Shown here: piece by piece, positions 1 to 64,000 of the stretch
How positions within the stretch are numbered: the first letter of the stretch is position 1
Layout: every line of letters starts with the position of its first letter
DNA from: an uncultured Verrucomicrobiae bacterium
Lineage (GTDB): Bacteria > Verrucomicrobiota > Verrucomicrobiia > Chthoniobacterales > Chthoniobacteraceae
Reading direction: 5' to 3'
DNA: 64,000 nt
Assembly (NCBI GenBank): GCA_963792695.1
Contig: CAWBXA010000002.1
Location: 4,441-68,440, forward strand
The notes under the pieces: generated by a model
What the model saw: the letters and a program-made list of their open reading frames with translations, nothing else
Told to the model about the DNA's origin: nothing
The model's database searches: none
Made by a program: the position numbers and the translations under genes

Positions 1-1
1 C

Positions 2-193
2 CTGGCGCTGGTCGCCAAGTACGGCCATCACGCTGAGTTCGGGACGGCGTACATCATCACCTCTGTGCATGCGCCACCCAAATCACAGTTCGACGCTTGG
101 GCCGATCTGGGCCTCCTTCTGTACGTTCAAAGAAAAGGCCAAGTCTCACCGCAGGACTCAGCCCAGTGCAATTCCGGGCAGCAAGCGGTTTAA
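2..193 (+). CDS. 3' end of an unidentified protein-coding gene entering from the left edge (partial)
   Basis: Frame open from nt 2 to TAA at 191-193 (...VAKYGHHAEFGTAYIITSVHAPPKSQFDAWADLGLLLYVQRKG...). No family recognised. Absent from the ORF track because there is no start codon in the window. Confidence 0.25.
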   Translation: MALVAKYGHHAEFGTAYIITSVHAPPKSQFDAWADLGLLLYVQRKGQVSPQDSAQCNSGQQAV

Positions 194-241
194 CTTGGCA
201 TGTCCAGAGTCAGCTACTTCTAGGCCCCAGTCAACCGGTTT

Positions 242-262
242 CTTTTGCAACTGTTGCAAAAG
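242..262. repeat. Perfect palindrome CTTTTGCAAC-T-GTTGCAAAAG (hairpin or operator-like)
   Basis: The 10-nt arms were read directly from the sequence. It lies between the upstream stop (193) and the IS remnant (325). Function unknown. Confidence 0.5.
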
Positions 263-324
263 ACGCCGGAAGGAGCAGAAAAATAGATGCTTGACCGCTC
301 AAGCATCGCTGCTACTTTGAATCC

Positions 325-509
325 ATGAACAAGCTCTCCACCGAAGACCGCACGCGGGTTGTCGCCGCTCTCGTAGAGGGTAATTCCCTTCGCGCTACTA
401 CCCGCATCAGACGCTCCGCGTCACGCCTGCGATGGAAGCGGGAATCGCGAACGACGTTTGGAGCATCGAAGACCTCATTTCCCTAATCGATTGAAACTGT
501 ACCACTACC
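325..509 (+). mobile_element. Internally deleted remnant of an IS1-like (ISMhu11-type) DDE transposase element
   Basis: ATG at 325 gives MNKLSTEDRTRVVAALVEGNSLRATTRI, the typical N-terminal HTH of this transposase type. The sequence then continues in another frame with the extreme C-terminus RVTPAMEAGIANDVWSIEDLISLID* (stop 492-494). This is followed by AAACTGTACCACTACC (494-509), a motif that recurs at 27780 and 33497. Family name is from memory. Confidence 0.6.
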
Positions 510-564
510 GGCCCGTGGCCGCCCTTGCTGCTCCCAAGGGCGGGTGATAGCCTTCGTTCTCCCC

Positions 565-2958
565 ATGTCGGAACTCTCTGACTACATCACCCAGGAATGC
601 GCGGCTTGCGGCGCCTTGATCGATATCTCCGACGAGGAGCCGCTCGCCCTCATGCATTGCCCGACATGCGGCACGTCGATGCGGGTGCGGCGGATGTTTG
701 GCAATTTCGAGCCGGTGGAAGTGCTGGGCGCGGGCGGGATGGGCGCGGTCTATCGGGCGCAGGATTTGGCGCTCAATCGGCCGGTCGCGCTGAAGCTGTT
801 GCGGCGCGAATACTCGGAGCACCCGGAGGTGACGCGGCAGTTCGAGCACGAGGCGGCGATCACCGCCCTGATCAATCATCCCAACGTGGTGAAGGTTTAC
901 TCGACCGGCTCGGATCACGGCACCTTTTATATTGCGATGGAGCTGGTGGACAAAGGATCGCTCGACGACCTCATGGCGTTGCAGAAGAAGATCACTGAGG
1001 CGCAAATGCTCGAAGTCGGCTTGCAGATCGCGCAGGGTTTGCGCGCGGCCTTTCAGAGCGGGCTGATCCATCGCGACATCAAGCCGGGCAACATCCTTTT
1101 CGCGCAGGCGCACCACGCGAAGATCGTCGATTTCGGCCTGGCGGCTTCACTGGAGAATGCTGGCGAAATCGGGGGAGAAGTCTGGGGCACCCCTTACTAT
1201 GTCGCGCCGGAGAAGCTCGAGACGCCCTCCCGGGAAGATGCGCGGAGCGACATCTATTCGCTGGGTGCGACTCTCTTTCACGCGCTGGCGGGGCGGCCGC
1301 CGCATGATGCGAAAGACGCCTCGATCCCGGCGCTGCGACAACTGAAAAGCCAGCCGGTGCGGATCGAAACGTTTGCGCCCGCGCTTTCGACGCGCGCGGC
1401 GGCGCTGATCAATCGGATGCTGCAACATCGCCCGGAAGCGCGCCCGCCGAATTATGATGAATTGATCAAGCAATTCGAGGCGGTGCGCTTGCCGCCGGTG
1501 GTCAAGCCGCGCGCGCCGACGCGCGTCCGCCCGCAACTTGTGCGGCAACAACAGCAGCAGACGACCATGCTCAGCCTCGTGACGGTCATCGCGCTGCTCG
1601 CGCTGGCGGCCGGGGCCATCCTTCTGTACACGCAGCGGGCGCGTCTCTTTCCGGCGCCGGAGCCGGAGCGAGTGGCGCTCGGGGCGCGGATGTTGCAGTC
1701 GCACGCGAAGGAGCAGCCGCTCTTTGAGGCGGCGCGCAAGCTGTTGCTCGAGGAGAAGCCTGCGGAAGCGGCGGCGGCCTTCCGGCAGCTCGAAGCCGAG
1801 CATCCGCAAATGGCGCAGCCGCTGCTCGACTGGACGACTTTCCACGCGGGCCTGGCGACGATTCTCGCCGGCCAACTGGACGAGGCGAAAGCCGACTTTG
1901 CCAAGCTGGCCAAACGCGAGGCGATCTCACAGGACCCGGACGAATTGAAGCTTTCGCAGTTCTTCCAAAAGATGGCGAAGCTGGTTCTGGAGGAAGGGCC
2001 GCAAGCGCCGGAGGATTTCAAGGGCTACCAAAAGGATGGATACGAAGCGCTGCTCCCTTTTCTGCTGGCAGCCAAGGATTGGGAACTCGGCGAGTTCGAC
2101 CATGCGCTGAATTTCTTTGGCGACTTCGAGTTGACCAATCCGGAGCCGCCTTACGCCTGGATCGCCGACTACCGAACCATCGCCAAGAAGTATGACCGGC
2201 AGTACGACCAGTACGCCACCTTCGCCAACCAGGCGAAGGTGTTGACGGACCCGGAGAAGGCGAAGGCGCAGTTGCCGCATCTGCGCGAAGTGCTGGCGGG
2301 CTTGAACCTGCAAGGCGCGCTGGCGCGCAAAGGGCGGAGCGTCGTGCGGCGGGTCGAGCAGGAGGTGGCCGACTTTGTCTCCGAAGCGGACAAAGCAGAG
2401 ATGGAGATGGTGGAATCCGACAACAAGGCGCTGGCCGAGGCGGAGGAGAAGTTGAAGCCGCTGGTGGCGCAATTCAAGTTTGCCGAGGCGCGCGACGCCA
2501 TGACGGCGGCGACGGCAGTCACGGACAAGGGGAAGAAAACCAAAGCGGGGCTGATCAATAAGTACGATTGGCTGGCGGGATTCAAATCGACCCTCACGCA
2601 GGATCTTGGTACCGGGGCGTATCCGGGGGGCCTGGCGCGCAAGGCTGGCGTGCGGCTCGCTGGCAGCGTGAGCGACGCCACGGACGAGCAGGTGATTGTG
2701 AAGGTCGGAGGGGCAAATGTGGGCGTGCCGTGGACCGACATTGCTTACGAGAGCCTGGTCGCGATGGCGCAATCGTACTGCCGCACGGACCTGCCACCGG
2801 ACCGGCTGGGCGACCGCCTTTGGCTGATCGGCGTCTTCGCTGCGGTGGAGGGAAATCCGGCGGATGCGACGAAGTTCTTCGGCCTGGCGATCAAGCAAAA
2901 GCCTTCCTATCAGAGCGAGCTGGTGGTTTTCCCGACCGTACCCGCGCCCGCAGCCTGA
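565..2958 (+). CDS. Membrane-anchored Ser/Thr protein kinase with N-terminal zinc ribbon and large C-terminal helical (TPR-like) region
   Basis: ORF 544..2958 with ATG at 565 (MSELSDY). CxxC...CxxC (CAACG...CPTCG). Hanks motifs HRDIKPGNILF, DFGLA, GTPYYVAPE. One TM (LSLVTVIALLALAAGAILLY). Confidence 0.9.
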   Translation: MSELSDYITQECAACGALIDISDEEPLALMHCPTCGTSMRVRRMFGNFEPVEVLGAGGMGAVYRAQDLALNRPVALKLLRREYSEHPEVTRQFEHEAAITALINHPNVVKVYSTGSDHGTFYIAMELVDKGSLDDLMALQKKITEAQMLEVGLQIAQGLRAAFQSGLIHRDIKPGNILFAQAHHAKIVDFGLAASLENAGEIGGEVWGTPYYVAPEKLETPSREDARSDIYSLGATLFHALAGRPPHDAKDASIPALRQLKSQPVRIETFAPALSTRAAALINRMLQHRPEARPPNYDELIKQFEAVRLPPVVKPRAPTRVRPQLVRQQQQQTTMLSLVTVIALLALAAGAILLYTQRARLFPAPEPERVALGARMLQSHAKEQPLFEAARKLLLEEKPAEAAAAFRQLEAEHPQMAQPLLDWTTFHAGLATILAGQLDEAKADFAKLAKREAISQDPDELKLSQFFQKMAKLVLEEGPQAPEDFKGYQKDGYEALLPFLLAAKDWELGEFDHALNFFGDFELTNPEPPYAWIADYRTIAKKYDRQYDQYATFANQAKVLTDPEKAKAQLPHLREVLAGLNLQGALARKGRSVVRRVEQEVADFVSEADKAEMEMVESDNKALAEAEEKLKPLVAQFKFAEARDAMTAATAVTDKGKKTKAGLINKYDWLAGFKSTLTQDLGTGAYPGGLARKAGVRLAGSVSDATDEQVIVKVGGANVGVPWTDIAYESLVAMAQSYCRTDLPPDRLGDRLWLIGVFAAVEGNPADATKFFGLAIKQKPSYQSELVVFPTVPAPAA

Positions 2959-3027
2959 CGACGCGCGCTGTTAATTTGCTCTTGAGCGGGGCGCCGGCGC
3001 CGCCTAGCGTGGCGGGTTCAGCAGTAC

Positions 3028-3101
3028 GCGCTCGTAGCTCAACTGGATAGAGCGTTGGCCTCCGAAGCCAAAGGTTGTGGGTTCGACCCCCGCCGGGCGC
3101 A
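3028..3101 (+). tRNA. tRNA-Arg (anticodon CCG)
   Basis: Hand-folded cloverleaf: acceptor GCGCTCG/CGGGCGC, D arm GCTC-AACTGGATA-GAGC, anticodon arm TTGGC-CTCCGAA-GCCAA, T arm GTGGG-TTCGACC-CCCGC, discriminator A. No encoded CCA. Confidence 0.9.
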
Positions 3102-3153
3102 CCCCTCGTTTTTGTTTGGACATCCCGAAGGCGGCGTCTAGAACGAGCGCCCT

Positions 3154-3408
3154 ATGCTCCACATTATTTGGTCCATCATCGTCGGTTTCATCATTGGTCT
3201 CATCGCTCGCGCGATCATGCCCGGTGGCCAGGAACTCGGCTTCATCGCCACCACCCTGCTCGGCATCGGTGGTTCCATTGTCGGCGGCCTCATCGCCCGC
3301 CTGTTCTCGAAACCCGCCCCCGGATCGAATTTTCACCCCGCCGGATTCATCATGTCCATCGTCGGCGCGCTGATCCTGCTGTTCGCGTACATTAAGCTGG
3401 TGCATTAA
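3154..3408 (+). CDS. GlsB/YeaQ/YmgE family (transglycosylase-associated) small membrane stress protein
   Basis: 84 aa. Gly-rich TM pattern [24 protein letters not shown]...[17 protein letters not shown] is characteristic of this family. Confidence 0.85.
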
Positions 3409-3589
3409 GGTTCAAACGTCGAGACGCGGCTCACCAAGGTGGGTCAGCCGCGTCGCGACAGCAGAAGGCCGCCGTGGGATTCCCCCCCAACCAGAATGTT
3501 GGGCGGATGGTTGGGCGTCTGGTGGCCGCAGGGCGGCGGCGACTTTGCGCGCTTGCGTGGGGGCGCCGGTTCGCGTGAGGTGGCGAGGC

Positions 3590-5963
3590 ATGCGCCTCCG
3601 CTCCCTTCTCCCACTCGCCGCTCTTTTCTTCGTCGCAGGTTCGCTCCTCGCTCAAGGCGCCAAGCCACCTGCCGAGTTGCGGTGGGATGCGATGGACCTC
3701 GGGCCGTTCCAAAGCGGGACGTTCAAAGTTGGCGATCAGATCACCGCCAAGGGGATCGCGCTCAAGGTCGGCACGGCTGCGGAGCAAGGGACGGTGCTGT
3801 TCGACACGGAGTTACTCCGCTGGAGTGCCGCGTGGACGGGCGGTTTCATCAAGTTTCCCCCCGCGCGCGGCGGCTTGGAAGGGCAGATCACACCCGATGG
3901 GCAGGTGCAACTGAGGTCGGGTTATGCGCCTGGCTGGGCCTTGGCCGGCGAGATTGGCGACGACCCGCGCGACCGGCATCAGGGCCATTTGCCCGCCGAG
4001 GTAGCCAAGTATCGCGGGCTGCAACTCCAGGGTACGCGCGTGATCGTCTCCTACAACGTGGGGAAGGCCATGGTGCGGGAGACGGCAAACCTGGCTGCGC
4101 TGGCGGGCGCGCCCGTTTTTGAGCGCCGCGTGCAACTCGAGCCTTCGGGTGAAGCGCTCTCGATGCTCATCTGCGACCTCCCCGGCGCGCAAGGCGAGGG
4201 CCAAGGCGCTGGCTTGACGCTCTCCGAGCAGGGCCAAGTGGACCCCGCCTCGACCGCCGCCATCGTCGTCGCCGCCGTCGGTTTGCCCGAAGGGGCGAAA
4301 CTGCGGGTGGCGGCCAATGGGCGCGCGGTGCTGGATTTGCCCGTGCGCCCGCAGCGCACCAGCTTTCTGTTGCGCATCTGGAGCGGCATGAAATCGGCGG
4401 AGCCGTCCGTGGCGGCCCTTGCGGCAGGTGTGCAGGCCAGCCCGGTGGTGGAGGAGAAGGCCCCAAAGAGTGCGTTGTGGGGACCGCCGCTGGAATCCAA
4501 AGGGGTCGTGGCGGCAGGAGCAAGCGCTTACCTGGCTGATGAGATCCCGTTCCCCGAGGAGAATCCCTTCCACTCCTGGTTCCGCCCCGGTGGTCACGAC
4601 TTCCTGCCGGACGGCCGCGCCGTGGTGGCCTCGCTGAGCGGCGATGTGTGGATGGTGAGCGGGCTCGACGCCGGTCTGGAGCATGTCCGATGGAAGCGCT
4701 TTGCCACGGGACTCTTTCAGCCTCTCGGGGTGCGGGTCGTGGGGAACGACATCTACGTGCTCGGCCGCGACCAGATCACGCGTTTGCACGAGGAGAGCGC
4801 GACGGGTGAAGCGGCGGAGTACGCGTGCTTCAACAACGATTGCGTGGTGACGGAGAACTACCATGAGTTCGCGCTCGATTTGCAGACTGATCGCGCCGGG
4901 AATTTCTATTACGCCAAAGGCTCCCCCTGGCAGCCGACCGTGCAGAGCCCGCATCAAGGCACGCTGCTGAAATTCACTCCCGATGGCGCGAAGCTGGAGA
5001 TCGTCGCGACCGGCTTGCGCGCTCCAAACGGGATGAGCATTGGGCCGAATGATGAGATCACCATCTCGGATAACCAGGGGCACTGGATGCCCTCGAACCG
5101 GCTGAACATCATCAAGACCGGCGGCTTTTACGGAATGGTGCCGGCGGCGCATCGCCCGATGACCTTCGAGGGAAAAGAGGGCGACTACACGGCGGACCCG
5201 AGCAGCCCCAGGGACCAGGCGCTGCACAAACAGAACTTCTGGGGCAGCATCCAGACGCCGGTGCCGCGCGGAAGCTTACGACCTGCCGCTCTGCTGGATT
5301 CCGATGCCGATCGACAACTCGAGCGGCGGCGAAGTCTGGGTGCCGGAGGGGAGCAAGTGGGGGCCGCTGGGCGGGCACCTCCTGCAAATGAGCTACGGCA
5401 AATGCGCCCTCTTCGACGTGCTCACCGAAACGGTGAACGGCGTGGCGCAAGCGGGGCTGGTGCGCTTTCCCATCAAGTTTTCCTCCGGCATCATGCGGGG
5501 GCGATTTTCCCCGGCGGATGGGCAGCTTTACCTGACGGGTCTGCGCGGCTGGCAGACTGATGCGGCGAAGGAGGGCTGCTTTTACCGCGTCCGCTACACT
5601 GGCCGGCCCTACGACCGGCCGACGGCGATGCGAACCTTGCACACCGGTTTGGAACTCCGCTTCGATGTCCCCATGGACTCAGCGATGGCGAGCGACCCGC
5701 AAAACTTCAACGTGGAGGAGTGGAACTACCTCTGGAGCGGGGCCTATGGCTCTGACGATTATTCCGTGAAGGAGCCGCGGAAGAAAGGACGCGATGTGCT
5801 GGCGGTGCAAAGCGCGCAGCTTTCGCCGGACGGCAAGACCCTCACCCTGGCCATCGCGGACTGGCGCTCCGCCATGCAGGTCCACGTGAAATTCAAAGGC
5901 AAGACCGCGGAAGGCCGCGAGGTGGATGAGGAACTCTACAGCACCGTGCATCAACTCCCCTGA
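3590..5963 (+). CDS. Secreted beta-propeller protein of the PVC 'membrane-bound dehydrogenase domain' / glucose-sorbosone-dehydrogenase-like type, with an apparent frameshift near 5270
   Basis: Signal peptide MRLRSLLPLAALFFVAGSLLAQG at 3590. ORF 3545..5560 loses sense after ...NFWGSIQTPVP. The sequence continues in the frame of ORF 5304..5963 as AYDLPLCWIPMPIDNSSGGEVW...GQLYLTGLRGWQTDA. Function assignment is from memory of the family. Confidence 0.6.
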
Positions 5964-6226
5964 GAGTCCTGCGCTCCACGCCCGCGCAGGCGGCGCTGGA
6001 GTGAAATCGCGCCAGTCACGAGCAGGCCGACACCCATGCCAGCGGCCGCGCCAAACGGGCCCAGGAAGATCGCGCCGACCAGCACCCGCATGACCGATGC
6101 CTCTATCGGCACCGGCGGCCCGCCCTTGAGATTCGGCGCCAGGAAGGTGAAGAGCATGTACACTTCACCGAACACGAACCCCGCGATGGAGAATGGCTTG
6201 GCGTAGTTGCGAACTGGCGCGATCAC
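5951..6226 (-). CDS. Hypothetical small two-TM membrane protein
   Basis: Part of ORF 5951..6364, whose upstream part overlaps the repaired pfkB 3' end. GTG at 6226. TM segments KPFSIAGFVFGEVYMLFTFLA and VLVGAIFLGPFGAAAGMGVGLLVTGAI. Confidence 0.35.
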   Translation of the reverse strand: MIAPVRNYAKPFSIAGFVFGEVYMLFTFLAPNLKGGPPVPIEASVMRVLVGAIFLGPFGAAAGMGVGLLVTGAISLQRRLRGRGAQDSQGS

Positions 6227-6350
6227 GCCCCGAGCCTCCCGCGTGGAGCGCGCAAAGGCAATCCCCGGCTCAACCTTTGGCGCCGGGGGGTCCGGAGCCC
6301 CCGCGCCGGCGCTTCCCCGTTGCCTGCTTTCCAGATGCAACCCTCCCGCC

Positions 6351-7275
6351 CTACAGCTTCTCAAACTGGCTCATCATCTGAAACATGGCGTAGCGCTCTG
6401 TAATGTCGGTTTGCTTCAGCGTGCGCAACCGTTCGAGGCTGAAGGCTTCCACATTGTAGCTCGCCAGGACGCTGCCATGGACGACGCCCTTGCGCAGGTC
6501 ATCGAAGGTCACTTCGGCACGGCCTTGCGAGGCGAGATAGCCAGCGAGCCCGCCCGCAAAAGTGTCGCCCGCGCCTGTCGGGATCGTGGATGTCTTCGAG
6601 CGGGTAGGCGCCGCAGGAGAAGAATTGCTCCGGGCCGAAAAGCAGGCAGCCGTGCTCGCCCTTCTTGATGGCGACGAAGCGCGGCCCCATGCCGCGAATG
6701 CGCGCGCCGGCTTTGATTAGACTCGTCTCGCCGGTGAACTGACGCGCCTCGCCGTCGTTCAGGATGAGCAGATCGACCCGCGCGATGAGGGCGAGCAGGT
6801 CGTCCTTCGCGATGTTGATCCAGAGGTCCATCGTGTCGGCGATGACGAAGCGCGGGCGCTGCATCTGATCGAGCACATGCGACTGGAGCTTGGGCGCAAT
6901 GTTTGCCAGCAGGACGTAGGGCGTGCTGGTGTAGGCGGCGGGGAGCGTCGGACTGAAGTGCTCGAAGACATTCAGCTCGACGCTGCGCGTTTCGCGGGTG
7001 TTGAGGTCCCACATGTATTCGCCGGACCAGCGAAAGGTCTTCCCCGGGACGGTTTGCAGACCTTCGAGGTCGATCTGCCGGCTGCGGAGGAAATCGATGT
7101 GCTCCCTGGGGAAGTCGTCGCCGACGACCCCGACGAATTGGACCGGCCCAAAGAAGCTGGCGCCCACCGCCGCATAGCTGGCCGAGCCGCCGAGCAGGTC
7201 GGCATGCTCCTCGACGGGAGTTTTCACAGAGTCAAGCGCGATGGAACCGACGACAAGTACAGACATGCGCGCCAT
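6351..7275 (-). CDS. PfkB-family carbohydrate/sugar-acid kinase, with an apparent 1-nt insertion near 6581
   Basis: ORF 6499..7314 (MSVLVVGSIALD...). After ...AYPLEDIHDP the frame breaks in a GGG run. The -1 frame gives the PfkB signature DPTGAGDTFAGGLAGYLA and runs to TAG at 6351-6353. Confidence 0.85.
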
Positions 7276-7415
7276 GTAGAGAATGCGAGCCCCCGGCTCA
7301 AGGGTTTTCGTCACAACCCGGCCGTCTGGTGCTGGCCGATTCCAGCTCCTTCAAACGCGAATCCGCGCTTTCCCCTCCGGCCAGCGGCTTGGTAAACTGA
7401 TGCCCGCTCAAAGCC

Positions 7416-7862
7416 ATGCTGCTCCACCCGCTCATCCATCCCAAGATCAATGAAGTGCTCGCGCGTGCGGGGCATCATAGTGTGATCCTGATTGCCGATG
7501 GCAATTATCCGGCGGCGACCAAGCGCGGGCCGCATGCGGAGCTGGTCTCGCTCAATCTCGCCCCCGGCGTGGTGACGTGTGTGCAGGTCTTGCGGGCGTT
7601 GCTCGCCTCGGTGCCCATCGACTTCGTGCAGACGATGGGGATTCCGGCGGATGACGCCTATGCGCAAGCGGGCGAGCCGCCCGTCTGGGCGGAGTATCGC
7701 GAGGTGATCGCCAGCGCAGGCCTGGCGCTGACTCTGGAGCCAGTGCTCAAGTGGGATTTTTACGAGAAAGTCAATTCGCCCGATCACGTGCTCACTATCC
7801 AAACGGGCGACCAGTCGCTCTGGGCAAACGTTTTATTGACGATGGGTTGCCGTGTCGCCTGA
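7416..7862 (+). CDS. fucU: RbsD/FucU family sugar mutarotase (L-fucose mutarotase-like)
   Basis: 148 aa. MLLHPLIHPKINEVLARAGHHSVILIADGNYP...TGDQSLWANVLLTMG aligns by eye with the FucU/RbsD pattern. Confidence 0.8.
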   Translation: MLLHPLIHPKINEVLARAGHHSVILIADGNYPAATKRGPHAELVSLNLAPGVVTCVQVLRALLASVPIDFVQTMGIPADDAYAQAGEPPVWAEYREVIASAGLALTLEPVLKWDFYEKVNSPDHVLTIQTGDQSLWANVLLTMGCRVA

Positions 7863-7886
7863 GCCTTGGCAAAGTCCTCCTCCCGC

Positions 7887-8819
7887 ATGCAAACCAGGAC
7901 GCTCGGCCAAACCGGTCTCTCGATTCCCATTCTTGCCTTTGGTGCTTCGTCGCTGGGGCAGGAGTTTCGCTCTGTCTCGGTGGAGGAGGCGCTGCGGAGC
8001 GTGCATGTGGCGCTCGAGGGGGGGCTCACGCTTATCGATACCTCGCCCTTTTACGGGCGCGGGATGAGCGAAGTGCTGCTCGGGATCGCGCTCAAAGGCG
8101 TGCCGCGCGAAAGCTACACCCTTTGCACCAAGCTCGGGCGGTACGACCTCGGGCATTTCGACTTTTCCGCGAAACGCGTGGCGGAAAGTGTCGATGTCTC
8201 GCTGCATCGTCTCGGCACGGATCATCTCGATATCTGCCTCTGCCACGACATCGAGTTTGTGGAGCTGGCGCAGATTGTCGAAGAGACGCTGCCGGCGCTG
8301 CGCCAGGCGCAGTCGCAGGGGAAGATTCGTTTTGTCGGCATTTCCGGCTATCCGATGAAAGCGTTTAAGTACGTGCTGGAGCGGGCGGAACTCGATTGCG
8401 TGCTCTCGTACAACCAATACACGCTGCAAAATACGCGGTTCGCTGATGAACTCGTGCCGCTGCTCAAGGCCCGAGGGGTCGGGGCGATGAATGCCGGCCC
8501 ATTCTCCGCGCGGCTCCTGACGAATGCGCCGCTGCCTGCCTGGCTCAAGGAGCCGGAGGAGGTCAAAGCGGCGGCGCGGGCGGCAGTGGCCCTATGCGAG
8601 CGCCGCGGGACGGACATCGCCAAGCTGGCACTGCAATTTTGTCTCGCGAATCCGGACATCGCCACCACTGTGGCCGGCTCAGCCAACCCAAATAACATCC
8701 GCAAGTGGATTCAGTGGGCCGGGGAGCCGCTTGACCAGGAGTTGCTGGCGGAGGTGCAGGCGATTTTTGCGCCGGTGAAGAACCTCGGGCATACGGAAGG
8801 GCTGCCAGAGAATAACTGA
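7887..8819 (+). CDS. Aldo/keto reductase (candidate L-fucose/D-arabinose-type aldose 1-dehydrogenase)
   Basis: ORF 7866..8819 with ATG at 7887 (MQTRTLGQTGLSIPILAFGASSLG...IDTSPFYGRGMSE). The AKR fold is recognisable. Substrate is inferred from context only. Confidence 0.8.
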   Translation: MQTRTLGQTGLSIPILAFGASSLGQEFRSVSVEEALRSVHVALEGGLTLIDTSPFYGRGMSEVLLGIALKGVPRESYTLCTKLGRYDLGHFDFSAKRVAESVDVSLHRLGTDHLDICLCHDIEFVELAQIVEETLPALRQAQSQGKIRFVGISGYPMKAFKYVLERAELDCVLSYNQYTLQNTRFADELVPLLKARGVGAMNAGPFSARLLTNAPLPAWLKEPEEVKAAARAAVALCERRGTDIAKLALQFCLANPDIATTVAGSANPNNIRKWIQWAGEPLDQELLAEVQAIFAPVKNLGHTEGLPENN

Positions 8820-8922
8820 CGCCATCACACATCAGACCAGCTCGCTGGGAGTCATTCGACCCACCATCATCCTAACATCCTCTTCCGCGGGACCCTGCGC
8901 TACCCAACGACACTCTTTAACC

Positions 8923-9951
8923 ATGAAAGCACTCCAACTTGAAAAACCGCAACATTGGCGCACCATCGACGTCCCTGAGCCGGCGGCGCCAGGCGTGGGC
9001 GAGGCGCTGCTGCATGTCCATAATGTGGGGATTTGCGGGACGGACTTGGGCGGATTCCTGGGGAAAATGCCGTTTTTTTCGTATCCCCGCATTCCAGGGC
9101 ATGAATTGGGAGTCGAGGTGCTGGCGGTCGGTGAAGGAGTGACCAACGTCAAGCCCGGTGACCGGTGCTCGGTCGAGCCGTACCTCAATTGTGGGAAATG
9201 TTACTCGTGCCGGCGCGGCCATACCAATTGCTGCGAACACAATCAAACGCTCGGGGTCCATTGTGATGGCGGGCTCCGGTCCCGCTTTCTGCTGCCGGCA
9301 AACAAATTGCACGTTGCCAATGCGCTCACGCCGGAACAGTGCGCGCTGGTCGAGACACTCGCCATTGGCTGCCACGCGGTGAATCGCGGCGCTCCGCAGG
9401 CCGGCGAACATGTCCTCGTGATCGGCGCCGGCCCGATCGGCCTCTCGGCCATCGAATTTGCCCGGCTTTCCGGCGCGCGCACCATCGTCATGGACACCAA
9501 TGAGCAGCGGCTCGCCTTTGTCCGCGAGCGTATCGGCGTGCCCGATACGCTGCTCGCCACCGGCAGTGATGCGGATTTTTCCGCGCTCGCCGCGTTCACG
9601 AATGGCCAGTTGGCCGATGTGGTCATCGACGCCACCGGCAGTCACAAGTCGATGGTGCGCGCGCTGGAGTTTGCTTCGTTCGCGGGGCGCGATTGTTTAT
9701 GTCGGGATCACGCAGCAGGACCTCACCTTTCCCCATGCCGCCGATCATGCACCGCCGCGAGCTGACGTTGCTCGCCAGCCGCAACGCGCTGCCCGGCGAT
9801 TTCACGCGCATCATCAAGCTGATTGGCGAGGGGCGAGATTGACACGGGACCGTGGATCACGCATCATGCCGACTTTGCGGACGTCGCCGAAGTTTTCCCG
9901 TCGTGGCTCAAGCCCGAAACGGGCGTGATCAAAGCCATCGTGCGGGTCTAG
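8923..9951 (+). CDS. Zinc-type medium-chain alcohol/sugar-acid dehydrogenase, with at least two apparent frameshifts (about 9690-9760)
   Basis: GHELGVEV, CGKCYSCRRGHTNCC and VIGAGPIGL motifs in ORF 8923..9765. The C-terminus is only recovered by switching frames: ...GAIVYVGITQQDLTF, then PHPPIMHRRELTLLASRNALPGDFTRIIKLIGEGRIDTGPWITHHADF...IKAIVRV* (TAG 9949-9951). Confidence 0.8.
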
Positions 9952-9968
9952 TCTGAACGCGCGTCGGC

Positions 9969-10814
9969 ATGACCATCCCGCGCCTTGATGCCCATCAGCA
10001 TTTCTGGGTGTACGACGCCCAGCAATATCCGTGGATTCCCACGGGCTCGGCGCTGCATCGCGACTGGCTGCCAGAGGACCTGGCGCGGGAACAAGCGCCA
10101 CTCGATTTTCAAGGCTCCATCGCCGTGCAAGCGCGGCAGAGCCTCGAGGAAACGCGCCGGTTGCTGAAGCTGGCGGCGCAATTTCCCGCCATCCGCGGCG
10201 TAGTCGGGTGGGTCGATCTGCGCGCGGAAAACGTCAGCGAGCAACTGGCGGAGTTTGTCCCCAATCCGAAGTTTGTTGGCGTCCGTCATGTGGTGCAGGA
10301 TGAAAAAGAGCCGGACTTTCTCTTGCGGTCGGATTTCGTGAGAGGACTGCGAGCGCTGCATGGGTTCGGGTTGCGGTACGATTTGCTGATTTTGGCGCAT
10401 CAACTGCCGGCGGCGATTCGCCTGGTGGCGCAAATGCCGGAGCTGCCCTTTGTGCTCGATCACCTCGCCAAGCCTCCCATCAAAGGAGGCGGGCTTTCGC
10501 CATGGCGCGAGCAGATTCAGGAGCTGGCGAAGGCGCCGAACGTCTGCTGCAAAATTTCCGGCCTCATTACCGAAGCCGATCCCCAGCATTGGCAACCGGA
10601 GCAGATCACGCCGTATCTGGACGTCGCTTTCCAAGCCTTCGGGGTGGAGCGGCTCATGTTTGGCTCTGATTGGCCGGTTTGCCTGCTCGCCGGCAGCTAC
10701 GAGCGCGTCTTTCGGCTGAGCGAAAACTACGCGCGCGGGCTCTCCGCAGGGCAACGCGCCGATTTGTTTGGCGGAAACGCCGCGCGTTTTTACGGCATCC
10801 CCTCTTTAAGCTGA
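9969..10814 (+). CDS. Amidohydrolase-2 family lactonase (L-fucono-1,5-lactonase-like)
   Basis: 281 aa. RLDAHQHFW...VRHVVQDE...VLDHLAKPPIK...CCKISGLITEA...MFGSDWPVC is the pattern of the characterised fuconolactonase family. Substrate is inferred. Confidence 0.75.
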   Translation: MTIPRLDAHQHFWVYDAQQYPWIPTGSALHRDWLPEDLAREQAPLDFQGSIAVQARQSLEETRRLLKLAAQFPAIRGVVGWVDLRAENVSEQLAEFVPNPKFVGVRHVVQDEKEPDFLLRSDFVRGLRALHGFGLRYDLLILAHQLPAAIRLVAQMPELPFVLDHLAKPPIKGGGLSPWREQIQELAKAPNVCCKISGLITEADPQHWQPEQITPYLDVAFQAFGVERLMFGSDWPVCLLAGSYERVFRLSENYARGLSAGQRADLFGGNAARFYGIPSLS

Positions 10815-10928
10815 TTCCCCCCCGCGCTTACCAGCGAGGTGCTCAAGTCCGGGCAACTAACCGTGACGGGGCTTAGCGGCTGGGTTGGAGTGTGCTGGCG
10901 AAGCGCTCCCGGCGTCAGCCACAGTATA

Positions 10929-11343
10929 TGAGGTGTGCGAGAAAACTGGACCACAAACCAGAGGAATAGGCGATCATGAAAGTGGTGACCAGAAAACGAT
11001 CCACCGCAGAATTCAAAGCCCAAGCCGTCGGGCTCGTGGGATTGGGAAAACCCGTGGCCGTCGTGGCTGAGAAGCCCGCAGCGGACGAGCTGCCCAGGCT
11101 ATGGCGCGAAAATGGCAATCTCAAATTGGAGAACGACATTTCAAAAAAGGCGGCCATTATCCTCGGGACCAAGACTCTGCCGGGAGCCGTGCGATGATCC
11201 AGACTATCGCGCAGCAAACCCACGCCAGCGTCCGCAAAGTCTGCGCGGTGCTGGGCACCGCTCGCAGCAGCTTTTATCACGTCGCCGCCCCGACCCACAG
11301 GCAGATCACGCCCAAGTATCAGATTGATGGTCTTCTATGCTGA
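10929..11343 (+). mobile_element. Degraded IS3-family element (OrfA with internal deletion plus the first ~45 codons of OrfB)
   Basis: ORF 10976..11197 reads RKRSTAEFKAQAVGLV...LENDISKKAAIIL (IS3 OrfA HTH plus leucine-zipper end). It is followed by MIQTIAQQTHASVRKVCAVLGTARSSFYHV and then breaks off. Possible IRL TGAGGTGTGCG at 10929. Confidence 0.65.
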
Positions 11344-11651
11344 CCAATCGCGAATTCGCACTTTTAGCAGCTTTTCTGATCGTTTTTTCCGGTTGTGGTT
11401 GGATGATGCTTCGGCGGATTGGCTGGACAGCATTGGAAGGAGCATTGATGGCAACTGCGGTTGCGGTTGGTGCAGCAAGCGTCGTCTTCGTGATGGCTCA
11501 GGTCTATCGCGGCGACGAACTCGGACGAGCAATCCCTTGGATCGAGCAAGCCGGAGTCGCTATCGCAGGAGTTAGCTTGGGTGCCTTCGCGTTGTGCTTT
11601 GTTTGCGTGGTCGCTGACTTAATCGAGCGGGTGCGGAAGCGGATCAAGTGA
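11337..11651 (+). CDS. Hypothetical three-TM membrane protein
   Basis: 104-aa ORF, hydrophobic, lower GC than its surroundings, directly abutting the IS3 remnant. No family recognised. Confidence 0.4.
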   Translation: MLTNREFALLAAFLIVFSGCGWMMLRRIGWTALEGALMATAVAVGAASVVFVMAQVYRGDELGRAIPWIEQAGVAIAGVSLGAFALCFVCVVADLIERVRKRIK

Positions 11652-11957
11652 ACTGCCGCACGTGACCGTCCTGCCGCGAAAGTGGCCGGCCTCCCGCCGC
11701 AGGAACTGTTCCGTGCCCCAACCGTGCCTGCATCGCGCCACGCAGGCGCTGCCCGCCTTGGCCCAACAGCGCCCTCGTGTATTACGGTGCCTGCTTCCCG
11801 CGCAAAGGTCACAACTCCTGCGCCGCCCCGTTTCCGCCGCCCGGCTGCTTGCCTCTTGGCGGCAATCCATTCACGCTTCTTGCTCGGCTGGCAGGGCGAC
11901 GGAGACATTGCGGGCGACGATCCTTCGCCCCTGCCGGGGCGGCGGGGCTGAAATGCC

Positions 11958-13484
11958 TCAGTAGCTCTTAGCGAAGACGACTCGCCTGGGGCTCGGTTCG
12001 CCGGTGATGAGGCACTTTCCGGGCTCGCCCGAACCGAAAGGAATGCAGCGGATGGTCACCTTTAGGTCGGCTTTGATTTGCTCCTCGACGGCGCGGGTGC
12101 CATTCCAATGCGCCAGGGCGAAGCCGCCGTGGATCTCGGGCTTGTCGGCAGTTTGCGCCGTGAAAAATTGGTAGAAATCTTCCTTGGTATCGATCTCGCG
12201 GGTGTGCTCGCGACGGAAAGCATCGGCGCGAGCCAGGAGCTGGTCCTGAATCTCCTGCAGGAGCGCGGGGGCGCTGGCGGCAAACTCGACGGCGGTCGGA
12301 AAGCTCTTCTCCTTGTGCGGACGGTCGCGGCGGGCGACGGCGAGGGTTCCTTTCTCCAGGTCCCGCGGGCCGATTTCGACCCGCAAGGGGACGCCTTTCT
12401 TGATCCACTCCCAATTCTTCACGCCGCCGCCCAAATCGCGCCGGTCCACCTCGATGCGGAGCGGTTCGCCGTGGAAGCGCTGTTCGCGCAATTGCGCCGC
12501 CAACTGATCCACGGCTTCGAGCACGGCGGCGCGGGTCTCTTCCTTGGGCGTGACAGGAACGAGGACGATTTGCGACGGCGCCACCCGAGGCGGCATGACC
12601 GCGCCATCGTCGTCGGCGTGTGCCATGAGGAGTGTGCCGATGAGGCGGGTGGAGGCGCCCCAACTGGTGGTCCACGCAAATTCCTGTGAGTTCTGTCGCG
12701 AGAGAAACTGGATGCCGCTGGCCCTGGCGAAGTTCTGGCCAAGGAAATGCGAGGTGCCGGCCTGGATGGCTTTGCGGTCCTGCACCATCGCCTCGATGCA
12801 GAGCGTCTGCACGGCGCCGGGGAAGCGTTCACCTTCGCTCTTCTCGCCGGTCAGGATCGGGAGCGCGAGGTGGTCGCGCGCAAAAGTCTCGTACACGCCG
12901 AGCATGCGCTCGGTCTCCTCGCGCGCCTCCGCTTCCGTCTCGTGCGCGGTGTGGCCCTCCTGCCAAAGGAATTCCGCGGTGCGCAGGAAGACGCGCGGCC
13001 GCAGCTCCCAGCGGACGACGTTGGCCCATTGGTTGATGAGAATCGGCAGGTCGCGGTACGATTGCACCCACCTGGCGTAGGAAGCGCCGATGATCGTCTC
13101 GCTGGTCGGACGGACGATGAGCGGCTCGGTCAGCTCGGCGCTCGGCGCGGGGCGCAGTCCGCCGCGGCCGTCGCTTTCGAGGCGGTGATGAGTGACGACG
13201 GCGCATTCCTTGGCGAAGCCCTCGACGTGCTCGGCCTCTTTGGCCATGTAGGAGAGCGGGATGAACAGGGGAAAGTAGGCGTTCTTGTGGCCGGTCGCTT
13301 TGAACATGGCGTCGAGCCCACGCTGCATGTTTTCCCAGAGGCCGTAGCCCCACGGCTTGATGACCATGCAGCCGCGCACGTCCGACGAATCGGCGAGATC
13401 GGCGGCTTTGACGACTTGCTGGTACCACTCGGGAAAATCCTGGTCACGGCGCGGCGTGACGGCGGTCTGAGGTTGCTGGGACAT
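11958..13484 (-). CDS. proS: Prolyl-tRNA synthetase (archaeal/eukaryote-like type)
   Basis: 508 aa, intact. DFPEWYQQVVKAADL...VRGCMVIKPWGYGLWE...FPLFIP...; class II aaRS core plus a C-terminal zinc-like domain. Confidence 0.93.
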   Translation of the reverse strand: MSQQPQTAVTPRRDQDFPEWYQQVVKAADLADSSDVRGCMVIKPWGYGLWENMQRGLDAMFKATGHKNAYFPLFIPLSYMAKEAEHVEGFAKECAVVTHHRLESDGRGGLRPAPSAELTEPLIVRPTSETIIGASYARWVQSYRDLPILINQWANVVRWELRPRVFLRTAEFLWQEGHTAHETEAEAREETERMLGVYETFARDHLALPILTGEKSEGERFPGAVQTLCIEAMVQDRKAIQAGTSHFLGQNFARASGIQFLSRQNSQEFAWTTSWGASTRLIGTLLMAHADDDGAVMPPRVAPSQIVLVPVTPKEETRAAVLEAVDQLAAQLREQRFHGEPLRIEVDRRDLGGGVKNWEWIKKGVPLRVEIGPRDLEKGTLAVARRDRPHKEKSFPTAVEFAASAPALLQEIQDQLLARADAFRREHTREIDTKEDFYQFFTAQTADKPEIHGGFALAHWNGTRAVEEQIKADLKVTIRCIPFGSGEPGKCLITGEPSPRRVVFAKSY

Positions 13485-13489
13485 AAAGC

Positions 13490-14074
13490 TTAAGCTGGCA
13501 GTTTACCGCCCGTTTCTAAAAAGGCCCGCCAGACTTCATCCCATTGTTCTTGAAGTCCAAGCCGTTTGTTCTGCGCGGCGATGAAGTCGTGATCCACGGG
13601 CGTGACGTTCAGCATGGAACACACGTCACTGACATGCTTCTCGCTGCGGCCTTCGCGATAGTACTCCAGCTTTCGAATCACGACGTATTCTGGCGGAGCG
13701 ACCCAGAGTTGCTCTGCGAAGTATTGTCCGCGCCGGCGGTGCTTCATCGCCCAAAGGTGAAGGGGGTCGCGGACGGCAAAGAAAAGGTCCGCTTTGAAAC
13801 CGCTCCAGTGATGCACGAGATTAAGGGCACCGCGTCCGGGGCGAAGAAGGGCCGTCAGCAAAACTTCCGTGGGAGGGACGTAATAGTCCTGCTCAGGGAA
13901 GGTGATACGGAACTGCTCGATATCTGACACCTTCATGACCAGCACAAAGTCGATGTCGTTGGTCGTTCGCAGCTCGCCGTAGATACCGGCTGCCACGGAG
14001 CCCGTGACGCAATATGGGAGGCCCGAGCCCTCCAGAGGGTCCAAATAGTAGCCGAAGGGCTCAGGAAACCGCAT
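13490..14074 (-). CDS. Minimal nucleotidyltransferase-fold protein (toxin-like partner of module 1)
   Basis: 194 aa. GSVAAGIYGELRTTNDIDFVL is a G[S/G]x9-13[D/E]hD[D/E]-type NTase motif. It overlaps the upstream small ORF by 14 nt. Confidence 0.6.
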   Translation of the reverse strand: MRFPEPFGYYLDPLEGSGLPYCVTGSVAAGIYGELRTTNDIDFVLVMKVSDIEQFRITFPEQDYYVPPTEVLLTALLRPGRGALNLVHHWSGFKADLFFAVRDPLHLWAMKHRRRGQYFAEQLWVAPPEYVVIRKLEYYREGRSEKHVSDVCSMLNVTPVDHDFIAAQNKRLGLQEQWDEVWRAFLETGGKLPA

Positions 14075-14315
14075 GCATCACCCTTTCGCGGACCGCCACC
14101 CGGACTTGCTCCTCAGTCCACTCCGGATGACGGCCGCGTATGCCGATGGCAAGTATCTCGCGGGCGCCGCGGCAGAGCTGGGCCAACCGGTCGAGCTTTT
14201 GTTCCACGGTCATGCGTCGGTAGGCGGCGATCTGAGCGGGATGCACCTTTTCGTCGGCGGCATAATTGCGCGCACGACGAACGGGAGCTTGCGATTCGGT
14301 GTCGGCGGCTTTCAC
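14061..14315 (-). CDS. Small helical protein (antitoxin-like partner of module 1)
   Basis: GTG at 14315 overlaps the TGA of the M20 gene (GTGA overlap). Sequence ...MTVEQKLDRLAQLCRGAREILAIGIRGRHPEWTEEQVRVAVRERVMHAVS. Confidence 0.5.
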   Translation of the reverse strand: MKAADTESQAPVRRARNYAADEKVHPAQIAAYRRMTVEQKLDRLAQLCRGAREILAIGIRGRHPEWTEEQVRVAVRERVMHAVS

Positions 14316-15430
14316 AGCGAGGCTAGGAACTGCGCAAAAAACTGCGCTCCTTTTTCCAAATCCGCAACGGCAATCCACTCGTCTTTGGTGTGCGCTTGCT
14401 CGATGGAGCCGGGGCCGAGGGCGATGGCGGGGACGCCCTGGCGTGCGAAGACGGCGGCGTCACAAAACCACGGTGCGCCGATGGGGCGCGCGCCGAGGGT
14501 GGCGAGCTTCGCGATGAGCGGATGGGCGGGGTCGGTATTAAGCGCGGCAGCGTGAGTGGCTTCGACTTCGAGTCCGGGGACATGGGATTGAAGCCGCGCG
14601 GTGAGGCTCCCGAGGAGCGTTTCCATCCCGGCGCCGGGAACGGTGCGAAGATCAATCGTCGCTTCGCAAAAGTCGGGCACGATATTGGTCTTCGAACCCC
14701 CGGCGATGGTGCCGACGCTCCCCGTGGCGCGGCCGAGCATCGGATGCGTGCAGGCGGCCAATTCCGGCTTCAGCACTTCGCGCAACCAGCGGAGCGCGAC
14801 GGTCATTTTGTCGATGGCGTTATCGCCCAACTCAGGGTGCGCGGCGTGAACGGCGAGCCCGCGCGCGACGAGGCGCAAGCGCGTGCAGCCTTTGTGCAGA
14901 TGCACCACGTCGAGGCCGGTCGGCTCGCCCGCGATGACGAAGGCGAAGCGCTCTTCCGCCGCGAGCGCGATGGCGCCCTGCTGCCCGGCTTCCTCGCCGG
15001 CAAGTCCAGCGAACCAGATCTCGTGGCTGAGCCCGGCAAGTTGGCCGCGTCTTTCGCGGAGCGCCCAAAGCATGGCGGCCATCGAGCCCTTGGTGTCGCT
15101 CGCGCCGCGCCCCCAAAGCTTTTCATCACGCAGTTCCGCGCCGAAGGGATCAATCGTCATGCCGGCCACGCTCACCGTATCAAGGTGCGGCGCGAGCAGG
15201 AGGCGCGGTTTGCCCGGGCGATCCGGGGGGAAGCGCGCGACCACATTGGGCCGGCTTGGCAGCACCTCGCGCAAGGTCACCTCCGCGCCCAGCCCGCGCA
15301 GAAATTGCGCCACGTGGTCCGCGCAGCGCTGCTCGCCGACGTGCTCGGTCCCCGGCTGTCCGGCCGGATTCACGCTCGGGATGCGCACCAGCGCCTGGCA
15401 AAGCTCAGTTGCGGAGCGGGGCGCATTCAT
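14312..15430 (-). CDS. M20-family metallopeptidase/deacylase (ArgE/DapE/ACY1-like)
   Basis: 372 aa. LLLAPHLDTV...WGRGASDTKGSMAAMLWAL...GEEAGQQG metal-ligand pattern. Confidence 0.85.
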   Translation of the reverse strand: MNAPRSATELCQALVRIPSVNPAGQPGTEHVGEQRCADHVAQFLRGLGAEVTLREVLPSRPNVVARFPPDRPGKPRLLLAPHLDTVSVAGMTIDPFGAELRDEKLWGRGASDTKGSMAAMLWALRERRGQLAGLSHEIWFAGLAGEEAGQQGAIALAAEERFAFVIAGEPTGLDVVHLHKGCTRLRLVARGLAVHAAHPELGDNAIDKMTVALRWLREVLKPELAACTHPMLGRATGSVGTIAGGSKTNIVPDFCEATIDLRTVPGAGMETLLGSLTARLQSHVPGLEVEATHAAALNTDPAHPLIAKLATLGARPIGAPWFCDAAVFARQGVPAIALGPGSIEQAHTKDEWIAVADLEKGAQFFAQFLASL

Positions 15431-15479
15431 CGCGGCGAGCCTCGCCGCCCAGCGGTCCGCTGACGAGCGCCTTTTGCGT

Positions 15480-16001
15480 TCAGCCTTGTGCGCGGAAATG
15501 ATCCCGCCCCTTCGCCACGTCTCGCAGGATCGGCAGGGTGATCAGATCCTTCGGACGCCCGGCCGCTTCCTTGCTGCGAATAACGCGCTCCAGGAGCAGC
15601 ACGCGCACTTCGACGCCTTCGAAGATATACTTCGCCGAGCGCCGGTACTCTGTCGCAAACGAGGCGACTCCCTGGATCGAGTAGCAGAAGTTCACCAAGC
15701 GTCCGTCCCTGGTGACGACCACCGTCTGGCGGACCATCTCCGCGCCATGCTTCAGTGCCATATTGATGGGCCGCATGTAGCTGCGTGAGCCAAGATCGAG
15801 CCAGACATCGGTATCGATCGTCACACAGGGTGCTCCGTGCAGAATCGCCGCGGTCATCCCGACTACGATGAAGCGGATCTTTTCTTCGTGCAGGGCCGCG
15901 AGGATTGCACCGACCGGAGATAAGCCTGGCTGCGGTCCCACCGCTCTTGCGGGGTCGCCAGCAGGCTCCACGCGTACAACACGCGCTCGTCTACGCTGCA
16001 A
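15480..16001 (-). CDS. Second nucleotidyltransferase-fold protein (module 2); true start uncertain (GTG about 15941)
   Basis: IRFIVVGMTAAILHGAPCVTIDTDVWLD NTase motif. C-terminal RSKEAAGRPKDLITLPIL motif is common in this type of NTase. Confidence 0.55.
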   Translation of the reverse strand: MQRRRARVVRVEPAGDPARAVGPQPGLSPVGAILAALHEEKIRFIVVGMTAAILHGAPCVTIDTDVWLDLGSRSYMRPINMALKHGAEMVRQTVVVTRDGRLVNFCYSIQGVASFATEYRRSAKYIFEGVEVRVLLLERVIRSKEAAGRPKDLITLPILRDVAKGRDHFRAQG

Positions 16002-16033
16002 TGGGGCAGAAAGCTGGCCATCTTGTCCGCCAT
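15863..16033 (-). CDS. Small ORF upstream of NTase 2 (antitoxin-like, or the N-terminus of NTase 2 if an indel is present)
   Basis: ATG at 16033 (MADKMASFLPHCSVDERVLYAWSLLATPQERWDRSQAYL...). It overlaps the NTase frame by about 80 nt, which is suspicious. Confidence 0.3.
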   Translation of the reverse strand: MADKMASFLPHCSVDERVLYAWSLLATPQERWDRSQAYLRSVQSSRPCTKKRSASS

Positions 16034-16125
16034 CGCGTTGATGCGGGCGATCCTTAGGAGGGCGCTTTTTTTTGGCTTATCCAAGTGCGCAATCTGGTCT
16101 GGAAACGATGCGCGTGCAAGCGCCT

Positions 16126-17076
16126 TCAGCGCCGGGCGTGCGCCCGGTACCACTCGACAAAGCGCGGAATCCCTTCGGCGATTTTCGTCTGTGGATCGTA
16201 TCCCAACAGCGCCCGCGCCTTGGAAATGTCGGCATACGTCAGCGGTACATCGCCGGGTTGCTCCGGCAGCGGATGGATTTTCGCCTGTTTGCCGAGCGCC
16301 CGTTCGAGCTGCGCGATCAACTCGTTCAGCGTGGTGGTCTGGCTTTCGCCGATATTGAAGACATCGCAAAGCTGTCCTTCGTACCCGAGACAAGCCGTCA
16401 TCCCTTGCACGATATCATCGATGTACGTGTAATCGCGTCGCGTCGAGCCGTCGCCAAAGCGCGGAAGGGCCTCTCCCGCGTCGATCAGGCGCGTGAAGGC
16501 GTGGATCGCCAGGTCGGGCCGTTGCCGCGGGCCGTACACCGTGAAAAAGCGGAGGTTAATGGTGCGCATCCCATAAAGATGCGAGTAGTTGGAGCAAAGC
16601 TGCTCCGCCGCCAGCTTCGTCGCCGCGTAAGGCGAGATGGTTTGGTTCAGGCACATGTCTTCGCGAAAGGGCGCGGACTTGATCACGCCATAAACGGAGG
16701 ACGACGAGGCCGAGATGAAGCGCGGCACGCCCGCCGCGCGCGCCGCCTCCAGCAGATTGAAGGTCCCGGTGATATTGGTCTCGATGTAGAGCTTTGGCTG
16801 CTGGATGGAAGGGCGCACACCCGCCCGCGCGGCGAGATGCACAATGGCCTGCGGCTGGCTTTCGCTGACTGCGCGGGAAACGGCTTCCGCATCGCGCAAA
16901 TCCACCTCGTGCAGCGCCACCTGCCCATGCAGGCCCGCGATGTTTCGCCGTTTCAGCGCCGGGTCGTAGAAGTCGTTGAAGTCGTCGAGAATCGAGACCT
17001 CATGCCCCAGCGCGAGGGCGCGTTCCGCAAAATGCGAGCCGATGAAGCCCGCACCACCGGTGACGAGGATGTGCAT
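16126..17076 (-). CDS. NAD-dependent epimerase/dehydratase (extended SDR, UDP-sugar 4-epimerase-like)
   Basis: 316 aa. VTGGAGFIGSH, YAATKLAAE (YxxxK). Confidence 0.88.
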   Translation of the reverse strand: MHILVTGGAGFIGSHFAERALALGHEVSILDDFNDFYDPALKRRNIAGLHGQVALHEVDLRDAEAVSRAVSESQPQAIVHLAARAGVRPSIQQPKLYIETNITGTFNLLEAARAAGVPRFISASSSSVYGVIKSAPFREDMCLNQTISPYAATKLAAEQLCSNYSHLYGMRTINLRFFTVYGPRQRPDLAIHAFTRLIDAGEALPRFGDGSTRRDYTYIDDIVQGMTACLGYEGQLCDVFNIGESQTTTLNELIAQLERALGKQAKIHPLPEQPGDVPLTYADISKARALLGYDPQTKIAEGIPRFVEWYRAHARR

Positions 17077-17193
17077 CGGCGGACCCTACCCGCTCAGGAA
17101 AAAAGCCGGCAAGCGGCAATACCGATTTCGGTGCGCCGGGAGAGTTGACACCCCATGGCCCAAGTGGAATAACAGAAGACTACCCGCACGAAC

Positions 17194-18060
17194 ATGGCCG
17201 ACGAAAACTCCCCCTCTTCCTCCGAACTCGACGACGCTTCCAAGTCGGAAACCATCCGCATCACTCTGCCTCCGAAACAAGAGCAGCCTGCGGCGAAGCG
17301 CGAAACCGTCCGCATCAACCTGCCTGGTCGCCCGGTCTCCAACACCGTGACTCCGAAAAAGGAAACGACCAAGCTGGCCGGGGGTGCGCCCGCGCCGGTT
17401 CTTCCGCCCACCTCGGTGGCTCCGACCGCGCCGCCCCCTTCCATCCCCTCCGCCCCAGCGGCACCCGGTCTGCCCAAGCCGCCCTCCGGCATCGCGATGG
17501 CACCTCCGCGTCCTTCACTGCCCGGCGCCCCGACTGCCACTTTGAAGCCACCGACTCCGCCAGCACCTCCGAAGCCGCCCGGCTCCTTGGGTGCCCCTGG
17601 CGCGCCGTCGGCTCCCGGAGTCCCTGCCGCCCCGGTCAAGCCGATGGGCTCGACTCCGCCGAAGCCGCCGTCGCTCGGCTCCAAGCCAACCATCCCCTTG
17701 AAGCCCGCGCCCGTCGGCGGCGCCGCACCTGGAGCACCGGCTTCGGCGATGGCCAAGGCGGCACCCAAAAAAGAGACGGCTCGCATCACGCTGCCGCCGG
17801 AGGGGACCGCCAAACCCGCGCTCCCGAAAGCGACTCTCAAAATGGGCAACACCCAGCCTCTGGCGCAGCGCCCGCAGGGGAGCAGCGCCAAGACCGTGGC
17901 GCCGACCCTCACCACTTCGCGCGCTGTCGTCACCACCGGCCCAACAGCTTCCGACAGCTCGGTCAACTGGATGAGCATTGTGGCCATGATCCTGTCGCTC
18001 GGCTCCGCCTACGTCGCCTACCTGGTTTACACCGCGGCCACCGTGCCCAACCCGCTCTAA
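17194..18060 (+). CDS. Proline-rich protein with repeated K-E-T-x-R-I-x-L-P motifs and a C-terminal TM anchor
   Basis: 288 aa. SETIRITLPP, RETVRINLPG and KETARITLPP boxes. C-terminal NWMSIVAMILSLGSAYVAYLVY. Co-directional with trxA. An antisense ORF of similar length was judged a shadow. Confidence 0.6.
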   Translation: MADENSPSSSELDDASKSETIRITLPPKQEQPAAKRETVRINLPGRPVSNTVTPKKETTKLAGGAPAPVLPPTSVAPTAPPPSIPSAPAAPGLPKPPSGIAMAPPRPSLPGAPTATLKPPTPPAPPKPPGSLGAPGAPSAPGVPAAPVKPMGSTPPKPPSLGSKPTIPLKPAPVGGAAPGAPASAMAKAAPKKETARITLPPEGTAKPALPKATLKMGNTQPLAQRPQGSSAKTVAPTLTTSRAVVTTGPTASDSSVNWMSIVAMILSLGSAYVAYLVYTAATVPNPL

Positions 18061-18073
18061 GACGTCTCTTCCT

Positions 18074-18403
18074 ATGGCTAGCGCTCATGTCGTGAATATC
18101 ACCACCGCCAATTTCGACGCGGAAGTTTTGCAATCACCCGTCCCGGTCCTGATTGATTTCTGGGCGCCGTGGTGCGGGCCGTGCCGCATGATCGCGCCGA
18201 TCGTGGACGAGATCGCCGAGTCGAAGGTGGGCAAAGCCAAGATTGGCAAGGTGAACATCGACGAAGAGGTCGATCTGGCTACTCGCTACCGCGTCAATGC
18301 CATCCCCGCCATGCTCTTCTTCAAGGGCGGCGAAGTGCAGGATCAACTCGTCGGCGCCACTTCCAAAGCCAACCTGCTCGCGAAGCTTGAGGCTCTGGGG
18401 TAG
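18074..18403 (+). CDS. trxA: Thioredoxin
   Basis: 109 aa with the WAPWCGPCRMIAP active site. Confidence 0.95.
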   Translation: MASAHVVNITTANFDAEVLQSPVPVLIDFWAPWCGPCRMIAPIVDEIAESKVGKAKIGKVNIDEEVDLATRYRVNAIPAMLFFKGGEVQDQLVGATSKANLLAKLEALG

Positions 18404-18511
18404 CCGAGGTTCCCGGTCGGATTGGGTAGGTGGCCGCCGGTTGGGAGGTCCGGCGAAGGGGAATTGAGCGCCAGTGCTTCCATCCATCGGCACGATGGAT
18501 AGGCTGAACCG

Positions 18512-18955
18512 ATGCATATCCTTCAGGAATCCAAGGGGCTGGTCCACGAGTTCAAGACGTTCATCCTCAAGGGGAACGTGGTCGATCTTGCCGTCGGCGT
18601 CGTCATCGGAGCCGCGTTTGGCAAGGTTGTCGATTCCGTGGTCAAGGACCTGATCACTCCGCTGATCGGTCTCTTTGGCGGCCGGCCCGACTTCTCATCG
18701 TGGAAGCTTGGACCGCTCGGTCTCGGGAACTTTTGCAACGCGCTCTTCGCCTTTCTGATCCTCGCGGCGGTTGTCTTTTTCCTCGTGGTCAAGCCGATGA
18801 ACGCCTTGGTGAGACTGACGAGGAGAGGCGAGGGACTGGCCCCCACTCCGCCTGTCCCTCCGGAAGACGTGCAGCTCCTGCGGGAAATTCGTGACCTGCT
18901 CAGGAGCCGCCTTGCCGAAGAGCATCCGCCGACGCCCACGCTCGCGCGCGAATAG
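18512..18955 (+). CDS. mscL: Large-conductance mechanosensitive channel
   Basis: FKTFILKGNVVDLAVGVVIGAAFGKVVDSVVKDLITPLIG. Confidence 0.92.
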   Translation: MHILQESKGLVHEFKTFILKGNVVDLAVGVVIGAAFGKVVDSVVKDLITPLIGLFGGRPDFSSWKLGPLGLGNFCNALFAFLILAAVVFFLVVKPMNALVRLTRRGEGLAPTPPVPPEDVQLLREIRDLLRSRLAEEHPPTPTLARE

Positions 18956-19041
18956 CCACGATCGCTCAGACAGGTGCTCAGGACGAGCACACCCCAAGCG
19001 CGGCATGGCAGAACGGCAACTCGGATGGCCTTGAGCGCCGC

Positions 19042-20713
19042 CTACTCGCACTCGCAGACGACGCGGAATCCGACATCGTTGGCGAGGTACTCGGGGGTAT
19101 TGAAGGAGCGGGCGCTTGCACGAAGACTCGCAATGCGCGCGCGCCAACTGCCTCCGCGATAGACCCGCCGCGTGCCGTTGTTGGGACCCTTCGGGTTCAC
19201 CCGCGCCTGGCCGCGATAGAAGTCGAAGAAATCAAGGCACCACTCATAGACGTTCCCGGACAGGTCCTCGACTCCAAAAGGGCTGGCGCCGCGGGGATAC
19301 ATGCCGACCGGCGACGTTTCCGCGTAGCCGTCGTCGATGCTCGGATCGCTCCACGCGAAGCCAGTCCGTTTGTCCGCAAAGTTCGCGTAGTGCCCCGCAT
19401 CGAGCCGATCGCCCCAGGGAAAGACGCGGCTGTCCGTACCCCGCGCCGCGTATTCCCACTCCGCCTCGGTCGGCAGGCGGTACTTGCGGCCTTCGCGCTG
19501 CGTGAGCCACTGGCAGAAGTTCAGCGCATCCTTGTACGAGACGTAGATGACCGGGTGGGCATCATCCGCCCAAGTGGCGCGGCGGATGCGGTGGGCAGCG
19601 TCAAAGGCTTCGTACTGACTGTTCGTCACCGGATAACGTGCCATGTAGAAGCAACTCACGGTGGTGTGTACCGCGGGCTGCTCATGAGGGGCGGCGTCGC
19701 GCGTCTCGCTTCCCATCATAAAGGAGCCGGAGGGAACGAACAGCATCTCCATCGCCAGTTCGTTGTGGAAATTGGGGTAGCGCGCGCGCTCCTGCAAGCG
19801 AGCCACCGGCGAAGTATTCACCACCGGGGCGGCCGGCGAGGCCAACTCCTTCGAGGCCGCGGTTGAAGGACGCACCGCCGCTGGTTTCGCCGCGGGCCTG
19901 GCTGGGGCCACCGGGCTGCTCTTTGGACTGCCCGGCGTGCGCGCGGGCGCCACCGGCTTGAGCGGGGGCATGGGGAGATCGCCCACCTCTTCCAGATATT
20001 CGTCGATGATATCCTCCGCCTGCCCGCCCGTGAGCCCGAGACTCTCGCCCATGTTGCACAGTGCATCGCGTTGGTCATCCGTCATCTCGTCTCCCTCGAG
20101 GCAGAGTTTTGAGAGTTTCAGCACCCGGCGGAAATCCGTGGCCGCGTCGCCTGAGACCCCGACGGAAGAAGCGCTGGCCAGCGGCGCGGGCGCGACGGGC
20201 TCCGGCGGTGGGGCATTCTCAACGCGCCTGGCGCCGACCCGCTCGAGCTCCGCTCCGAGCACGCGCTCCATTTCCTCGCGCAGCAGGCCAAACTTGCTCC
20301 CTTCTTCATAGATGCGCGCCTCGGCGCTCTCACTCACCTCCTGATTCGTGATGAAGAACGGGATGATCTTCTTAAACTCGTTGATCGCCTCCTGGACGAT
20401 CCGGCTGCGCTGCTCGGCATCAATCTGCGCGCGCGACTGCGGATCGAGCAGCCGTGTCCGCGCTTCCGCCAGATAGCCTGGCGCCTCATCGAGGCCGCCC
20501 CGCAGCATCTGCGCGATGGGATTGCTCGGCTGATTTTTCAGCGGCAGCTTTTTCTGCCACCAGACGAGCAGTTGCCGGCAATGATCCTCGATCTGCTCTG
20601 GCGTCGGGTTGGCGTCGAAAGAGAGGCAGAGCCGCTCGTAGCAGTCGTCGGAATTGTACTTCCGCCAACCATCCCACCGCTGGGGATTGTCTGGGAAGGG
20701 GATTCGGCAGCAC
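19042..20713 (-). CDS. J-like N-terminal domain + Pro/Ala linker + C-terminal SUMF1/FGE-fold domain protein (third gene of the Hsp70 operon)
   Basis: ORF 19042..20508. The coding-like frame continues upstream (FPDNPQRWDGWRKYNSDDCYERLCLSFDANPTPEQIEDHCRQLLVWWQKK) with no in-frame start. GTG at 20713 comes into frame if one G of the GGGG run at 20698-20701 is removed. The FGE fold shows YMARYPVTNSQY...RLPTEAEWEYAARG...RGGSW...GFRVV. Confidence 0.75.
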
Positions 20714-20739
20714 CCGAAAAAGAAGCGTTCAGCCCCGCT

Positions 20740-22352
20740 TTACACCACCCTGATCTGCGCCAGATCAGCCGTCGCCAATTCGATTTCACTCTCGGAGAGC
20801 CCCGTATTGCGCGCGATCGAGACGCGGTTCTGCCGGCCATACGCCTCGACCACGACCTCGAGCACCTGGTTCTCGTTATACGAGTAGGTCAGCTCGACCG
20901 GCGAACCTTTGGGCAGGAACGGCGGCAGCTCGATGTCGCAAATGCCGAGCGGCGTGCATTCCGTTGGCACCGTGCTCTCGCCTTCGACCACCCGCACGAT
21001 GGCGTTCTTCATGTTCGCCTTTGCCGTGCCGAAGGAGTTCTTCGTCTGCACCGGCACCGGCGTCATTTTCCGAATCATCGGAAAGACGTATTCTTCGACG
21101 CGCCCATCGTCCCAAAGCACGACGCCCAGCGTATGCGTGGTGATGTTCGTCACCTTGATGAACTGCCCGTCGTCACTGGAAAATTGCTCGCGCACTTCCA
21201 CTGGCAGGGTTCGCTCGCCGAGCCGGTCTTCCTCGCCGAGCAGCGACAGGATCGCCTGCACCGCCGCGCCGACGGCCACCGCTTCATCCGGGCTCACGTC
21301 GTCCGCCACCCCGACGCCGGGCGCGACCCCCGCCATCATCTCGCGGACCGAAGGCATGCGCGTCATGCCGCCGGTGAGCAGGATGCGGTCGATGTTGTCC
21401 CAGGTAAGATTCGCCTCCTGCATGACGATTTCGCAGATCGTCTTGCACTTCTCCAGCAGGTGCCGGGCACGCGCTTCGAAGTCCTCGCGGGTCAACTCCA
21501 GCTTCACGCTCTTGCCGTTGAAGGAGTGAACGATGGTCGTCTTCTGGCGCGAAGAGAGCTGGATTTTGGCGGTTAGCGCGCGCGTGTAGAGGTCCTGGTA
21601 GCTCTGCAGATCCAGCAGCGGATTCTCGCCGTGAATTTTGTCAAACTCCTCGGCCACCCAATTGACGATGAGATCGTCCCAATCCTTGCCGCCGAGGCGA
21701 TGATCGCCATTCGAGGCGAGCATGCGGATGTGATGTCCGTCGATGCGCATGATCGTGACGTCGAAGGTGCCGCCGCCGAGATCGAAGACGAAGACCGTCT
21801 GGTCCCGGTCGAGCTTGTCGAGGCCGTAGGCGAGCGCCGCGGCGGTCGGCTCGTTGATGACTTGCAGGACGTTCAGACCCGCGAGTTGCCCGGCGTGCAG
21901 CGTGGCCGTGCGCTCCGCGTCGTTGAAGTACGCCGGGCACCGTGATGACCGCATCGGTGACCGGTTCGCCCGAGGTAGCGCTCCGCGTCGTTCTTCAGCT
22001 TCTTGATGATCAGCGCGGAAAGCTCCTCCGCGGAGTAGATGCGGCCGTTGAATTCGCGGTGAAACTGGGCTTTGCTCTTGCCCATCTCGCGCTTCACGAA
22101 ATCGACGATTTTCTCGGGCTCGGCGACGGCGTTCTGCTTGGCCATCGAGCCGACGATGGCGTTCTGGCCGTCGAACAGGATCACCGAAGGGGTGATCCGC
22201 TCGCTCTCCGCATTCGGGATGATCTGCGGCTTTCCGTACGCGTCGATGTGCGCGATCGCGCTGAAGGTGGTGCCGAGGTCGATGCCGACAGACTTGCGCG
22301 GCGCCTTGGGGGAGGTGGGATTCACAATGGAAAGCTCAGGAGTACGCTGCAT
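20740..22352 (-). CDS. Hsp70/DnaK-family ATPase, short form (about 535 aa), with two apparent 1-nt insertions near 21940-21975
   Basis: ORFs 21873..22352 and 20740..21954 join as ...[21 protein letters not shown]... Motifs GIDLGTTFS, DLGGGTFDVT, LLTGGMTRMP. Truncated substrate-binding region with no helical lid. Confidence 0.88.
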
Positions 22353-22377
22353 ACGACATGCCGGGGAAGGGGGAACG

Positions 22378-23259
22378 CTAGTCTTCCGACGGTTTCAGCG
22401 CCATGAGAAAACCTTCCTTCCACTTTTTGATGACGACCTCCTCGGCGCGCACGACGCGATCCTTCCAAAGAAAGCCGCGTTTCAAAGTGCGCACGACGGT
22501 CAGGTCTTCATCCGGATCTTCGGCGGCTTCCACAGCGACCGCGCGCTGCGTGCGCTTGTCGAGCTTCCCTTTACCGTTCGGGATTTGCGTGACTTCCAGG
22601 CGCGCCAGGACTTCGAGGATGAACTCCAAGTTGTGCTCGAGATGCAGCCCGATGCTCTCGAGCCGCCTCCCTAGCTCCTGCGATGAAGCGTGGCCCTGCA
22701 TGGCTTCCTGCACGGACGCAAACGGCTCGCTCATCTGCCGGTGAATGACGGAGAGATCATCATAAAGGGTGATCAAATCGCGAATCATCGGGCGATGGAC
22801 CGTATCGAGCAAAAACCCGTCCTTGTAGCTCTTCAGCTCCTCATGGAGCGCATCGAACATCTGGCGGCTGATCGTGTTGCGCTGGTCCACCATCGAGCGC
22901 AGTTCCGTGACGACGCGCGGCAGATCGCGGCGCGCTTCGTTCCCTTCCGCCGTTGATTTGTCGAGCCGGCTCAGGATTTGGGTATGTTCGCCACTCGCGC
23001 GCCCGACGGCTTGCAAGCCCTGTACGACCGGGCGGAGCATTTCGAAGAGCGACATGGCTCCGGGCGCGGGCTCCTCCACGCGCGCGATCTCCGGGGGCGC
23101 CGTCGTGGGGTCGGCGCCGGGTTCAGCGGCTTTCTTGACGACATGCAGCTTCGGAGCCGCGTGGGCGGCGCGATCCTCCAGCTCACGTTCGGCCTCGTGG
23201 ACCAACCCGTGCATCTGGGTCGCAAAATCGGCATCGGACAACTCGATCACGTCTGACAT
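22378..23259 (-). CDS. GrpE-like nucleotide-exchange factor (divergent, long N-terminal region)
   Basis: ORF 22378..23292 with ATG at 23259 (MSDVIEL). C-terminal beta-domain pattern LARLEVTQIPNGKGKLDKRTQRAVAVE...VVRTLKRGFLWKDRVVRAEEVVIKKW. Confidence 0.7.
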   Translation of the reverse strand: MSDVIELSDADFATQMHGLVHEAERELEDRAAHAAPKLHVVKKAAEPGADPTTAPPEIARVEEPAPGAMSLFEMLRPVVQGLQAVGRASGEHTQILSRLDKSTAEGNEARRDLPRVVTELRSMVDQRNTISRQMFDALHEELKSYKDGFLLDTVHRPMIRDLITLYDDLSVIHRQMSEPFASVQEAMQGHASSQELGRRLESIGLHLEHNLEFILEVLARLEVTQIPNGKGKLDKRTQRAVAVEAAEDPDEDLTVVRTLKRGFLWKDRVVRAEEVVIKKWKEGFLMALKPSED

Positions 23260-23325
23260 TCGGGCCAGCAGTAGCGGATACGGTGCCAACACCCAGCGGA
23301 AACGCCGCGGACGGGCCAGCTTCGC

Positions 23326-24135
23326 TCACCCACCGATTCCTGGTACGGCGCGGAGCTGCACTTCGCCCACTTCCAGAGTGAGCGCTTGCTGGGCCACGCG
23401 CAGGAAGCCCTCGGAGGCGTCGGTCAGCGCGACCTGCAACCTGCCAACATGGGAAGTTGGCGCGGCCAGTTGGGCCGCCTGCAACAAATCCCGCAAAGAG
23501 AGGGCGCAATTTTGCGCGGAATCCACCAGACGAATCGCAGGCCCCAGGAAGCGGCCGATGGCCGCACGAAGCAGCGGGTAGTGCGTGCACCCGAGCACCA
23601 GCGTGTCGATTCGCGCTTCCACCAGCGGGCGCGAGATAGCGCTCAATCACTTGGTCGCGTGAGCGAATCTTCCAGCCACCCTTCCTCGATGAGCGGCACG
23701 AGCAGAGGGCATGCTTGCGTGACGACCTCCACCTCCGGCCGGAGCGCATGGATTGCGCGCTCATAGGCGCGGCTGTGGATGGTCGCGCGCGTGCCGATGA
23801 CGCCGATGCGGCCGGTGTGGGTCGCGGCGACCGCCGCCCGCGCGCCGGGCTCGATGACCCCCACGACCGGCACCTTGCAGCAGCTCCTGAAGCCGCGGAA
23901 CGGCGAGCGCGGAGGCGGTATTGCAGGCGACCACGATGGCCTTGGCCTCCTCCGCCAGGAGCAGGCCGGAGATCTCCAGGGAGTAGCGCTCGATGGTGCT
24001 CTGGCTTTTGCCGCCGTAAGGGACGCGCGCGGTGTCGCCGAGATAGAAGATATTCTCCGCCGGGAGCACTTCGCGCAGCGCCGCGGCCACGGTGAGCCCG
24101 CCGATGCCGGAATCGAAAACCCCGATAGGGCGCAC
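23326..24135 (-). CDS. murI: Glutamate racemase, with at least two apparent frameshifts
   Basis: The protein is spread over three frames: (V)[15 protein letters not shown]...[11 protein letters not shown]...VVACNTAS, then [14 protein letters not shown]...TRATI..., then [17 protein letters not shown] start at 24135. Confidence 0.85.
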
Positions 24136-25362
24136 GGCCAGTGTGGCGCGTCGGAGCGCGGCAGGGGAGGGAGCGTGGCGTCGCGCGTCAATTGGTGATG
24201 AGCGCCGGGACTCGCGCGGCGGATGCCGCGACCGCCGCCTCCGTGGAAAGCAGGCGGGGTCGGCGTGGCGCCTCGCTTCTGGGCCGGCCGGGAGCAGCGG
24301 CTCGGCGGCACCGACGGCGCGGCCGCGATCGGCGGCAGATTCTTCAATTCCGGGACGCGCAGCTCGGGATTTTGCACCAACGCCGGGGCTGTCGGGCCCG
24401 CGACCGCGCGGCGATAATTGAGCGCCGCCTCGACGATGCCCGCCGCCATCTGCTCGCGATACTCGGCCAACGCAATCAGCCGCGCATCCGTCGCATTGGA
24501 AAGAAAGCCGCCTTCGATCAGCACGCCGGGAATCGCCAGGTCGCGAATGACGACGAAGCGCGCGCGCTTGATCCCGCGATCCGGCAGATGCGAGCGGACG
24601 ATCAGCGAGGCATGCGTGGCGGTGGCGAGCGCCATGTTTTCGGCATCGCAGCATTGCCCCGGCACTCCTGGGCGTCGGTCACCCGCGGGCCATCGGCCAT
24701 CATGGAGGGCACGCCGCGAGGCGCGAGCGTGTAGGTCTCGATGCCGGTGCCGGCGCCGCTCGGAGTTGAAATGAACCGAGACGAAGAGCGCGTTGGGGAA
24801 GCGGTTGGCAAAGGCGACGCGCTCCTCCAGCGCCGACGAAGACGTCGGCCGAGCGCGTCAGATAGACCTTGAACCCAGCCTGCATGAGCCGCAGCCGCGC
24901 GCGCATCGCCGGTGTCGAGCGTGAAATCTCTTCTCACGCCCGCCCGCCCCTTGTGCGCCGAGGTCCTGCCCGCCATGGCCGGGATCGAGGATGATCGTAT
25001 CGACGGCTCGCTGGCGTTGGCGATGCTTGCTCGGGCGCATCACCGGCTCGATCACTTTCACCAAGTCCATGCGCGAGACGCAAAGTTGCCCGCCAAGGTC
25101 GGTGCACGGGGTAGGAAAGAATGAACTTCAGGTTGTTGATGAAGAAATCCGGCGACCCATCCTCCCCGCGCAAGCTGCGCCCCGCGACCGTCAGCGTCAC
25201 CGACTTCGACGACCGCTGCGCCACCGTCATCCCATAAAACTGGGCCATGTTCTCGAAGGACACATACTCCCGGCCATCATGTTTCAGCAGCGTCCACTCC
25301 ACGGCGCGGCCTGGCAGCCCGCCTGCGAGCAGAGCCAGGAGCAAAAGAAAAGCGGCGCGCAT
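24136..25362 (-). pseudogene. N-acetylmuramoyl-L-alanine amidase (Amidase_3) with an N-terminal secreted domain, with four or more frame breaks; 3' end not resolved
   Basis: Fragments in several frames: MRAAFLLLLALLAGG (signal), [69 protein letters not shown]...IVEAALNY. Confidence 0.75.
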
Positions 25363-25547
25363 CAGAGCCGCAGAGGGTACCGAACCCCGCCCCGCTGGCA
25401 AGCCGTTTCCCCCGCGCCGCCGCCCCACTCGGCAGATGTGAAGATCGCCGAAAACCCGGTGAGCAGCCCGAACTCAAAGGGGGGATCAAGGAAGTCAGCA
25501 GCCGGGAACGTGCACTTGGCGGCATTGCGTTCGGAGCGGGTTCGCGC

Positions 25548-27761
25548 TTGCATCGGGCGCGCGTGCCTTCGCCTTCCCGCTCTCTCTCTGACCGCCGTCG
25601 GCGTCGGGCGCTGGCGCGCATTGCGGTCGGCTGCACGCTGGGCGTGTTGGCCCTGATCTATGCGCCGATCATCCCGCGGGCGTTCATTCTTCTGCTGCGC
25701 GGCGGGCACGACGCTTTGGCGAGCTGGGTGTATCAGCATTCGGAGAGCTTTAGCGCTTACAACAATCTGGAGTTGAAGGCGGGCGACGCGCTGCTGGTCT
25801 ACGGCCGCAAGGCGCCCCTCGATCCGCGGATCATCTTCCTCGCCATCGACTCCCAATCAACAGAACTCGAGTTGATGAGCGACGAAAGGGAGCGGCTCTT
25901 GCGCGACTCGCCTGCCTTGAACCTGATGGCGCAAGGCTTCCCGTTCAATCGGCGCGTCTATGCCATGGTGGTCGAGCGGCTCGCGCAAGCGGGGGCCAAA
26001 GTGGTCGCCTTCGACATGCTCTTCCCCAAGGACAAGGACAACGACGCGGAGGTGCGCTCGGTCTGGCAATGGTACCGCGCGCAACTCGTGGTCGGCAGCA
26101 ATCTGCAAACGCTGGTGGACGAGAATGGCTCCCCGCATCCGGTGCTGGAGCAGCCGACCACGACGCTTATTCCTTTCGAAATGGAGGCCGAGTGCGTAGG
26201 CTTTGTAAACTTCAAACCGGACGTCGATGGCTCCGTGCGGCGGGGCTGGTTTCGTTCGAGCGAGTTGGAATTGAAAGGACAAGATCCGGAGCCCGGGCGG
26301 CCGGAAGTGCTCTCGCTGGCCGCTCGGGCGGCGACCAAGGCAGGCTTTGATGCGGCCATCCCGGCGACCCACGAGACGACCATGTTTCGCTTCGTGGAGG
26401 ATGTGCGTCCACGCTCGCTGTACGAGATTTTCGTGCCCGCGCTTTGGGATGGGAAAAACTACCGGGGCGGCGCGCTCTTCAAGGACAAGATCGTCTTCAT
26501 CGGTCCATTCGGAAATTTCCTGAAGGGGGAACAGGACACACTCCCGACGCCGCTCGGGCAGACGCTTGGACCCCAAATTCACCTGAGCGCCTTAAACGCC
26601 ATCCTGACGAACGACTTTCTCTCGACGCCTCCCATTTGGGCGGAGCTGCTCATCGTCGCGGCGGCTGGCGTGCTGGCCTGGCTGGCAGGACTGGCGGTGC
26701 ATGGACCATTGGCACGCACGGCTCTCCTGCTCGTGATCACCGGAGCCTACATCGGCCTGGCGTTCGTCATCTACAATTCCGCCGGGCTTTGCCTCTCCTT
26801 GCTCAATCCAACGCTCGCGCTGCTTTCGAGCGGCTTTGTCGGGCTGGTCTGGGAAAGAGTCCACGAGCAGATGGAGAAGACCCGCGTGCGGCAGACGCTC
26901 GAGCGTTATGTCTCCAGGGATGTCGTGACCGAAGTGCTCGATAATCCGCAGAGTTTTCTGCACACCGCCGGTGGCGAGCGCCGGCCTTTAACGATTCTTT
27001 TCTCCGATGTGCGCGGCTTCACGACGATCACGGAGAGCGCCGATCCGGCCCAATTGGTGGCGCAGTTGAACGAGTATTTCACCGACATGGTGCGCATCGT
27101 CTTTGCGCATCGGGGGACGCTGGACAAATTCATCGGCGACGCCGTCATGGCGCATTGGGGAGCCATCATGAGCCGCGGGGAAGGGCCGGATGCCTGCCGC
27201 GCGGTGGCGGCGGCGCTCGACATGCTCAAGGCGCTCGAGCGGCTGAATGTGGCTTGGAAAGCGCGTGGCATGCTGGAGCTGCGCATCGGCGTCGGCGTCA
27301 ACCACGGCCACGCCATCTGCGCCAATATCGGGTCGGAGGAGAAGTTCGAGTTCACCGCGATTGGCGACCCGGTGAATCTCGCCTCGCGGCTCGAGGGCGC
27401 GACGAAGCAGTTTCAACAGGACCTGCTCATCGGCGAAGAAGTGGCGCCGCTGGTGCGGCAGGATTTCGTTGTGCGCTCCGTCGATCTCATGCAGGTGAGC
27501 GGGAAAACGAAGCCGGTGGAGGTCTTCACCGTGCTGTCGAATCGGCAGAGCGCCGAGCCGGCGTGGCTGGCGCGCTACGAGGAAGGCATCCGCCTCTTTC
27601 GCGGCCGCGGCTTTGTCGAGGCGGAAGCGGCGTTCTCCGAAGTGCTCGCCACCGCGCCGGGCGACTGGCTGGCCGAAGAGTATTTGCGCCGCTGCCGCGC
27701 CTATCGAGAAACGCCTCCACCTGAGGATTGGAATGGCGTCTCGGTCTTGCGCAGCAAGTAG
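25548..27761 (+). CDS. CHASE2 sensor domain-containing class III adenylate/guanylate cyclase
   Basis: 737 aa, intact. Periplasmic CHASE2-like region, three or four TM segments, then the cyclase core FSDVRGFTTITE...FIGDAVMAHWGA...TAIGDPVNLASRLEG. The start codon is uncertain (TTG 25548 or GTG 25563). Confidence 0.88.
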   Translation: MHRARVPSPSRSLSDRRRRRALARIAVGCTLGVLALIYAPIIPRAFILLLRGGHDALASWVYQHSESFSAYNNLELKAGDALLVYGRKAPLDPRIIFLAIDSQSTELELMSDERERLLRDSPALNLMAQGFPFNRRVYAMVVERLAQAGAKVVAFDMLFPKDKDNDAEVRSVWQWYRAQLVVGSNLQTLVDENGSPHPVLEQPTTTLIPFEMEAECVGFVNFKPDVDGSVRRGWFRSSELELKGQDPEPGRPEVLSLAARAATKAGFDAAIPATHETTMFRFVEDVRPRSLYEIFVPALWDGKNYRGGALFKDKIVFIGPFGNFLKGEQDTLPTPLGQTLGPQIHLSALNAILTNDFLSTPPIWAELLIVAAAGVLAWLAGLAVHGPLARTALLLVITGAYIGLAFVIYNSAGLCLSLLNPTLALLSSGFVGLVWERVHEQMEKTRVRQTLERYVSRDVVTEVLDNPQSFLHTAGGERRPLTILFSDVRGFTTITESADPAQLVAQLNEYFTDMVRIVFAHRGTLDKFIGDAVMAHWGAIMSRGEGPDACRAVAAALDMLKALERLNVAWKARGMLELRIGVGVNHGHAICANIGSEEKFEFTAIGDPVNLASRLEGATKQFQQDLLIGEEVAPLVRQDFVVRSVDLMQVSGKTKPVEVFTVLSNRQSAEPAWLARYEEGIRLFRGRGFVEAEAAFSEVLATAPGDWLAEEYLRRCRAYRETPPPEDWNGVSVLRSK

Positions 27762-27810
27762 CGCCGCGGGAGGGAATTTGGTAGTGGTACAGTTTGTGGG
27801 CAGTCGCTTC

Positions 27811-28218
27811 TCACGCTACCCTATCCGGCCAGAGATCAAGTTGGAATCCGCCTAAGAGCGCATCGATTTGATTCTTCAGCGCCGGTCCGGGGCGACCGAT
27901 CACAACGTCAATCGGGCTGAGGTCGCCATTTTCGTCTCGCAGCACGTTTTGATCGTGAGCATCGCCAAACACGACGCCAATTCTGCGGTTGAAATAAATG
28001 GGCGCTTCCTCAGAAATGGCCGCTTTGTTGAATCGGAGGTTCGCGAAGAATGAGTCGATCTCCGCCCTTGTTGGGTGTGGGGATTGTACCAAATCCACGT
28101 TGATCCAAGGCTGCGTGGTGATGACTTCCATTTGCTCTTCATCGTACGCGATACCTTCGATCCAGATTTCATCTCCAAACAGCACGTTGTGCCATCCCAG
28201 CCTGCGCAAATATTCCAA
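27811..28218 (-). pseudogene. 5'-truncated ORF with a kinase-like catalytic segment (fragment)
   Basis: 135 aa. FGDAHDQNVLRDENGDLSPIDVVI resembles the HxDxxxxN...D catalytic/Mg loop of APH or polyvalent-protein kinases. The frame is open upstream to a TAA inside GTTAAGGC at 28266-28273, with no ATG. Confidence 0.35.
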
Positions 28219-28336
28219 AGGCGTCGCGCTTTCCGCGCTCCGTGCGCTGAATGGCCAAACGTGTTCGTGCGCGTCGCCTTAACGGCCACGCCACGCTCCC
28301 GATCATGGTAAACAGAATGTTCCGCTCCGGTCGTGA

Positions 28337-28588
28337 CTGGGCGAAATCTCTCGACTTAAGAGAGCGGCAACAGCTTTGAAGGCCAAACTCGGCGCTCCAG
28401 CGGCCATCACCGCCACGGCCCACAAATTGGCCCGCATCCGCTATCATCTGATCAAACACCGCTGCCCTTACAACGCCTCCGCCTTTGCCCGCGAAGAAAA
28501 AGTTCACCGCCAGCGCCGCGAGTGCAACCTGCGCAAGCAAGCGGCTCATTTCGGCTTCCAACTCACCCCGATGCAGAGTAAAACCTAG
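28337..28588 (+). pseudogene. C-terminal fragment of an IS110-family transposase, a different species from the two copies below
   Basis: ...LKAKLGAPAAITATAHKLARIRYHLIKH... is the typical C-terminal helix of Transposase_20/IS110 enzymes. No N-terminal part is present. Confidence 0.55.
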
Positions 28589-28605
28589 TCAGTTTCTGAG
28601 GAGGC
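28576..28605. repeat. 30-nt direct repeat, copy 1 (GAGTAAAACCTAGTCAGTTTCTGAGGAGGC)
   Basis: Identical to 33187-33216. Here it supplies the last six codons plus stop (ASSETD*) of the 92-aa ORF on the minus strand. Confidence 0.9.
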
Positions 28606-28863
28606 TTGGCGCACGGGCTTCTTGGCAAACCATTGGATCAGCCCGCAGTTCTCACAGATCAGTGCTACTCCTGACTTGTCTAGCCAATCCAGTTTAAGAA
28701 AAGTGGCGCCAGTCGTGTTGAGAAGCGCTTCACTTTCGTGGAACGTCTCAGCTTGGCAGTGCGTGCAGCGAACTTGTGCACCACCCGCGTTATAACGGGA
28801 AGGTCCGAACGCATTGGCGAATCCTTTGGCTGCGGCTTTAAGGGAAGAGAGTAAATCGCTCAT
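28585..28863 (-). CDS. Hypothetical small zinc-ribbon protein
   Basis: 92 aa. CTHCQ...CENCG cysteine pairs. ATG lies 13 nt from the left end of IS110 copy A. Confidence 0.45.
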   Translation of the reverse strand: MSDLLSSLKAAAKGFANAFGPSRYNAGGAQVRCTHCQAETFHESEALLNTTGATFLKLDWLDKSGVALICENCGLIQWFAKKPVRQASSETD

Positions 28864-28876
28864 GATGGTAGTGGCC

Positions 28877-29036
28877 TAGACATGATGGCTGTGTGCCCAC
28901 TGTAAAGCCACCTCCATCGGCCGGGAAAAAGGGAGTGCGTTTGCCTGCGGTGAGGAAGGCGCGGGTTGCGCGGGCCGAGGCCCGCGCCGAGCCGCCTGTG
29001 AGAAAGCCGCCGGCGAGCCGGCGGCGATTCTCCAGT
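28877..29036 (+). ncRNA. Candidate IS110 bridge-RNA/left-end non-coding region, copy A
   Basis: 160 nt between the element end and the likely GTG start. 100% identical in both copies, whereas the coding part has scattered substitutions. Two 8-bp hairpins with CGAG loops at 28968-28987 and 29006-29025. Confidence 0.35.
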
Positions 29037-30459
29037 GTGAAAACACCCACAGACAAACGCATAGGTAAACCGATCCTCTTCGTAGGGTTGGATGTCCACC
29101 GAGGCGGCGGAGTGAGGAATAAGGGATGCGGGGCGTACGGGGCGAGCCCAAAGAAACGATTTCCGTCGCCCTGGCGGAAAACGAGGGCGCCCGCGAGGTG
29201 CGCTCCCACGGCACGATGTCCCACGATCTGCACGCGCTGGAAAAGCTCCTGCGCAAGCTCCAGGGTGAGGGGCCGGAGCGGCGCGAACTGCGCGTCTGCT
29301 ATGAGGCTGGGCCATGCGGGTTTGGCGTCGCGCGGCGGCTCTTGCAGTTGAAGATCGACTGCCAGGTCATCGCCCCCTCCCTTATCCCGCAGAAGAGCGG
29401 CGACCGGCAGAAGAATGACCGAGGTGGCGGAAGGGACAAGGGAGGAAGAGGGGCGGGCGAGCCAAACGCGATGCGCTCAAGCTGGCGCGCTTGCACCGCG
29501 CGGGCGAGCTGACCGCCGTCCACATTCCCGAGCCGACCGACGAAGCGTTGCGCGACCTCTGCCGGGCGCGCACCGACGCCATCAACGATCAGCGCAGGAC
29601 CCGCCAGCAACTTAAAGCGCAGCTCCTGCGCTTGGGTTATAAGTATACGGGCCGCACGAGTTGGAACGAGGCGCACGAGCGTTACCTGCGCGAACTGGTG
29701 CTACCACACACCGCCCACAAGATCGTGGTCGAGGAATACCTCCAATCCATCGGCACCGCCGGCGAGCGGGTGGCCAGGCTGACCGCGCAAATCGAGGCGC
29801 TGGCTCAAGAGTGGCGGCTCTGGCCGGCAGTCCAGGTCATCATGAGCTTGCGCGGCTTTCAGGTCCTCTCGGCGACGTTGTTCTTAAGCGAACTCGGCGG
29901 ACTCGAGCGCTTTGCCCATCCGACCCATCTCATGGCCTACCTGGGACTGCTGCCGAGCGAGCACTCCAGCGGCGACACGGTGCGCAAGGGCGCCATTACC
30001 AAGTGCGGCAACTCGCATGTGCGCTGGATCTTGATCGAAGCCGCGCAACACTACCTGCACCCGCCCAAGGTCAGCCAGGAACTCAGCCGCCGCCAGCAGG
30101 GCCAGCCGCGCCGGATCAAGGAAATCTCGTGGAGCGCGCAGAACCGGCTCCATCGCCGCTACCGAGCGCTGCTCGGCCGCGGCAAGAGTCCGCAGAAAGC
30201 GATTGTCGCCGTCGCGCGCGAGCTGGCCGGCTTCCTGTGGGCGCTCTACCAGGAGTGGCACGCGCCGGGCAGCCTCCCGTTGCGCTCCGCTCAGCCGCCA
30301 AAGTCCGCCGACTCCGCCGGCGTTCCGCCCAAAGCGGCGGCACGCATTTATCGCCTGCCGATCATCGAAGAAACCGCCCTGCGCGGCCACCGTCCCCGGT
30401 CGTGCGGCGCGCGTGCCCGGGAGGGGGTGGGTTCGGGGGGAACAAAGTCCCGCCGCTGA
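28877..30459 (+). mobile_element. IS110-family insertion sequence, copy A; transposase disrupted by two short insertions and right end not defined (possibly about 30740)
   Basis: Identical over 222 nt to copy B from TAGACATGATGG. Transposase pieces LFVGLDVH / ETISVALAENEGAREV... / ...KRDALKLARLHRAGELTAVHIPEPTDEALRDLCRAR...ITKCGNSHVRWILIEAA (ORF 29491..30459). Confidence 0.8.
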
Positions 30460-30967
30460 CTCCGCCTGTCTGCCCCGGCCTCGCCCGGAACCCCATCCCA
30501 TCAACTTAACGAAAGGAGCTCTGCCCACCACCACTGCACCTGATCTCCTCTCCTCATCTACCCACGTCCGACGCGGGCTGAGGGCAGCAGAGAGTCCGGG
30601 CCACGCGCGGGACGAAAGCCAAGCGAAACCGAAGCTAACCTTTAGCATCAAAAGCCCTGTTGATCCGTCCAACTCACGAGGGTCGTTTAGGGATCACCCG
30701 CGCCGCCCTCCGGGGTGGCCGGCGAACTCCCGAGCCTAGACCGTGAAAGGGACACAAAAGACGAATTGAATCCAAGAAATGACGGTACCCAACCCGCGAA
30801 TATCAGCTTGCCCGCCTCGTCATCCAACCCAGGACTTCTTCGCCAACCTTCCTCTGCCCGGACTCTCTCCCGCCCTGAGTCGCTAAATCCGTAATCTAAC
30901 AAACTATGAAAACCACAACGAAAAAAGTGGGCAAATGCGCTTTGCCTTTAGTTGACAAACACAGCCA

Positions 30968-31088
30968 TATCAACGCTCCCAAGCTCAGCGACGGCGGAGG
31001 CTGACGCGCTGGCTGCACGGTGGGAGGCAAGGTGGCGGAGGAAGCAGCCAGCGTGACAGTCAGCCGTCGGTGCAGCGCCTGGTTAGGC
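30968..31088 (-). other. Integron attC-like recombination site 1
   Basis: On the plus strand: TATCAAC-GCTCCC-AAGCTCAGCGAC...CGCTGGCTGC(27-nt loop)GCAGCCAGCG...GCTGCAGCGCCTG-GTTAGGC. It lies 17 nt after the stop of ORF 31105..31422. Confidence 0.5.
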
Positions 31089-31104
31089 GACGGTCGATTG
31101 GAAA

Positions 31105-31422
31105 TCATTTGGTTCGGCCTCCATGCAAGTCATCTACGAGCGATATGCCGTCTGGTAGTCCGCCCCAACTCCTACCTGTCCAATGCCACATCTCTTCGAT
31201 GCGGAGTTCTTGGGCTGGCTCGAACTGAGGCTGCGGAGCTAGACCACGCGAAACATAAAGCACATTGGTGGTGCGGACGCGGCCCGTGATGATGCCTTCG
31301 TCGATGCGCGCTGCCGAGACAATGAGAATGTCGCGGCGAACATCGCGAGCGATGAACTGCGAAATGGTCTTGCCCTCCCGGAATCTCCTGCGGCGTGACC
31401 ATCGCTGTAGTCTCTTAAACAT
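31105..31422 (-). CDS. Cassette-like hypothetical protein
   Basis: 105-aa ORF that ends 17 nt before attC-like site 1. No family recognised. Confidence 0.4.
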   Translation of the reverse strand: MFKRLQRWSRRRRFREGKTISQFIARDVRRDILIVSAARIDEGIITGRVRTTNVLYVSRGLAPQPQFEPAQELRIEEMWHWTGRSWGGLPDGISLVDDLHGGRTK

Positions 31423-31453
31423 GTCTTCGGATGCTGTTCACGCCAGTCGCCTA

Positions 31454-31765
31454 TTAGGCAGCGGGAGTGGAAGGTGGATGGTCGAAGGGAACAAGGTGTA
31501 GACGCTCCAACAAGCGGCGGAAAATACGGATACGACGGCGGTGCTCACGGTAGGCGGCTAACTCGCGCTTCAGGTCGGGCGGCGCGTCGGGATCGTCAGC
31601 AACCTGCATATGGCGCTCGGGGTAGAGCCACCAGTAGGGCGTGGACACTACCAGCAACCCCAGCAAAAACAGCAGAAACAACGGCACCATGATGGGGGCG
31701 AACATCCACTCCCAATCGGCGATGGGACGTTTGTCTCCGCGGAATCTGGCAAGTGGAAGACGCAT
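31454..31765 (-). CDS. Cassette-like hypothetical membrane protein
   Basis: 103-aa ORF that starts 5 nt after attC-like site 2. TM segment MFAPIMVPLFLLFLLGLLVVSTPYWWL. Confidence 0.45.
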   Translation of the reverse strand: MRLPLARFRGDKRPIADWEWMFAPIMVPLFLLFLLGLLVVSTPYWWLYPERHMQVADDPDAPPDLKRELAAYREHRRRIRIFRRLLERLHLVPFDHPPSTPAA

Positions 31766-31769
31766 AGCT

Positions 31770-31872
31770 GCCTAACGGATGTAAGCTCAGCGACAGCTAC
31801 TGGCGAGGACAGATGTGGCTTTCGGAATGGAGCAAGACGCCAGTAGCTGTTCGCTGCAGCGCCGGGTTAGGC
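31770..31872 (-). other. Integron attC-like recombination site 2
   Basis: GCCTAAC-GGATGT-AAGCTCAGCGACAGCTACTGGCG(33-nt loop)CGCCAGTAGCTGTTCGCTGCAGCGCCGG-GTTAGGC. The core sites match RYYYAAC / GTTRRRY. It lies 8 nt after the stop of ORF 31880..32227. Confidence 0.55.
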
Positions 31873-31879
31873 GTGCCGG

Positions 31880-32227
31880 TCATATCCAGGTCGACGTGCC
31901 CGGATCGAAGTGGGGATGACGCTCGATGAGGGCATGGACGAACTCGAGGAGACTGCGAGAACAAACCGGACAACGCAAGTCCCACGGCGCACGCTCCTGC
32001 ATGAGCGCGCCATCGCCAGGGCAGAACCATCGCCCCCCGATGCCGCCGCTGCCGCGATACTGGGCAAGGTCCGGCTCGCGTGGGCGACGCACCTCCGACA
32101 CGTAGCAATCGATCAACCGCTGAGCCAACTCGACGGCGAGAGCCATCCGACCGTGCACACACTCCAACGTGCCGTCGGTACGACGAGAAAGCTCGTCGCC
32201 ACACTTAGGACAGAAAAGCGTCTTCAT
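31880..32227 (-). CDS. Cassette-like hypothetical zinc-ribbon protein
   Basis: ATG at 32227 (MKTLFCPKCGDEL...RCPVCSRSL...). This is the C-terminal part of composite ORF 31880..32944. It overlaps the upstream ORF by 23 nt. Confidence 0.45.
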   Translation of the reverse strand: MKTLFCPKCGDELSRRTDGTLECVHGRMALAVELAQRLIDCYVSEVRRPREPDLAQYRGSGGIGGRWFCPGDGALMQERAPWDLRCPVCSRSLLEFVHALIERHPHFDPGTSTWI

Positions 32228-32555
32228 GGTGAGCGCGAGGCACGCAAAATGGAAGGACTTCGAGCTGCGAGAGACGCGGAATCTCTGCGACGGTGGGCGC
32301 GGCAAAGAACAAGCCGACCGTGCGGGCTGGACACAAAACCGCCGCCAAGGTGAGGAGCACGGTGGTGCCATCAGGACGGTGCAAACGCATCGGGGTGCCA
32401 GCAGGAAGGTCGGTAGGACAAGCCTGCTCGGGATCGGGAACGGCGACGATGCCCTCGCGGCCTCCGTAAAGCTGAGTGTGGTCGGGGTGATCGGCCAGCA
32501 GACGCGCGGTGATGGTGAAGCTGTCGATGACCTGGAGCACGGCTGAAGAAAGCAC
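32205..32555 (-). CDS. Cassette-like hypothetical protein
   Basis: 116-aa ORF with a GTG start, 27 nt from the left end of IS110 copy B. No family recognised. Confidence 0.4.
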   Translation of the reverse strand: MLSSAVLQVIDSFTITARLLADHPDHTQLYGGREGIVAVPDPEQACPTDLPAGTPMRLHRPDGTTVLLTLAAVLCPARTVGLFFAAPTVAEIPRLSQLEVLPFCVPRAHHEDAFLS

Positions 32556-32582
32556 AGATTACAGGTGAGACGAGGCACCGCG

Positions 32583-32742
32583 TAGACATGATGGCTGTGT
32601 GCCCACTGTAAAGCCACCTCCATCGGCCGGGAAAAAGGGAGTGCGTTTGCCTGCGGTGAGGAAGGCGCGGGTTGCGCGGGCCGAGGCCCGCGCCGAGCCG
32701 CCTGTGAGAAAGCCGCCGGCGAGCCGGCGGCGATTCTCCAGT
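32583..32742 (+). ncRNA. Candidate IS110 bridge-RNA/left-end non-coding region, copy B
   Basis: Identical to 28877-29036. Confidence 0.35.
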
Positions 32743-33189
32743 GTGAAAACACCCACAGACAAACGCATAGGTAAACCGATCCTCTTCGTAGGGTTGGATG
32801 TCCATAAAGAAACGATTTCCGTCGCCCTGGCGGAGAATGAGGGCGCCCGCGAGGTGCGCTCCCACGGCACGATTTCCCACGATCTGCACGCGCTGGAAAA
32901 GCTCCTGCACAAGCTCCAGGGTGAGGGGCCGGAGCGGCGCGCACTGCGCGTCTGCTACAGCCGAACGGAGAGAGACAGACCGAGGGCGGAGCCTCGGCCC
33001 AACGGGGCGGCAGCGGCGGCTGCCGTCAACGCCGGCCCGTGCGGGTTTGGCGTCGCGCGGCGGCTCTTGCAGTTGAAGATCGACTGCCAGGTCATCGCCC
33101 CTTCCCTCATCCCGCAGAAGAGCGGCGACCGGCAGAAGAACGACAAACGCGATGCGCTCAAGCTGGCGCGCTTGCACCGCGCGGGCGAG
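32583..33189 (+). mobile_element. IS110-family insertion sequence, copy B (5' 600 nt only, truncated after ...LARLHRAGE)
   Basis: Left end and first ~150 codons only (ORF 32599..33192). It carries a 72-nt in-frame insertion at 32959-33030 and is cut off by the 30-nt repeat. Confidence 0.8.
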
Positions 33190-33216
33190 TAAAACCTAGT
33201 CAGTTTCTGAGGAGGC
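33187..33216. repeat. 30-nt direct repeat, copy 2
   Basis: Identical to 28576-28605. Here it forms the 3' end (…LLALLASSETD* after repairing one indel) and downstream flank of the IS1-like transposase fragment. Confidence 0.9.
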
Positions 33217-33415
33217 GAGCAGCGCAAGAAGGTCTTTCAGCGTTACAGACATGGTTCGCGATGCCAGCTTCCTTCGCGGGCGGCACGCGCAGCGAGTAAT
33301 GCACGCGGCCGAGGTTGAAGTGCATGAAGGGGAGCGAGACAGCGTGCGCGTGGTTCTCGACCTCCGTTGAGAAGGCGTTCGTGAGCCGCGTAAACCGGCG
33401 CATACTCATGCGCAT
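33196..33415 (-). pseudogene. C-terminal fragment of an IS1-like (ISMhu11-type) transposase
   Basis: ORF 33200..33415 reads MRMSMRRFTRLTNAFSTEVENHAHAVSLPFMHFNLGRVHYSLRVPPAKEAGIANHV..., the conserved C-terminal block of this family. The N-terminal ~250 codons are missing. Confidence 0.65.
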
Positions 33416-33578
33416 CTTTGCTTGAGCGCCTGGGCCTCCCTCTCTCCGTCACGGCTCGCGCTCCAGTTCCAGGGCGGTCCTGAGCGCTCACGCTTCAAAC
33501 TGTACCAATACCAGGAATTCCATTGCCGCGCCGGGAGAGAACGGGGATGTTGAGCGCCCGTTTTTCCTTCGTCTCCCT

Positions 33579-34560
33579 ATGAAAAGTCCCATCAAAATCG
33601 CCGTGACCGGAGCCGCCGGTCAGATCGGTTACTCGCTGCTCTTTCGCATCGCCTCCGGCGCGATGTTTGGCGCCGACCAGCCCGTGGAGTTGCACTTGAT
33701 CGAGGTGCCGCAAGCGCTCGGCGCGCTCGGTGGAGTGGTCATGGAGTTGGAGGATTGCGCGTTTCCCTTGCTCCGTAAAGTGGTGCCGACGGCGGACCTC
33801 GATGAGGGATTCCGCGGCGTGAATTGGGCGCTGCTGGTCGGCTCGGTGCCGCGCAAGCAGGGCATGGAGCGGGCCGATCTGCTCGGAATCAACGGGAAGA
33901 TTTTCGTGGGGCAGGGGAAGGCGATCGAAAAGCACGCCGCGGGCGACGCGCGCGTGCTGGTCGTCGGCAATCCGTGCAACACCAATTGCCTGATTGCCAT
34001 GAACAGCGCCCGCGGAGTGCCCTCGGATCGCTGGTTCGCCATGACGCGCCTGGATGAAAATCGCGCCAAGTCTCAGTTGGCGCAGCGGGCGAGCGTCGAG
34101 GTGGAGCGGGTGACGAACCTGGCCATTTGGGGCAACCATTCGCCCACCATGTACCCGGATTTCTACAATGCGCGGATTGGCGACCGCCCGGCGACCGAGG
34201 TGATCCACGATCTCGGCTGGCTCGAACACGAATTTCTCCAGACGGTGCAGCAGCGCGGCTCAGCCATCATCAAGGCGCGCGGGCGCTTCCTCCGCGGCCT
34301 CGGCGGCGAATGCGGTCGTCGATACCGTCCGCTCGCTCGTTACGCCCACGAAGGGAGGGGAATGGTATAGCGTTGCGGTCTGCTCACGCGGCGAATACGA
34401 GACCGAAGCGGGGCTGATTTTCTCCTATCCGGTCCGCAGCACGCCTACCGGGTACGAGGTGGCGAAGTGGGTCCCAATCAATGAATTTTCGCGCGCGAAG
34501 ATCAACGCCACGCTGGCTGAATTGCGCGAGGAGCGGGACTTGGTCAAAGAGCTTTTGTAG
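33579..34560 (+). CDS. mdh: Malate dehydrogenase (NAD, LDH-like type 2 family), with an apparent 1-nt insertion at the GGG run 34281-34283
   Basis: ORF 33579..34370 reads [22 protein letters not shown]...VVGNPCNTN...WGNHS. After ...AIIKARG the next frame gives [18 protein letters not shown]...[14 protein letters not shown]...LVKELL* (TAG 34558-34560). Confidence 0.9.
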
Positions 34561-35263
34561 CGGTCCTGGCAAGTCCCGTCGAGCGCGAGGGCGACGGCCT
34601 GTTGGCAGGATGGTTGGAGCACCATGAGCGGATGGGCCGCGCACCAGACGCGGCGGCAATCGCCCGTGGCCACCACGGAACTGCGCGCCGGCAGGATGAT
34701 GAGATCGAGCGGCGTCCAGAGGCTGACGAAGTGCACGCGGCGCAGCGCATCGGCGTCGCGCGCCAGGTCGCGCAAAAAGGGGCTACCGGGGCGCATCTGG
34801 CGTCCGCCCGATTAGGCAGCAGCCAGGCCATGGCGGTGCCTTGATGCGGCGTGGAGATGGTGACAAAGCGGTGCACGCGCTCTAGCCCGCCAAGCCGTTG
34901 CAAATAATAACGGCAGACGAGGCCGCCCATGCTGAAGCCGACGAGATCAAAGCGCGTACCCGGCGAAAAATGGTCGCGTCGCGCGTAAGTGGCAATTGAC
35001 CGGCCAATTCATCGAGGCCGACCTGACCCCAGCTCGGGCCTGAGTGAGAGCGTGTGGACTTCACGGCCTTCCGCGCGCAGGTAGCGCGCGAGCGGCTCCA
35101 TCTTGCGCGCGTCGTCCTTGATCCCATGAATGAGCAGGACGGGTGGCAGCGGCGCGGCGGCGATCCGGTCAGCCGGCAGCAGCGAGGCGAGCATGGCGAT
35201 AGCGGCGCACTTCAAAGTCCGGCGTCCGAAAGGGAGTCTCCACATAGTTAAACTCATCTTCAA
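34425..35263 (-). pseudogene. Alpha/beta hydrolase (lipase/esterase-like), with three or more frame breaks
   Basis: Fragments PPVLLIHGIKDDARKMEPLARYLRAEGREVH, DLVGFSMGGLVCRYYLQRLGG (GxSxG), ISTPHQGT, RVHFVSLWTPLDLIILP. The annotated 3' end overlaps the mdh 3' end, so the true stop is unresolved. Confidence 0.65.
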
Positions 35264-35639
35264 AAGGGGGGAAGAAGGCGTCGCCCTCCACGTCGCGCTG
35301 CACCACGGTCAGCAGCAGTTCCTCGCAGCGCGGCAGAAGCTGCGCATACACGTCAGCCCCGCCGATCACCCATACTTCCAGCGGCGCATACGTTTCCGGC
35401 TGGAAGCTGGCGAGATCGCGGATCATCGCCACGCCGGGAAAATTCGCGGAGCGGGAGACGACCAGATGGGAGCGATTGGGCAGCGGGTGCCCGAGTGACT
35501 CGAACGTTTTGCGCCCCATGAGGATGGCCTGGCCGCTGGTCGTCTGCTTGAACCAGCGAAAGTCTTCCGGCAAATGCCACGGCAGGTGTCCGGCGCGTCC
35601 GATGACGCGATTCAGGGACATGGCGGCAATAGCCTTCAA
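35169..35639 (-). CDS. folA: Dihydrofolate reductase
   Basis: 156 aa. IAAMSLNRVIGRAGHLPWHLPEDFRWFKQTTSGQAILMGRKTFES...WVIGGADVY. Confidence 0.9.
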   Translation of the reverse strand: MKAIAAMSLNRVIGRAGHLPWHLPEDFRWFKQTTSGQAILMGRKTFESLGHPLPNRSHLVVSRSANFPGVAMIRDLASFQPETYAPLEVWVIGGADVYAQLLPRCEELLLTVVQRDVEGDAFFPPFEDEFNYVETPFRTPDFEVRRYRHARLAAAG

Positions 35640-35674
35640 CGGTCAGAAGAAGTCTCCCCATCCGGGGCTTCGCC

Positions 35675-36304
35675 TTACTCGGAAAAGACCCGCCCCGCCG
35701 TGCTCCGCTCCCCATCGTTCTTCGTCTCAGTCGGGCTGATGCGGGTTTGCAGCAAGCGATGATCCGCGTCGGTGGCCTGTAGCGTGATCATCGTCTTGAT
35801 GGAACTATCGATCTTCAGCATGCGCGCATAGAGCAGCTTGTAGTATTTTTGCAAAGCGGCGCGCTTCTCAGCCTCCGTGCGAGCGGCGAAGGAATGCTCC
35901 CACTCGACCTGCACCGCCCGATCCGTCAGCGCCAGAGTCTCGACCTGGCGGAAGCGGACACGGTCTTTCAAACCCTGCTTAAAGACCTCGGTTTTGGACT
36001 TCCTCTCCTGTTTTTCAGTCGAGGGAGCCGTTCCGAACCCGCTCTCCGGCTTATCGAGCGAAGGCGTCTGGTCCGGCATCAGCGGCGTGTCGGTAGCCGG
36101 CCCGTCGCCGTGGCTGGGGAGCACCCCGCCCGAAGGTTTGCGGGGATCAATGGGGCCGGGCAGCGCGGGAGCGGCTCCACCGATTCCGGGGGTGTTGGTG
36201 ACGTTTTCGCTGGGGTTGGTTGGCGGAACGACCTCCTGAGCCGGCGCGAAGCCGGGCAGGCCCATTCCGAGCGCGCACAAGAAGGACAAGCGGGTGAACG
36301 TCAT
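35675..36304 (-). CDS. Hypothetical secreted protein
   Basis: 209 aa. Signal peptide MTFTRLSFLCALGMGLPGFAPAQE, a Pro-rich spacer and a helical C-terminal half. No family recognised. Confidence 0.55.
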   Translation of the reverse strand: MTFTRLSFLCALGMGLPGFAPAQEVVPPTNPSENVTNTPGIGGAAPALPGPIDPRKPSGGVLPSHGDGPATDTPLMPDQTPSLDKPESGFGTAPSTEKQERKSKTEVFKQGLKDRVRFRQVETLALTDRAVQVEWEHSFAARTEAEKRAALQKYYKLLYARMLKIDSSIKTMITLQATDADHRLLQTRISPTETKNDGERSTAGRVFSE

Positions 36305-36398
36305 AAGCGAAACGAGAGCAGCCTATCCGGAATCCAAGCCTTTGCCAAGCAGGAACGCCTCGCCGGGCGATCACCCCAAAACGAAAGTTCGCCGGCTT

Positions 36399-37592
36399 CT
36401 ATTGGCCTATCGCCTGCGGCCTAGCTTCCGCTCGCTCCAGAGAGTGGCTGAGGAATGGCCGCTCGAAGACAAGGTGGAAAACACCCGAGCCGAGCAAGGC
36501 CAGCGCCGTTCCCAAGGTGAGCATCATCGCCAACTCCATGAGGGGTGAAAAGCCTTGTGGACGCAGCGCAGCCTGTAGGAGGGCCAGGATCGGAGCGTGA
36601 ATCAGGTAAAGACTGTAGGAAAAGGTGCCGAGCAGAACCGCCCAGCGGGATTCCATGACCCGCAGAAGAACCGGGGTGCGACTCGGCCGGGAGAGCCTGT
36701 TTGAAGAAACATCACCGCTGGGGTTTTGGTCACGGATCAAGCGCCGGGTGCAGCAGACCAGCAGACACGCCGTGGCCGTGCCGACGAGGGAATCCTTCAT
36801 CGCCACTGCGAGCTGCCATGAGGAATGCTGTCCATTGGCGAGGCAGAGCGACACCGCAAAGGCGGCCGCCAGCCAGCCCCAAGGCCAGGTGTCGCGCACC
36901 CTCGTGAGTTGCGGTGCGCGGGCGAAGCTGATTTCGGCAGCCGCCATGCCGATGGCAAACAGGCCAAGAAACTGTGGACTGACGCCGCTCCATCGCGAAA
37001 AGAAAAAGCAGAGCGGAAGCAGGCCGGCTGCGAAGGCGGCGACGACACAGGCGACGAGCCCAAAGCGCCGCCGAATGGGCAGCAGCACCAGCGGAAAGAC
37101 AAAGTAGATCTGCCACTCCGTCGCGACGCTCCACATCGGGTAATCGATCTTGCTGTGCCAGGACGGCTCGAAGTTGTGGATCAGCAACAGGTGCGAGACG
37201 ATGACCCCCGGCGTCCAGGCGGGAAGCGTTTCCTCCCAGAGCGCCGCCGGATGAGACCGATCGCGCAAGGCGGGGACGAGCCAGATGGCCAGCAGCGTCA
37301 CTCCCAAGGCGGCGTAGTAGGGTGGCAGAATGCGGCGCGCCCGGCGCAGCAGGAAGGGGCCGAAGCCGGACCGGAGTCTCAGCACGCCCGCGCGCGCCAT
37401 GGGCAGCATCAGGCAGTATCCAGAGAGGACGATGAAGATGTCCACGGCGCTGCGACCGAGGAAGAGCACGTAGGTGGCGCGAGTCGCGAGACCAGAGAGC
37501 GGCGCTTCCGCCGTGCTCCCCAGGTACGCGTGATGCAGCACCACATACAGCGCCGCCAAGCCGCGCAAGCCGTCCAGGTACTCCAAGCGCAA
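36399..37592 (-). CDS. Acyltransferase family 3 (membrane O-acyltransferase)
   Basis: 397 aa. MRLEYLDGLRGLAALYVVLHH start and about 10 TM segments. Confidence 0.85.
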   Translation of the reverse strand: MRLEYLDGLRGLAALYVVLHHAYLGSTAEAPLSGLATRATYVLFLGRSAVDIFIVLSGYCLMLPMARAGVLRLRSGFGPFLLRRARRILPPYYAALGVTLLAIWLVPALRDRSHPAALWEETLPAWTPGVIVSHLLLIHNFEPSWHSKIDYPMWSVATEWQIYFVFPLVLLPIRRRFGLVACVVAAFAAGLLPLCFFFSRWSGVSPQFLGLFAIGMAAAEISFARAPQLTRVRDTWPWGWLAAAFAVSLCLANGQHSSWQLAVAMKDSLVGTATACLLVCCTRRLIRDQNPSGDVSSNRLSRPSRTPVLLRVMESRWAVLLGTFSYSLYLIHAPILALLQAALRPQGFSPLMELAMMLTLGTALALLGSGVFHLVFERPFLSHSLERAEARPQAIGQ

Positions 37593-37721
37593 GCGGGCAT
37601 GGGCAGGCGATGACTCGACGACGGATGGTTCAGCGATAACTAAGCTTTAGCACCCGCTCGCTAAATTCGCCAGCAGTGACCACCCGACTCCCGACCTCAA
37701 CTCTAGCCTTCAGACCCGCTG

Positions 37722-40700
37722 CTATGGTGTTTTCACCGAGACAAAAGAGTGCGTCGAAATGGCGCCGGCATTCACCGAGGTGACCCGGTAGTAGTAGGTC
37801 GTGCTGGCCACCACGCCCTTGTCAGTCACGGAAGTCCGGACCCCGGAGTTGACGAAGTTGGCCGGGAACACGTAGGGCCCGTCCGAGGTCGTGGACCGAT
37901 AGACCACATACCCAGTGGCGTTGGCCGCGGGGCTCCACGTGAGCTTCACGCTGGTGGGACTCAAGGCCGTGGCGGTGAGTCCTGCCGGGGCCGCCGGCGC
38001 CGGCGGCAGCGGCCTCGCCATCACCGCGGCGGAATCCGCGCTCGCCCCGGCGGCATTGATCGCCTTCACCGAGTAATCGTACTTCTTCCCATCCGACACG
38101 GTGGTGTCCTTGTAAGTCGTGCCGGTCACGTAATCGTCCAGCGTGATGGTGCGCAGGACGTACGTGCCGCCGACATTATTCTCGGCGAGCGCCTGGCGCG
38201 TGACCACGTAGTAATCCGCGCCCGGTGACGCACTCCAGCTCAAGGCGACTTCGTGCGAACCCGAGCCGCTGACGCTGATCTTCGGCGTGGCCGGGGCCGC
38301 CGTGGGCAACGTCGGCAGCGGCGTGCCGGAAGCTTGCGGCGAATTGGCGCTGAAGCCGTTTTGCGCGTTCCAGGACTGCACCACATAGTAATAGGTGGTG
38401 TTGTTGACCGCCGTGGTGTCGCTGTACGTCGCCAGCCCCGAGTCGCTGCCGCTCACCGCGCCCGTTAGTCCATTCGCCAGTGAGACGTAGCCGGAGCCAG
38501 CGGTGGTGCTGCGCAGGATGTGGTACCGCGCCGCGCCGGGCACCACGGGCCAGGTCACGAGATTCCGGTTGGCGCCCGGATATACGGTCACGCTCGCCGG
38601 CGCCGGCGGCACGTAGCCCGCCAGCTCGAGGCGCAGGTAATCCACCATGATGAAGAATGAGTAACCCACCGCGCTCATGTTGATGGTCAGCGTGTTCTGG
38701 CCGGCGTGCAGCAGATTCGCCGGGAAGGTGACGCGCTCATCCAAAAACGGGCCATGATTGCTGATATGGATGCTGGCGTTATCCATGTAGTTTCCCCCAG
38801 GCGGGGTGTAGCCGGCATCGGTGAGGGGCAACGGCGCGGCCGTCACGCCGCTGGCGTTGCCGAGATTGGTCCCGTTGACGCTGAGAATGACTTTGCCGCC
38901 ATTGTCTCCCGCGATGCCCAGGTAGAGGGAGGCCAGGGCGCCGGCCGCTGGGGCCGAGGCGAGATCGAAGGTGATCGTGCCCGTGGTGGGCTGGTAAGCG
39001 CCCGTCGAGTCCAGTTGTGAGGGGAGGATATAGTTCCAGTCCTTGCTCCAGCGGCTGTGCCCCACGGAGTAGTTCACCCCTTTGGGGAATTCCTGGAGAT
39101 AGTAGGCCTGCCCTCCCCAGACCGGCGTGGGAAAGCCAAAAGCGGGGGAATGCTCCGGCGCCCAGAAATCCTCGCCGTGCCGATATTTGTCCGTCTTGCG
39201 ATTGGGATACCCCAACTCGAACACGGTGGCCCCCACCCGCTTCAGGCTCCAGGTAACCGTCCCGAGATTCGTCGTCTGTCCACCTGTGACCGTCACGGCG
39301 AAGGCCTTGGCCGGCAGGGCGACCTCGTACGGAGGATTCCCCCCATTGAGAGATTGCGACATGAACGTGCCCGCGGCGCCTGGCCCAAAGCAAAACAGCG
39401 TATAATTCGAGCCCGCGATCACACTCGGAATAGTGAAGCTGCCGCTTGCATCCGTTTGCGTCCAAAACTGGTACGGCTTCAGCCATTTCTGGAAATCGTA
39501 AAAGGGCGACTGCGGATTGACGACCGGCTGCTGCTCCAGGCCGACCCACATGCCGGCGAGGACCGGGTCGCGGTTGCCGCTGTCGTCGATGGCGATCTTG
39601 CCAGTAACGACGCCGCGGCCGGCTGGCTTCACGTACGCTGGACTTGGCAGCCAGCTATAGGGCCACGCCGCCTTTTCCGCGGCGTCCTGCGCGAGCGCAT
39701 CGCGATGCAGCGCCTGCGCCGCCGCGGCCGGGTCGGTGATCGAGGCCGGCACGCTGTTCGCATAGTAGAACCAGGGACCGCAGACTTTTGTCCAAACCTC
39801 GCCTGCCTCCACGGTGGAATCCGTTCCCTGGCCGAGTTCCTGCGTGACGATCGAGTTATTGATGTTGTTGGCGGGATAGGCGGTCACGTCGCGTTTGAGC
39901 GGGCCGCCATTGCTGAATTCCAGATTGGTCATCATCCAGACGCCGACATTGGTCCCGGTCGGACCGACGCTGCTCCAGCCCCAAGCCTTTTGGTCGGAGT
40001 GGTCCTGCGCCTGGATGAACTTGTTTTCAAACTCGCCGGCCTGCGTCCCATTCAGGGCGAGATTGGTCTCCTTCGGGATGTCGGACGGATGCCCCAGCAC
40101 GTTGGAAGGCACGCCGAGAAAGAAGTTGCGGGCGGCGTCGATGCTCACCCAATTGAATTGCGGCGGCACCCGGCTGGTCAACCCGTGGGCGTTGACGGCA
40201 ATGGCGGGATCGTTCGCGCCGTGACTCAGGATGCCCGTGGTGTAGAAGCCCTGCGCCCCGCGCTGCAAGGTGAAGTGGACTTCAAAGCCGCACGTCCCCG
40301 GCGTCACGTTTACCAGCTTGAAGTCGGCGCGCTCCCCGCCATTGGTGGCCGGGTCGATGGCGAGCGTGTACTTGAACTTCATCGCCCCGAATTGTGTGGC
40401 GACGTTCGTGGCGAAATTCTTGATGAACCCTCCCCAGTAGTACTGGTTGGAGCCCTGCAACAACTCCACCGTGCGAGAGGTGCCATTGTTGTTGTAAGTG
40501 TACTTGACCGAGGTGATGTGCGAAGTCGGCGGCAGGAGCGAGACGGACACGATGCCGTTGGCCATCGTCACCGTGCCGTCGCCGTTGTCCACGACCGTTA
40601 CGTTTGGCCCCGTCCCGTTGCCTCCGCCCGCCACATTCGCCAGGGCGGCGCGCGGATCAGACCAAAGCGCCAGCGCCACGGCTGCGGCCGCGGTCATACG

Positions 40701-40811
40701 CCGGACCATATTCGGGCCCGCCCAACGCCTCCACGCCTTGGAGAGGCCGCCGGCCCCGGCTGGTTGGAACTTGGGGATTGGTTCGCTGAAGCGCTCGACT
40801 GAGGGAATCAT
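37722..40811 (-). CDS. Large secreted polysaccharide lyase, rhamnogalacturonan-lyase (PL4)-like, with three C-terminal fibronectin-III-like repeats
   Basis: 1029 aa, intact. The signal peptide more likely starts at ATG 40709 (MVRRMTAAAAVALALW). N-terminal segments (VTMANGIVSVSL..., GVWMMTNLEFSNGGPLKRD) resemble PL4 lyases from memory. The C-terminus has three Fn3-like units (ARYHILRST..GSGY, YYVVTRQ, GYVVYRSTTSDGPY). Confidence 0.55.
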   Translation of the reverse strand: MIPSVERFSEPIPKFQPAGAGGLSKAWRRWAGPNMVRRMTAAAAVALALWSDPRAALANVAGGGNGTGPNVTVVDNGDGTVTMANGIVSVSLLPPTSHITSVKYTYNNNGTSRTVELLQGSNQYYWGGFIKNFATNVATQFGAMKFKYTLAIDPATNGGERADFKLVNVTPGTCGFEVHFTLQRGAQGFYTTGILSHGANDPAIAVNAHGLTSRVPPQFNWVSIDAARNFFLGVPSNVLGHPSDIPKETNLALNGTQAGEFENKFIQAQDHSDQKAWGWSSVGPTGTNVGVWMMTNLEFSNGGPLKRDVTAYPANNINNSIVTQELGQGTDSTVEAGEVWTKVCGPWFYYANSVPASITDPAAAAQALHRDALAQDAAEKAAWPYSWLPSPAYVKPAGRGVVTGKIAIDDSGNRDPVLAGMWVGLEQQPVVNPQSPFYDFQKWLKPYQFWTQTDASGSFTIPSVIAGSNYTLFCFGPGAAGTFMSQSLNGGNPPYEVALPAKAFAVTVTGGQTTNLGTVTWSLKRVGATVFELGYPNRKTDKYRHGEDFWAPEHSPAFGFPTPVWGGQAYYLQEFPKGVNYSVGHSRWSKDWNYILPSQLDSTGAYQPTTGTITFDLASAPAAGALASLYLGIAGDNGGKVILSVNGTNLGNASGVTAAPLPLTDAGYTPPGGNYMDNASIHISNHGPFLDERVTFPANLLHAGQNTLTINMSAVGYSFFIMVDYLRLELAGYVPPAPASVTVYPGANRNLVTWPVVPGAARYHILRSTTAGSGYVSLANGLTGAVSGSDSGLATYSDTTAVNNTTYYYVVQSWNAQNGFSANSPQASGTPLPTLPTAAPATPKISVSGSGSHEVALSWSASPGADYYVVTRQALAENNVGGTYVLRTITLDDYVTGTTYKDTTVSDGKKYDYSVKAINAAGASADSAAVMARPLPPAPAAPAGLTATALSPTSVKLTWSPAANATGYVVYRSTTSDGPYVFPANFVNSGVRTSVTDKGVVASTTYYYRVTSVNAGAISTHSFVSVKTP

Positions 40812-41000
40812 ATGCTTTATTTCTGCGTACTCACGGATTGGTTTGGGAAACAGTCAAAAACTCGGGCCGGATCGCCGCGAAGGCCGATCAAGCGCCGCAG
40901 CGACCATAGCGGGAGCAACCACCGCCGACAACGCTGATCACAAGCGCTCACGCAGCGGCTCTCTTGTGCGCTTCTTCGCCATACGTTTCCAAGATCAGCG

Positions 41001-42170
41001 TTAGACTTCTGATGCACCCCAGATGCGGGCGAGGGTGGCTTGGATTTTTCGCTCGAAGCGGGTGATCAGTTCTCGGTTGGCGGCGACGAGGGTTTGTTCG
41101 GCTTCGATCTCGGTCACGATGGCTTCCTGCGTGGCGAGGGGCGGGAGTGGGATTTGGAGTTTTCTAATAAAACCCAGCGGAATGAACTTCTGCGTCGAAC
41201 CGCTCGCCTGACGCTGAAACCGACTCTGCATCTCCGCAGAATCGAGCACGTCCTTGAGAAAGCGGTTATCGACCCGGCAGCCTTTTGGAAACTTGATCAA
41301 GGCGACATTCTTGACCGCGTATACGCGGGAAGAGTCTGCAATCACGGGATTCCCAATTGTTCCAATCATTGGCATCAGAAGGTCTCCAGCATCCACCTTC
41401 GATCTCTTGTTAATAGCGTCCAGGTCTTCGCGAGTGATCAGATTTACGTCAGTGAAGTCGATGAATCCGTCTTTTAGATTCTTCGATGTAATGAGTGGGT
41501 AGCCTTCGAGAACATATTTCGGGCTGTCGTGCGTTCCGTCCCGGACATCGCAAACTTCTCCCAAATCCACCATCGGCCAGTCGGGGTGGATGGGGATGTG
41601 GGGGCGGTAGTGGTCGAGGACGGCGCGGGCGCCGTTGATGACTTTCTGGTAGCCCTCGATCTCCGCCACAATCTCCTTCTGCACCTCCAGCGGCGGAAGA
41701 GGGATTTGAATAGCTCCAATCTCGCTCAGCGGAAGCGAAGTTGGTGAGGCTTGGCCAGGCAGCTGATGAGTCTTGTCATCGAATTTGCATGAGACGAGGA
41801 GCGAATACTAGGCAGCAAACGGTCTAGCGATAGGTCTTGGATTCATCGCAGATGATGCAGGCAAGGTGGCTGGCGAACATTGAGCCGGTGCACCCATCAC
41901 CCACACGGTGTGTAGAATGTAGAAGCGCCGCATGCTTTGGGAAAAGGCTTGTTAGACGGAAACAACTCTAGCCTCACGTTCACGTGAGGGCTCGTCCTGT
42001 TCACGTTTGTCGGCAGCTCCGATGAAGTTGTCCGACAGGTGAACTGCTCCAAGGTCAGATGTTCCGATGAAGTCCGCATCGCCTCCGGCGAAATATTGGT
42101 CGCCCTGTGGGGCCGAGTTTCCCGATGTTATGCGGGCGATTTCACTGAGTCGGACAAGAGGGAATGTGGC
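41001..42170 (-). pseudogene. hsdS: Type I R-M specificity subunit HsdS; second target-recognition half intact, first half degraded
   Basis: ORF 41001..41684 holds LPPLEVQKEIVAEIEGYQ...TRD2...IPLPPLATQEAIVTEIEAEQ. Upstream TRD1 (ATFPLVRLSEIARITSGNSAPQ...) is broken by stops and frameshifts. Confidence 0.75.
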
Positions 42171-43538
42171 GCTTCTGCATCTGCCTCTCCCGATACCGCT
42201 CGCCGCTCAGGTTGTAGTCGCCATTGGCCGCGATCTTTTCTTTCGGGACGATCAGGCCGCAGGTGGGCTGGAGTTCGTCGGTGGGTTGGCCGCTGCGCGG
42301 ACGGCTGCAGATAAGCGGCGAGTTCGGCCTGCACTTGCGGAAGGTCGTTTTTCTCGATGGCGCGGCGCTGGGCGCCGAGGCCGAAGCCGTCGTTTTCCAC
42401 TTTGAAGAAGGCGATGGTCTGCGCCTGCTGCGCGAGGGATTTGTCGAGAATGAGGATGCTGGTCTTCACCCCGGAGTAGGGATTGAAACAGCCGGCGGGC
42501 AGGGAGATGACGGCGACAAGGCTGTTTTCCACGAGCATCTTGCGCAGCGTCCGTGTAGGCGTCCTGGCTCTGGAAGATGATGCCCTCGGGGACGATGATG
42601 CCGGCGCGGCCGGCGGGCGTGAGGTGCTCGGCCATGTAGTCCACGAAAAGGACTTCGCTGCGCTTGGCCTGAATGGAGAAGCGCTTGTGCGGCTTGATGC
42701 CGCCTTTCGGGGACATGAAGGGCGGGTTGGCGAGGATGACATCGGCGAACTCGTTCCAGCGTTCCTCGGAGGTGAGGGTGTCGTATTCGTAGATGTGCGG
42801 GTCGGTGAAGCCGTGGAGGTAGAGGTTCACCAGCGAGAGGCGCACCATGTCGGGCGAGATGTCGTAGCCCTTGAAGTTCTGTGGCGAGGCGTCCCTTCTC
42901 GTCCGGCGTGAGGCGTGCTGTGGCCTTTGGCGTCGGTGTTGGCGCGCGAGGATGTGCTTGTAGGAGGAGATCAGGAAACCCGGCGGTGCCGCAGGCGGGA
43001 TCGAGAACGGTCTCGGTCTTTCTTCGGGTCCACGATGGCGACCATGAAGTCGATGATGTGGCGCGGGGTGCGGAACTGCCCGGCATCGCCCTGCGAGCCG
43101 AGGACGGAGAGGAGATACTCGAACGCATCGCCGAGGCGCTCGCTGTGGTCGTAGCTGAACTCGTCGATGATCTTGAGGAAGGCCTTGAGCGTCTCGGGAT
43201 CGCGATACGGCAGGTAGGCGTTTTTGAAGATGTCGCGGAAGAGCGGCGGGATGCCGGGGTTCTCCGGCATCTTGGCGATGCCTTCGCGCGTAGAGGCCGA
43301 GCATCTCGTGTCCGCCCAGGCCGGGGCGCATGAGCTTGGCCCAGCCGTAGCGGGCGAACTCGCCGGTGAAGAATTTGCGCTTGCCGCCGAGTTCCTCCGC
43401 CTCGGCGTCCATGTCATCCATGAACTTGTAGATCAGGGCGATGGTGATCTGCTCGACCTGGGACTTGGGGTCGGGGACTTTGCCGACGAGGATGTCGCGG
43501 GCGGTGTCGATGCGGCGTTTGGTGTCGGTGTCGAGCAT
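42142..43538 (-). pseudogene. hsdM: Type I R-M N6-adenine DNA methyltransferase HsdM, with four or more frame breaks
   Basis: Pieces in all three frames: MLDTDTKRRIDTARDILVGK, GQFRTPRHIIDFMV, VLDPACGTAGF, ILANPPFMSPKG, AGIIVPEGIIFQS, VISLPAGCFNPYSGVKTSILILDK, IAANGDYNLSGERY. Confidence 0.85.
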
Positions 43539-43547
43539 GGATATCCT

Positions 43548-46094
43548 TTAGACGGCGAACTGGTTCAGGGAGACGTAATCCTTGATGTATTCGGGAACGA
43601 GCGTGCGGTATTTCGCAGGGACGGCCTTGAAATCGCTGCGTGGAGAAGACGGGTTGTGGTGAGATCGGTGAATTCCTGGTGTCGATGATGTGGCGGATCG
43701 CGTCGCTCGTCGCATAGGCCTTGAAGTAGGTTTTGATCGCGGGGATCGCCTCGGCTTCCTCCGGCTTGTAGTCCGCGACAAACTTGGAGAACTCCTCCTC
43801 CAGCAGGTCGTCCTTGGATTTGAAGCGCGGGATCAGGCCGAAGATTTTTTCGAGAATCTCCCGCAGGGTAAGGCGCCGATCAACGCCAGCGGCCTTGCGC
43901 AGCTTTTCGAGCGAGTAGAACTCCTGGGCTTGTCGAAAACCTCCTTGTTCACGTAATCGATGACGCGGTCCCACTGACCGGCCTCGACGCTGGCGAGCGA
44001 TGAAGTCGTTTTCGCGCACGCGTTCCTCGAATTTCTCGAAGAACATGCGGTCAATCTTCATGCCCTCGATAGCCGACGGTTTCTTCCTTGATGGAGGAGA
44101 GGATGTCGTCGCCGAGATGCTCGTAGGTGCCGCCTGGATCACGGTCGCCGCCTTCGCCGCCGTCTTCGCCTCCGTCGCACTTTCGGCTTCGGAAGCTTCA
44201 GAACCTCGATCGTAGTTGAATTCTTCCTCGAAGTATTCGCAGTTGGCGAAGAAGTCGAAGAGCTTGAAGGCTGTCTTCTCTGGCTGCTGCGACGCTCTCC
44301 TTGATCGTGTCGTCGAAAAGCTGCTCGCGGAAATCGTGCTTCCGGGTGCCGCGGCCTTTGATCTGGATGAAGTCGGTGGGCGAAAAGATGGGGCGGAACA
44401 GGCCGAGGTTCAGAACGTCCGGGCAATCGTAGCCCGTGGTCATCATGCCAACGGTGACGCAGACGCGCGCTTTGCTTGTCTTGTAGGTGGGAATGAAGTT
44501 GGCCGAGCCGAGCAGGTTGTTGTTGGTGAAATTGATGGTGTGCTGCTGGGCGTCCATCAACCTGCGAGGTGACCTGCACGGCGAAATCGGACTGGTATTT
44601 CCGGGGAACATCCGGTCGGCCATCTCATTGAAGATCTGGGTCAGCTTGGCGCGCGTGATTCTGGCTGACGGCGAAGACGATGGATTTGCCGATCTCGCCG
44701 CTGATGGGATCGCGCAGGGCGTTTTCGAGGAACGTTTTGCAGAAAAGCTGATTGGTGGCGGCGTGAGAAGAAGCGCTTCTCAAACTCGCGCTGCTTGTAG
44801 GTCTCCTCCTGGTCGTCACCTTCATCGTCCTTGAACCCGACGACGAAACCCTGCTCGGAAAGCAACTGCGTCGTGATCTCCGTCCGGGCGTCGGCCACAG
44901 TGGGATTGATGAGAAAACCTTCTCTCACGCCGTCGAGCAGCGAGTAGCGAAAGGTGGGCATGCCGTCGTCGCAGCCGAAAGTGCGGTACGTATCGAGCAG
45001 AAGCCGCCGCTCGTGCTCGCGCGGATCGTCGGGTCGTCGGCTGGTGCTTGTCGAACTTCCGAAGGTAATCGCGCGGCGTGGCGGTGAGGCCAAGTTTGTA
45101 GCCGATGAAGTAGTCGAAGACAGCCCGCGCGTTGCCGCCGATGGAACGATGCGCCTCATCCGAGATCACGAGGTCGAAGTCGGTCGGGGAGAAGAGGTCC
45201 TGATATTTGTTGTTGAAGAGGAGCGACTGAACGGTCGTCACCACGATTTCCGCATGACGCCAGTCGTCCCGGTTTTCCTTGTAGATGACCGCTCTTGTAG
45301 TCGTTCGCGAGGGTCTTGCGGAAAGCTTTGAGCGCCTGATCCTCCAGTTCCAGGCGATCAACCAGAAAGAGCACCCGCTGCGCATTGCCAGTTCGCAGGA
45401 AGAGCTTGATGAGTGGCGGCGGCGGTGAGGGTTTTGCCGGTGCCTGTGGCCATTTCGAGCAGGAAACGGTCGTTGCCCTTCTGCAGCCGCCTGCTGGATG
45501 GCAAGAATGGCCTTTTTCTGATAAGGGCGCAGAAAGCGGAGGCTGTTGACTTCGATGAACCGTGTGCGCTCCGCCTTCATTTTTCCAAGCAGCCTCGGCC
45601 GCGTAGCCCGGGCGCTGCGTGAGGACGACATAGTCATCTTCCACCTTCTCCGCGACAAGCCGCTGCGGGATCGGGACTGGTCTTTTGATAACCCGTGCAC
45701 CGACGCAGGTGTCGGAAAGGCGGTGATGATGTACGGATTGCCCCGCTCCAGATCCCAAAAGTAATGGAGATTGCCGTTCGAAAGGATAACAAAACGGCAG
45801 TTTTGCGATTTTGCATATTTTCGCGCCTGCTCTTTGCCTACTAGCGGACTCTTGATCCTCGGCTTTCGCCTCAAGGACGATGAAAGGAAACCCCTTTTCG
45901 TTCAGCAGAAGAAAGTCGATGAAACCTTTGCTGGTCTTCTCAAAGTTCTCGCCGAGAGCATCGAGCGCGTTGCTCGTCAGCTGGACCGTTGGCTCGAGGA
46001 GAATATTTGCCGGGCCGGTTGGATCAGCAAAGAAGCGCCAACCAGCGGCTTCGAGCAGCTTGTTGATCTTGATTCTCGCGGCGGCTTCTTTCAT
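43548..46094 (-). pseudogene. hsdR: Type I restriction enzyme R subunit / DEAD-box helicase-nuclease HsdR, with six or more frame breaks
   Basis: MKEAAARIKINKLLEAAGW...FIDFLLLNEKGFPFIVLEAKAED (nuclease), LRPYQKKAI, DLVISDEAHRS (DEAH), GLTATP, TGYDCPDVLNLGLFRPIFS. These pieces are distributed over many ORF fragments. Confidence 0.85.
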
Positions 46095-46397
46095 GCCGGG
46101 TCAACGAGTTGATGAAGTGCTCCACCCGCCGCCACCGACGGCGCCTCCCGACGAGACGCCACCTGATCGGTGGCGATCCAGAGCATCGCCACTTTCCAGC
46201 CTGCTGAACTTCTGGAGAGGGAATCGTTCACGGGGAGTCCGCGTAACCTACTTGCGGCCGGCCCGGAGGTAACGCACAAAAAGCAAAGGAGGCAAACAGG
46301 CGGCTGGAACAAGGGCCGGCACGAAGTGGCTCGGCGATTCTCGGCGCTCGCGGCTTGCTTGGGGGGCGGGCGGCTGTTGGATAATCTTCCCTACCTC

Positions 46398-47667
46398 ATG
46401 AACCTCTTTCGATTCGTTTGCGCGGTCGCTTGCTTCGCAGCCTCTGCCGGCGTGGCGGTGGCGCAGGCTGCCCAGGCGGTGGCCGAGCCGCCCACTTCGT
46501 GGGTTGATCCAGAGACGGGACACCGGGTGATTCGGCTCACGCGTGAGCCGGGTTCGGCGAGCCTTTACTTCAATGAAAGCGGTTACACGCCCGACGGGAA
46601 GCGGATGATCTATATGACGCGCGAGGGCATTTCGGTGCTGGATCTCAGGACTTTCGAGACGAAGCCGGTCGGTGGCGGGGCGGCCCGCGCGATCGGAGTC
46701 GGGCAGAAAACGCCGACCGTCTATTTCCGCAAGCCCGGGGAGAACGCGCTGTTTTCCACCAACCTCGATACGGGCGAGACGCGGAAAATTGCCGACCTGC
46801 CGCGCCGCGGCGGCATCTCGACGATTAATGCGGATGAGACGTTGCCGCTGGCACGTACATTGAGGGCGACGGGGTGGATTACAATTGGCGGACGGCCAGC
46901 GCGAACAGCCGGCGCGCCGCACTCGAGGAGCCGGTGAACAAGGGCCAGATGATGGCCGAGCGGCTGGCCGCGAAGCTGCCGATGGTGCTCTTCACGGTCG
47001 ATCTGCGCACCGGGGAGACGAAGCCGCTCTTGCACTCGACCGACTGGCTCGGCCACTGCTTTTCTCGCCGACCGATCCCTCGCTGCTCATGTATTGCCAT
47101 GAAGGGCCGTGGCACAAAGTCGATCGCATCTGGACGATCCGGAGCGACGGCACGGAGAACCTGCTGCGCCACCAGCGCACCATGGCGATGGAGATCGCCG
47201 GCCATGAATTTTGGGCCGCGGAGGGCAAGACGATCTGGTACGACCTGCAGATCGCCGAAAGGCGAGGACTTCTACCTCGCCGGCTACATCTGGCGACGGG
47301 CGAGCGCGTCTGGTACCACCTCCAGCGCGATGAGTGGTCCATTCACTTCAACGTCAGCCGCGATGGGACGCTCTTCTGCGGCGATGGCGGTGACCCCGGA
47401 CAGGTCGCCAAGGCGCCGGACGGACGCAGTGGATCTACCTCTTCCGGCCAGAAGCCCAGGCGCATCGACCCGGAGGACGGCCAGGATCTCATTCAGCCCG
47501 GCGTCTTTCGCGCGGAGCGGCTGGTGAACATGTCGAAGCACAATTACAAACTGGAGCCCAACGTGAGCTTCACGCCGGACCAGAAGCTCGTGATTTCCGG
47601 TCGAACATGTTCGGTGAGACGTACGTTTTCGCGCGTGGAAGTAGAGAAAGCGGCGGCGGGGAATTGA
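46398..47667 (+). pseudogene. Oligogalacturonate lyase-like (PL22-type beta-propeller) protein, with four or more frame breaks
   Basis: MNLFRFVCAVACFAASAGVA signal. WVDPETGHRVIRLTREPGSASLYFNESGYTPDGKRMIY. Continues across frames (...LLMYCHEGPWHKVDRIWTIRSDGTE..., ...WSIHFNVSRDGTLFCGDGG..., ...KLEPNVSFTPDQKLVIF). Family assignment is from memory. Confidence 0.55.
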
Positions 47668-47949
47668 TGACCATGTTCCCCGAACGCGCGCTAGTTGGCC
47701 TGCCCGGAGGCAGCTTTGCGGCGACAGATTTTCGTGGAGCCTCTGAGAGCGGCGACGGGGCTCCAGAAGTCCAGCCCGCAGGGGCACGGTGCGAGCCGTC
47801 GAGAGTGAGATTTTCTTAGCGGGAAAAATCCGGTTTATTTATCTCCGGCGCCACGTTTGGCGAGAAGGTGTGCTATGATCGCGCTTCCAGGCAGAGACCC
47901 TCTCTCCGATGGCGTGCATGTCGCGTCTTAATGAGAAGTTCCTGCCGTG

Positions 47950-48985
47950 GGTCAGTTGCTCTTTGAAATGATGACCGCCGCGTCGGGGGAGTGCCCTGAC
48001 TCGCATGCTCGCTTCGGCGTCCTTCTTCGAGAAGTCGCGCGTAAATTGAAAAAGCCGCATATTCGTCCCGAAATGACCGAAACGCTGGCGGGCTCGCCTG
48101 GAGCCCCGCTCAATGAAGACGCTTCAGAGTTCTCGAAGAGTTCCGAAATTCCCAAGCTGTCTCGCGCTGACGCGCTGAGCGTGCCAAAGACGCTGAGACA
48201 ATTTGGGCGAGTTAAGGAAGCAGGGCAGCGTCCCGTGATTTGAAAAAGCCGCATATCCTTCCCAAAGTGACCGAAACTCCGGCTGCCTCGCCTTACACGA
48301 AGCCACGCTCCATGAAGCCGATTCGAACTTCGCGAAGAGTTCCGAAATTCCGAATCATCGAGAAAGCTGTCCCGCGCCGAACGTACCGAGGGTCCCGAGG
48401 ACCCCGAGAAAGTTGGGGTGAGTTAAGGAAGCAGGGCAGTTCGATTCAAAAAGCCGCATATCCTTCCCAAAGTGACCGAAACTCCGGCTGCTCGCCTCAC
48501 AGGGAGCCACGCTTGATGAAGCCGACTCGAACTTCGCGAAGAGTTCCGAAATTCCGAATCGTCGAGAAAGCTGTCCCGCGCTGAACGCACCGAGGGTCCC
48601 CAAGACTTCGAGATAGTTCCGGTGAGTTAAGGAAGCAGGGCAGTTCGATTGAGAAAAGCCGCATATCCTTCCCAAACGGACCGAAACTCCTGGCTGGCTC
48701 GCCTCACACGGAGCAACGCTCGATGAAGCCGACTCGAACTTCGCGAAGAGTTCCGAAATTCCGAATCGTCGAGAAAGCTGTCCAGCGCTGAGCGCACTGA
48801 GGGTCCCGAGGACCCTGAGAAGGTTGGGGTGAGTTGAGGAAGCAGGCAGTTCGATTGAGAAAAGCCGCATATCCTTCCCAAAGTGACCGAAACTCTGCCA
48901 AGCCGACCTTCGCCCCGTGGCACGCCTGCCTCTGGGACGGACACCCATTCCGCGTATCCGTCCCAAAATGACCGAAACTCCCCTC
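47950..48985. repeat. Tandem array of an approximately 205-bp unit (4 full units plus degenerate flanking partials)
   Basis: The anchor GCCGCATAT occurs at 48054, 48248, 48453, 48658 and 48864 (spacing 194, 205, 205, 206 nt), with a degenerate box at 48951-48980. The array fills the ogl-purL gap. No conserved reading frame. Confidence 0.9.
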
Positions 48986-49079
48986 GGCTCCTCTCCGGTG
49001 GACCTCGAGGATTTGCCCATCCTGAACATCGTGAATTTCGTGGACTCCCGCTCCGCGCGTCTGACACTTTCCCGCAGCG

Positions 49080-51375
49080 ATGCCTGACCCGACCATTACT
49101 CCTGAGCTGATTGCGAAACATGGGCTCACGCCGGAGGAGTACGAGCGCGTCGTCTCGATCCTCGGGCGGGCGCCGAACTTCACGGAGCTGGGCATCTTCT
49201 CGGTGATGTGGAGCGAGCATTGTTCCTACAAGAATTCCCGCAAGGAGCTGCGCAAATTTCCAACAACCGGGCCGGGAGTCCTCGTCAAGGCGGGCGAGGA
49301 GAATGCGGGCGTGATCGATATCGGCGATGGCTGGGCGGTGGCGTTCAAGATGGAGAGCCACAATCACCCGAGCGCCGTTGAGCCGTTCCAGGGAGCTGCG
49401 ACCGGAGTGGGCGGGATCATCCGGGACATCTTCACGATGGGGGCGCGGCCTGTGTTCTCGCTCAATTCGCTCCGCTTTGGTCCGATCAAGGGCGACGACG
49501 CGCAGGCCAGGACGAATCGCCGGTTGCTCAGCTGGTGTCGTTGCGGGCATTGCGCACTACGGGAATTGCATCGGGATTCCGACCATCGGCGGGGAGCTTT
49601 ACTTCGACGAGAGCTACAATGGCAATCCGCTGGTGAATGTCTTCAACCTCGGCATCCTGCGGCACGAGCAGATCGCGCGCGGCGCGGCGAAGGGGATCGG
49701 CAATCCGGTCTTTTACGTGGGCGCGGAGACCGGGCGCGATGGACTGGCGGGCGCGGCCTTCGCCTCCCGCGACCTGACCGAGGAGTCGAAGCAGGACCGG
49801 CCCGCGGTGCAGGTGGGCGATCCGTTTCGTGAGAAGCTGCTGCTGGAAGCGTGTCTCGAGTTGCTCGCCACGGATGCGGTGGCTGGCATTCAGGACATGG
49901 GTGCCGCAGGGCTGACCTGCTCGACATGTGAGACGGCCAGCCGCGGCGGCACGGGGGTGGAGATCGACCTGGCGCTGGTGCCCAAACGCGAGGCGGGGAT
50001 GACCCCTTACGAGATCCTGCTTTCCGAATCGCAGGAACGGATGCTCATCATCGTGAAGAAGGGGCAGGAGCATGTGGTCAAGGCGATCTTTGAAAAGTGG
50101 GATTTGCCCTATGCCGCGGTCGGCGAGGTGAAGGACGACGGAATGATGCGCGTGCTCGACGGTGGAGTGGTCGCCGCGGAAATCCCGGCGCGGCAGTTGG
50201 CCGATGAAGCGCCGCTCTATGATCGCGAGGCCCAGGCGCCCGCGCCCGCGCCCGCCGTGGACCTCGCCGCGCTGCCGGAGCCCACGGCGGAAGTCTGTCG
50301 CGAGGCGCTTCTGCGACTCCTGGCCGATCCGAGCATCGCTTCCAAGAACTGGGTCTATCGGCAATACGATCACATGGTGCGTGCCGGGACGATGGTCCTG
50401 CCGGGCTCAGATGCGGCGGTCTTTCTGGTGCGCGAGGCCGGCAAGATTTTGGCAGCCACGTCGGATTGCAACGGGCTCTTTTGCGCGCTCAACCCGCGGG
50501 AAGGCGCGCGCAGCGCCATCGCTGAGGCGGCGCGCAATCTCACTTGCGCGGGGGCGGTGCCGCTGGCTGTCACCGACAATCTCAACTTTGGCAATCCGCA
50601 CCACCCGGAGGTTTTCTGGCAATTGCGGGAGTGTGTCGAGGGTTTGGCGGAAGGGTGCCGCGCCCTGGGCACGCCGGTCACCGGCGGCAACGTCTCGCTG
50701 TATAATCAGAGCCCTGCTGGCGCGATCGATCCCACGCCGACCGTCGGGATGGTCGGCCTGATCGCGCACGAGAAGCACGTCACGCGGCAGAGTTTCCGCG
50801 ACGCGGGCGACGTGATCATCCTGGCGGGTGAGTTGATGGGTGACGCGGGGGACGAGTTGCTCGGCGCGTCGCACTTCTTGAAGGTCTTGCATGGCGTGAA
50901 GGTAGGCCGTGTGCCTGCAGTCGACTTTGGGCGCGAGATGGCGTTGCAAAAGGCCGTGTTGGAGGGAATCCGCCAAGGCTGGGTGAAGAGCGCGCACGAT
51001 TGCTCAGAAGGCGGACTGGCGGTGGCGCTGGCCGAATGTTGCATCTCAGACCCGGATCATCGCCTCGGGGCCGTGATTGAACTCCCTGAGACCGAACGGC
51101 TGGATGCCGTTCTCTTCCACGAAGCGCAGGCGCGGATTGTTTTGAGCGTTGCGCCGACTGCGGCCGCGGAGGCTTTGCGCGTTCTCCAGGCCGGCAACGT
51201 GCCCGCCCGGCAACTCGGAATAGTCGGCGGCTCGGAACTGAGCGTGCAGGTAGGTGAGCAAAGGCTCGCCTGGCCGGTGGCCGAGATGCACGGAGCCTGG
51301 TACGACTCGATTGGAGAGGCGATGACCAGCTCTCGCGAAACCGGCAGGCGTACGGCAAAGGCGGGCACCTCGTGA
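49080..51375 (+). CDS. purL: Phosphoribosylformylglycinamidine synthase subunit PurL, with an apparent 1-nt insertion near 49533
   Basis: ORF 49080..49832 ([18 protein letters not shown]...ESHNHPS) joins ORF 49327..51375 at ...[26 protein letters not shown]... Confidence 0.92.
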
Positions 51376-51671
51376 GATAAGGGCGTCCATTGGCGCGATC
51401 CATGCGCACTAATGTGGAGCCGCTTTTTGGCTGTTTGAACGCCGGAGGGCGGGGGCGGTCCAACTCCACACGCCCTTAACGGCATTTAATAATAATTCAC
51501 CGTCTTCTGATAAAAAGATTTGCAGTCTTCACGCTTTAGTCTAAGTTTCTCCTCATGGAGGCGGTTCTCACCCTTGGGCATGTCCTCTGTCGCACAACCT
51601 CGGAGCCGGCGAGCCCCGTACCATTCATAGAACTTCGCGATGTCAAATTTTTTTAGAAACGAGGCCACCTC

Positions 51672-52561
51672 ATGAACTACAAATCAGGCGAAGATTCCGA
51701 CTCCGGAATCAAGATCTACCTCCGGGAGATCGGCCAAATCCCGCTGCTCACTCCGGCGGAGGAGATCGAACTCGCCGCCAAAATCAAGAAAGGCGACAAA
51801 GAGGCTCGGTCACGGATGATCCGCTCCAACCTGCGCTTGGTGGTGAAAATCGCGCACGATTACGCCAATCTCGGTCTGCCGCTGCTCGATCTCATCTCCG
51901 AAGGAAACATCGGTCTGATGAAGGCGGTGGAGCGCTTTGATCCGGCCAAGGGAGGGAAGCTCTCGACGTACGCGGCCTGGTGGATCAAGCAGTCGATCAA
52001 GCGCGCTTTGGCGAACCAGAGCAAGACGATCCGCCTGCCCGTGCATTTGGTGGACAAAATTTCGAAGATGCGCCGGGTTTCGCTCCAGATGAGCGAAGAG
52101 CTCGGCCGCGAGCCGACCGACGACGAATTAGCCGAGGAAGTGGGGCTCTCGTCTTCGAAGGTCTCGCAGCTCAAGACGGTCTCGATTCGCCCAGCCTCGC
52201 TCGATGCGCCGATCAGCGACGACGACTCGACGGAGTTCGGCGAGATCGTCGGCGACATGGAGGCGCTCACGCCGTTCGAGCGGCTGCGCGACAAAACTTG
52301 CGCGATGAAGTCGGCGACTTGCTGGCCGTCCTCGACGAGCGCGAAAAGAAGATCATCTTCTCGCGGTTCGGACTCGACGGCGGCAAAGCGAAGACGCTTG
52401 AGGAAGTCGGACGAAAGTTCGGCGTCACCCGGGAGCGCATCCGGCAGTTGCAAAACATCGCCTTGATGAAGCTGCGCCGTGCTCTCCAGAAGAAGGAGAA
52501 GCCTATCGAGCATCTGCTCCCGGCCGGTCTCTTCCAGGATCAGGATGTGGAGATGAACTGA
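51672..52561 (+). CDS. Sigma-70 family RNA polymerase sigma factor (RpoD-like, about 296 aa), with an apparent 1-nt deletion in the A-run near 52293
   Basis: Regions 2-3 lie in ORF 51672..52466 ([11 protein letters not shown]...[14 protein letters not shown]...[12 protein letters not shown]). Region 4 is in the next frame ([29 protein letters not shown]), ending at 52561. Confidence 0.9.
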
Positions 52562-52596
52562 AGGGGCAGCGTCCGCACTGCGCGGGCGCCGTTTCC

Positions 52597-53301
52597 TTGC
52601 TGACATCGTGGGGCAATCCGGGGCTTAGTGTCCGCGTGGCTGACATCCAACTCCAGGCGCGGGATCTGCGGCGCTCCTTTCGCTTGGGCAAGGGTACGCT
52701 GGAAGTCTTGCGCGGCATCTCCGTCGAAATTGCCCAGGGCGAAACTGTCTTCCTCTGCGGAGCTTCGGGCGCTGGCAAGACGACGCTGCTCTACACCCTT
52801 GCGGGCTTGGAGACGCCAGAGGCTGGCAGCGTGCATTTCCGCGGGATGGACGTTTATGGCGCTTCGGAGAAAGCGCGCGCGCGGCTGCGCAACAGCTCCT
52901 TCGGTTTCATCTTTCAAGGATACTTCCTCTTCCCGGAATTGACCGCGCTCGAGAACGTCACGTTGCCGACGATGATCCACCGGGCCGCCGAGTCGAAGCG
53001 CGCTGAGGAGTCGCTCCGCCGAGTCGGACTCGGGGATCGGCTGCATCACCTTCCGGCGGAACTTTCCGGCGGCGAGCAGCAGCGTGTCGCCATCGCCCGC
53101 GCGCTGATCAACGATCCCACGGTCATCTTTGCTGATGAGCCCACGGGCAATCTCGACTCGCAAACCGGCGAAAGCATCGTGGAACTCCTCCTGGGCGTCG
53201 TGCGCGAGCGCCAATCTACCTTGGTGGTGGTGACGCACGATGCGTCACTCGCCCGCCGTGGGGACCGCACCCTCCACATGCGCGACGGCATGGTGGCCTG
53301 A
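52597..53301 (+). CDS. ABC transporter ATP-binding protein (LolD/MacB-type)
   Basis: GASGAGKTT, LSGGEQQRVAIARAL, IFADEPTGNLD. A more likely start is GTG 52636 (VADIQLQARDL). Confidence 0.88.
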   Translation: MLTSWGNPGLSVRVADIQLQARDLRRSFRLGKGTLEVLRGISVEIAQGETVFLCGASGAGKTTLLYTLAGLETPEAGSVHFRGMDVYGASEKARARLRNSSFGFIFQGYFLFPELTALENVTLPTMIHRAAESKRAEESLRRVGLGDRLHHLPAELSGGEQQRVAIARALINDPTVIFADEPTGNLDSQTGESIVELLLGVVRERQSTLVVVTHDASLARRGDRTLHMRDGMVA

Positions 53302-53374
53302 CCGCCGCGGTGGCCGGTGCGAGGATGAGTGACAAGGGCGGGGACGTTTTGCATGGTGCGGGAACTCCGCGCAC

Positions 53375-54991
53375 TTGATGTCGCTGCTCATTGTTCTTCT
53401 TGGCTCCGGTTTGGTGATCGCCGGGATCATCGGCCTGCGGCTGCCGGCGTTTCTTACCCTGGTTGGGGCGGCGCTGATGGTGGCGGCGATCACCCCGCCG
53501 GAGGCGCGGTTGCGCAGTGCCGCGCGACCTTTGGCAGCGGAAGTCGTGTCGTACGCGAGCGACACGGGTCTGGTCGAACTCACGACTGCGTCCGCGAAGG
53601 AGTGCAAACCCGGCGCTGCGCGTCTGGTGCGGGTTCGCGACGGGCAGAATTTCCCCATCACCGTCAGCCACGCGGGGATCACCTCACCGCGTGCGTTCTA
53701 CGTCGCAAGCGACGTCGCGCCGGAGCCGCACGATTTGCTGCTGGGCTTGGCCGAGTGGACGGCGGCTCAAAAGGCTGCCGTGGCGAATCCGGGTGAAGTG
53801 GTGGCACAAGGTTTTGGGGCGACGACGGCGAGCATCGGCTTGCTGATTGCGCTCGCTTCGGTCATCGGCGCCTGCCTGATGGAGAGCGGCGCGGCGGAGC
53901 GCGTGGTGCTGGCCATCCGCTGGCTCTTTGGGGAGGAGCGCGCCTCCCTGGCGTTCATCCCGAGCGGGTTTCTGCTCTGCATTCCCGCCTTCTTTGACAC
54001 GGTCTTCTACTTGCTGATTCCGCTGGGGAAAGCGATGCGGCGCAAGACGGGCAAAGATTACGTGCTCTATATCCTCTCGATCGTGGCGGGCGCGACGATG
54101 GCGCATTCGCTCGTGCCGCCCACCCCCGGGCCCTCTTTCGTCGCCGTTGCGCTCGGGATTCCGATCGCGACCATGATGCTGGCGGGGACCATTGTCGGGC
54201 TGGTTGCTGCGCTGGGGGGCTACGCCTATGCGCTATGGGCGAACCGCCGCTGGCCGATTCCTCTGCCGGATGAGCCAATCCGCGCCGAATCGGCAACACC
54301 GGACCCCGCGCGACGGTTGCCGGCGCTCGGCTGGTCTCTCCTGCCCATCCTGCTGCCCATCGCCCTCATCGCCCTGGAAAGCCTCACAAATTGGCCCGAC
54401 TTTCATGGCCCCTGGCGCGCCGCCATGGCCCTCGTGGGCAACAAGAATGTCGCACTCTCCTTGGGCGCCGTTGCGGCCCTGACGCTGCTCGCCAGCACCT
54501 GCCGCTGGCAGTGGCGATCGTTGGCGCCGGCGCTCAACCCAGCCTTGGAAAGTGCGGGCGTCATCCTGCTGATTACGCCTGCGGGCGGTGCCTTCGGCCA
54601 GGCGCTGCGCGCGACGGACGTTTCGGCGGTGCTTTCGAGTTGGTTCTCCGGGAGCGGCTTCTGGCTGCTGCCGGCCGCCTTTGGAGTGACCGTGCTGGTG
54701 CGGCTGGCACAAGGCTCTGCCACGGTCGCGATGATCACCGGGGCCGGCATTGTCGCCCCACTCGCGCTCGGGGTGCCGCTTGGTTACCACCCAGTCTATC
54801 TGGCGCTGGCCATTGGCTGCGGCTCGAAGCCGATTCCCTGGATGAACGACAGCGGATTCTGGATCATCTCGCGGATGACCGGCATGACCGAGGGCGAGAC
54901 GCTCAAAACGGCTTCCGCCATGATGGCGGTGATGGGCTTCACTGGCCTGGCGGCCACGCTGCTGGGCGCCTGGCTGCTGCCGCTCCGGTAA
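53375..54991 (+). CDS. GntP-family (gluconate/H+ symporter-type) permease with a ~100-aa insertion after TM1
   Basis: 538 aa. LLIALASVIGACLMESGAAERV, AHSLVPPTPGP, LAIGCGSKPIPWMNDSGFW. Confidence 0.8.
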   Translation: MMSLLIVLLGSGLVIAGIIGLRLPAFLTLVGAALMVAAITPPEARLRSAARPLAAEVVSYASDTGLVELTTASAKECKPGAARLVRVRDGQNFPITVSHAGITSPRAFYVASDVAPEPHDLLLGLAEWTAAQKAAVANPGEVVAQGFGATTASIGLLIALASVIGACLMESGAAERVVLAIRWLFGEERASLAFIPSGFLLCIPAFFDTVFYLLIPLGKAMRRKTGKDYVLYILSIVAGATMAHSLVPPTPGPSFVAVALGIPIATMMLAGTIVGLVAALGGYAYALWANRRWPIPLPDEPIRAESATPDPARRLPALGWSLLPILLPIALIALESLTNWPDFHGPWRAAMALVGNKNVALSLGAVAALTLLASTCRWQWRSLAPALNPALESAGVILLITPAGGAFGQALRATDVSAVLSSWFSGSGFWLLPAAFGVTVLVRLAQGSATVAMITGAGIVAPLALGVPLGYHPVYLALAIGCGSKPIPWMNDSGFWIISRMTGMTEGETLKTASAMMAVMGFTGLAATLLGAWLLPLR

Positions 54992-55121
54992 ACCCGGCGG
55001 GGCGGGACGGTCGAGTCAGTGAGCCAAAGGCACCGCGTCTGAGCGACGGGGCGTCGCATTTGAGCCAATCCGGGGAGTCTGCGCGGGCCACGATGTCACC
55101 GGCGGTGCCCCGGCGCGCCGG

Positions 55122-57080
55122 CTACTTCGGTGTGTGGACCGTGCGCGGGGGAGCGGCGCTCGTCGTGGTGATCGTGTGATGGGTGGAGGTCGCCTCCGGC
55201 AGGGTGCGGCCGGTCATCACTTTGTCGGCTTTCTTCACCGGCTCGCGCGGTTCCAGGAAGCCGATGCCTTCGCGCTCGAGAACGGTGCCGGTGACAAGCC
55301 AAAGTTGCGTAATCGACTTGTTCAACTCAGCTAGCGCGGCGAGTTCGCGACTCTTGGCGTCATAGAGTTTGCGCTGCTGCTCGGTGATGTCGTAGGCGGA
55401 AATCTGGCCTTCCTCCAGACGGCGGTAGGCGATTCGGACTGCCTCTTCGCCGAGTTCCCGCGTCTGCCGGGCGGCGGCGAGCCGCTGGCGATTGGTCTCG
55501 ATCCGCGAGACGATGGTATCCACATCGGACTCGACGGTGACTTCGCTCTGTTTGATGCGCAGAATGGCCTGCTCCTTTTGTCCGAGGATGGCCTCGTATT
55601 GCGCGCGCGGCTGGCGATTGCCGAGGGGCACCTGAAACTGAAAGCCGACGGAATACTGCGGCGTGTTCGCGGTGAAATTCTGGTCGAAACTATCGCCATA
55701 GCTGGTGCCCAAGCCGTTCAAACCGTAGGTGGCGAGCAGGTCGAGTTCAGGGAGGAGTTGATTTTTCGCATAGCGCACCCGCACGTTCTGCAAGTCGGCG
55801 CCGAGGAGCGTGGAAAGGTAGTCGTAGCGGACACGATAGGCGGTGCTGAGCAGTTCAGTCCGGTTTAGCGCGGGCGGCGTGAGGTTTGGCGCGTCGGCGG
55901 GGAGAAAGAGGCGGTTGTCGTTGGCGTTGCTCTTCTGCGAAATGAGGCGCTTGAGGGCGTACTGGCGCTCGAGGAAGGTGTTTTTCGAGGCGAGCAGCGC
56001 CTCCTGGTCTGTCGAGACGGCGACTTCCGCCTGGCGGATATCGAAGGGCGATCCGAAGCCGAGGTCGACGCGGTGATGGTAGAGGTCGACGAGGCTGCGG
56101 TCGGCCGTCATGGCGGCCTGGCGCACGTTGATGTCGTTCAAAGCGTACAGCATGTCGTAGTACGCGGCCATGACGCCCTGGATGGCGGAGGAGATGTTCT
56201 GCTTCCATTGCAGCGTTTGAATCTTGGCGTTGATGGCGGCGGAGCGGAGATCGACGAGGTTGGCGTCTTTGCCAAAGTTTTTGAGGAGAGGCTGCTGGAT
56301 GTTAACGCCGACAAACGAGTCGTAGAGGTCGCGCACCGGGTTGGTATTCCCCTCGAAGGTATTGTGCGATTGAGTGATGGTGGCTTGAAACGAGTAGCGC
56401 GTTCCTATGGAGGTCCGTCCCTGCAAGCCGGCTTGAAACTCGAGGCTGCGCTGGTCGAGCGTGACGACGTTATTGAGGGTGGGATTGGTGATGGAATTCT
56501 GCGGAAGGAGGATCGGATTGAGGCCCTGCACATTGGGCAGATCGAGCGGCGCAAGGCCTTGCGCGACCCGCTGCTGATTGATGACCGCCTGTTGATTCGC
56601 GAGCTGCGCCTGGGTGACCTGCGCCTGGTTGAGCGCTTGCGCGTTCGTATTCAGCAAATCGACGTTGAACTGCTGTGCCGCCTGGTTGAGCTGCAACTGC
56701 AACTGCTGCTGCTGAGTGATCGCCTGGGTGGTGCTCGGATTGGTGATGTCCTCGGCCCGGCGCAGTTCCTGGTACTGGCCGCTGAACGCGAACACCGGAT
56801 CGAATGCGCCCGCGGCGAAGCGGACCTGCGCCCGCTGAACGCCGATACCCACATGCTCGTACTTCACCTCGAGATTGTTTTCCAACGCGAGTTCCAGCGC
56901 GCGCTGGAGGGTGATCCGCTCAAACTGGCGACCGCCGAAAAGGGAGTTGTCGAAGTTCGCGCCGGGGGCCACCAGCCCGGTGCGGCGCACCGCTAAGTCC
57001 GGCGGGCGCTCCTGCCCGAGGAGCGGCGCGATGGTTAAAAGGAAAGCGCACGCGGCCGTGCTCCGGGAGAACTTGGACAT
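55122..57080 (-). CDS. TolC-family outer-membrane efflux protein with a Gln/Asn-rich insertion
   Basis: 652 aa. Signal peptide, LQRALELALENNLEVKYEH..., two OEP repeats, and the last gene of the export operon. Confidence 0.85.
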   Translation of the reverse strand: MSKFSRSTAACAFLLTIAPLLGQERPPDLAVRRTGLVAPGANFDNSLFGGRQFERITLQRALELALENNLEVKYEHVGIGVQRAQVRFAAGAFDPVFAFSGQYQELRRAEDITNPSTTQAITQQQQLQLQLNQAAQQFNVDLLNTNAQALNQAQVTQAQLANQQAVINQQRVAQGLAPLDLPNVQGLNPILLPQNSITNPTLNNVVTLDQRSLEFQAGLQGRTSIGTRYSFQATITQSHNTFEGNTNPVRDLYDSFVGVNIQQPLLKNFGKDANLVDLRSAAINAKIQTLQWKQNISSAIQGVMAAYYDMLYALNDINVRQAAMTADRSLVDLYHHRVDLGFGSPFDIRQAEVAVSTDQEALLASKNTFLERQYALKRLISQKSNANDNRLFLPADAPNLTPPALNRTELLSTAYRVRYDYLSTLLGADLQNVRVRYAKNQLLPELDLLATYGLNGLGTSYGDSFDQNFTANTPQYSVGFQFQVPLGNRQPRAQYEAILGQKEQAILRIKQSEVTVESDVDTIVSRIETNRQRLAAARQTRELGEEAVRIAYRRLEEGQISAYDITEQQRKLYDAKSRELAALAELNKSITQLWLVTGTVLEREGIGFLEPREPVKKADKVMTGRTLPEATSTHHTITTTSAAPPRTVHTPK

Positions 57081-57083
57081 GGC

Positions 57084-59315
57084 TTAGAAACGGAAATCGA
57101 GGCTGATCAAGTCGAGGAGCGACTGCAAGACGAGACGCCCCCAGAGCCGCCGCCCGGTGTGAATGTGGCCGTGGCCGGTCATGCCGGGTCGCAGCAGGCC
57201 GGCGGAGTTATCGATGTCAATGCGGGCCTCAAAGGTGCGCTCGAGCGGCACCTCTTCGCCCTTGCTGTTCACGCCCGTCGGAACGTCGCCACCGCGCCGG
57301 CCAGAGAGCGCGGGCGGCAAGTCTTTAGCGACGAACATGGCATGCACTTCGGCGATCTGGCCGTGAATGGCGCGACCGGGGAAGGCATCCGCCTCCAGGT
57401 CCACGGCCTGTCCTTTTTCGACATAGCGAACCTGCTTTTCGTTAAGCGCCATCTTGATCTGCATCGGATTGAGTGAGCCGATTTTGCAGAAGACGTCGCC
57501 ATTGCGCAGCAGATGTCCGACGCGATTCTCCAACTCGCGCGTGAGCACGGTTCCTTTGCTCCTGGCCTTCAGCGTCAGTGAGTCGAGGTCATGCTGTGAG
57601 CGCTCCACTTTGCGCTGACCCTCGGCGAGTTGACTGGCGAACTGCTTATACTCGGCTGGCCGATCCATGCCGAGCGCCCGCTCCATATTCGCCTGCGCCA
57701 TCGCCAGGCGCTGTGTGTTGGTGACGTGCAGTTGCTCGAGTTCGCGATTTTCGAGGTGGGCCAAAGGCTGGCCGGGCACGACGCTGTCGCCCTCCTTGAC
57801 CAGCACGTCTTTGACAAAGCCGGGCACCTCCGGGATGACTTGCTCCGGCTCCGCCAAGTCGATCGCGCCGGAGCGCGAAATGGTCAGATTCCACGGCATG
57901 AAGCACATGATGAGGAACGCACCGCCGACCGTGCCGAGAATCGTGGAGAGCCGCCGCAGCCGCCCACCCCGGTTCCAATCCGCGCGCTTGAGTTGCAATC
58001 CTTTGAAGAAAGTCCAAAATGGCATAATAACCCACGCGAGAAGCGCAGAAACGGCGAGGAAACGCCCGACGCCGCGCAAATCATAGCGAGCCAGGTTGTC
58101 CGACATGAACCACGTGAGGTGGTAGATCACATAGTAGCCGTAGATCCACGAGAGCACCGCATAAGTGTAGAAGAGCGCAAACCGACGGCGGGGCAGGGGC
58201 ATTCGCGCAAGCATCGAATCATCTTTGTGCCCGAAGATGAGGCCCTTCATCTGATGCGTGACGAGGGCGCGCGACTTGGCTTGGAGATTTGGGACCTCGA
58301 TCAGATCGGTCATGATGTAGTACCCGTCGAACCGCATGAGCGGATTGGCGTTGAAAACGATCGTCGAGAACGAGGCGATGACCATCACGTTGAAGAGGAA
58401 GTCCTGAAATGGTCCCGGCTGAACGACCGCCCAAAGAAAGCTCGCGAGCGCGGCGAGCACGAGTTCGACGTAGATGCCTGCCGCGGAAATAAGGATGCGA
58501 TGTTTGCGCTGCGGGAGCACCCACGAGTCGCTTACATTCACGAAGAAGTATGGGGTGAAGACCATGAACATGATCCCGACCTCGTGGACCTCGCCGCCGA
58601 GGTGTTTGCACGTAAGCCCATGGCCCAGTTCATGGATCGACTTGATCAGGATGGTGGTGATCCAGATGAGCGTCAGGTTGTTGAACGAGAAGAAGTTGCT
58701 CATCGTGGGATGAATCCGGTCGCGATTCATCAGATAAACGACGATGCCGGCGAGGATGATGAGGCAGGCCACCCAGTTCGACTGTTTGGTCCAGACCCAG
58801 CCAATGGGGCGTGCCATGCGGGCGAAGAGCCGGTCGGGATCGAAGACCGAGAAGCGCTTGAAGAAGACGTTGTTGACGAAGTTGTAGAACCACCCTTTGC
58901 CAGCCTTCTGTTTGCGCTTGGCGTCATATCGAGCTTTGAGGCGCTGCCCCTGCACGCTCAGCATTTGCATGAGTGCCAGATCATTGGCGAAGCGGAGCAC
59001 CCGCTCATTCACCTCTTCCGGCGTGTATTCCAGCGGGATGTGCGGGAAACGCTGGAGGAAGAGGTTGCGGATTTTGCCGAACATTCGCCTGCCGTCAAAA
59101 AGGGTCGCAAGATAGTAGTCCTCAGCCGACATGCGGAAGTACTGGAGAGATATCGGATCCTTCACCACATGGTAGGTGCGTCCTTCGAAGGTCTGGCGAT
59201 TTATGACCAAATCGCGCCGAAGCGGCGGCAGAACCACCTTCTCCTGAGCCGCTGGATTGGGGGCCGCACCGGGAATCGAGAGGATCGGCTGAGGAGCAAG
59301 AGCGACGGCAGGCAT
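57084..59315 (-). CDS. Fusion of an M50 (site-2-protease-like) membrane metalloprotease with a HlyD-type periplasmic adaptor
   Basis: 743 aa. HELGHGLTCKHLGG (HExxH) and NANPLMRFDGYY (M50 second motif) in the polytopic N-terminal half. The C-terminal half has the lipoyl/barrel-sandwich pattern of membrane-fusion proteins (GFVKDVLVKEGDSVVPGQPLAHLE...LRPGMTGHGHI). Confidence 0.8.
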   Translation of the reverse strand: MPAVALAPQPILSIPGAAPNPAAQEKVVLPPLRRDLVINRQTFEGRTYHVVKDPISLQYFRMSAEDYYLATLFDGRRMFGKIRNLFLQRFPHIPLEYTPEEVNERVLRFANDLALMQMLSVQGQRLKARYDAKRKQKAGKGWFYNFVNNVFFKRFSVFDPDRLFARMARPIGWVWTKQSNWVACLIILAGIVVYLMNRDRIHPTMSNFFSFNNLTLIWITTILIKSIHELGHGLTCKHLGGEVHEVGIMFMVFTPYFFVNVSDSWVLPQRKHRILISAAGIYVELVLAALASFLWAVVQPGPFQDFLFNVMVIASFSTIVFNANPLMRFDGYYIMTDLIEVPNLQAKSRALVTHQMKGLIFGHKDDSMLARMPLPRRRFALFYTYAVLSWIYGYYVIYHLTWFMSDNLARYDLRGVGRFLAVSALLAWVIMPFWTFFKGLQLKRADWNRGGRLRRLSTILGTVGGAFLIMCFMPWNLTISRSGAIDLAEPEQVIPEVPGFVKDVLVKEGDSVVPGQPLAHLENRELEQLHVTNTQRLAMAQANMERALGMDRPAEYKQFASQLAEGQRKVERSQHDLDSLTLKARSKGTVLTRELENRVGHLLRNGDVFCKIGSLNPMQIKMALNEKQVRYVEKGQAVDLEADAFPGRAIHGQIAEVHAMFVAKDLPPALSGRRGGDVPTGVNSKGEEVPLERTFEARIDIDNSAGLLRPGMTGHGHIHTGRRLWGRLVLQSLLDLISLDFRF

Positions 59316-59409
59316 GCAGAAGAAGGAACAGAACAGCAGGACGAGCGCGTTGCAATAAAAATGTTATCCAATTGCAGGGTGGCTCGCCGAAAGCTCACAA
59401 TTCGGGAGC

Positions 59410-62400
59410 TTACGTGCCCTTCGGCTGAAGTTGCCGTCGTAGGACAAGGTAAACGAGACCGAGCATCGCGAGGCTGGTGGCTGAAAGGACTACGCTGTTC
59501 CAGACGTACACACTCGCAATCATCCCAAGATAAAGCTTGTTCGGTGAAAAGAAGACGTTGGCAGGGATTTGGCGACGGTAATCGTTTTGCACCGTCTCGG
59601 CTTTGGCGACGAGGTCGGTGACGTTCTGATTGGTGTAGAGCCGCTCGGCGGTGACTCCGCCCCCTTTGGATTTAATGCCGCCGGTGTCCAGCGATTTCCC
59701 GTCAATCACGCCATCGATTCGCCGCAACCGCTTCTCGATCTCTGCCACACTGCTCGATTCCAAGCCACTGACCAGGGCCAGTGTCTCCTTCAGGTCGTCC
59801 AGCCGATCGAGGCTCTTCGGCGATCGTTCATGCCGCGCCACGATGGTGTCGATTTGCTTTTGGATTTCATCCTGCCGCCGGGTTAGCGGGTTGAGCTTGG
59901 CCTGGGCGACGATGAGCGCCTCGTATGAATAATGAGTGGCAACCAACCGGCTGATGAGCGGGATTTGCAGTCGCGCATCTTCGCGCCATCGGCTTACCGC
60001 TTCCGGGTGGGTGGTGAAGTAGCGCGAGATGGTATAGCGAATGTCGAGGTCGCGATTCATGTCGCTGTACTTGATGAGCGCGCCGCCAAAGATGAGCTGC
60101 GGAATGAGCACGAGCGGCACGAAAAGCACCGCCGTCATGGAATCGGTGACGATGGAGGAAATGGCCAGGCCGAGGCTGGAGCCGCTAAGTGAGGTGATGA
60201 AGAGCCAATAGAAGTACGGCCAGAACATCCCGCGAATTTCGAGGATGTTGTTGCCGACCAACGTGAAGATCGCGCACTGCACCGCCGAAAAAAGTGCCAG
60301 CGTCCCGAGCTTCGCGAGGATGTAGTAGGGGAGGCGAACATCGAGATTGCGCTCCCGGTGAAGGACGACGCGATCGCGGATCAGGTCGGTCACGCTGTTG
60401 ACCAAGCCGAGAAAGAGCGCGAGCAGCAGCGAAATAAAGATGTAAGTCGGAATGTGAAACGCGCTCGCGAAGTCGTAGTTGCCGGAGGGATCATCGGTGT
60501 AGTGGAGCGTGGCCGCGACGAGCACGGCGATGATCGGCGGGATCAGCAGGGTGAGCGTGAGGTTCAGCCGGTTGCGCAACTTCGAGAGAAACGCGCGACG
60601 CCACAGCGCGCGAAACTGCGTCCACTCGTCGCGCCAGCGGATGCGGGAGCGGCCCAGGGAAGAAGCCGCGGCGCCGATCTGCGCGGGAGGTGGGGCCGGC
60701 TTGCGAACGCTGACGTGCTTCATCTCCTGGAGCAGGCGAAAGCTTTCGTACTTGTCGCGCCAATAGTCGGGCGAGAAACGCCGCGCCGGCACCAATTGCC
60801 CTTGAGAATTTTCCTCGTAAATAACATCGCCGCTCAGGTCGCGCAGCGGAGTCTCAAGCACATCGAAGATGAATTCCGGACGGGTCGTGCCGCACGCCGG
60901 GCAGCCGCCGAGTTCAGTGCCGAAATGCTGCTCGTGCTCCGCGGCGGCAAAGTATTCCAGCATTTGGCCCGGGGTGCCGAAGAAGACGACGCGCCCGCCC
61001 TTGTCCAGGAGCAGCGCCTTGGAAAACATCTGGAACAGCTTGGACGTCGGCTGATGGATCGTCACGAAGACGATCTTGTTGTGCGCCATGGATCGGATGA
61101 TCTCGATGACATGCTCGCTATCCTTGGAGGAGAGCCCGCTCGTCGGCTCATCGAAGAGAAAAACGTCCGCGGACGAAACCATATCGAGGCCGATATTGAG
61201 CCGCTTGCGCTCGCCGCCCGAGAGGCGCTTTTTGATTGGAGAGCCAACGACCGAGTCGCGCCGCTCCGAAAGGCCGAGTTCCACCAGTTTGCTGTCGATG
61301 CGACGCGAACGATCACGCGCGGAAAGGTGTGGCGAACGGATGGCGGCGGCGAATTCGAGGTTTTCCTCGATGGTCAGATGCTCGTCAAAGGCATCGTCCT
61401 GCGGGATGTAGGAGACGAAGTGTTTCAGGGCATCGACATCTCCGTAGAGCGGCTGCCCGTTTAGAAAGACCCCGCCTTGCTGAGGCTGCAATTGGCCGGC
61501 GAGCACCCGCATGAGGGTCGATTTGCCGCAGCCGCTCGCCCCCATCACGCAGACGATCTCTCCGCGGCTGACCGAAAAGGAAATTCCGTCAAGTGCCGGG
61601 TCACCCTTGCGGAAGTAGTGCGAGACGTCGCGCACCTCGAGTTGGGAGATGATGTTCCGCTCCTCCTCGATGATCCGCTCCGAGAAGTCGCACCGCAGGA
61701 TCTGCCCGGTATCGATGCGGATGGTGTCACCGTCTTTCAGCTCCGCGGTCCCTTTCTCCGCGAGCGCCACGTCTCCAACCAGGATCGGCCGGTCAGCTTG
61801 GATCACCTCCAGCTTGCCGATCTTCCGATCGTAGTCACAGAGGATTTTCAGCAAGACTTCGCCCGCGGTGCCTGGCGAGAGGAGGATGTCGTCCACGTCG
61901 AGCAGCGAAGGGTTGTTCGAGACGAGGTAGCCGCTCTTGTAAGCCTTGAGCTGGAAGCGACCGCCGAGCGCGCGCGCACGACGGCGCAAATCATTCAGCG
62001 GCAGCTCGGAGTCGTTGTGGAAAACGATCCGGTCATCGAGGTCGGCTTCGAGGCGGACGCCGGCTCGCAGCACGATGCCATTGAGGAGCGCATCGATATC
62101 GCGGAGGGCGCGGACCTGGACCTTCAGGCCAAAGGTGATCTCAAGCGCCGAGTCGCGCGTCCGCGCCTTTTCCAACTGCACCTCGTCGTTGGTATCCACG
62201 GTGATGAAGACGTTCGTGAGAGAGACGTTCTTCTTCGCGTTGAAGTAATAGGCGAGGTCCTGGTAGGTTAGCACCTGCTCTCCCAGGACGATGCGCTGGC
62301 CCGAGTAGATGCGGCAAAATTCGCCCGGTCGCAGCGGTCGACCCCGGACTACAATGCCGCGCGAACTCTGGTTTTTAAGCAGAATCAAATCGTGGTAGCG

Positions 62401-63111
62401 AAAGGCGATCAACCGCTCGTCATCCTGCAGCCCCTTGAGCGCCACATCGGCCCGGCGGGTGGCGCCGAAACTGAGCGACTCGAGCGGTGACTCGCCCTGC
62501 TGATACACAGCCTTATCGTGATCGTCGGCGGAGACGTTGAGCTGATAGACAATATCGATGGCTTGGGACGCCATCCCCAACTGAGTCATGAACGAGTAGA
62601 AGGCGACGACCTGCTGCTGCTCCATGCCTGCGCGACAGATCAGGTCGTAGAGCTGAACGCCGAGCATCATCTTGCGCTCTGTGCCGAGTTCGGCGGCGAG
62701 CTTTTGCGCCATCGCGGCGAGGTCCTGCTGCTCGTTCAGCGCCTGGCGGAAAAGCTTTCGCAATTCCGAGTACATCGCCTCGGGGTAGTCGTAGCGCAGA
62801 AAACCAAGGGAGGAGTCGATTTCCTCCTCGAGCGCGTCATTGCCGGCCGTCTTGGAAAACGCGGCCAGCACCTGGATGAGTAGCGGCAGCAGGTTGGGAT
62901 TATCCGTGGTGCTGCGGGCGCGGCGGCTCACGCGCCGGCGGAGGCCGTTGACCACCTGCCGCACGCGAAAGGCGGCGGGGCTCATCTGCCACCGCTCCTC
63001 CAGCCGGTCGCGCAAGGTTTGGTGGTTTCCGTTGTGGAGAGGCATGAGAGTCGCGCGGGTCCCTCGCTGCCGGGTGGCGCGGGGGAGCGAACGTATATCC
63101 GGGTTGACCAA
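59410..63111 (-). CDS. ABC-2/ABCG-type transporter (NBD + permease in one chain) with a ~480-aa N-terminal cytoplasmic extension
   Basis: 1233 aa. A likely ATG is at 63045 (MPLHNGNHQ). NBD motifs [32 protein letters not shown]. Six TM segments of ABC-2 type. The N-terminus has a TerB-like helical part and beta-rich, weakly FHA-like segments. Confidence 0.85.
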
Positions 63112-63216
63112 TTGTCGATAAGCCCTACGGTTTTCTCTCTGGCGGGCGATACGGTTTGCGGCTGCGTGCCGTTGCTGCTACGTTCTGAGTCCTCTCTTTC
63201 AGCCGCTCTCTTCTCC

Positions 63217-64000
63217 ATGCCGCAGTCCGACCCGCGTCCGTCCAACAACAATAATCGTCCGCGCAATGGCGGCACTCCCGACCCCAACTTCAATTGGCGC
63301 GGGCTTATTCTCTTCTCCATCGCGGTGGCGCTGATTGCGGGCGCGTATCTCGCCAATGCGAAGAACGCGAGCATGAGCGAGCTTTCCTACCCGGCGTTTC
63401 TCAATGCGCTGAAGGCGAACGAAATCCTGAACGACGCCCCGAATCATCAGGTCGATCTGGTGCATGACCCGCAGGCGGGCAAGGATTACTTGGAGGGATT
63501 TGTGAAGAAGGATGGCGCGAACGTGCGCTTTCGCACCGAAGTGAATCTTCTTTTTAATCAGGACCTCAACGTGGTCCTGCGTGAGAATGGGATCGTCGCC
63601 AATCCGAAGACGAACAACTCTCTGCTGGCTTCCGCGCTCGTCAGCATGCTGCCGATTGTCATTCTGGTGCTGCTGGCTTTCTTTTTCTTTCGCCAGCAAA
63701 TCCGCATGGCGGGCAAGGGGGCGCTGAACTTTGGCAAATCCAAGGCGCGCATGCTCTCGCGTGAGAAGAACAAGGTCACCTTCAAGGATGTGGCCGGGGT
63801 GGAAGAAGCGAAGGATGAGGTTCAAGAGATCGTTGAATTTCTGCGTGACCCGAAAAAGTTTCAGAAGCTCGGCGGCCGCATTCCAAAAGGGGTGCTCATG
63901 GTTGGCCCGCCCGGGACTGGCAAGACCCTGCTGGCCCGCGCCATCGCTGGCGAAGCCGATGTGCCGTTCTTTTCCATCTCTGGCTCGGACTTTGTTGAGA
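63217..64000 (+). CDS. ftsH: ATP-dependent zinc metalloprotease FtsH (5' part, runs off the right edge)
   Basis: My own translation from ATG 63217: ...[74 protein letters not shown]. Absent from the ORF track because there is no stop in the window. Confidence 0.92.

Follow-up and report, generated by a model that had tools for sequence, protein, structure and literature searches.

A candidate dedicated Hsp70 machine encoded by a conserved three-gene operon of Verrucomicrobiota

A three-gene operon found in a 64-kb stretch of DNA (the whole sequence analysed here, referred to below as the window) probably encodes a dedicated, chromosomally fixed Hsp70 machine of three components, which is neither the general heat-shock DnaK system nor a mobile defence module. 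The genes lie on the minus strand and encode, in order, a GrpE-like protein of 293 aa (22378-23259; Pfam GrpE, orthologue-profile search and tblastn in related loci), an Hsp70-family ATPase of 536 aa after repair (20740-22352; Pfam HSP70, NCBIfam scores and alignments) and an adaptor or co-chaperone of about 557 aa with a GTG start (19042-20713; full-length orthologues, an AlphaFold model and Pfam). Spacers of 25 and 26 nt separate the genes, and the coordinates, common direction and ~25-nt spacing proposed in the first-pass annotation all match. An Amidase_3 fragment and murI are co-directional with the trio, and mscL and trxA are convergent. The window contains no second Hsp70 and no canonical J domain.

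In the raw sequence, hsp70 is spread over three frames by two single-G insertions, one within a GGG run (21969-21971, minus strand) and one at a GG (21933-21934, minus strand), and the frame is restored by dropping one G at each site. A 1-nt insertion in CCCA (20692-20695, minus strand) masks the true GTG start of the adaptor gene at 20711-20713, which we deduced from orthologues whose N-termini read (M/V)LPNPLPDNP; across the insertion point the orthologues read LPNPLPDNPQRW. Three frameshifts inside 1.3 kb that hit two of the three genes, and that the public assembly carries as split gene calls, could be real, leaving the locus as a decaying pseudogene cluster in this organism. However, each of the three is a +1 insertion within or beside a short homopolymer run, the repaired Hsp70 has no stop codons and is 94% identical to its nearest relative, and the related locus of a long-read MAG (L019) is fragmented in a similar manner. 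Moreover, murI, which is required for peptidoglycan synthesis, is also split over three frames just upstream. Because this neighbour is broken in the same way, the three 1-nt homopolymer insertions point to assembly errors, and we regard gene decay as very unlikely.

The repaired Hsp70 matches Pfam HSP70 at 3e-118 and carries the nucleotide-binding signatures GIDLGTT, DLGGGTFD and GGMTRMP. Its NBD occupies about 21247-22295 and its beta-sandwich substrate-binding domain about 20767-21153, with an insertion of about 24 residues before the interdomain linker. In alignments the chain stops about 8 residues past the beta-sandwich and therefore has no alpha-helical lid, which bears out the earlier description of a lidless protein with all three nucleotide-binding signatures; the ATPase domain is full. 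When the protein is aligned with E. coli DnaK, the equivalents of the catalytic residues K70, E171, D194, T199 and D201 are invariant; in the peptide cleft, F426 and A429 are identical to DnaK, and V436 and I438 are conservatively replaced. By sequence, then, the ATPase is a DnaK-derived Hsp70 that has kept its catalytic residues and hydrophobic peptide-binding cleft but has no lid.

This ancestry raises the question of whether the trio is simply the general DnaK-GrpE heat-shock operon of the organism with an unusual neighbour. DnaK is the top NCBIfam and PDB match, and JGI labels the orthologues "molecular chaperone DnaK". However, the protein reaches 415 bits where the DnaK equivalog cutoff is 648, is only 36% identical to E. 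coli DnaK (288 bits), and has neither the lid nor the C-terminal tail. Neither dnaJ nor hrcA was seen in the vicinity of the trio, and the orthologue is named "dnaK 2" in three MAG annotations, an indirect sign that those MAGs had a further dnaK called. A general heat-shock role is thus extremely improbable.

The GrpE-like protein starts at the ATG at 23259, and the public assembly has an identical 293-aa gene call (P0370). Residues 158-279 (22423-22788) match Pfam GrpE with an E-value of 9e-9 and 35.7 bits, exceeding the curated cutoff of 25.8 and upholding the assignment made in the first pass; this divergent GrpE matches the NCBIfam GrpE equivalogs weakly. In a search with a profile built from 22 orthologues, E. 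coli GrpE (1DKG) is the top PDB match (E 0.005), over the end of the bundle and the beta-domain. The stretch of ~150 residues at the N-terminus is helical, acidic and rich in Pro and Ala. In the Hsp70 alignments, the 6-7-residue loop known from DnaK as the GrpE signature (PMC8215388) has no counterpart. Either contact with GrpE must take another form, or the GrpE-like protein may have another job.

The adaptor, a cytoplasmic protein with no visible signal peptide or membrane segment, consists of a J-like domain, two helical hairpins, a Pro/Ala linker and an FGE-fold domain, and its full-length orthologues are 55-75% identical. The J-like domain (20407-20664, minus strand) was identified with hhalign, an AlphaFold model and Foldseek. 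Against canonical J domains, hhalign gives 95.4% probability (E 1.7e-8), and adaptor residues 1-167 are modelled with a pLDDT of 94.4. All of the top four Foldseek matches in the PDB are to J domains, at E-values of 1-5, which are weak; their probabilities are 0.63-0.97 and their TM-scores reach 0.71. These results agree with the initial proposal of a J-like N-terminus without HPD. Where HPD would sit, WWQKKLPLKNQPSNP (20518-20562, minus strand) spans the end of helix II and the loop after it, and hhalign aligns its LPL with HPD. This segment is the best-conserved 15-residue window of the adaptor, with a mean column conservation of 0.974 over 48 orthologues. HPD was found nowhere in the adaptor family, its distant branch included, and in distant homologues the same J-like module is directly followed by a Pfam-recognised DnaJ domain that also lacks HPD. 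We conclude that the adaptor carries, at its N-terminus, a J-domain homologue with a near-invariant segment in the place of HPD.

That conservation peaks exactly at the HPD-equivalent site fits a docking function of the J-like domain. The charges of both presumed contact surfaces are inverted as well: on the J-like domain, helix II carries net acidic rather than basic charge, and the Hsp70 loop that faces it is neutral to basic rather than acidic, which favours a remodelled interface between the two proteins. At the DnaK R167 position, 75 orthologues have Gln and 17 have Arg or Lys, so loss of the canonical contact is not uniform. Loss of HPD removes the canonical ATPase trigger, so the J-like domain might do no more than tether the Hsp70, or might even be inhibitory, like Pam16.

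Hairpin module 1 (20212-20394, minus strand) appears in the model and has no match in Pfam; it also follows the J-like domain directly in distant homologues. Module 2 (19978-20145, minus strand; MTDDQRDALCNMGESLGLTGGQAEDIIDEY) is an internal repeat of module 1, recognised from conservation and the model, with a conservation of 0.84 and a pLDDT of about 90. The disordered Pro/Ala-rich linker (19807-19977, minus strand) is poorly conserved (0.36) and has a pLDDT below 50.

The C-terminal domain (19045-19794, minus strand) has the FGE/SUMF1, or C-type-lectin-like, fold according to Pfam (FGE-sulfatase, 9.6e-55), Foldseek against human FGE (E 7e-14) and alignment to that protein. In the alignment, Cys336 falls within a 3-residue deletion and Cys341 is replaced by Ile; the absence of both catalytic cysteines accords with the first reading of this domain. 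Also missing are about 49 residues that carry the CxPxR-binding residues in true FGEs, taking as reference the FGE residues that contact the sulfatase motif (PMC6676471). Because this recognition segment is deleted, the sulfatase CxPxR motif is an unlikely client. The cysteine pair is similarly lost from pFGE/SUMF2, PvdO, GldK/PorK and DGR variable proteins, which share the fold, and Foldseek and phmmer matches to pFGE/SUMF2 and other Cys-less proteins are to binding or structural modules; GldK is the top NCBIfam match. None of these proteins is fused to a J-like domain or encoded together with an Hsp70, and the ~49-residue deletion sets the present domain apart from the pFGE/SUMF2 group.

The FGE-fold protein could instead be the client or an enzyme of the SUMF1/EgtB/PvdO type with a non-formylglycine activity, either hard to fold or regulated, which Hsp70 and GrpE fold, assemble or switch, the J-like domain serving as a built-in recruitment tag. 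Its public label is "SUMF1/EgtB/PvdO family nonheme iron enzyme", the domain is fairly conserved (0.77), and a segment of it without counterpart in human FGE contains D364, H367 and R371, which are invariant and specific to the family; AlphaFold models large loops of the domain with low certainty. However, there is no DinB-type iron-binding domain of the EgtB/OvoA kind, the Cu-binding cysteines are missing, and the J-like and hairpin-2 parts are better conserved. The distant members of the family bear on the same point. Their cassettes (loci L007-L011 and L092-L096) retain GrpE, a short Hsp70 and the same J-like module. What differs is the adaptor C-terminus, which is swapped for two PDZ domains, PEGA, RodZ_C, LamG/YARHG or TPR. 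Because non-catalytic PDZ, PEGA, TPR and LamG domains occupy the same position, targeting fits better than enzymatic activity, and we judge the client or enzyme alternative to be rather unlikely.

Relatives of the adaptor, detected through its J-like module, occur in 367 species genomes, and we surveyed gene order in the best 80 of these. All are Verrucomicrobiota, mostly Chthoniobacterales, and the cultured Chthoniobacter flavus is included. Wherever the flank permits, the order is GrpE, Hsp70, adaptor, with differing flanking genes, so the trio behaves as a conserved unit, as previously supposed. Hsp70 was found in 79 of the 80 loci, the single miss ending at a contig edge, and GrpE in 66 by tblastn, with 11 of the remaining 14 loci interrupted by contig ends. 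No further gene is universally linked among the 80 loci. Hsp70 orthologues (522-528 aa) share 80-94% identity, whereas adaptor orthologues share 55-75% and those of GrpE about 35-70%, a pattern of strong purifying selection.

The first-pass annotation leaned towards a conflict or defence function. In such a system, recognition of an invader molecule would fall to the FGE-type ("FGS") domain, with Hsp70 and GrpE as an NTP-dependent switch or effector. The precedent comes from Kaur et al. 2020 (PMC7159879), who describe the non-enzymatic use of FGS domains for binding in conflict systems as well as GAP1-N2 GTPase systems that co-encode HSP70, GrpE and DnaJ-fused multidomain proteins, related systems having FGE-type binding modules. 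Some distant cassettes also gain an Hsp70-vWA fusion, and one distant locus adjoins a SocA/Panacea antitoxin-domain gene. However, the defining components of GAP1-N2 systems are GAP1-type GTPases and FNIII-repeat proteins, and these systems are patchily distributed in actinobacteria and firmicutes, whereas the trio has neither protein and keeps a fixed gene order across a bacterial order. No GTPase, MoxR, effector or toxin gene is present in the window or conserved among the 80 loci, where the trio lies beside housekeeping genes (heme synthesis, rpsU and murI). PADLOC returned zero matches on the trio, plasmid and phage collections contain no relatives, and the FGE-fold domain is conserved rather than hypervariable, with no DGR template repeat present. 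A defence role is therefore unlikely, and we assign a low probability to the antiphage model.

The first-pass annotation could name no described system of this architecture, and the searchable literature likewise yielded no published account of one. Among the closest parallels is HscA-HscB, the proteobacterial Fe-S chaperone pair, in which a specialised Hsp70 and a dedicated J-type adaptor are encoded together on the chromosome, and the non-J end of HscB binds one client, IscU, and hands it over to HscA. In contrast to the present trio, HscB has a functional HPD, and HscA has a lid and needs no GrpE; the Hsp70 of the window falls far below the HscA cutoff (317 versus 708 bits), and an FGE-fold domain replaces the HscB C-domain. 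HscC, of the third E. coli system with DjlC/DjlB, is also a short specialised Hsp70: its ATPase domain has deletions, the L1,2 loop of its beta-sandwich is longer, and the genes of its J-protein partners are close by (PMC8215388). At 556 aa, however, it retains the lid, is predicted to be GrpE-independent and has HPD-bearing partners. The Hsp70 described here is closer to DnaK than to HscC (32% identity, 211 bits). The mitochondrial import motor, Pam16/Pam18-mtHsp70-Mge1, combines the HPD-less J-like Pam16 with Hsp70 and a GrpE-type exchange factor, and the distant adaptor branch is likewise membrane-anchored with two J-type domains in tandem. However, Pam16 works beside Pam18, a true HPD-bearing J protein, mtHsp70 has a lid, and the homology detected is limited to the J fold.

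Taken together, a dedicated housekeeping Hsp70 machine whose adaptor is aimed at a putative client is the best reading, and one that we hold to be somewhat probable. The J-like domain would dock the adaptor onto Hsp70 through the remodelled interface, and the FGE-fold domain would recognise a specific client or ligand at the other end, a role suggested by the loss of catalytic residues and by the swapping of this domain in relatives. The adaptor would thereby deliver one target class to Hsp70, much as HscB delivers IscU to HscA. The GrpE-like protein would free ADP to reset the ATPase, and the absence of the lid could allow fast, low-affinity client cycling. Such an operon is carried by hundreds of Verrucomicrobia species from soil and freshwater.

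The trio lies on the minus strand as three co-directional genes with intergenic gaps of 25 and 26 nt. Gene 1 (22378-23259) encodes a GrpE-like protein of 293 residues recognized by Pfam GrpE, gene 2 (20740-22352) an Hsp70 of 536 residues after indel repair (Pfam HSP70, E 3e-118), and gene 3 (19042-20713) an adaptor that starts with GTG at 20713 and whose C-terminal 250 residues match Pfam FGE-sulfatase (9.6e-55). The coordinates and residue strings assigned to the trio in the first-pass annotation all proved correct. In the raw sequence, hsp70 is spread over three frames by two single-G insertions, one in the GGG run at 21969-21971 and the other in the GG at 21933-21934; deletion of both extra Gs yields an unbroken reading frame for the 536-residue protein. 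The public assembly contains gene 3 only as a shortened 488-residue call (P0001). Orthologous adaptors begin with (M/V)LPNPLPDNPQRW, and the 5' end of gene 3 in the window encodes VLPNPLP and DNPQRW in two successive frames. This one-base change of frame points to an extra base at 20692-20695 that conceals the GTG start.

Taken at face value, such frameshifts would mean that the trio is undergoing pseudogenisation. The adjacent murI gene (glutamate racemase; 23329-24665, minus strand) is also distributed over three frames, with positions 16-89, 86-138 and 164-205 of the Asp_Glu_race profile each falling in a different one. Because murI is broken in the same way, the indels belong to the assembly and are not specific to the trio locus. 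One-nucleotide indels occur throughout the assembly, a pattern like that of a long-read MAG, and we regard genuine frameshifts as highly improbable. An Amidase_3 fragment is fused to murI in one of its three frames. The 26 nt that separate hsp70 from the adaptor gene contain a short GC hairpin followed by TTTTTC (20722-20740, minus strand), which may act as a weak attenuator or have arisen by chance; a terminator scan found no overall enrichment, and a promoter scan was equally uninformative. Elsewhere in the window, an ORF of 288 residues (17194-18060, plus strand) that is rich in Pro and Ala, ends in a hydrophobic tail and is unmatched in Pfam sits upstream of trxA (18074-18403) and mscL (18512-18955), and a CHASE2-domain adenylate/guanylate cyclase gene (25548-27761, plus strand) is found on the opposite strand, two genes past the operon.

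The trio is widely conserved in Verrucomicrobiota. Full-length adaptor orthologues with 55-75% identity occur in over 120 protein clusters under the names Chthoniobacter, Chthoniobacteraceae or Verrucomicrobiota, and the Hsp70 orthologues are 522-528 residues long and 80-94% identical. A scan of one genome per species detected relatives of the J-like module in 367 genomes. The best 80 of these 367 are all Verrucomicrobiota, mostly Chthoniobacterales, and include the cultured strain Chthoniobacter flavus Ellin428. The order GrpE-like, Hsp70, adaptor is kept in the 80 loci wherever the contig extends far enough; Hsp70 is present in 79 (the one miss is a contig end) and GrpE in 66. Clustering of flanking ORFs across the same 80 loci revealed no further gene that is universally linked to the trio. 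A cobA/hemD gene lies upstream in 47 of the 80 (L012-L091), and rpsU is often found downstream. In these 47 loci and in L001, L004 and L005, the trio directly follows genes of heme synthesis (hemA, hemC, cobA/hemD fusion) and precedes rpsU; L004 and L005 also have a cytochrome c assembly gene. This adjacency in Chthoniobacterales could reflect a functional link or mere local synteny. In the window, the trio is preceded by an amidase fragment and murI, not by heme-synthesis genes. The trio is probably a housekeeping system, as suggested by its housekeeping neighbours, its strongly constrained sequences and a gene order that is fixed throughout an order.

We also considered whether the trio is one of the conflict systems of PMC7159879, which reports HSP70 + GrpE + DnaJ fusions and FGE-type sensor domains. 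The systems described there are GTPase-centred and patchy, whereas neither a GAP1-type GTPase nor an FNIII-repeat protein was found next to the trio in the window or among the neighbours conserved across the 80 loci. No trio component had a significant match in PADLOC-DB 2.0, where the only match was PDC-M61B to the Hsp70 (E 0.034), and plasmid and phage collections contained no relatives of the J-like module. With no PADLOC, plasmid or phage support, we rejected a defence system, and we consider a conflict system in the published sense quite unlikely.

The Hsp70 is an actin-fold ATPase (PF00012) with the phosphate-1, phosphate-2 and adenosine motifs, and its ATPase domain aligns throughout with those of DnaK proteins (M. 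tuberculosis DnaK, E 2e-94). When the protein is aligned with DnaK, the nucleotide-binding motifs and the equivalents of K70, E171, D194 and D201 are all unchanged. The beta-sandwich of DnaK corresponds to residues 424-528, which retain the hydrophobic cleft, with F426 and A429 identical to DnaK and V436 and I438 conservatively replaced. The protein terminates about 8 residues past the beta-sandwich, and therefore the entire alpha-helical lid and the tail are absent. It further differs from DnaK in an insertion of about 24 residues ahead of the interdomain linker, in a lengthened L1,2 loop and in a deletion of 6-7 residues at DnaK positions 286-295, the loop named the GrpE signature (PMC8215388). 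In the E. coli DnaK reference used for alignments, identities and the charge and R167 comparisons, the length of 638 residues and the positions of R167, N170, T173, D211 and the VLLLDV linker fit published numbering.

These features bear on whether the trio is simply an ordinary DnaK operon. The Hsp70 is 36% identical to E. coli DnaK (288 bits) and 32% identical to E. coli HscC (211 bits). It scores 415 bits against a cutoff of 648 for the canonical DnaK equivalog of NCBIfam and, at 536 residues, has no lid. This low equivalog score and the name 'dnaK 2', which the orthologue bears in three MAG annotations, are the only hints that a canonical DnaK may be encoded elsewhere in the genome; we find an ordinary DnaK operon barely credible. 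HscA was rejected at 317 bits against an equivalog cutoff of 708, and isc genes were not found nearby. Direct comparison with E. coli HscC also argued against membership in that class, because the trio protein is nearer to DnaK, is co-encoded with a GrpE and lacks the lid that HscC retains.

Gene 1 matches Pfam GrpE (PF01025) over residues 158-279, corresponding to profile positions 63-165 (E 9e-9; 35.7 bits against a gathering cutoff of 25.8). It falls well short of the NCBIfam GrpE equivalogs, with a best score of 25 bits against cutoffs of 137-266. A PDB search with the single sequence returned no GrpE, and the family profile had the GrpE structure 1DKG as its best, though weak, match. Nucleotide exchange is the presumed activity of the GrpE-like protein, through which it would recycle the Hsp70 ATPase.

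The AlphaFold model of the whole adaptor (pLDDT 75) has a confident helical N-terminal region at residues 10-165, followed by a second helical hairpin (183-238), a disordered Pro/Ala linker and the FGE-fold domain. Profile comparison and structure prediction indicate that the N-terminal module is a J-domain homologue with the four-helix J fold (PF00226). The adaptor as a single sequence fell below detection with the Pfam J-domain model, but a profile of ten homologues aligned with nine canonical J domains over helices I-IV (hhalign, 95.4% probability, E 1.7e-8). A separate AlphaFold model of residues 1-167 reached a pLDDT of 94.4, and its four best PDB matches in Foldseek were all J domains (DNAJC12, Tid1 twice and 2EJ7), at E-values of only 1-5, probabilities of 0.63-0.97 and TM-scores up to 0.71.

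The HPD tripeptide is needed to trigger ATP hydrolysis and is regarded as a defining and indispensable feature of Hsp70 co-chaperones. It is absent from the helix II-III loop of the adaptor, where it aligns to Leu-Pro-Leu within WWQKKLPLKNQ, and from every homologue examined; the second J domain that distant members have lacks it too. Of all 15-residue windows in the adaptor, the one that contains this Leu-Pro-Leu, WWQKKLPLKNQPSNP, is the most conserved (conservation 0.974). The net charge of J helix II is -1.8 in the adaptor family compared to +2 to +6 in canonical J domains, and that of the facing Hsp70 loop is +0.8 in the trio family compared to -5 in DnaK. Inversion of both charges suggests that the J-Hsp70 interface has been remodelled yet retained. 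In the canonical complex, DnaK R167 contacts the HPD aspartate. This position is Gln in 75 of 92 orthologues and Arg or Lys in the other 17, and thus clean co-variation of R167 loss with HPD loss holds only in part. The adaptor also contains two copies of a helical hairpin unit (20212-20394 and 19978-20145, minus strand) with the pattern ...L.D..(L/M)(S/T)..(E/Q)...L...(A/G)..LGL......(I/L)I..(E/Y)L, the second of which is more conserved than the FGE-fold domain. By eye the hairpins resembled TerB or the DjlA N-terminus, but they had no Pfam match even at E 10.

The C-terminal domain has the FGE fold (PF03781, 9.6e-55), and in Foldseek it comes closest to the structures of human and bacterial FGEs (E 7e-14, 31-32% identity). 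Both of the Cu(I)-binding catalytic cysteines are missing: human Cys336 maps to a three-residue deletion and Cys341 to Ile, and the orthologue consensus also has no Cys at these positions. In addition, about 49 residues (human ~141-202) are absent from the domain. In the T. curvata enzyme, the Pro and Arg of the CxPxR motif are bound by Trp84, Phe86 and Trp108/109 (PMC6676471); transferred to human numbering by offset rather than by direct alignment, these contact positions lie in the deleted segment. Given the loss of both the cysteine pair and the CxPxR segment, the domain, as judged from its sequence, cannot be an FGE, and it is unlikely to bind the sulfatase motif. By the same token, many Verrucomicrobia proteins annotated 'formylglycine-generating enzyme' cannot be FGEs.

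What the domain does instead was approached through several candidates. Sulfatase precursors, suggested as clients by analogy with the Cys-less pFGE/SUMF2, are unlikely with the segment for CxPxR Pro/Arg contacts deleted. An EgtB/OvoA-type sulfoxide synthase was rejected when no DinB-type iron-binding domain was found in the adaptor; matches to the EgtB, OvoA and SenA models are confined to its C-terminal FGE-fold part and score far under the cutoffs. Nor is the adaptor a variable protein of a DGR, since the 3' 459 nt are not repeated within the window and the C-terminus is conserved among orthologues. The region with which true FGEs bind the sulfatase motif is replaced by a shortened segment, in which residues ~361-371 (19600-19660, minus strand) carry the family-specific invariant residues D364, H367 and R371 (F-D-x-x-H-x-x-x-R-x-x-W) and form a candidate ligand site. 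The FGE-fold protein could itself be the client of the Hsp70 or an enzyme; we think this unlikely and favor a putative binding role for the domain.

When the N-terminal 308 residues of the adaptor were searched exhaustively against 1.84 billion representative proteins, only 126 relatives were recovered. The farthest of these (22-28% identity) have the J-like module and hairpin 1 in common with the adaptor. In most of these distant relatives, a Pfam-recognized, HPD-less DnaJ domain comes next, followed in the longer ones by a membrane segment, and the C-terminal domains vary between PEGA, RodZ_C, Ig-like and TPR. Their genes lie directly downstream of genes for a GrpE and an Hsp70 of 532-545 residues, and these short Hsp70s are 47-50% identical to the window Hsp70 and equally lidless. 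A metagenome scan seeded with the C-terminal part of a distant Hsp70 uncovered more cassettes, with adaptors that carry two PDZ domains or LamG/LprI/YARHG; a profile search for the distant J-like modules in an index of 5.8 billion proteins gave a single match. The far end of the adaptor is thus exchangeable, and because the same three parts occur with differing C-terminal domains, the conserved core consists of GrpE, short Hsp70 and WW-type J-like module. Some distant cassettes, among them L008 (3548-5638) and L010 (1994-4039), encode an additional Hsp70, comprising ATPase domain and beta-sandwich, with a C-terminal vWA fusion, which adjoins the short Hsp70 gene. In one distant locus (L093), a SocA/Panacea antitoxin-domain gene (5332-5955) and a DUF3732 gene precede the cassette; this is the only locus with any hint of a mobile or defence context.

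The best-supported reading is that the trio constitutes a dedicated Hsp70 machine. The three proteins would contact one another physically, with the adaptor docking on the Hsp70 ATPase through its J-derived domain and carrying along whatever its C-terminal domain binds. By analogy, the adaptor would have the role that HscB has for HscA. We rate the trio as belonging to a known kind, the dedicated Hsp70/co-chaperone systems, here in a new form. Full-text literature searches turned up no account of an Hsp70 associated with an FGE-fold protein. Lidless bacterial Hsp70s that come with a GrpE of their own and a J partner devoid of HPD were likewise absent from the literature searched, which did not include Barriot et al. 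2020, reportedly the widest survey of bacterial J proteins.

A review of bacterial Hsp70s recognizes DnaK, HscA and HscC only (PMC8215388), and there is a fair chance that the trio merits the name of a fourth class. In its full form we advance this proposal tentatively, as a serious contender that falls somewhat short of an even chance. It holds that an undescribed class stands beside DnaK, HscA and HscC, with a lidless Hsp70, its own GrpE and modular adaptors; that the J-derived domain of these adaptors would have swapped the HPD trigger for a Trp-Trp-based segment; that the charge of the J-Hsp70 interface would be inverted; and that the exchangeable ends (FGE-fold, PDZ, PEGA, RodZ_C, LamG) would aim the machine at different targets in each phylum. 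Its presence in the cultured and sequenced Chthoniobacter flavus Ellin428 makes the trio open to experiment. A lidless Hsp70 paired with an HPD-less J domain, with the strongest selection at the site of the lost HPD, would provide a natural test of how negotiable the J-Hsp70 mechanism is. If a fourth class does exist, Hsp70 could be coupled to a co-chaperone without the canonical J-domain mechanism, and the modular relatives suggest a general means of aiming Hsp70 at specific targets.

Follow-up and report, generated by a model that had tools for sequence, protein, structure and literature searches.

Between an adenylate cyclase gene and mdh, the window (the whole 64-kb stretch of DNA that was analysed) very probably holds the remnant of an integron cassette array (CALIN), read on the minus strand and broken up by insertion sequences (IS) that home to attC sites. 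Along that strand the order is an attC remnant (TACGC), cassette A fused to cassette B, attC site 2, ORFs C and D, attC site 1 (split) and cassette E (cut); a truncated IS, followed by mdh, lies upstream of the array. A CALIN is defined as at least two attC sites within 4 kb with no integron integrase nearby (Cury et al. 2016, PMC4889954), and here two sites stand 682 nt apart with no intI in the window. A tblastn search of the 64 kb with five integron integrases returned a best E of 0.27, no tyrosine recombinase was detected in the window, as a sequence-only reading of this DNA had already stated, and the combination of intI, attI and Pc that marks a complete integron is not present in it. 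The same reading had proposed a CALIN-type array, a proposal that now draws support from a covariance model (R1), from integrase-linked relatives, from the geometry of the aadB attC and from homologous cassettes of A and B. The features of the locus are the following.

25548-27761: adenylate cyclase gene; the array locus lies between it and mdh
28376-28605, plus strand: 3' remnant of a second IS110-family element, its transposase C-terminus recognised by eye
28585-28863, minus strand: ORF E, 92 aa, zinc-ribbon-like, the next cassette after site 1
28874-28878, minus strand: other half of the site 1 R' core (GCCTA on the plus strand, TAGGC on the top strand), left of IS copy A
28879-30972, plus strand: IS copy A, IS1111-type, 2094 bp, with PF01548 and PF02371
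28885-28894 and 30959-30968: 10-bp subterminal inverted repeats of IS copy A, ATGGCTGTGT/ACACAGCCAT
30973-31088, minus strand: main part of attC site 1, extending on the top strand from R'' through the initial GT of R'
31105-31422, minus strand: ORF D, 105 aa, in the same cassette as ORF C
31454-31765, minus strand: ORF C, a small protein of 103 aa
31770-31872, minus strand: attC site 2, intact, 103 nt (R1 match, fold and identity with locus L206)
31880-32227, minus strand: cassette B gene, 115 aa, two CxxC pairs, zinc-ribbon-like
32250-32540, minus strand: cassette A gene, last ~6 codons and attC deleted, the ORF running on into cassette B to 32205
32580-32584, minus strand: remnant of the R' core of the attC preceding cassette A (TACGC on the top strand; alignment A4)
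32585-33189, plus strand: IS copy B, 5' part only, ending at 33189, with direct repeats D1-D3 and D7 shared with copy A

The attC sites and their family

The bottom strand of an attC folds into a hairpin in which an unpaired spacer separates a 7-bp R box from an L box. Extrahelical bases in the L box tell the integron integrase which strand to act on, strand exchange takes place between G and TT of the R' core, and the reaction excises cassettes as circles and then reinserts them.

Site 2 has its top strand on the minus strand, where R'' (GCCTAAC, 31872-31866) and R' (GTTAGGC, 31776-31770) pair over 7 bp as the R box, and its recombinogenic bottom strand is the plus strand, which by analogy would be the hairpin-forming strand of the array as a whole. 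Site 1 as found starts with TATCAAC and ends with GTTAGGC, and it acquires RYYYAAC/GTTRRRY ends only once the IS is removed and 28874-28878 is joined to 30973 onward. The sequence-only reading had located two sites built from common modules at 30968-31088 and 31770-31872. Both are indeed there, and each module occurs exactly twice in the window, AAGCTCAGCGAC at 30981 and 31783 and GCAGCGCC-N-GGTTAGGC at 31072 and 31856; allowing up to 3 mismatches, the latter has 5 matches in the window against 1.26 expected. The cores GCCTAAC/GTTAGGC proposed for site 2 held, whereas TATCAAC is not an attC core, 'TATCA' being an IS end, and the GCTGCAGCGCC reported within site 1 reads in fact GGTGCAGCGCC. Also borne out was the ORF-attC-ORF packing on the minus strand, with 7 nt between the stop at 31880 and site 2, 16 nt between the stop at 31105 and site 1, and an ORF start (31765) 4 nt past site 2.

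Folded as DNA, the plus strand of site 1 reaches -34.8 kcal/mol (z -3.6) and that of site 2 reaches -26.4 kcal/mol (z -4.4), and site 1 rejoined with 28874-28878 closes a 7-bp R box at -36.5 kcal/mol (z -4.0). The folds confirm that the central stems, unlike in sequence, remain complementary, and that bases stay unpaired as in attC bottom-strand hairpins: both contain an unpaired spacer (7-8 nt on the 5' side, 5 nt on the 3' side), and the plus-strand 3' arm bulges after 3 bp and again after another 6 bp, at the positions found in the aadB attC. The first bulged base on the bottom strand is C in the window sites and G in class 1 attC; related attCs in locus L206 carry G at this position, the extrahelical base closest to the R box. 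With the class 1 integron attC of aadB (pAR-0405, L200) the window sites have in common the RYYYAAC...GTTRRRY ends, the 7-bp R box, the unpaired spacer (5 nt on the 3' side versus 6-8 nt on the 5' side in this comparison), the L-box geometry on the bottom-strand 3' arm (3 bp, bulge, 6 bp, bulged T) and an ORF upstream on the top strand. The window sites are longer, at 103 and 121 nt against 60 nt, and their L-box sequence AGCTCAGCG/CGCTGCAGC, unlike that of the aadB attC, is typical of soil Planctomycetota, Verrucomicrobiota and Acidobacteriota.

R1, a covariance model made from 50 attC sites of other genomes, scored site 2 at 69.3 bits (E = 2e-14) on the plus strand and 8.3 bits on the minus strand, and site 1 at 34.3 bits (E = 4e-6), scores that are partly circular because the R1 sites were chosen for 17 bases in common with the window sites. 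Its matches in the window are exactly these two sites, on one strand only, and no further site exceeded 10.6 bits with filters off; Rfam gave no attC family match at gathering or lenient thresholds. The 50-site alignment has 91.5% paired cells (slid controls, 23-42%) and compensatory changes at 8 pairs, none of 500 shuffles reached the observed value, and the covariation spans 22 pairs common to different phyla.

A search for further copies found the 3' module in other genomes, in at least 119 stretches that, among the matches listed, come mostly from Planctomycetota, Verrucomicrobiota and Acidobacteriota; among these matches, too, the full attC outline is present in 74 of 129 sites, the closest relatives are in Verrucomicrobiota MAGs, and the labels on contigs with this attC type are Verrucomicrobiota, Acidobacteriota and Planctomycetota. 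Integron-integrase homologues occur in at least 13 stretches carrying the same attC type, the four that were checked against TIGR02249 (NCBIfam) scoring 412-479 bits (cutoff, 265), and the strand reading GCCTAACC.GGCGCTGCA points away from intI in all 13 integrase stretches. A tyrosine recombinase in L120, where the closest relative of the IS adjoins it, is only ~30% identical to IntI and was left out of that count. In integron loci, R1 finds arrays of 4-19 sites. The window sites have counterparts in other loci: site 2 together with its cassette is 78% identical in nucleotides to a cassette plus attC of L206, site 1 is 87-90% identical to 124-nt attCs of loci L095 and L088, and the TACGCGG left from the lost upstream attC corresponds in alignment to TAGGCGG, the end of the attC that precedes the cassette A homologue in L216 and L217.

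Cassettes and cassette fusion

Cassette A has homologues of 103 aa (69-89% identical) that are single-gene cassettes in arrays L216, L217 and L218; homology to them ends at ~32250, and the junction with cassette B reads CCAT-TTT-GCGT. Cassette B, which with site 2 spans 32245-31770, encodes a protein with nine homologues, one of which, in L206, stands alone in a cassette flanked by an attC on either side and joins stop codon to attC in the same way, and homology between the window and L206 starts precisely at the cassette boundary. Judged from these sequence comparisons, ORFs A and B are two cassettes fused through attC loss. The earlier view that the ORFs form two two-gene cassettes does not stand for both pairs, A and B being single-gene cassettes elsewhere. 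The ORF upstream of the cassette B homologue in L203 was considered as a relative of ORF A and is unrelated.

ORF C has 59 cluster representatives at E <= 1e-3 and no Pfam or NCBIfam family; by eye only, a membrane segment is suggested. ORF D belongs to a large, well-conserved family of unknown function (340 homologues, roughly 67-84% identity), with an AlphaFold model of pLDDT 63 and no Foldseek match in the PDB better than E = 0.8. None of its homologues was found as a cassette in eight gene contexts (six distinct neighbourhoods), and an R1 scan of the six contexts with DNA, together with a 558-bp contig, gave a lone match 3 kb from the gene (19.7 bits, L213). Because ORF D homologues were not found in cassettes in these contexts, C and D together may be an unusual or fused cassette.

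Since the other half of the site 1 core lies at 28874-28878, the array reaches beyond IS copy A to cassette E. ORF E starts 10 nt past the restored R' core and has weak zinc-ribbon Pfam matches; its 3' end has been replaced by the end of the second IS110-family element, and no attC follows. Apart from weak zinc-ribbon matches, the cassette ORFs belong to no Pfam or NCBIfam family.

Insertion sequences inside the R' cores

The lineage to which both IS copies belong is of IS1111 type, and its target is GCCTA^ACG, the bottom-strand R' core. Copy A splits the core of site 1 between GCCTA and AC, its right tip supplying the 'TATCA' seen there, and excising 28879-30972 restores GCCTAAC. Copy B lies against the final 5 nt of an R' core, the same position in another attC, most of which has been lost. 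The right junction (..CCATATCA, then ACG and the attC) recurs in locus L007 and in 13 metagenome loci with an R1 match directly downstream, and on the left side the sequence adjoining the IS reads GCC, GTC or GGC, then TA, in 14 metagenome loci. The metagenome scan gave several hundred relatives, with 517 confirmed candidates, including subgroups with other targets.

Elements of IS1111 type have a short left end, a long right end and subterminal inverted repeats of 7-17 bp (PMC11208160). With DEDD and Transposase_20 domains, a left end of ~190 nt, a right end of ~510 nt (30460-30972) and 10-bp repeats, the window IS has this organisation within the IS110 family. Copy A lies antisense to the cassettes, and its DEDD/Transposase_20 gene is broken by two small insertions; the 44-49 nt insertions of the IS copies recur nowhere else in the window and in none of the 218 loci compared. 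The second IS110-family remnant has no Pfam match, and its last 27-28 nt recur at 33189-33216, abutting the truncated copy B (repeat D11, 28 nt).

By analogy with the family, the long right end (30460-30972) is likely to be the seat of a seekRNA or bridge RNA, and an RNA encoded there would guide insertion. Shared with L120 are conserved right-end blocks in which GCCTAGAC, GTTGAT and ATATCAG occur as suggestive matches to the junctions, an 8-mer match being expected ~0.8 times by chance, and a search of IS right ends for 6-mer target matches found no motif common to all subgroups. Candidate guide blocks in the right end of copy A were marked at ~30655-30664, 30731-30742 and 30806-30815. The insertion point is 1-2 nt from the predicted integrase cut and the R box is split, which should inactivate the site.

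An attC-homing group of the same family, IS1111-attC (ISPst6, ISPa21, ISKpn4), was reportedly described by Tetu and Holmes in 2008 and by Post and Hall in 2009. It shares with the window IS a DEDD transposase, subterminal repeats ending ..CCATAT.., a long right end and a site- and orientation-specific attC insertion with the transposase antisense to the cassettes. ISKpn4, however, is 32% identical to the window transposase over the C-terminal 141 residues only, and it inserts at the L''/spacer boundary near R'', at the 5' end of attC, whereas the window IS sits at the opposite, 3' end, within the R' core (GT^TAGGC). Membership in the IS1111-attC group, a distant relative of the window lineage, was rejected on transposase identity and insertion position, the orientation being the same. 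The earlier hint of an attC-targeting IS thus survives in spirit, though with neither membership in that group nor mere flanking of the array, as the IS lies inside attC.

The closest named IS is ISSfr2, and we know of no report of it targeting attC. Its identity to the window element is ~50% over the whole transposase (ISfinder sequence, PMC11187229 supplement), and it is 23-24% identical to the ISPst6/ISPa21/ISKpn4 clade, whose members are at least ~74% identical to each other (matrix, PMC11187229). Group IIC-attC introns (PMC3001079) likewise home to attC in antisense orientation, but they are ribozymes and retroelements, whereas the window IS has a DEDD transposase. No description of this IS lineage was found in the literature examined. 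We tentatively suggest, with slightly less than even confidence, that it is a second, independently evolved RNA-guided DEDD-transposase lineage homing to the attC R' core, recurrent in metagenomes and MAGs and acting as a widespread 'cassette freezer' of environmental integrons.

Array decay and its meaning

This piece of the array was probably cut off from its integrase, first by IS insertion and then by deletions at IS ends. Among CALINs, 38% have neighbouring IS, and IS have been proposed as creators of CALINs (Cury et al. 2016, PMC4889954). The window array resembles the CALINs of that study in its clustered attC, its cassettes of unknown function, its adjoining IS and the lack of an intI nearby, and differs from them in that IS occupy two of its R' cores instead of only adjoining the array, no more than a single attC remains intact, and the deletion of another has fused two cassettes. 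With a single intact attC, the cassettes are most likely frozen in place, and the array is probably frozen.

A different reading of the same remains is a satellite array that is still active, its cassettes kept mobile by an IntI encoded elsewhere in the genome and acting in trans. In Cury et al. 2016 (PMC4889954), one CALIN in two belongs to a genome with an IntI encoded elsewhere, and site 2 is intact and scores like sites in complete integrons; excision nevertheless requires two functional sites, and the R box of site 1 is split by a 2.1 kb IS, the attC of cassette A is deleted, the upstream attC is down to 5 nt and the region is rich in truncated IS, all of which makes an active satellite unlikely.

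Readings without any integron are far less probable. REP-like dispersed palindromes, or hairpins that serve as IS targets, would be GC-rich imperfect palindromes adjoining IS110-family elements, as these are, and some IS110-family members target REP sequences (PMC11187229). Such an origin is nonetheless very improbable: the 64-kb window contains two copies, both after ORF stops, rather than many dispersed copies unrelated to ORF ends, the same type stands in one-strand arrays adjoining integron integrases in many genomes, and cassettes bounded by such sites recur in different arrays. Intrinsic transcription terminators of small genes deserve even less credence. The hairpins do lie 7-16 nt past stop codons, but a T run is absent after both, the stems extend over 100-120 nt with conserved unpaired bases and conserved GCCTAAC/GTTAGGC ends, and the covariation over 22 pairs holds across phyla. 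A decayed cassette array thus remains the preferred reading.

CALINs are common, integrons are already known in Verrucomicrobia and their relatives, and the integron remnant itself is ordinary. As a clear worked example of cassette-array decay, the array brings together an IS in the recombination core, attC loss that fuses two cassettes and IS-end deletions that probably severed it from the integrase. For annotation, attC finders will call IS-split sites weak or odd-ended, as with 'TATCAAC'. The more interesting part is the IS lineage: RNA-guided IS110/IS1111 elements may have adopted attC as a homing target repeatedly, using different positions within the site, and the junction data of the lineage offer natural target and guide pairs for the study of bridge RNA and seekRNA programming.

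The attC sites and their relatives

Both attC sites lie where the sequence-only reading had placed them (site 1, 30968-31088; site 2, 31770-31872), and the modules that they share, AAGCTCAGCGAC and GCAGCGCC-N-GGTTAGGC, have exactly two copies each in the 64 kb, all within these sites. The site 1 module read as GCTGCAGCGCC is actually GGTGCAGCGCC. Folded as single-stranded DNA, the + strand reaches -34.8 kcal/mol (z -3.6) in site 1 and -26.4 kcal/mol (z -4.4) in site 2; no Rfam model matches either site.

With each species represented by one genome, the pattern TGCAGCGCC-N-GGTTAGGC was found in at least 119 stretches with at least 129 matches, the stretches listed coming nearly all from Planctomycetota, Verrucomicrobiota, Acidobacteriota, Myxococcota and similar soil and freshwater MAGs. 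Among the 129 matches listed, 74 are complete in outline, [G/C]CTAAC-G-N4-6-(A)GCTCAGCG..stem..GCTGCAGCGCC-N-GGTTAGGC, and 58-139 nt long. Site 1 is of a 124-nt subtype that also occurs in Chthoniobacteraceae and Verrucomicrobiales MAGs (loci L006, L095 and L088), with 87-90% identity to the latter two. Across the proposed R box and L box/stem, 91.5% of cells are paired in an alignment of 50 of the related sites, with compensatory changes in 8 pairs; none of 500 shuffles scored as high as observed, and when the structure is shifted by 1-3 columns pairing drops to only 23-42%. A covariance model trained on these 50 sites of other genomes, the window's own left out (R1), finds with filters off exactly two sites in the window, site 2 (31770-31872, + strand; 69.3 bits, E = 2e-14) and site 1 (30969-31088, + strand; 34.3 bits, E = 4e-6), the next match having 10.6 bits, although these scores are partly circular because the training sites were picked for 17 bases in common with the window sites. 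That selection has no bearing on the 5' module, on the stem or on the association with integrases.

That association is seen in 13 of the stretches listed, which carry IntI1 homologues (tblastn, 45-57% identity; query 99.7% identical to annotated intI1), and the four homologues tested against NCBIfam TIGR02249 'integron integrase' score 412-479 bits (cutoff 265). In the integrase-bearing loci the R1 matches form arrays of 4-12 sites, all on one strand and a few hundred bp apart, and the strand reading GCCTAACC.GGCGCTGCA points away from intI in 13/13, so that in the window the top strand is the minus strand, on which the ORFs have the canonical cassette orientation. The proposed ORF-attC packing on this strand stands, with stops 7 and 16 nt ahead of the sites and the next ORF start 4 nt past site 2.

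The 3' arm of the bottom (+) strand runs stem, [T], 6 bp, [C], 3 bp, 5 nt spacer, GTTAGGC. This layout recurs in the class 1 integron aadB attC of a plasmid record, the sole difference being that its bulged base nearest the R box is G, whereas the window sites have C; G is also found there in related attCs of L206, and such variation is as expected for an unpaired base. The attCs of L206 (235-1283), L216, L217 and L218 have GCGCTCCAGCG where the window has GCGCTGCAGCG, and therefore the L-box bulged base on the bottom strand is G there and C here, inside one attC family.

Cassettes and surroundings of the array

Small ORFs and IS copies of the array
32540 (GTG start), minus: ORF A, homologues of 103 aa at 69-89% identity
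32227-31880, minus: ORF B, 115 aa, two CxxC pairs, nine homologues
between site 2 and site 1, minus: ORFs C and D (D, 31105-31422)
28863-28585, minus: ORF E, starting 10 nt past the restored site 1 core
28879-30972: IS copy A, splitting site 1
32585-33189: IS copy B, truncated, abutting TACGCGG

The ORF B homologue in L206, 82% identical, is a single-gene cassette bounded by two R1 matches; window 32245 to 31770 is 78% identical to L206 over 479 nt, from the L206 cassette's left boundary to the end of site 2, and the stop-to-attC junction is CCGGTAC there and CCGGCAC here. Homologues of ORF A are the only gene of their cassettes, in the dense arrays of L216, L217 and L218 (17, 19 and 10 strong R1 matches). 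Homology to A ends at ~32250, about six codons short, and homology to cassette B begins at 32245, so that A has lost its end together with the entire attC. A and B are two cassettes fused by attC loss, not a two-gene cassette; C and D, the other pair proposed earlier, do share the interval between sites 2 and 1.

ORF C has 59 cluster representatives. ORF D has 340 homologous proteins of ~105 aa, roughly 67-84% identical, a large, well-conserved family without a Pfam family, in which Trp and Gly positions are invariant; the structure model of D is of poor quality and gave no structural match. Its homologues stand in varied surroundings (L207-L215), adjoining rpoZ and smpB in L209 for example. 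None of the eight gene contexts examined for ORF D (six distinct neighbourhoods) is a cassette; on their available sequences the only R1 match was 3 kb from the gene.

As the sequence-only reading had it, no integrase is present, five integron integrases giving no tblastn match to the 64-kb window (best E = 0.27). The truncated copy B lies upstream of the array, together with 27 nt from a second IS110-family element and another transposase fragment (by eye), and after these comes mdh; downstream, the second element cuts off ORF E. The right end of this element forms a 28-nt direct repeat, GTAAAACCTAGTCAGTTTCTGAGGAGGC, at 28578-28605 and 33189-33216, the two copies bracketing the entire array remnant: the left one, with ~230 nt of the element's transposase gene before it, ends ORF E, and the right one is joined to copy B at a GAG microhomology. 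The 71-aa ORF at 33200-33415 (-) looks by eye like a C-terminal fragment of an IS1595/ISXO2-type transposase, and a 135-aa ORF at 27811-28218 (-), matching Pfam Kinase-PolyVal (PF18762; C-terminal two thirds, E = 1.7e-8), probably represents part of a larger mobile-element protein at the island edge. In mdh (33579-34560, +), a +1 frameshift at 34275-34290, near GCGCGCGGG[C]GCTTCC, leads into a frame with a normal MDH C-terminus by eye (stop 34558-34560); it reflects an assembly indel or else very recent pseudogenisation, a warning that other single-base frameshifts of the window may be errors.

IS insertion in attC cores

The right tip of copy A, ..ACACAGCCATATCA, is followed by ACGCTCCCAAGCTCAGCGAC, and its left flank ends ..GGCCTA. 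With the IS removed, GCCTA and ACG join, giving the bottom strand a normal R' box, and the restored site 1 folds with a closed 7-bp R box (-36.5 kcal/mol, z -4.0). The 'TATCA' of TATCAAC, taken earlier for the start and core of site 1, is therefore IS sequence and no part of the attC; since copy A splits the site, the array goes on left of the IS with ORF E. The same junction occurs in an Acidobacteriota MAG (L007). Searched against metagenomes, the repaired transposase matches 80 loci at 48-78% identity, in 13 of which R1 places an attC directly past the IS right end, on the transposase's strand, with right junctions ..TTGACA-N-AGCCATATCA|ACG-N4-7-GCTCAGC... Right flanks begin ACG in 36 of the 62 loci with enough flank (L'-like module in 20/62), and 14 left flanks end G[C/T/G]C ahead of TAGACAT.ATGGCTGTC. 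These junctions mark insertion into the attC R' core as characteristic of the IS lineage. At copy B, TACGCGG aligns with TAGGCGG, the end of the attC that precedes cassette A in L216 and L217, so that copy B lies in the same position of another attC, 5 nt of which remain. Two IS110-family copies had been described as flanking the array; two there are, but both sit in R' cores.

Within the transposase gene, copy A carries a related pair of purine-rich insertions, 44-49 nt long (29100-29148, 29420-29463), both beginning CGAGGYGGCGGA and finishing GGGCGAGCC, which copy B lacks; copy B has a different ~70-nt insertion (32958-33030), missing from copy A. No length is a multiple of 3, and no further copy was found in the window or in 218 loci.

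The layout is that of IS1111 (short left end, right end of ~510 nt, 10-bp subterminal repeats; criteria in PMC11208160), with a transposase about 50% identical to ISSfr2-type elements and only 32% identical, over 141 C-terminal residues, to ISKpn4 of the IS1111-attC group. In plasmid pAR-0405 ISKpn4 is antisense to the cassettes, as is the window IS, but it lies at the L''/spacer boundary near R'', in accord with PMC3001079, at the opposite attC end. The earlier hint at the IS1111-attC subgroup thus holds for attC targeting and fails for membership.

A guide RNA in the right end is putative: blocks conserved with L120, the closest IS relative, hold GCCTAGAC, GTTGAT and ATATCAG, which match the left, right and predicted circle junctions, and matches this short are expected by chance. 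Beside the L120 element and its attC, at 2882-5011, stand a 295-aa tyrosine recombinase, ~30% identical to IntI and not counted as an integron integrase, and after it a 408-aa ORF, IS91-family transposase-like by eye. A sister IS subgroup with the right end ..CAATACATATCA sits in metagenomic attC arrays (L169, with 12 attC matches around it, and L188), in another place and reversed orientation relative to the window lineage; its right flank, GCTTCATTCGTTAGGC, puts it between L' and R'.

State and meaning of the array

The bottom strand of an attC folds, and the integrase binds its R and L boxes, picking the strand by bulged bases and exchanging strands at G|TT. Site 2 could accordingly still recombine, and site 1 would be inactive because its R box is parted by 2.1 kb. 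Since site 1 is split, cassette A lacks an attC and neither integrase nor attI is nearby, the cassettes have most likely become fixed in place. The IS insertion point lies 1-2 nt from the integrase crossover, so that the lineage should inactivate every attC that it enters.

The array is a CALIN as defined in PMC4889954, a cluster of attC sites without an integron integrase; the finding is real and its first interpretation correct. Neighbouring IS are reported for 38% of CALINs, and IS have been proposed to create them (PMC4889954). The nearest attC relatives are in Verrucomicrobiota MAGs, and they alone suggest that phylum for the host. A CALIN as such is an already known kind of element; the IS lineage and its target position may be the new part.
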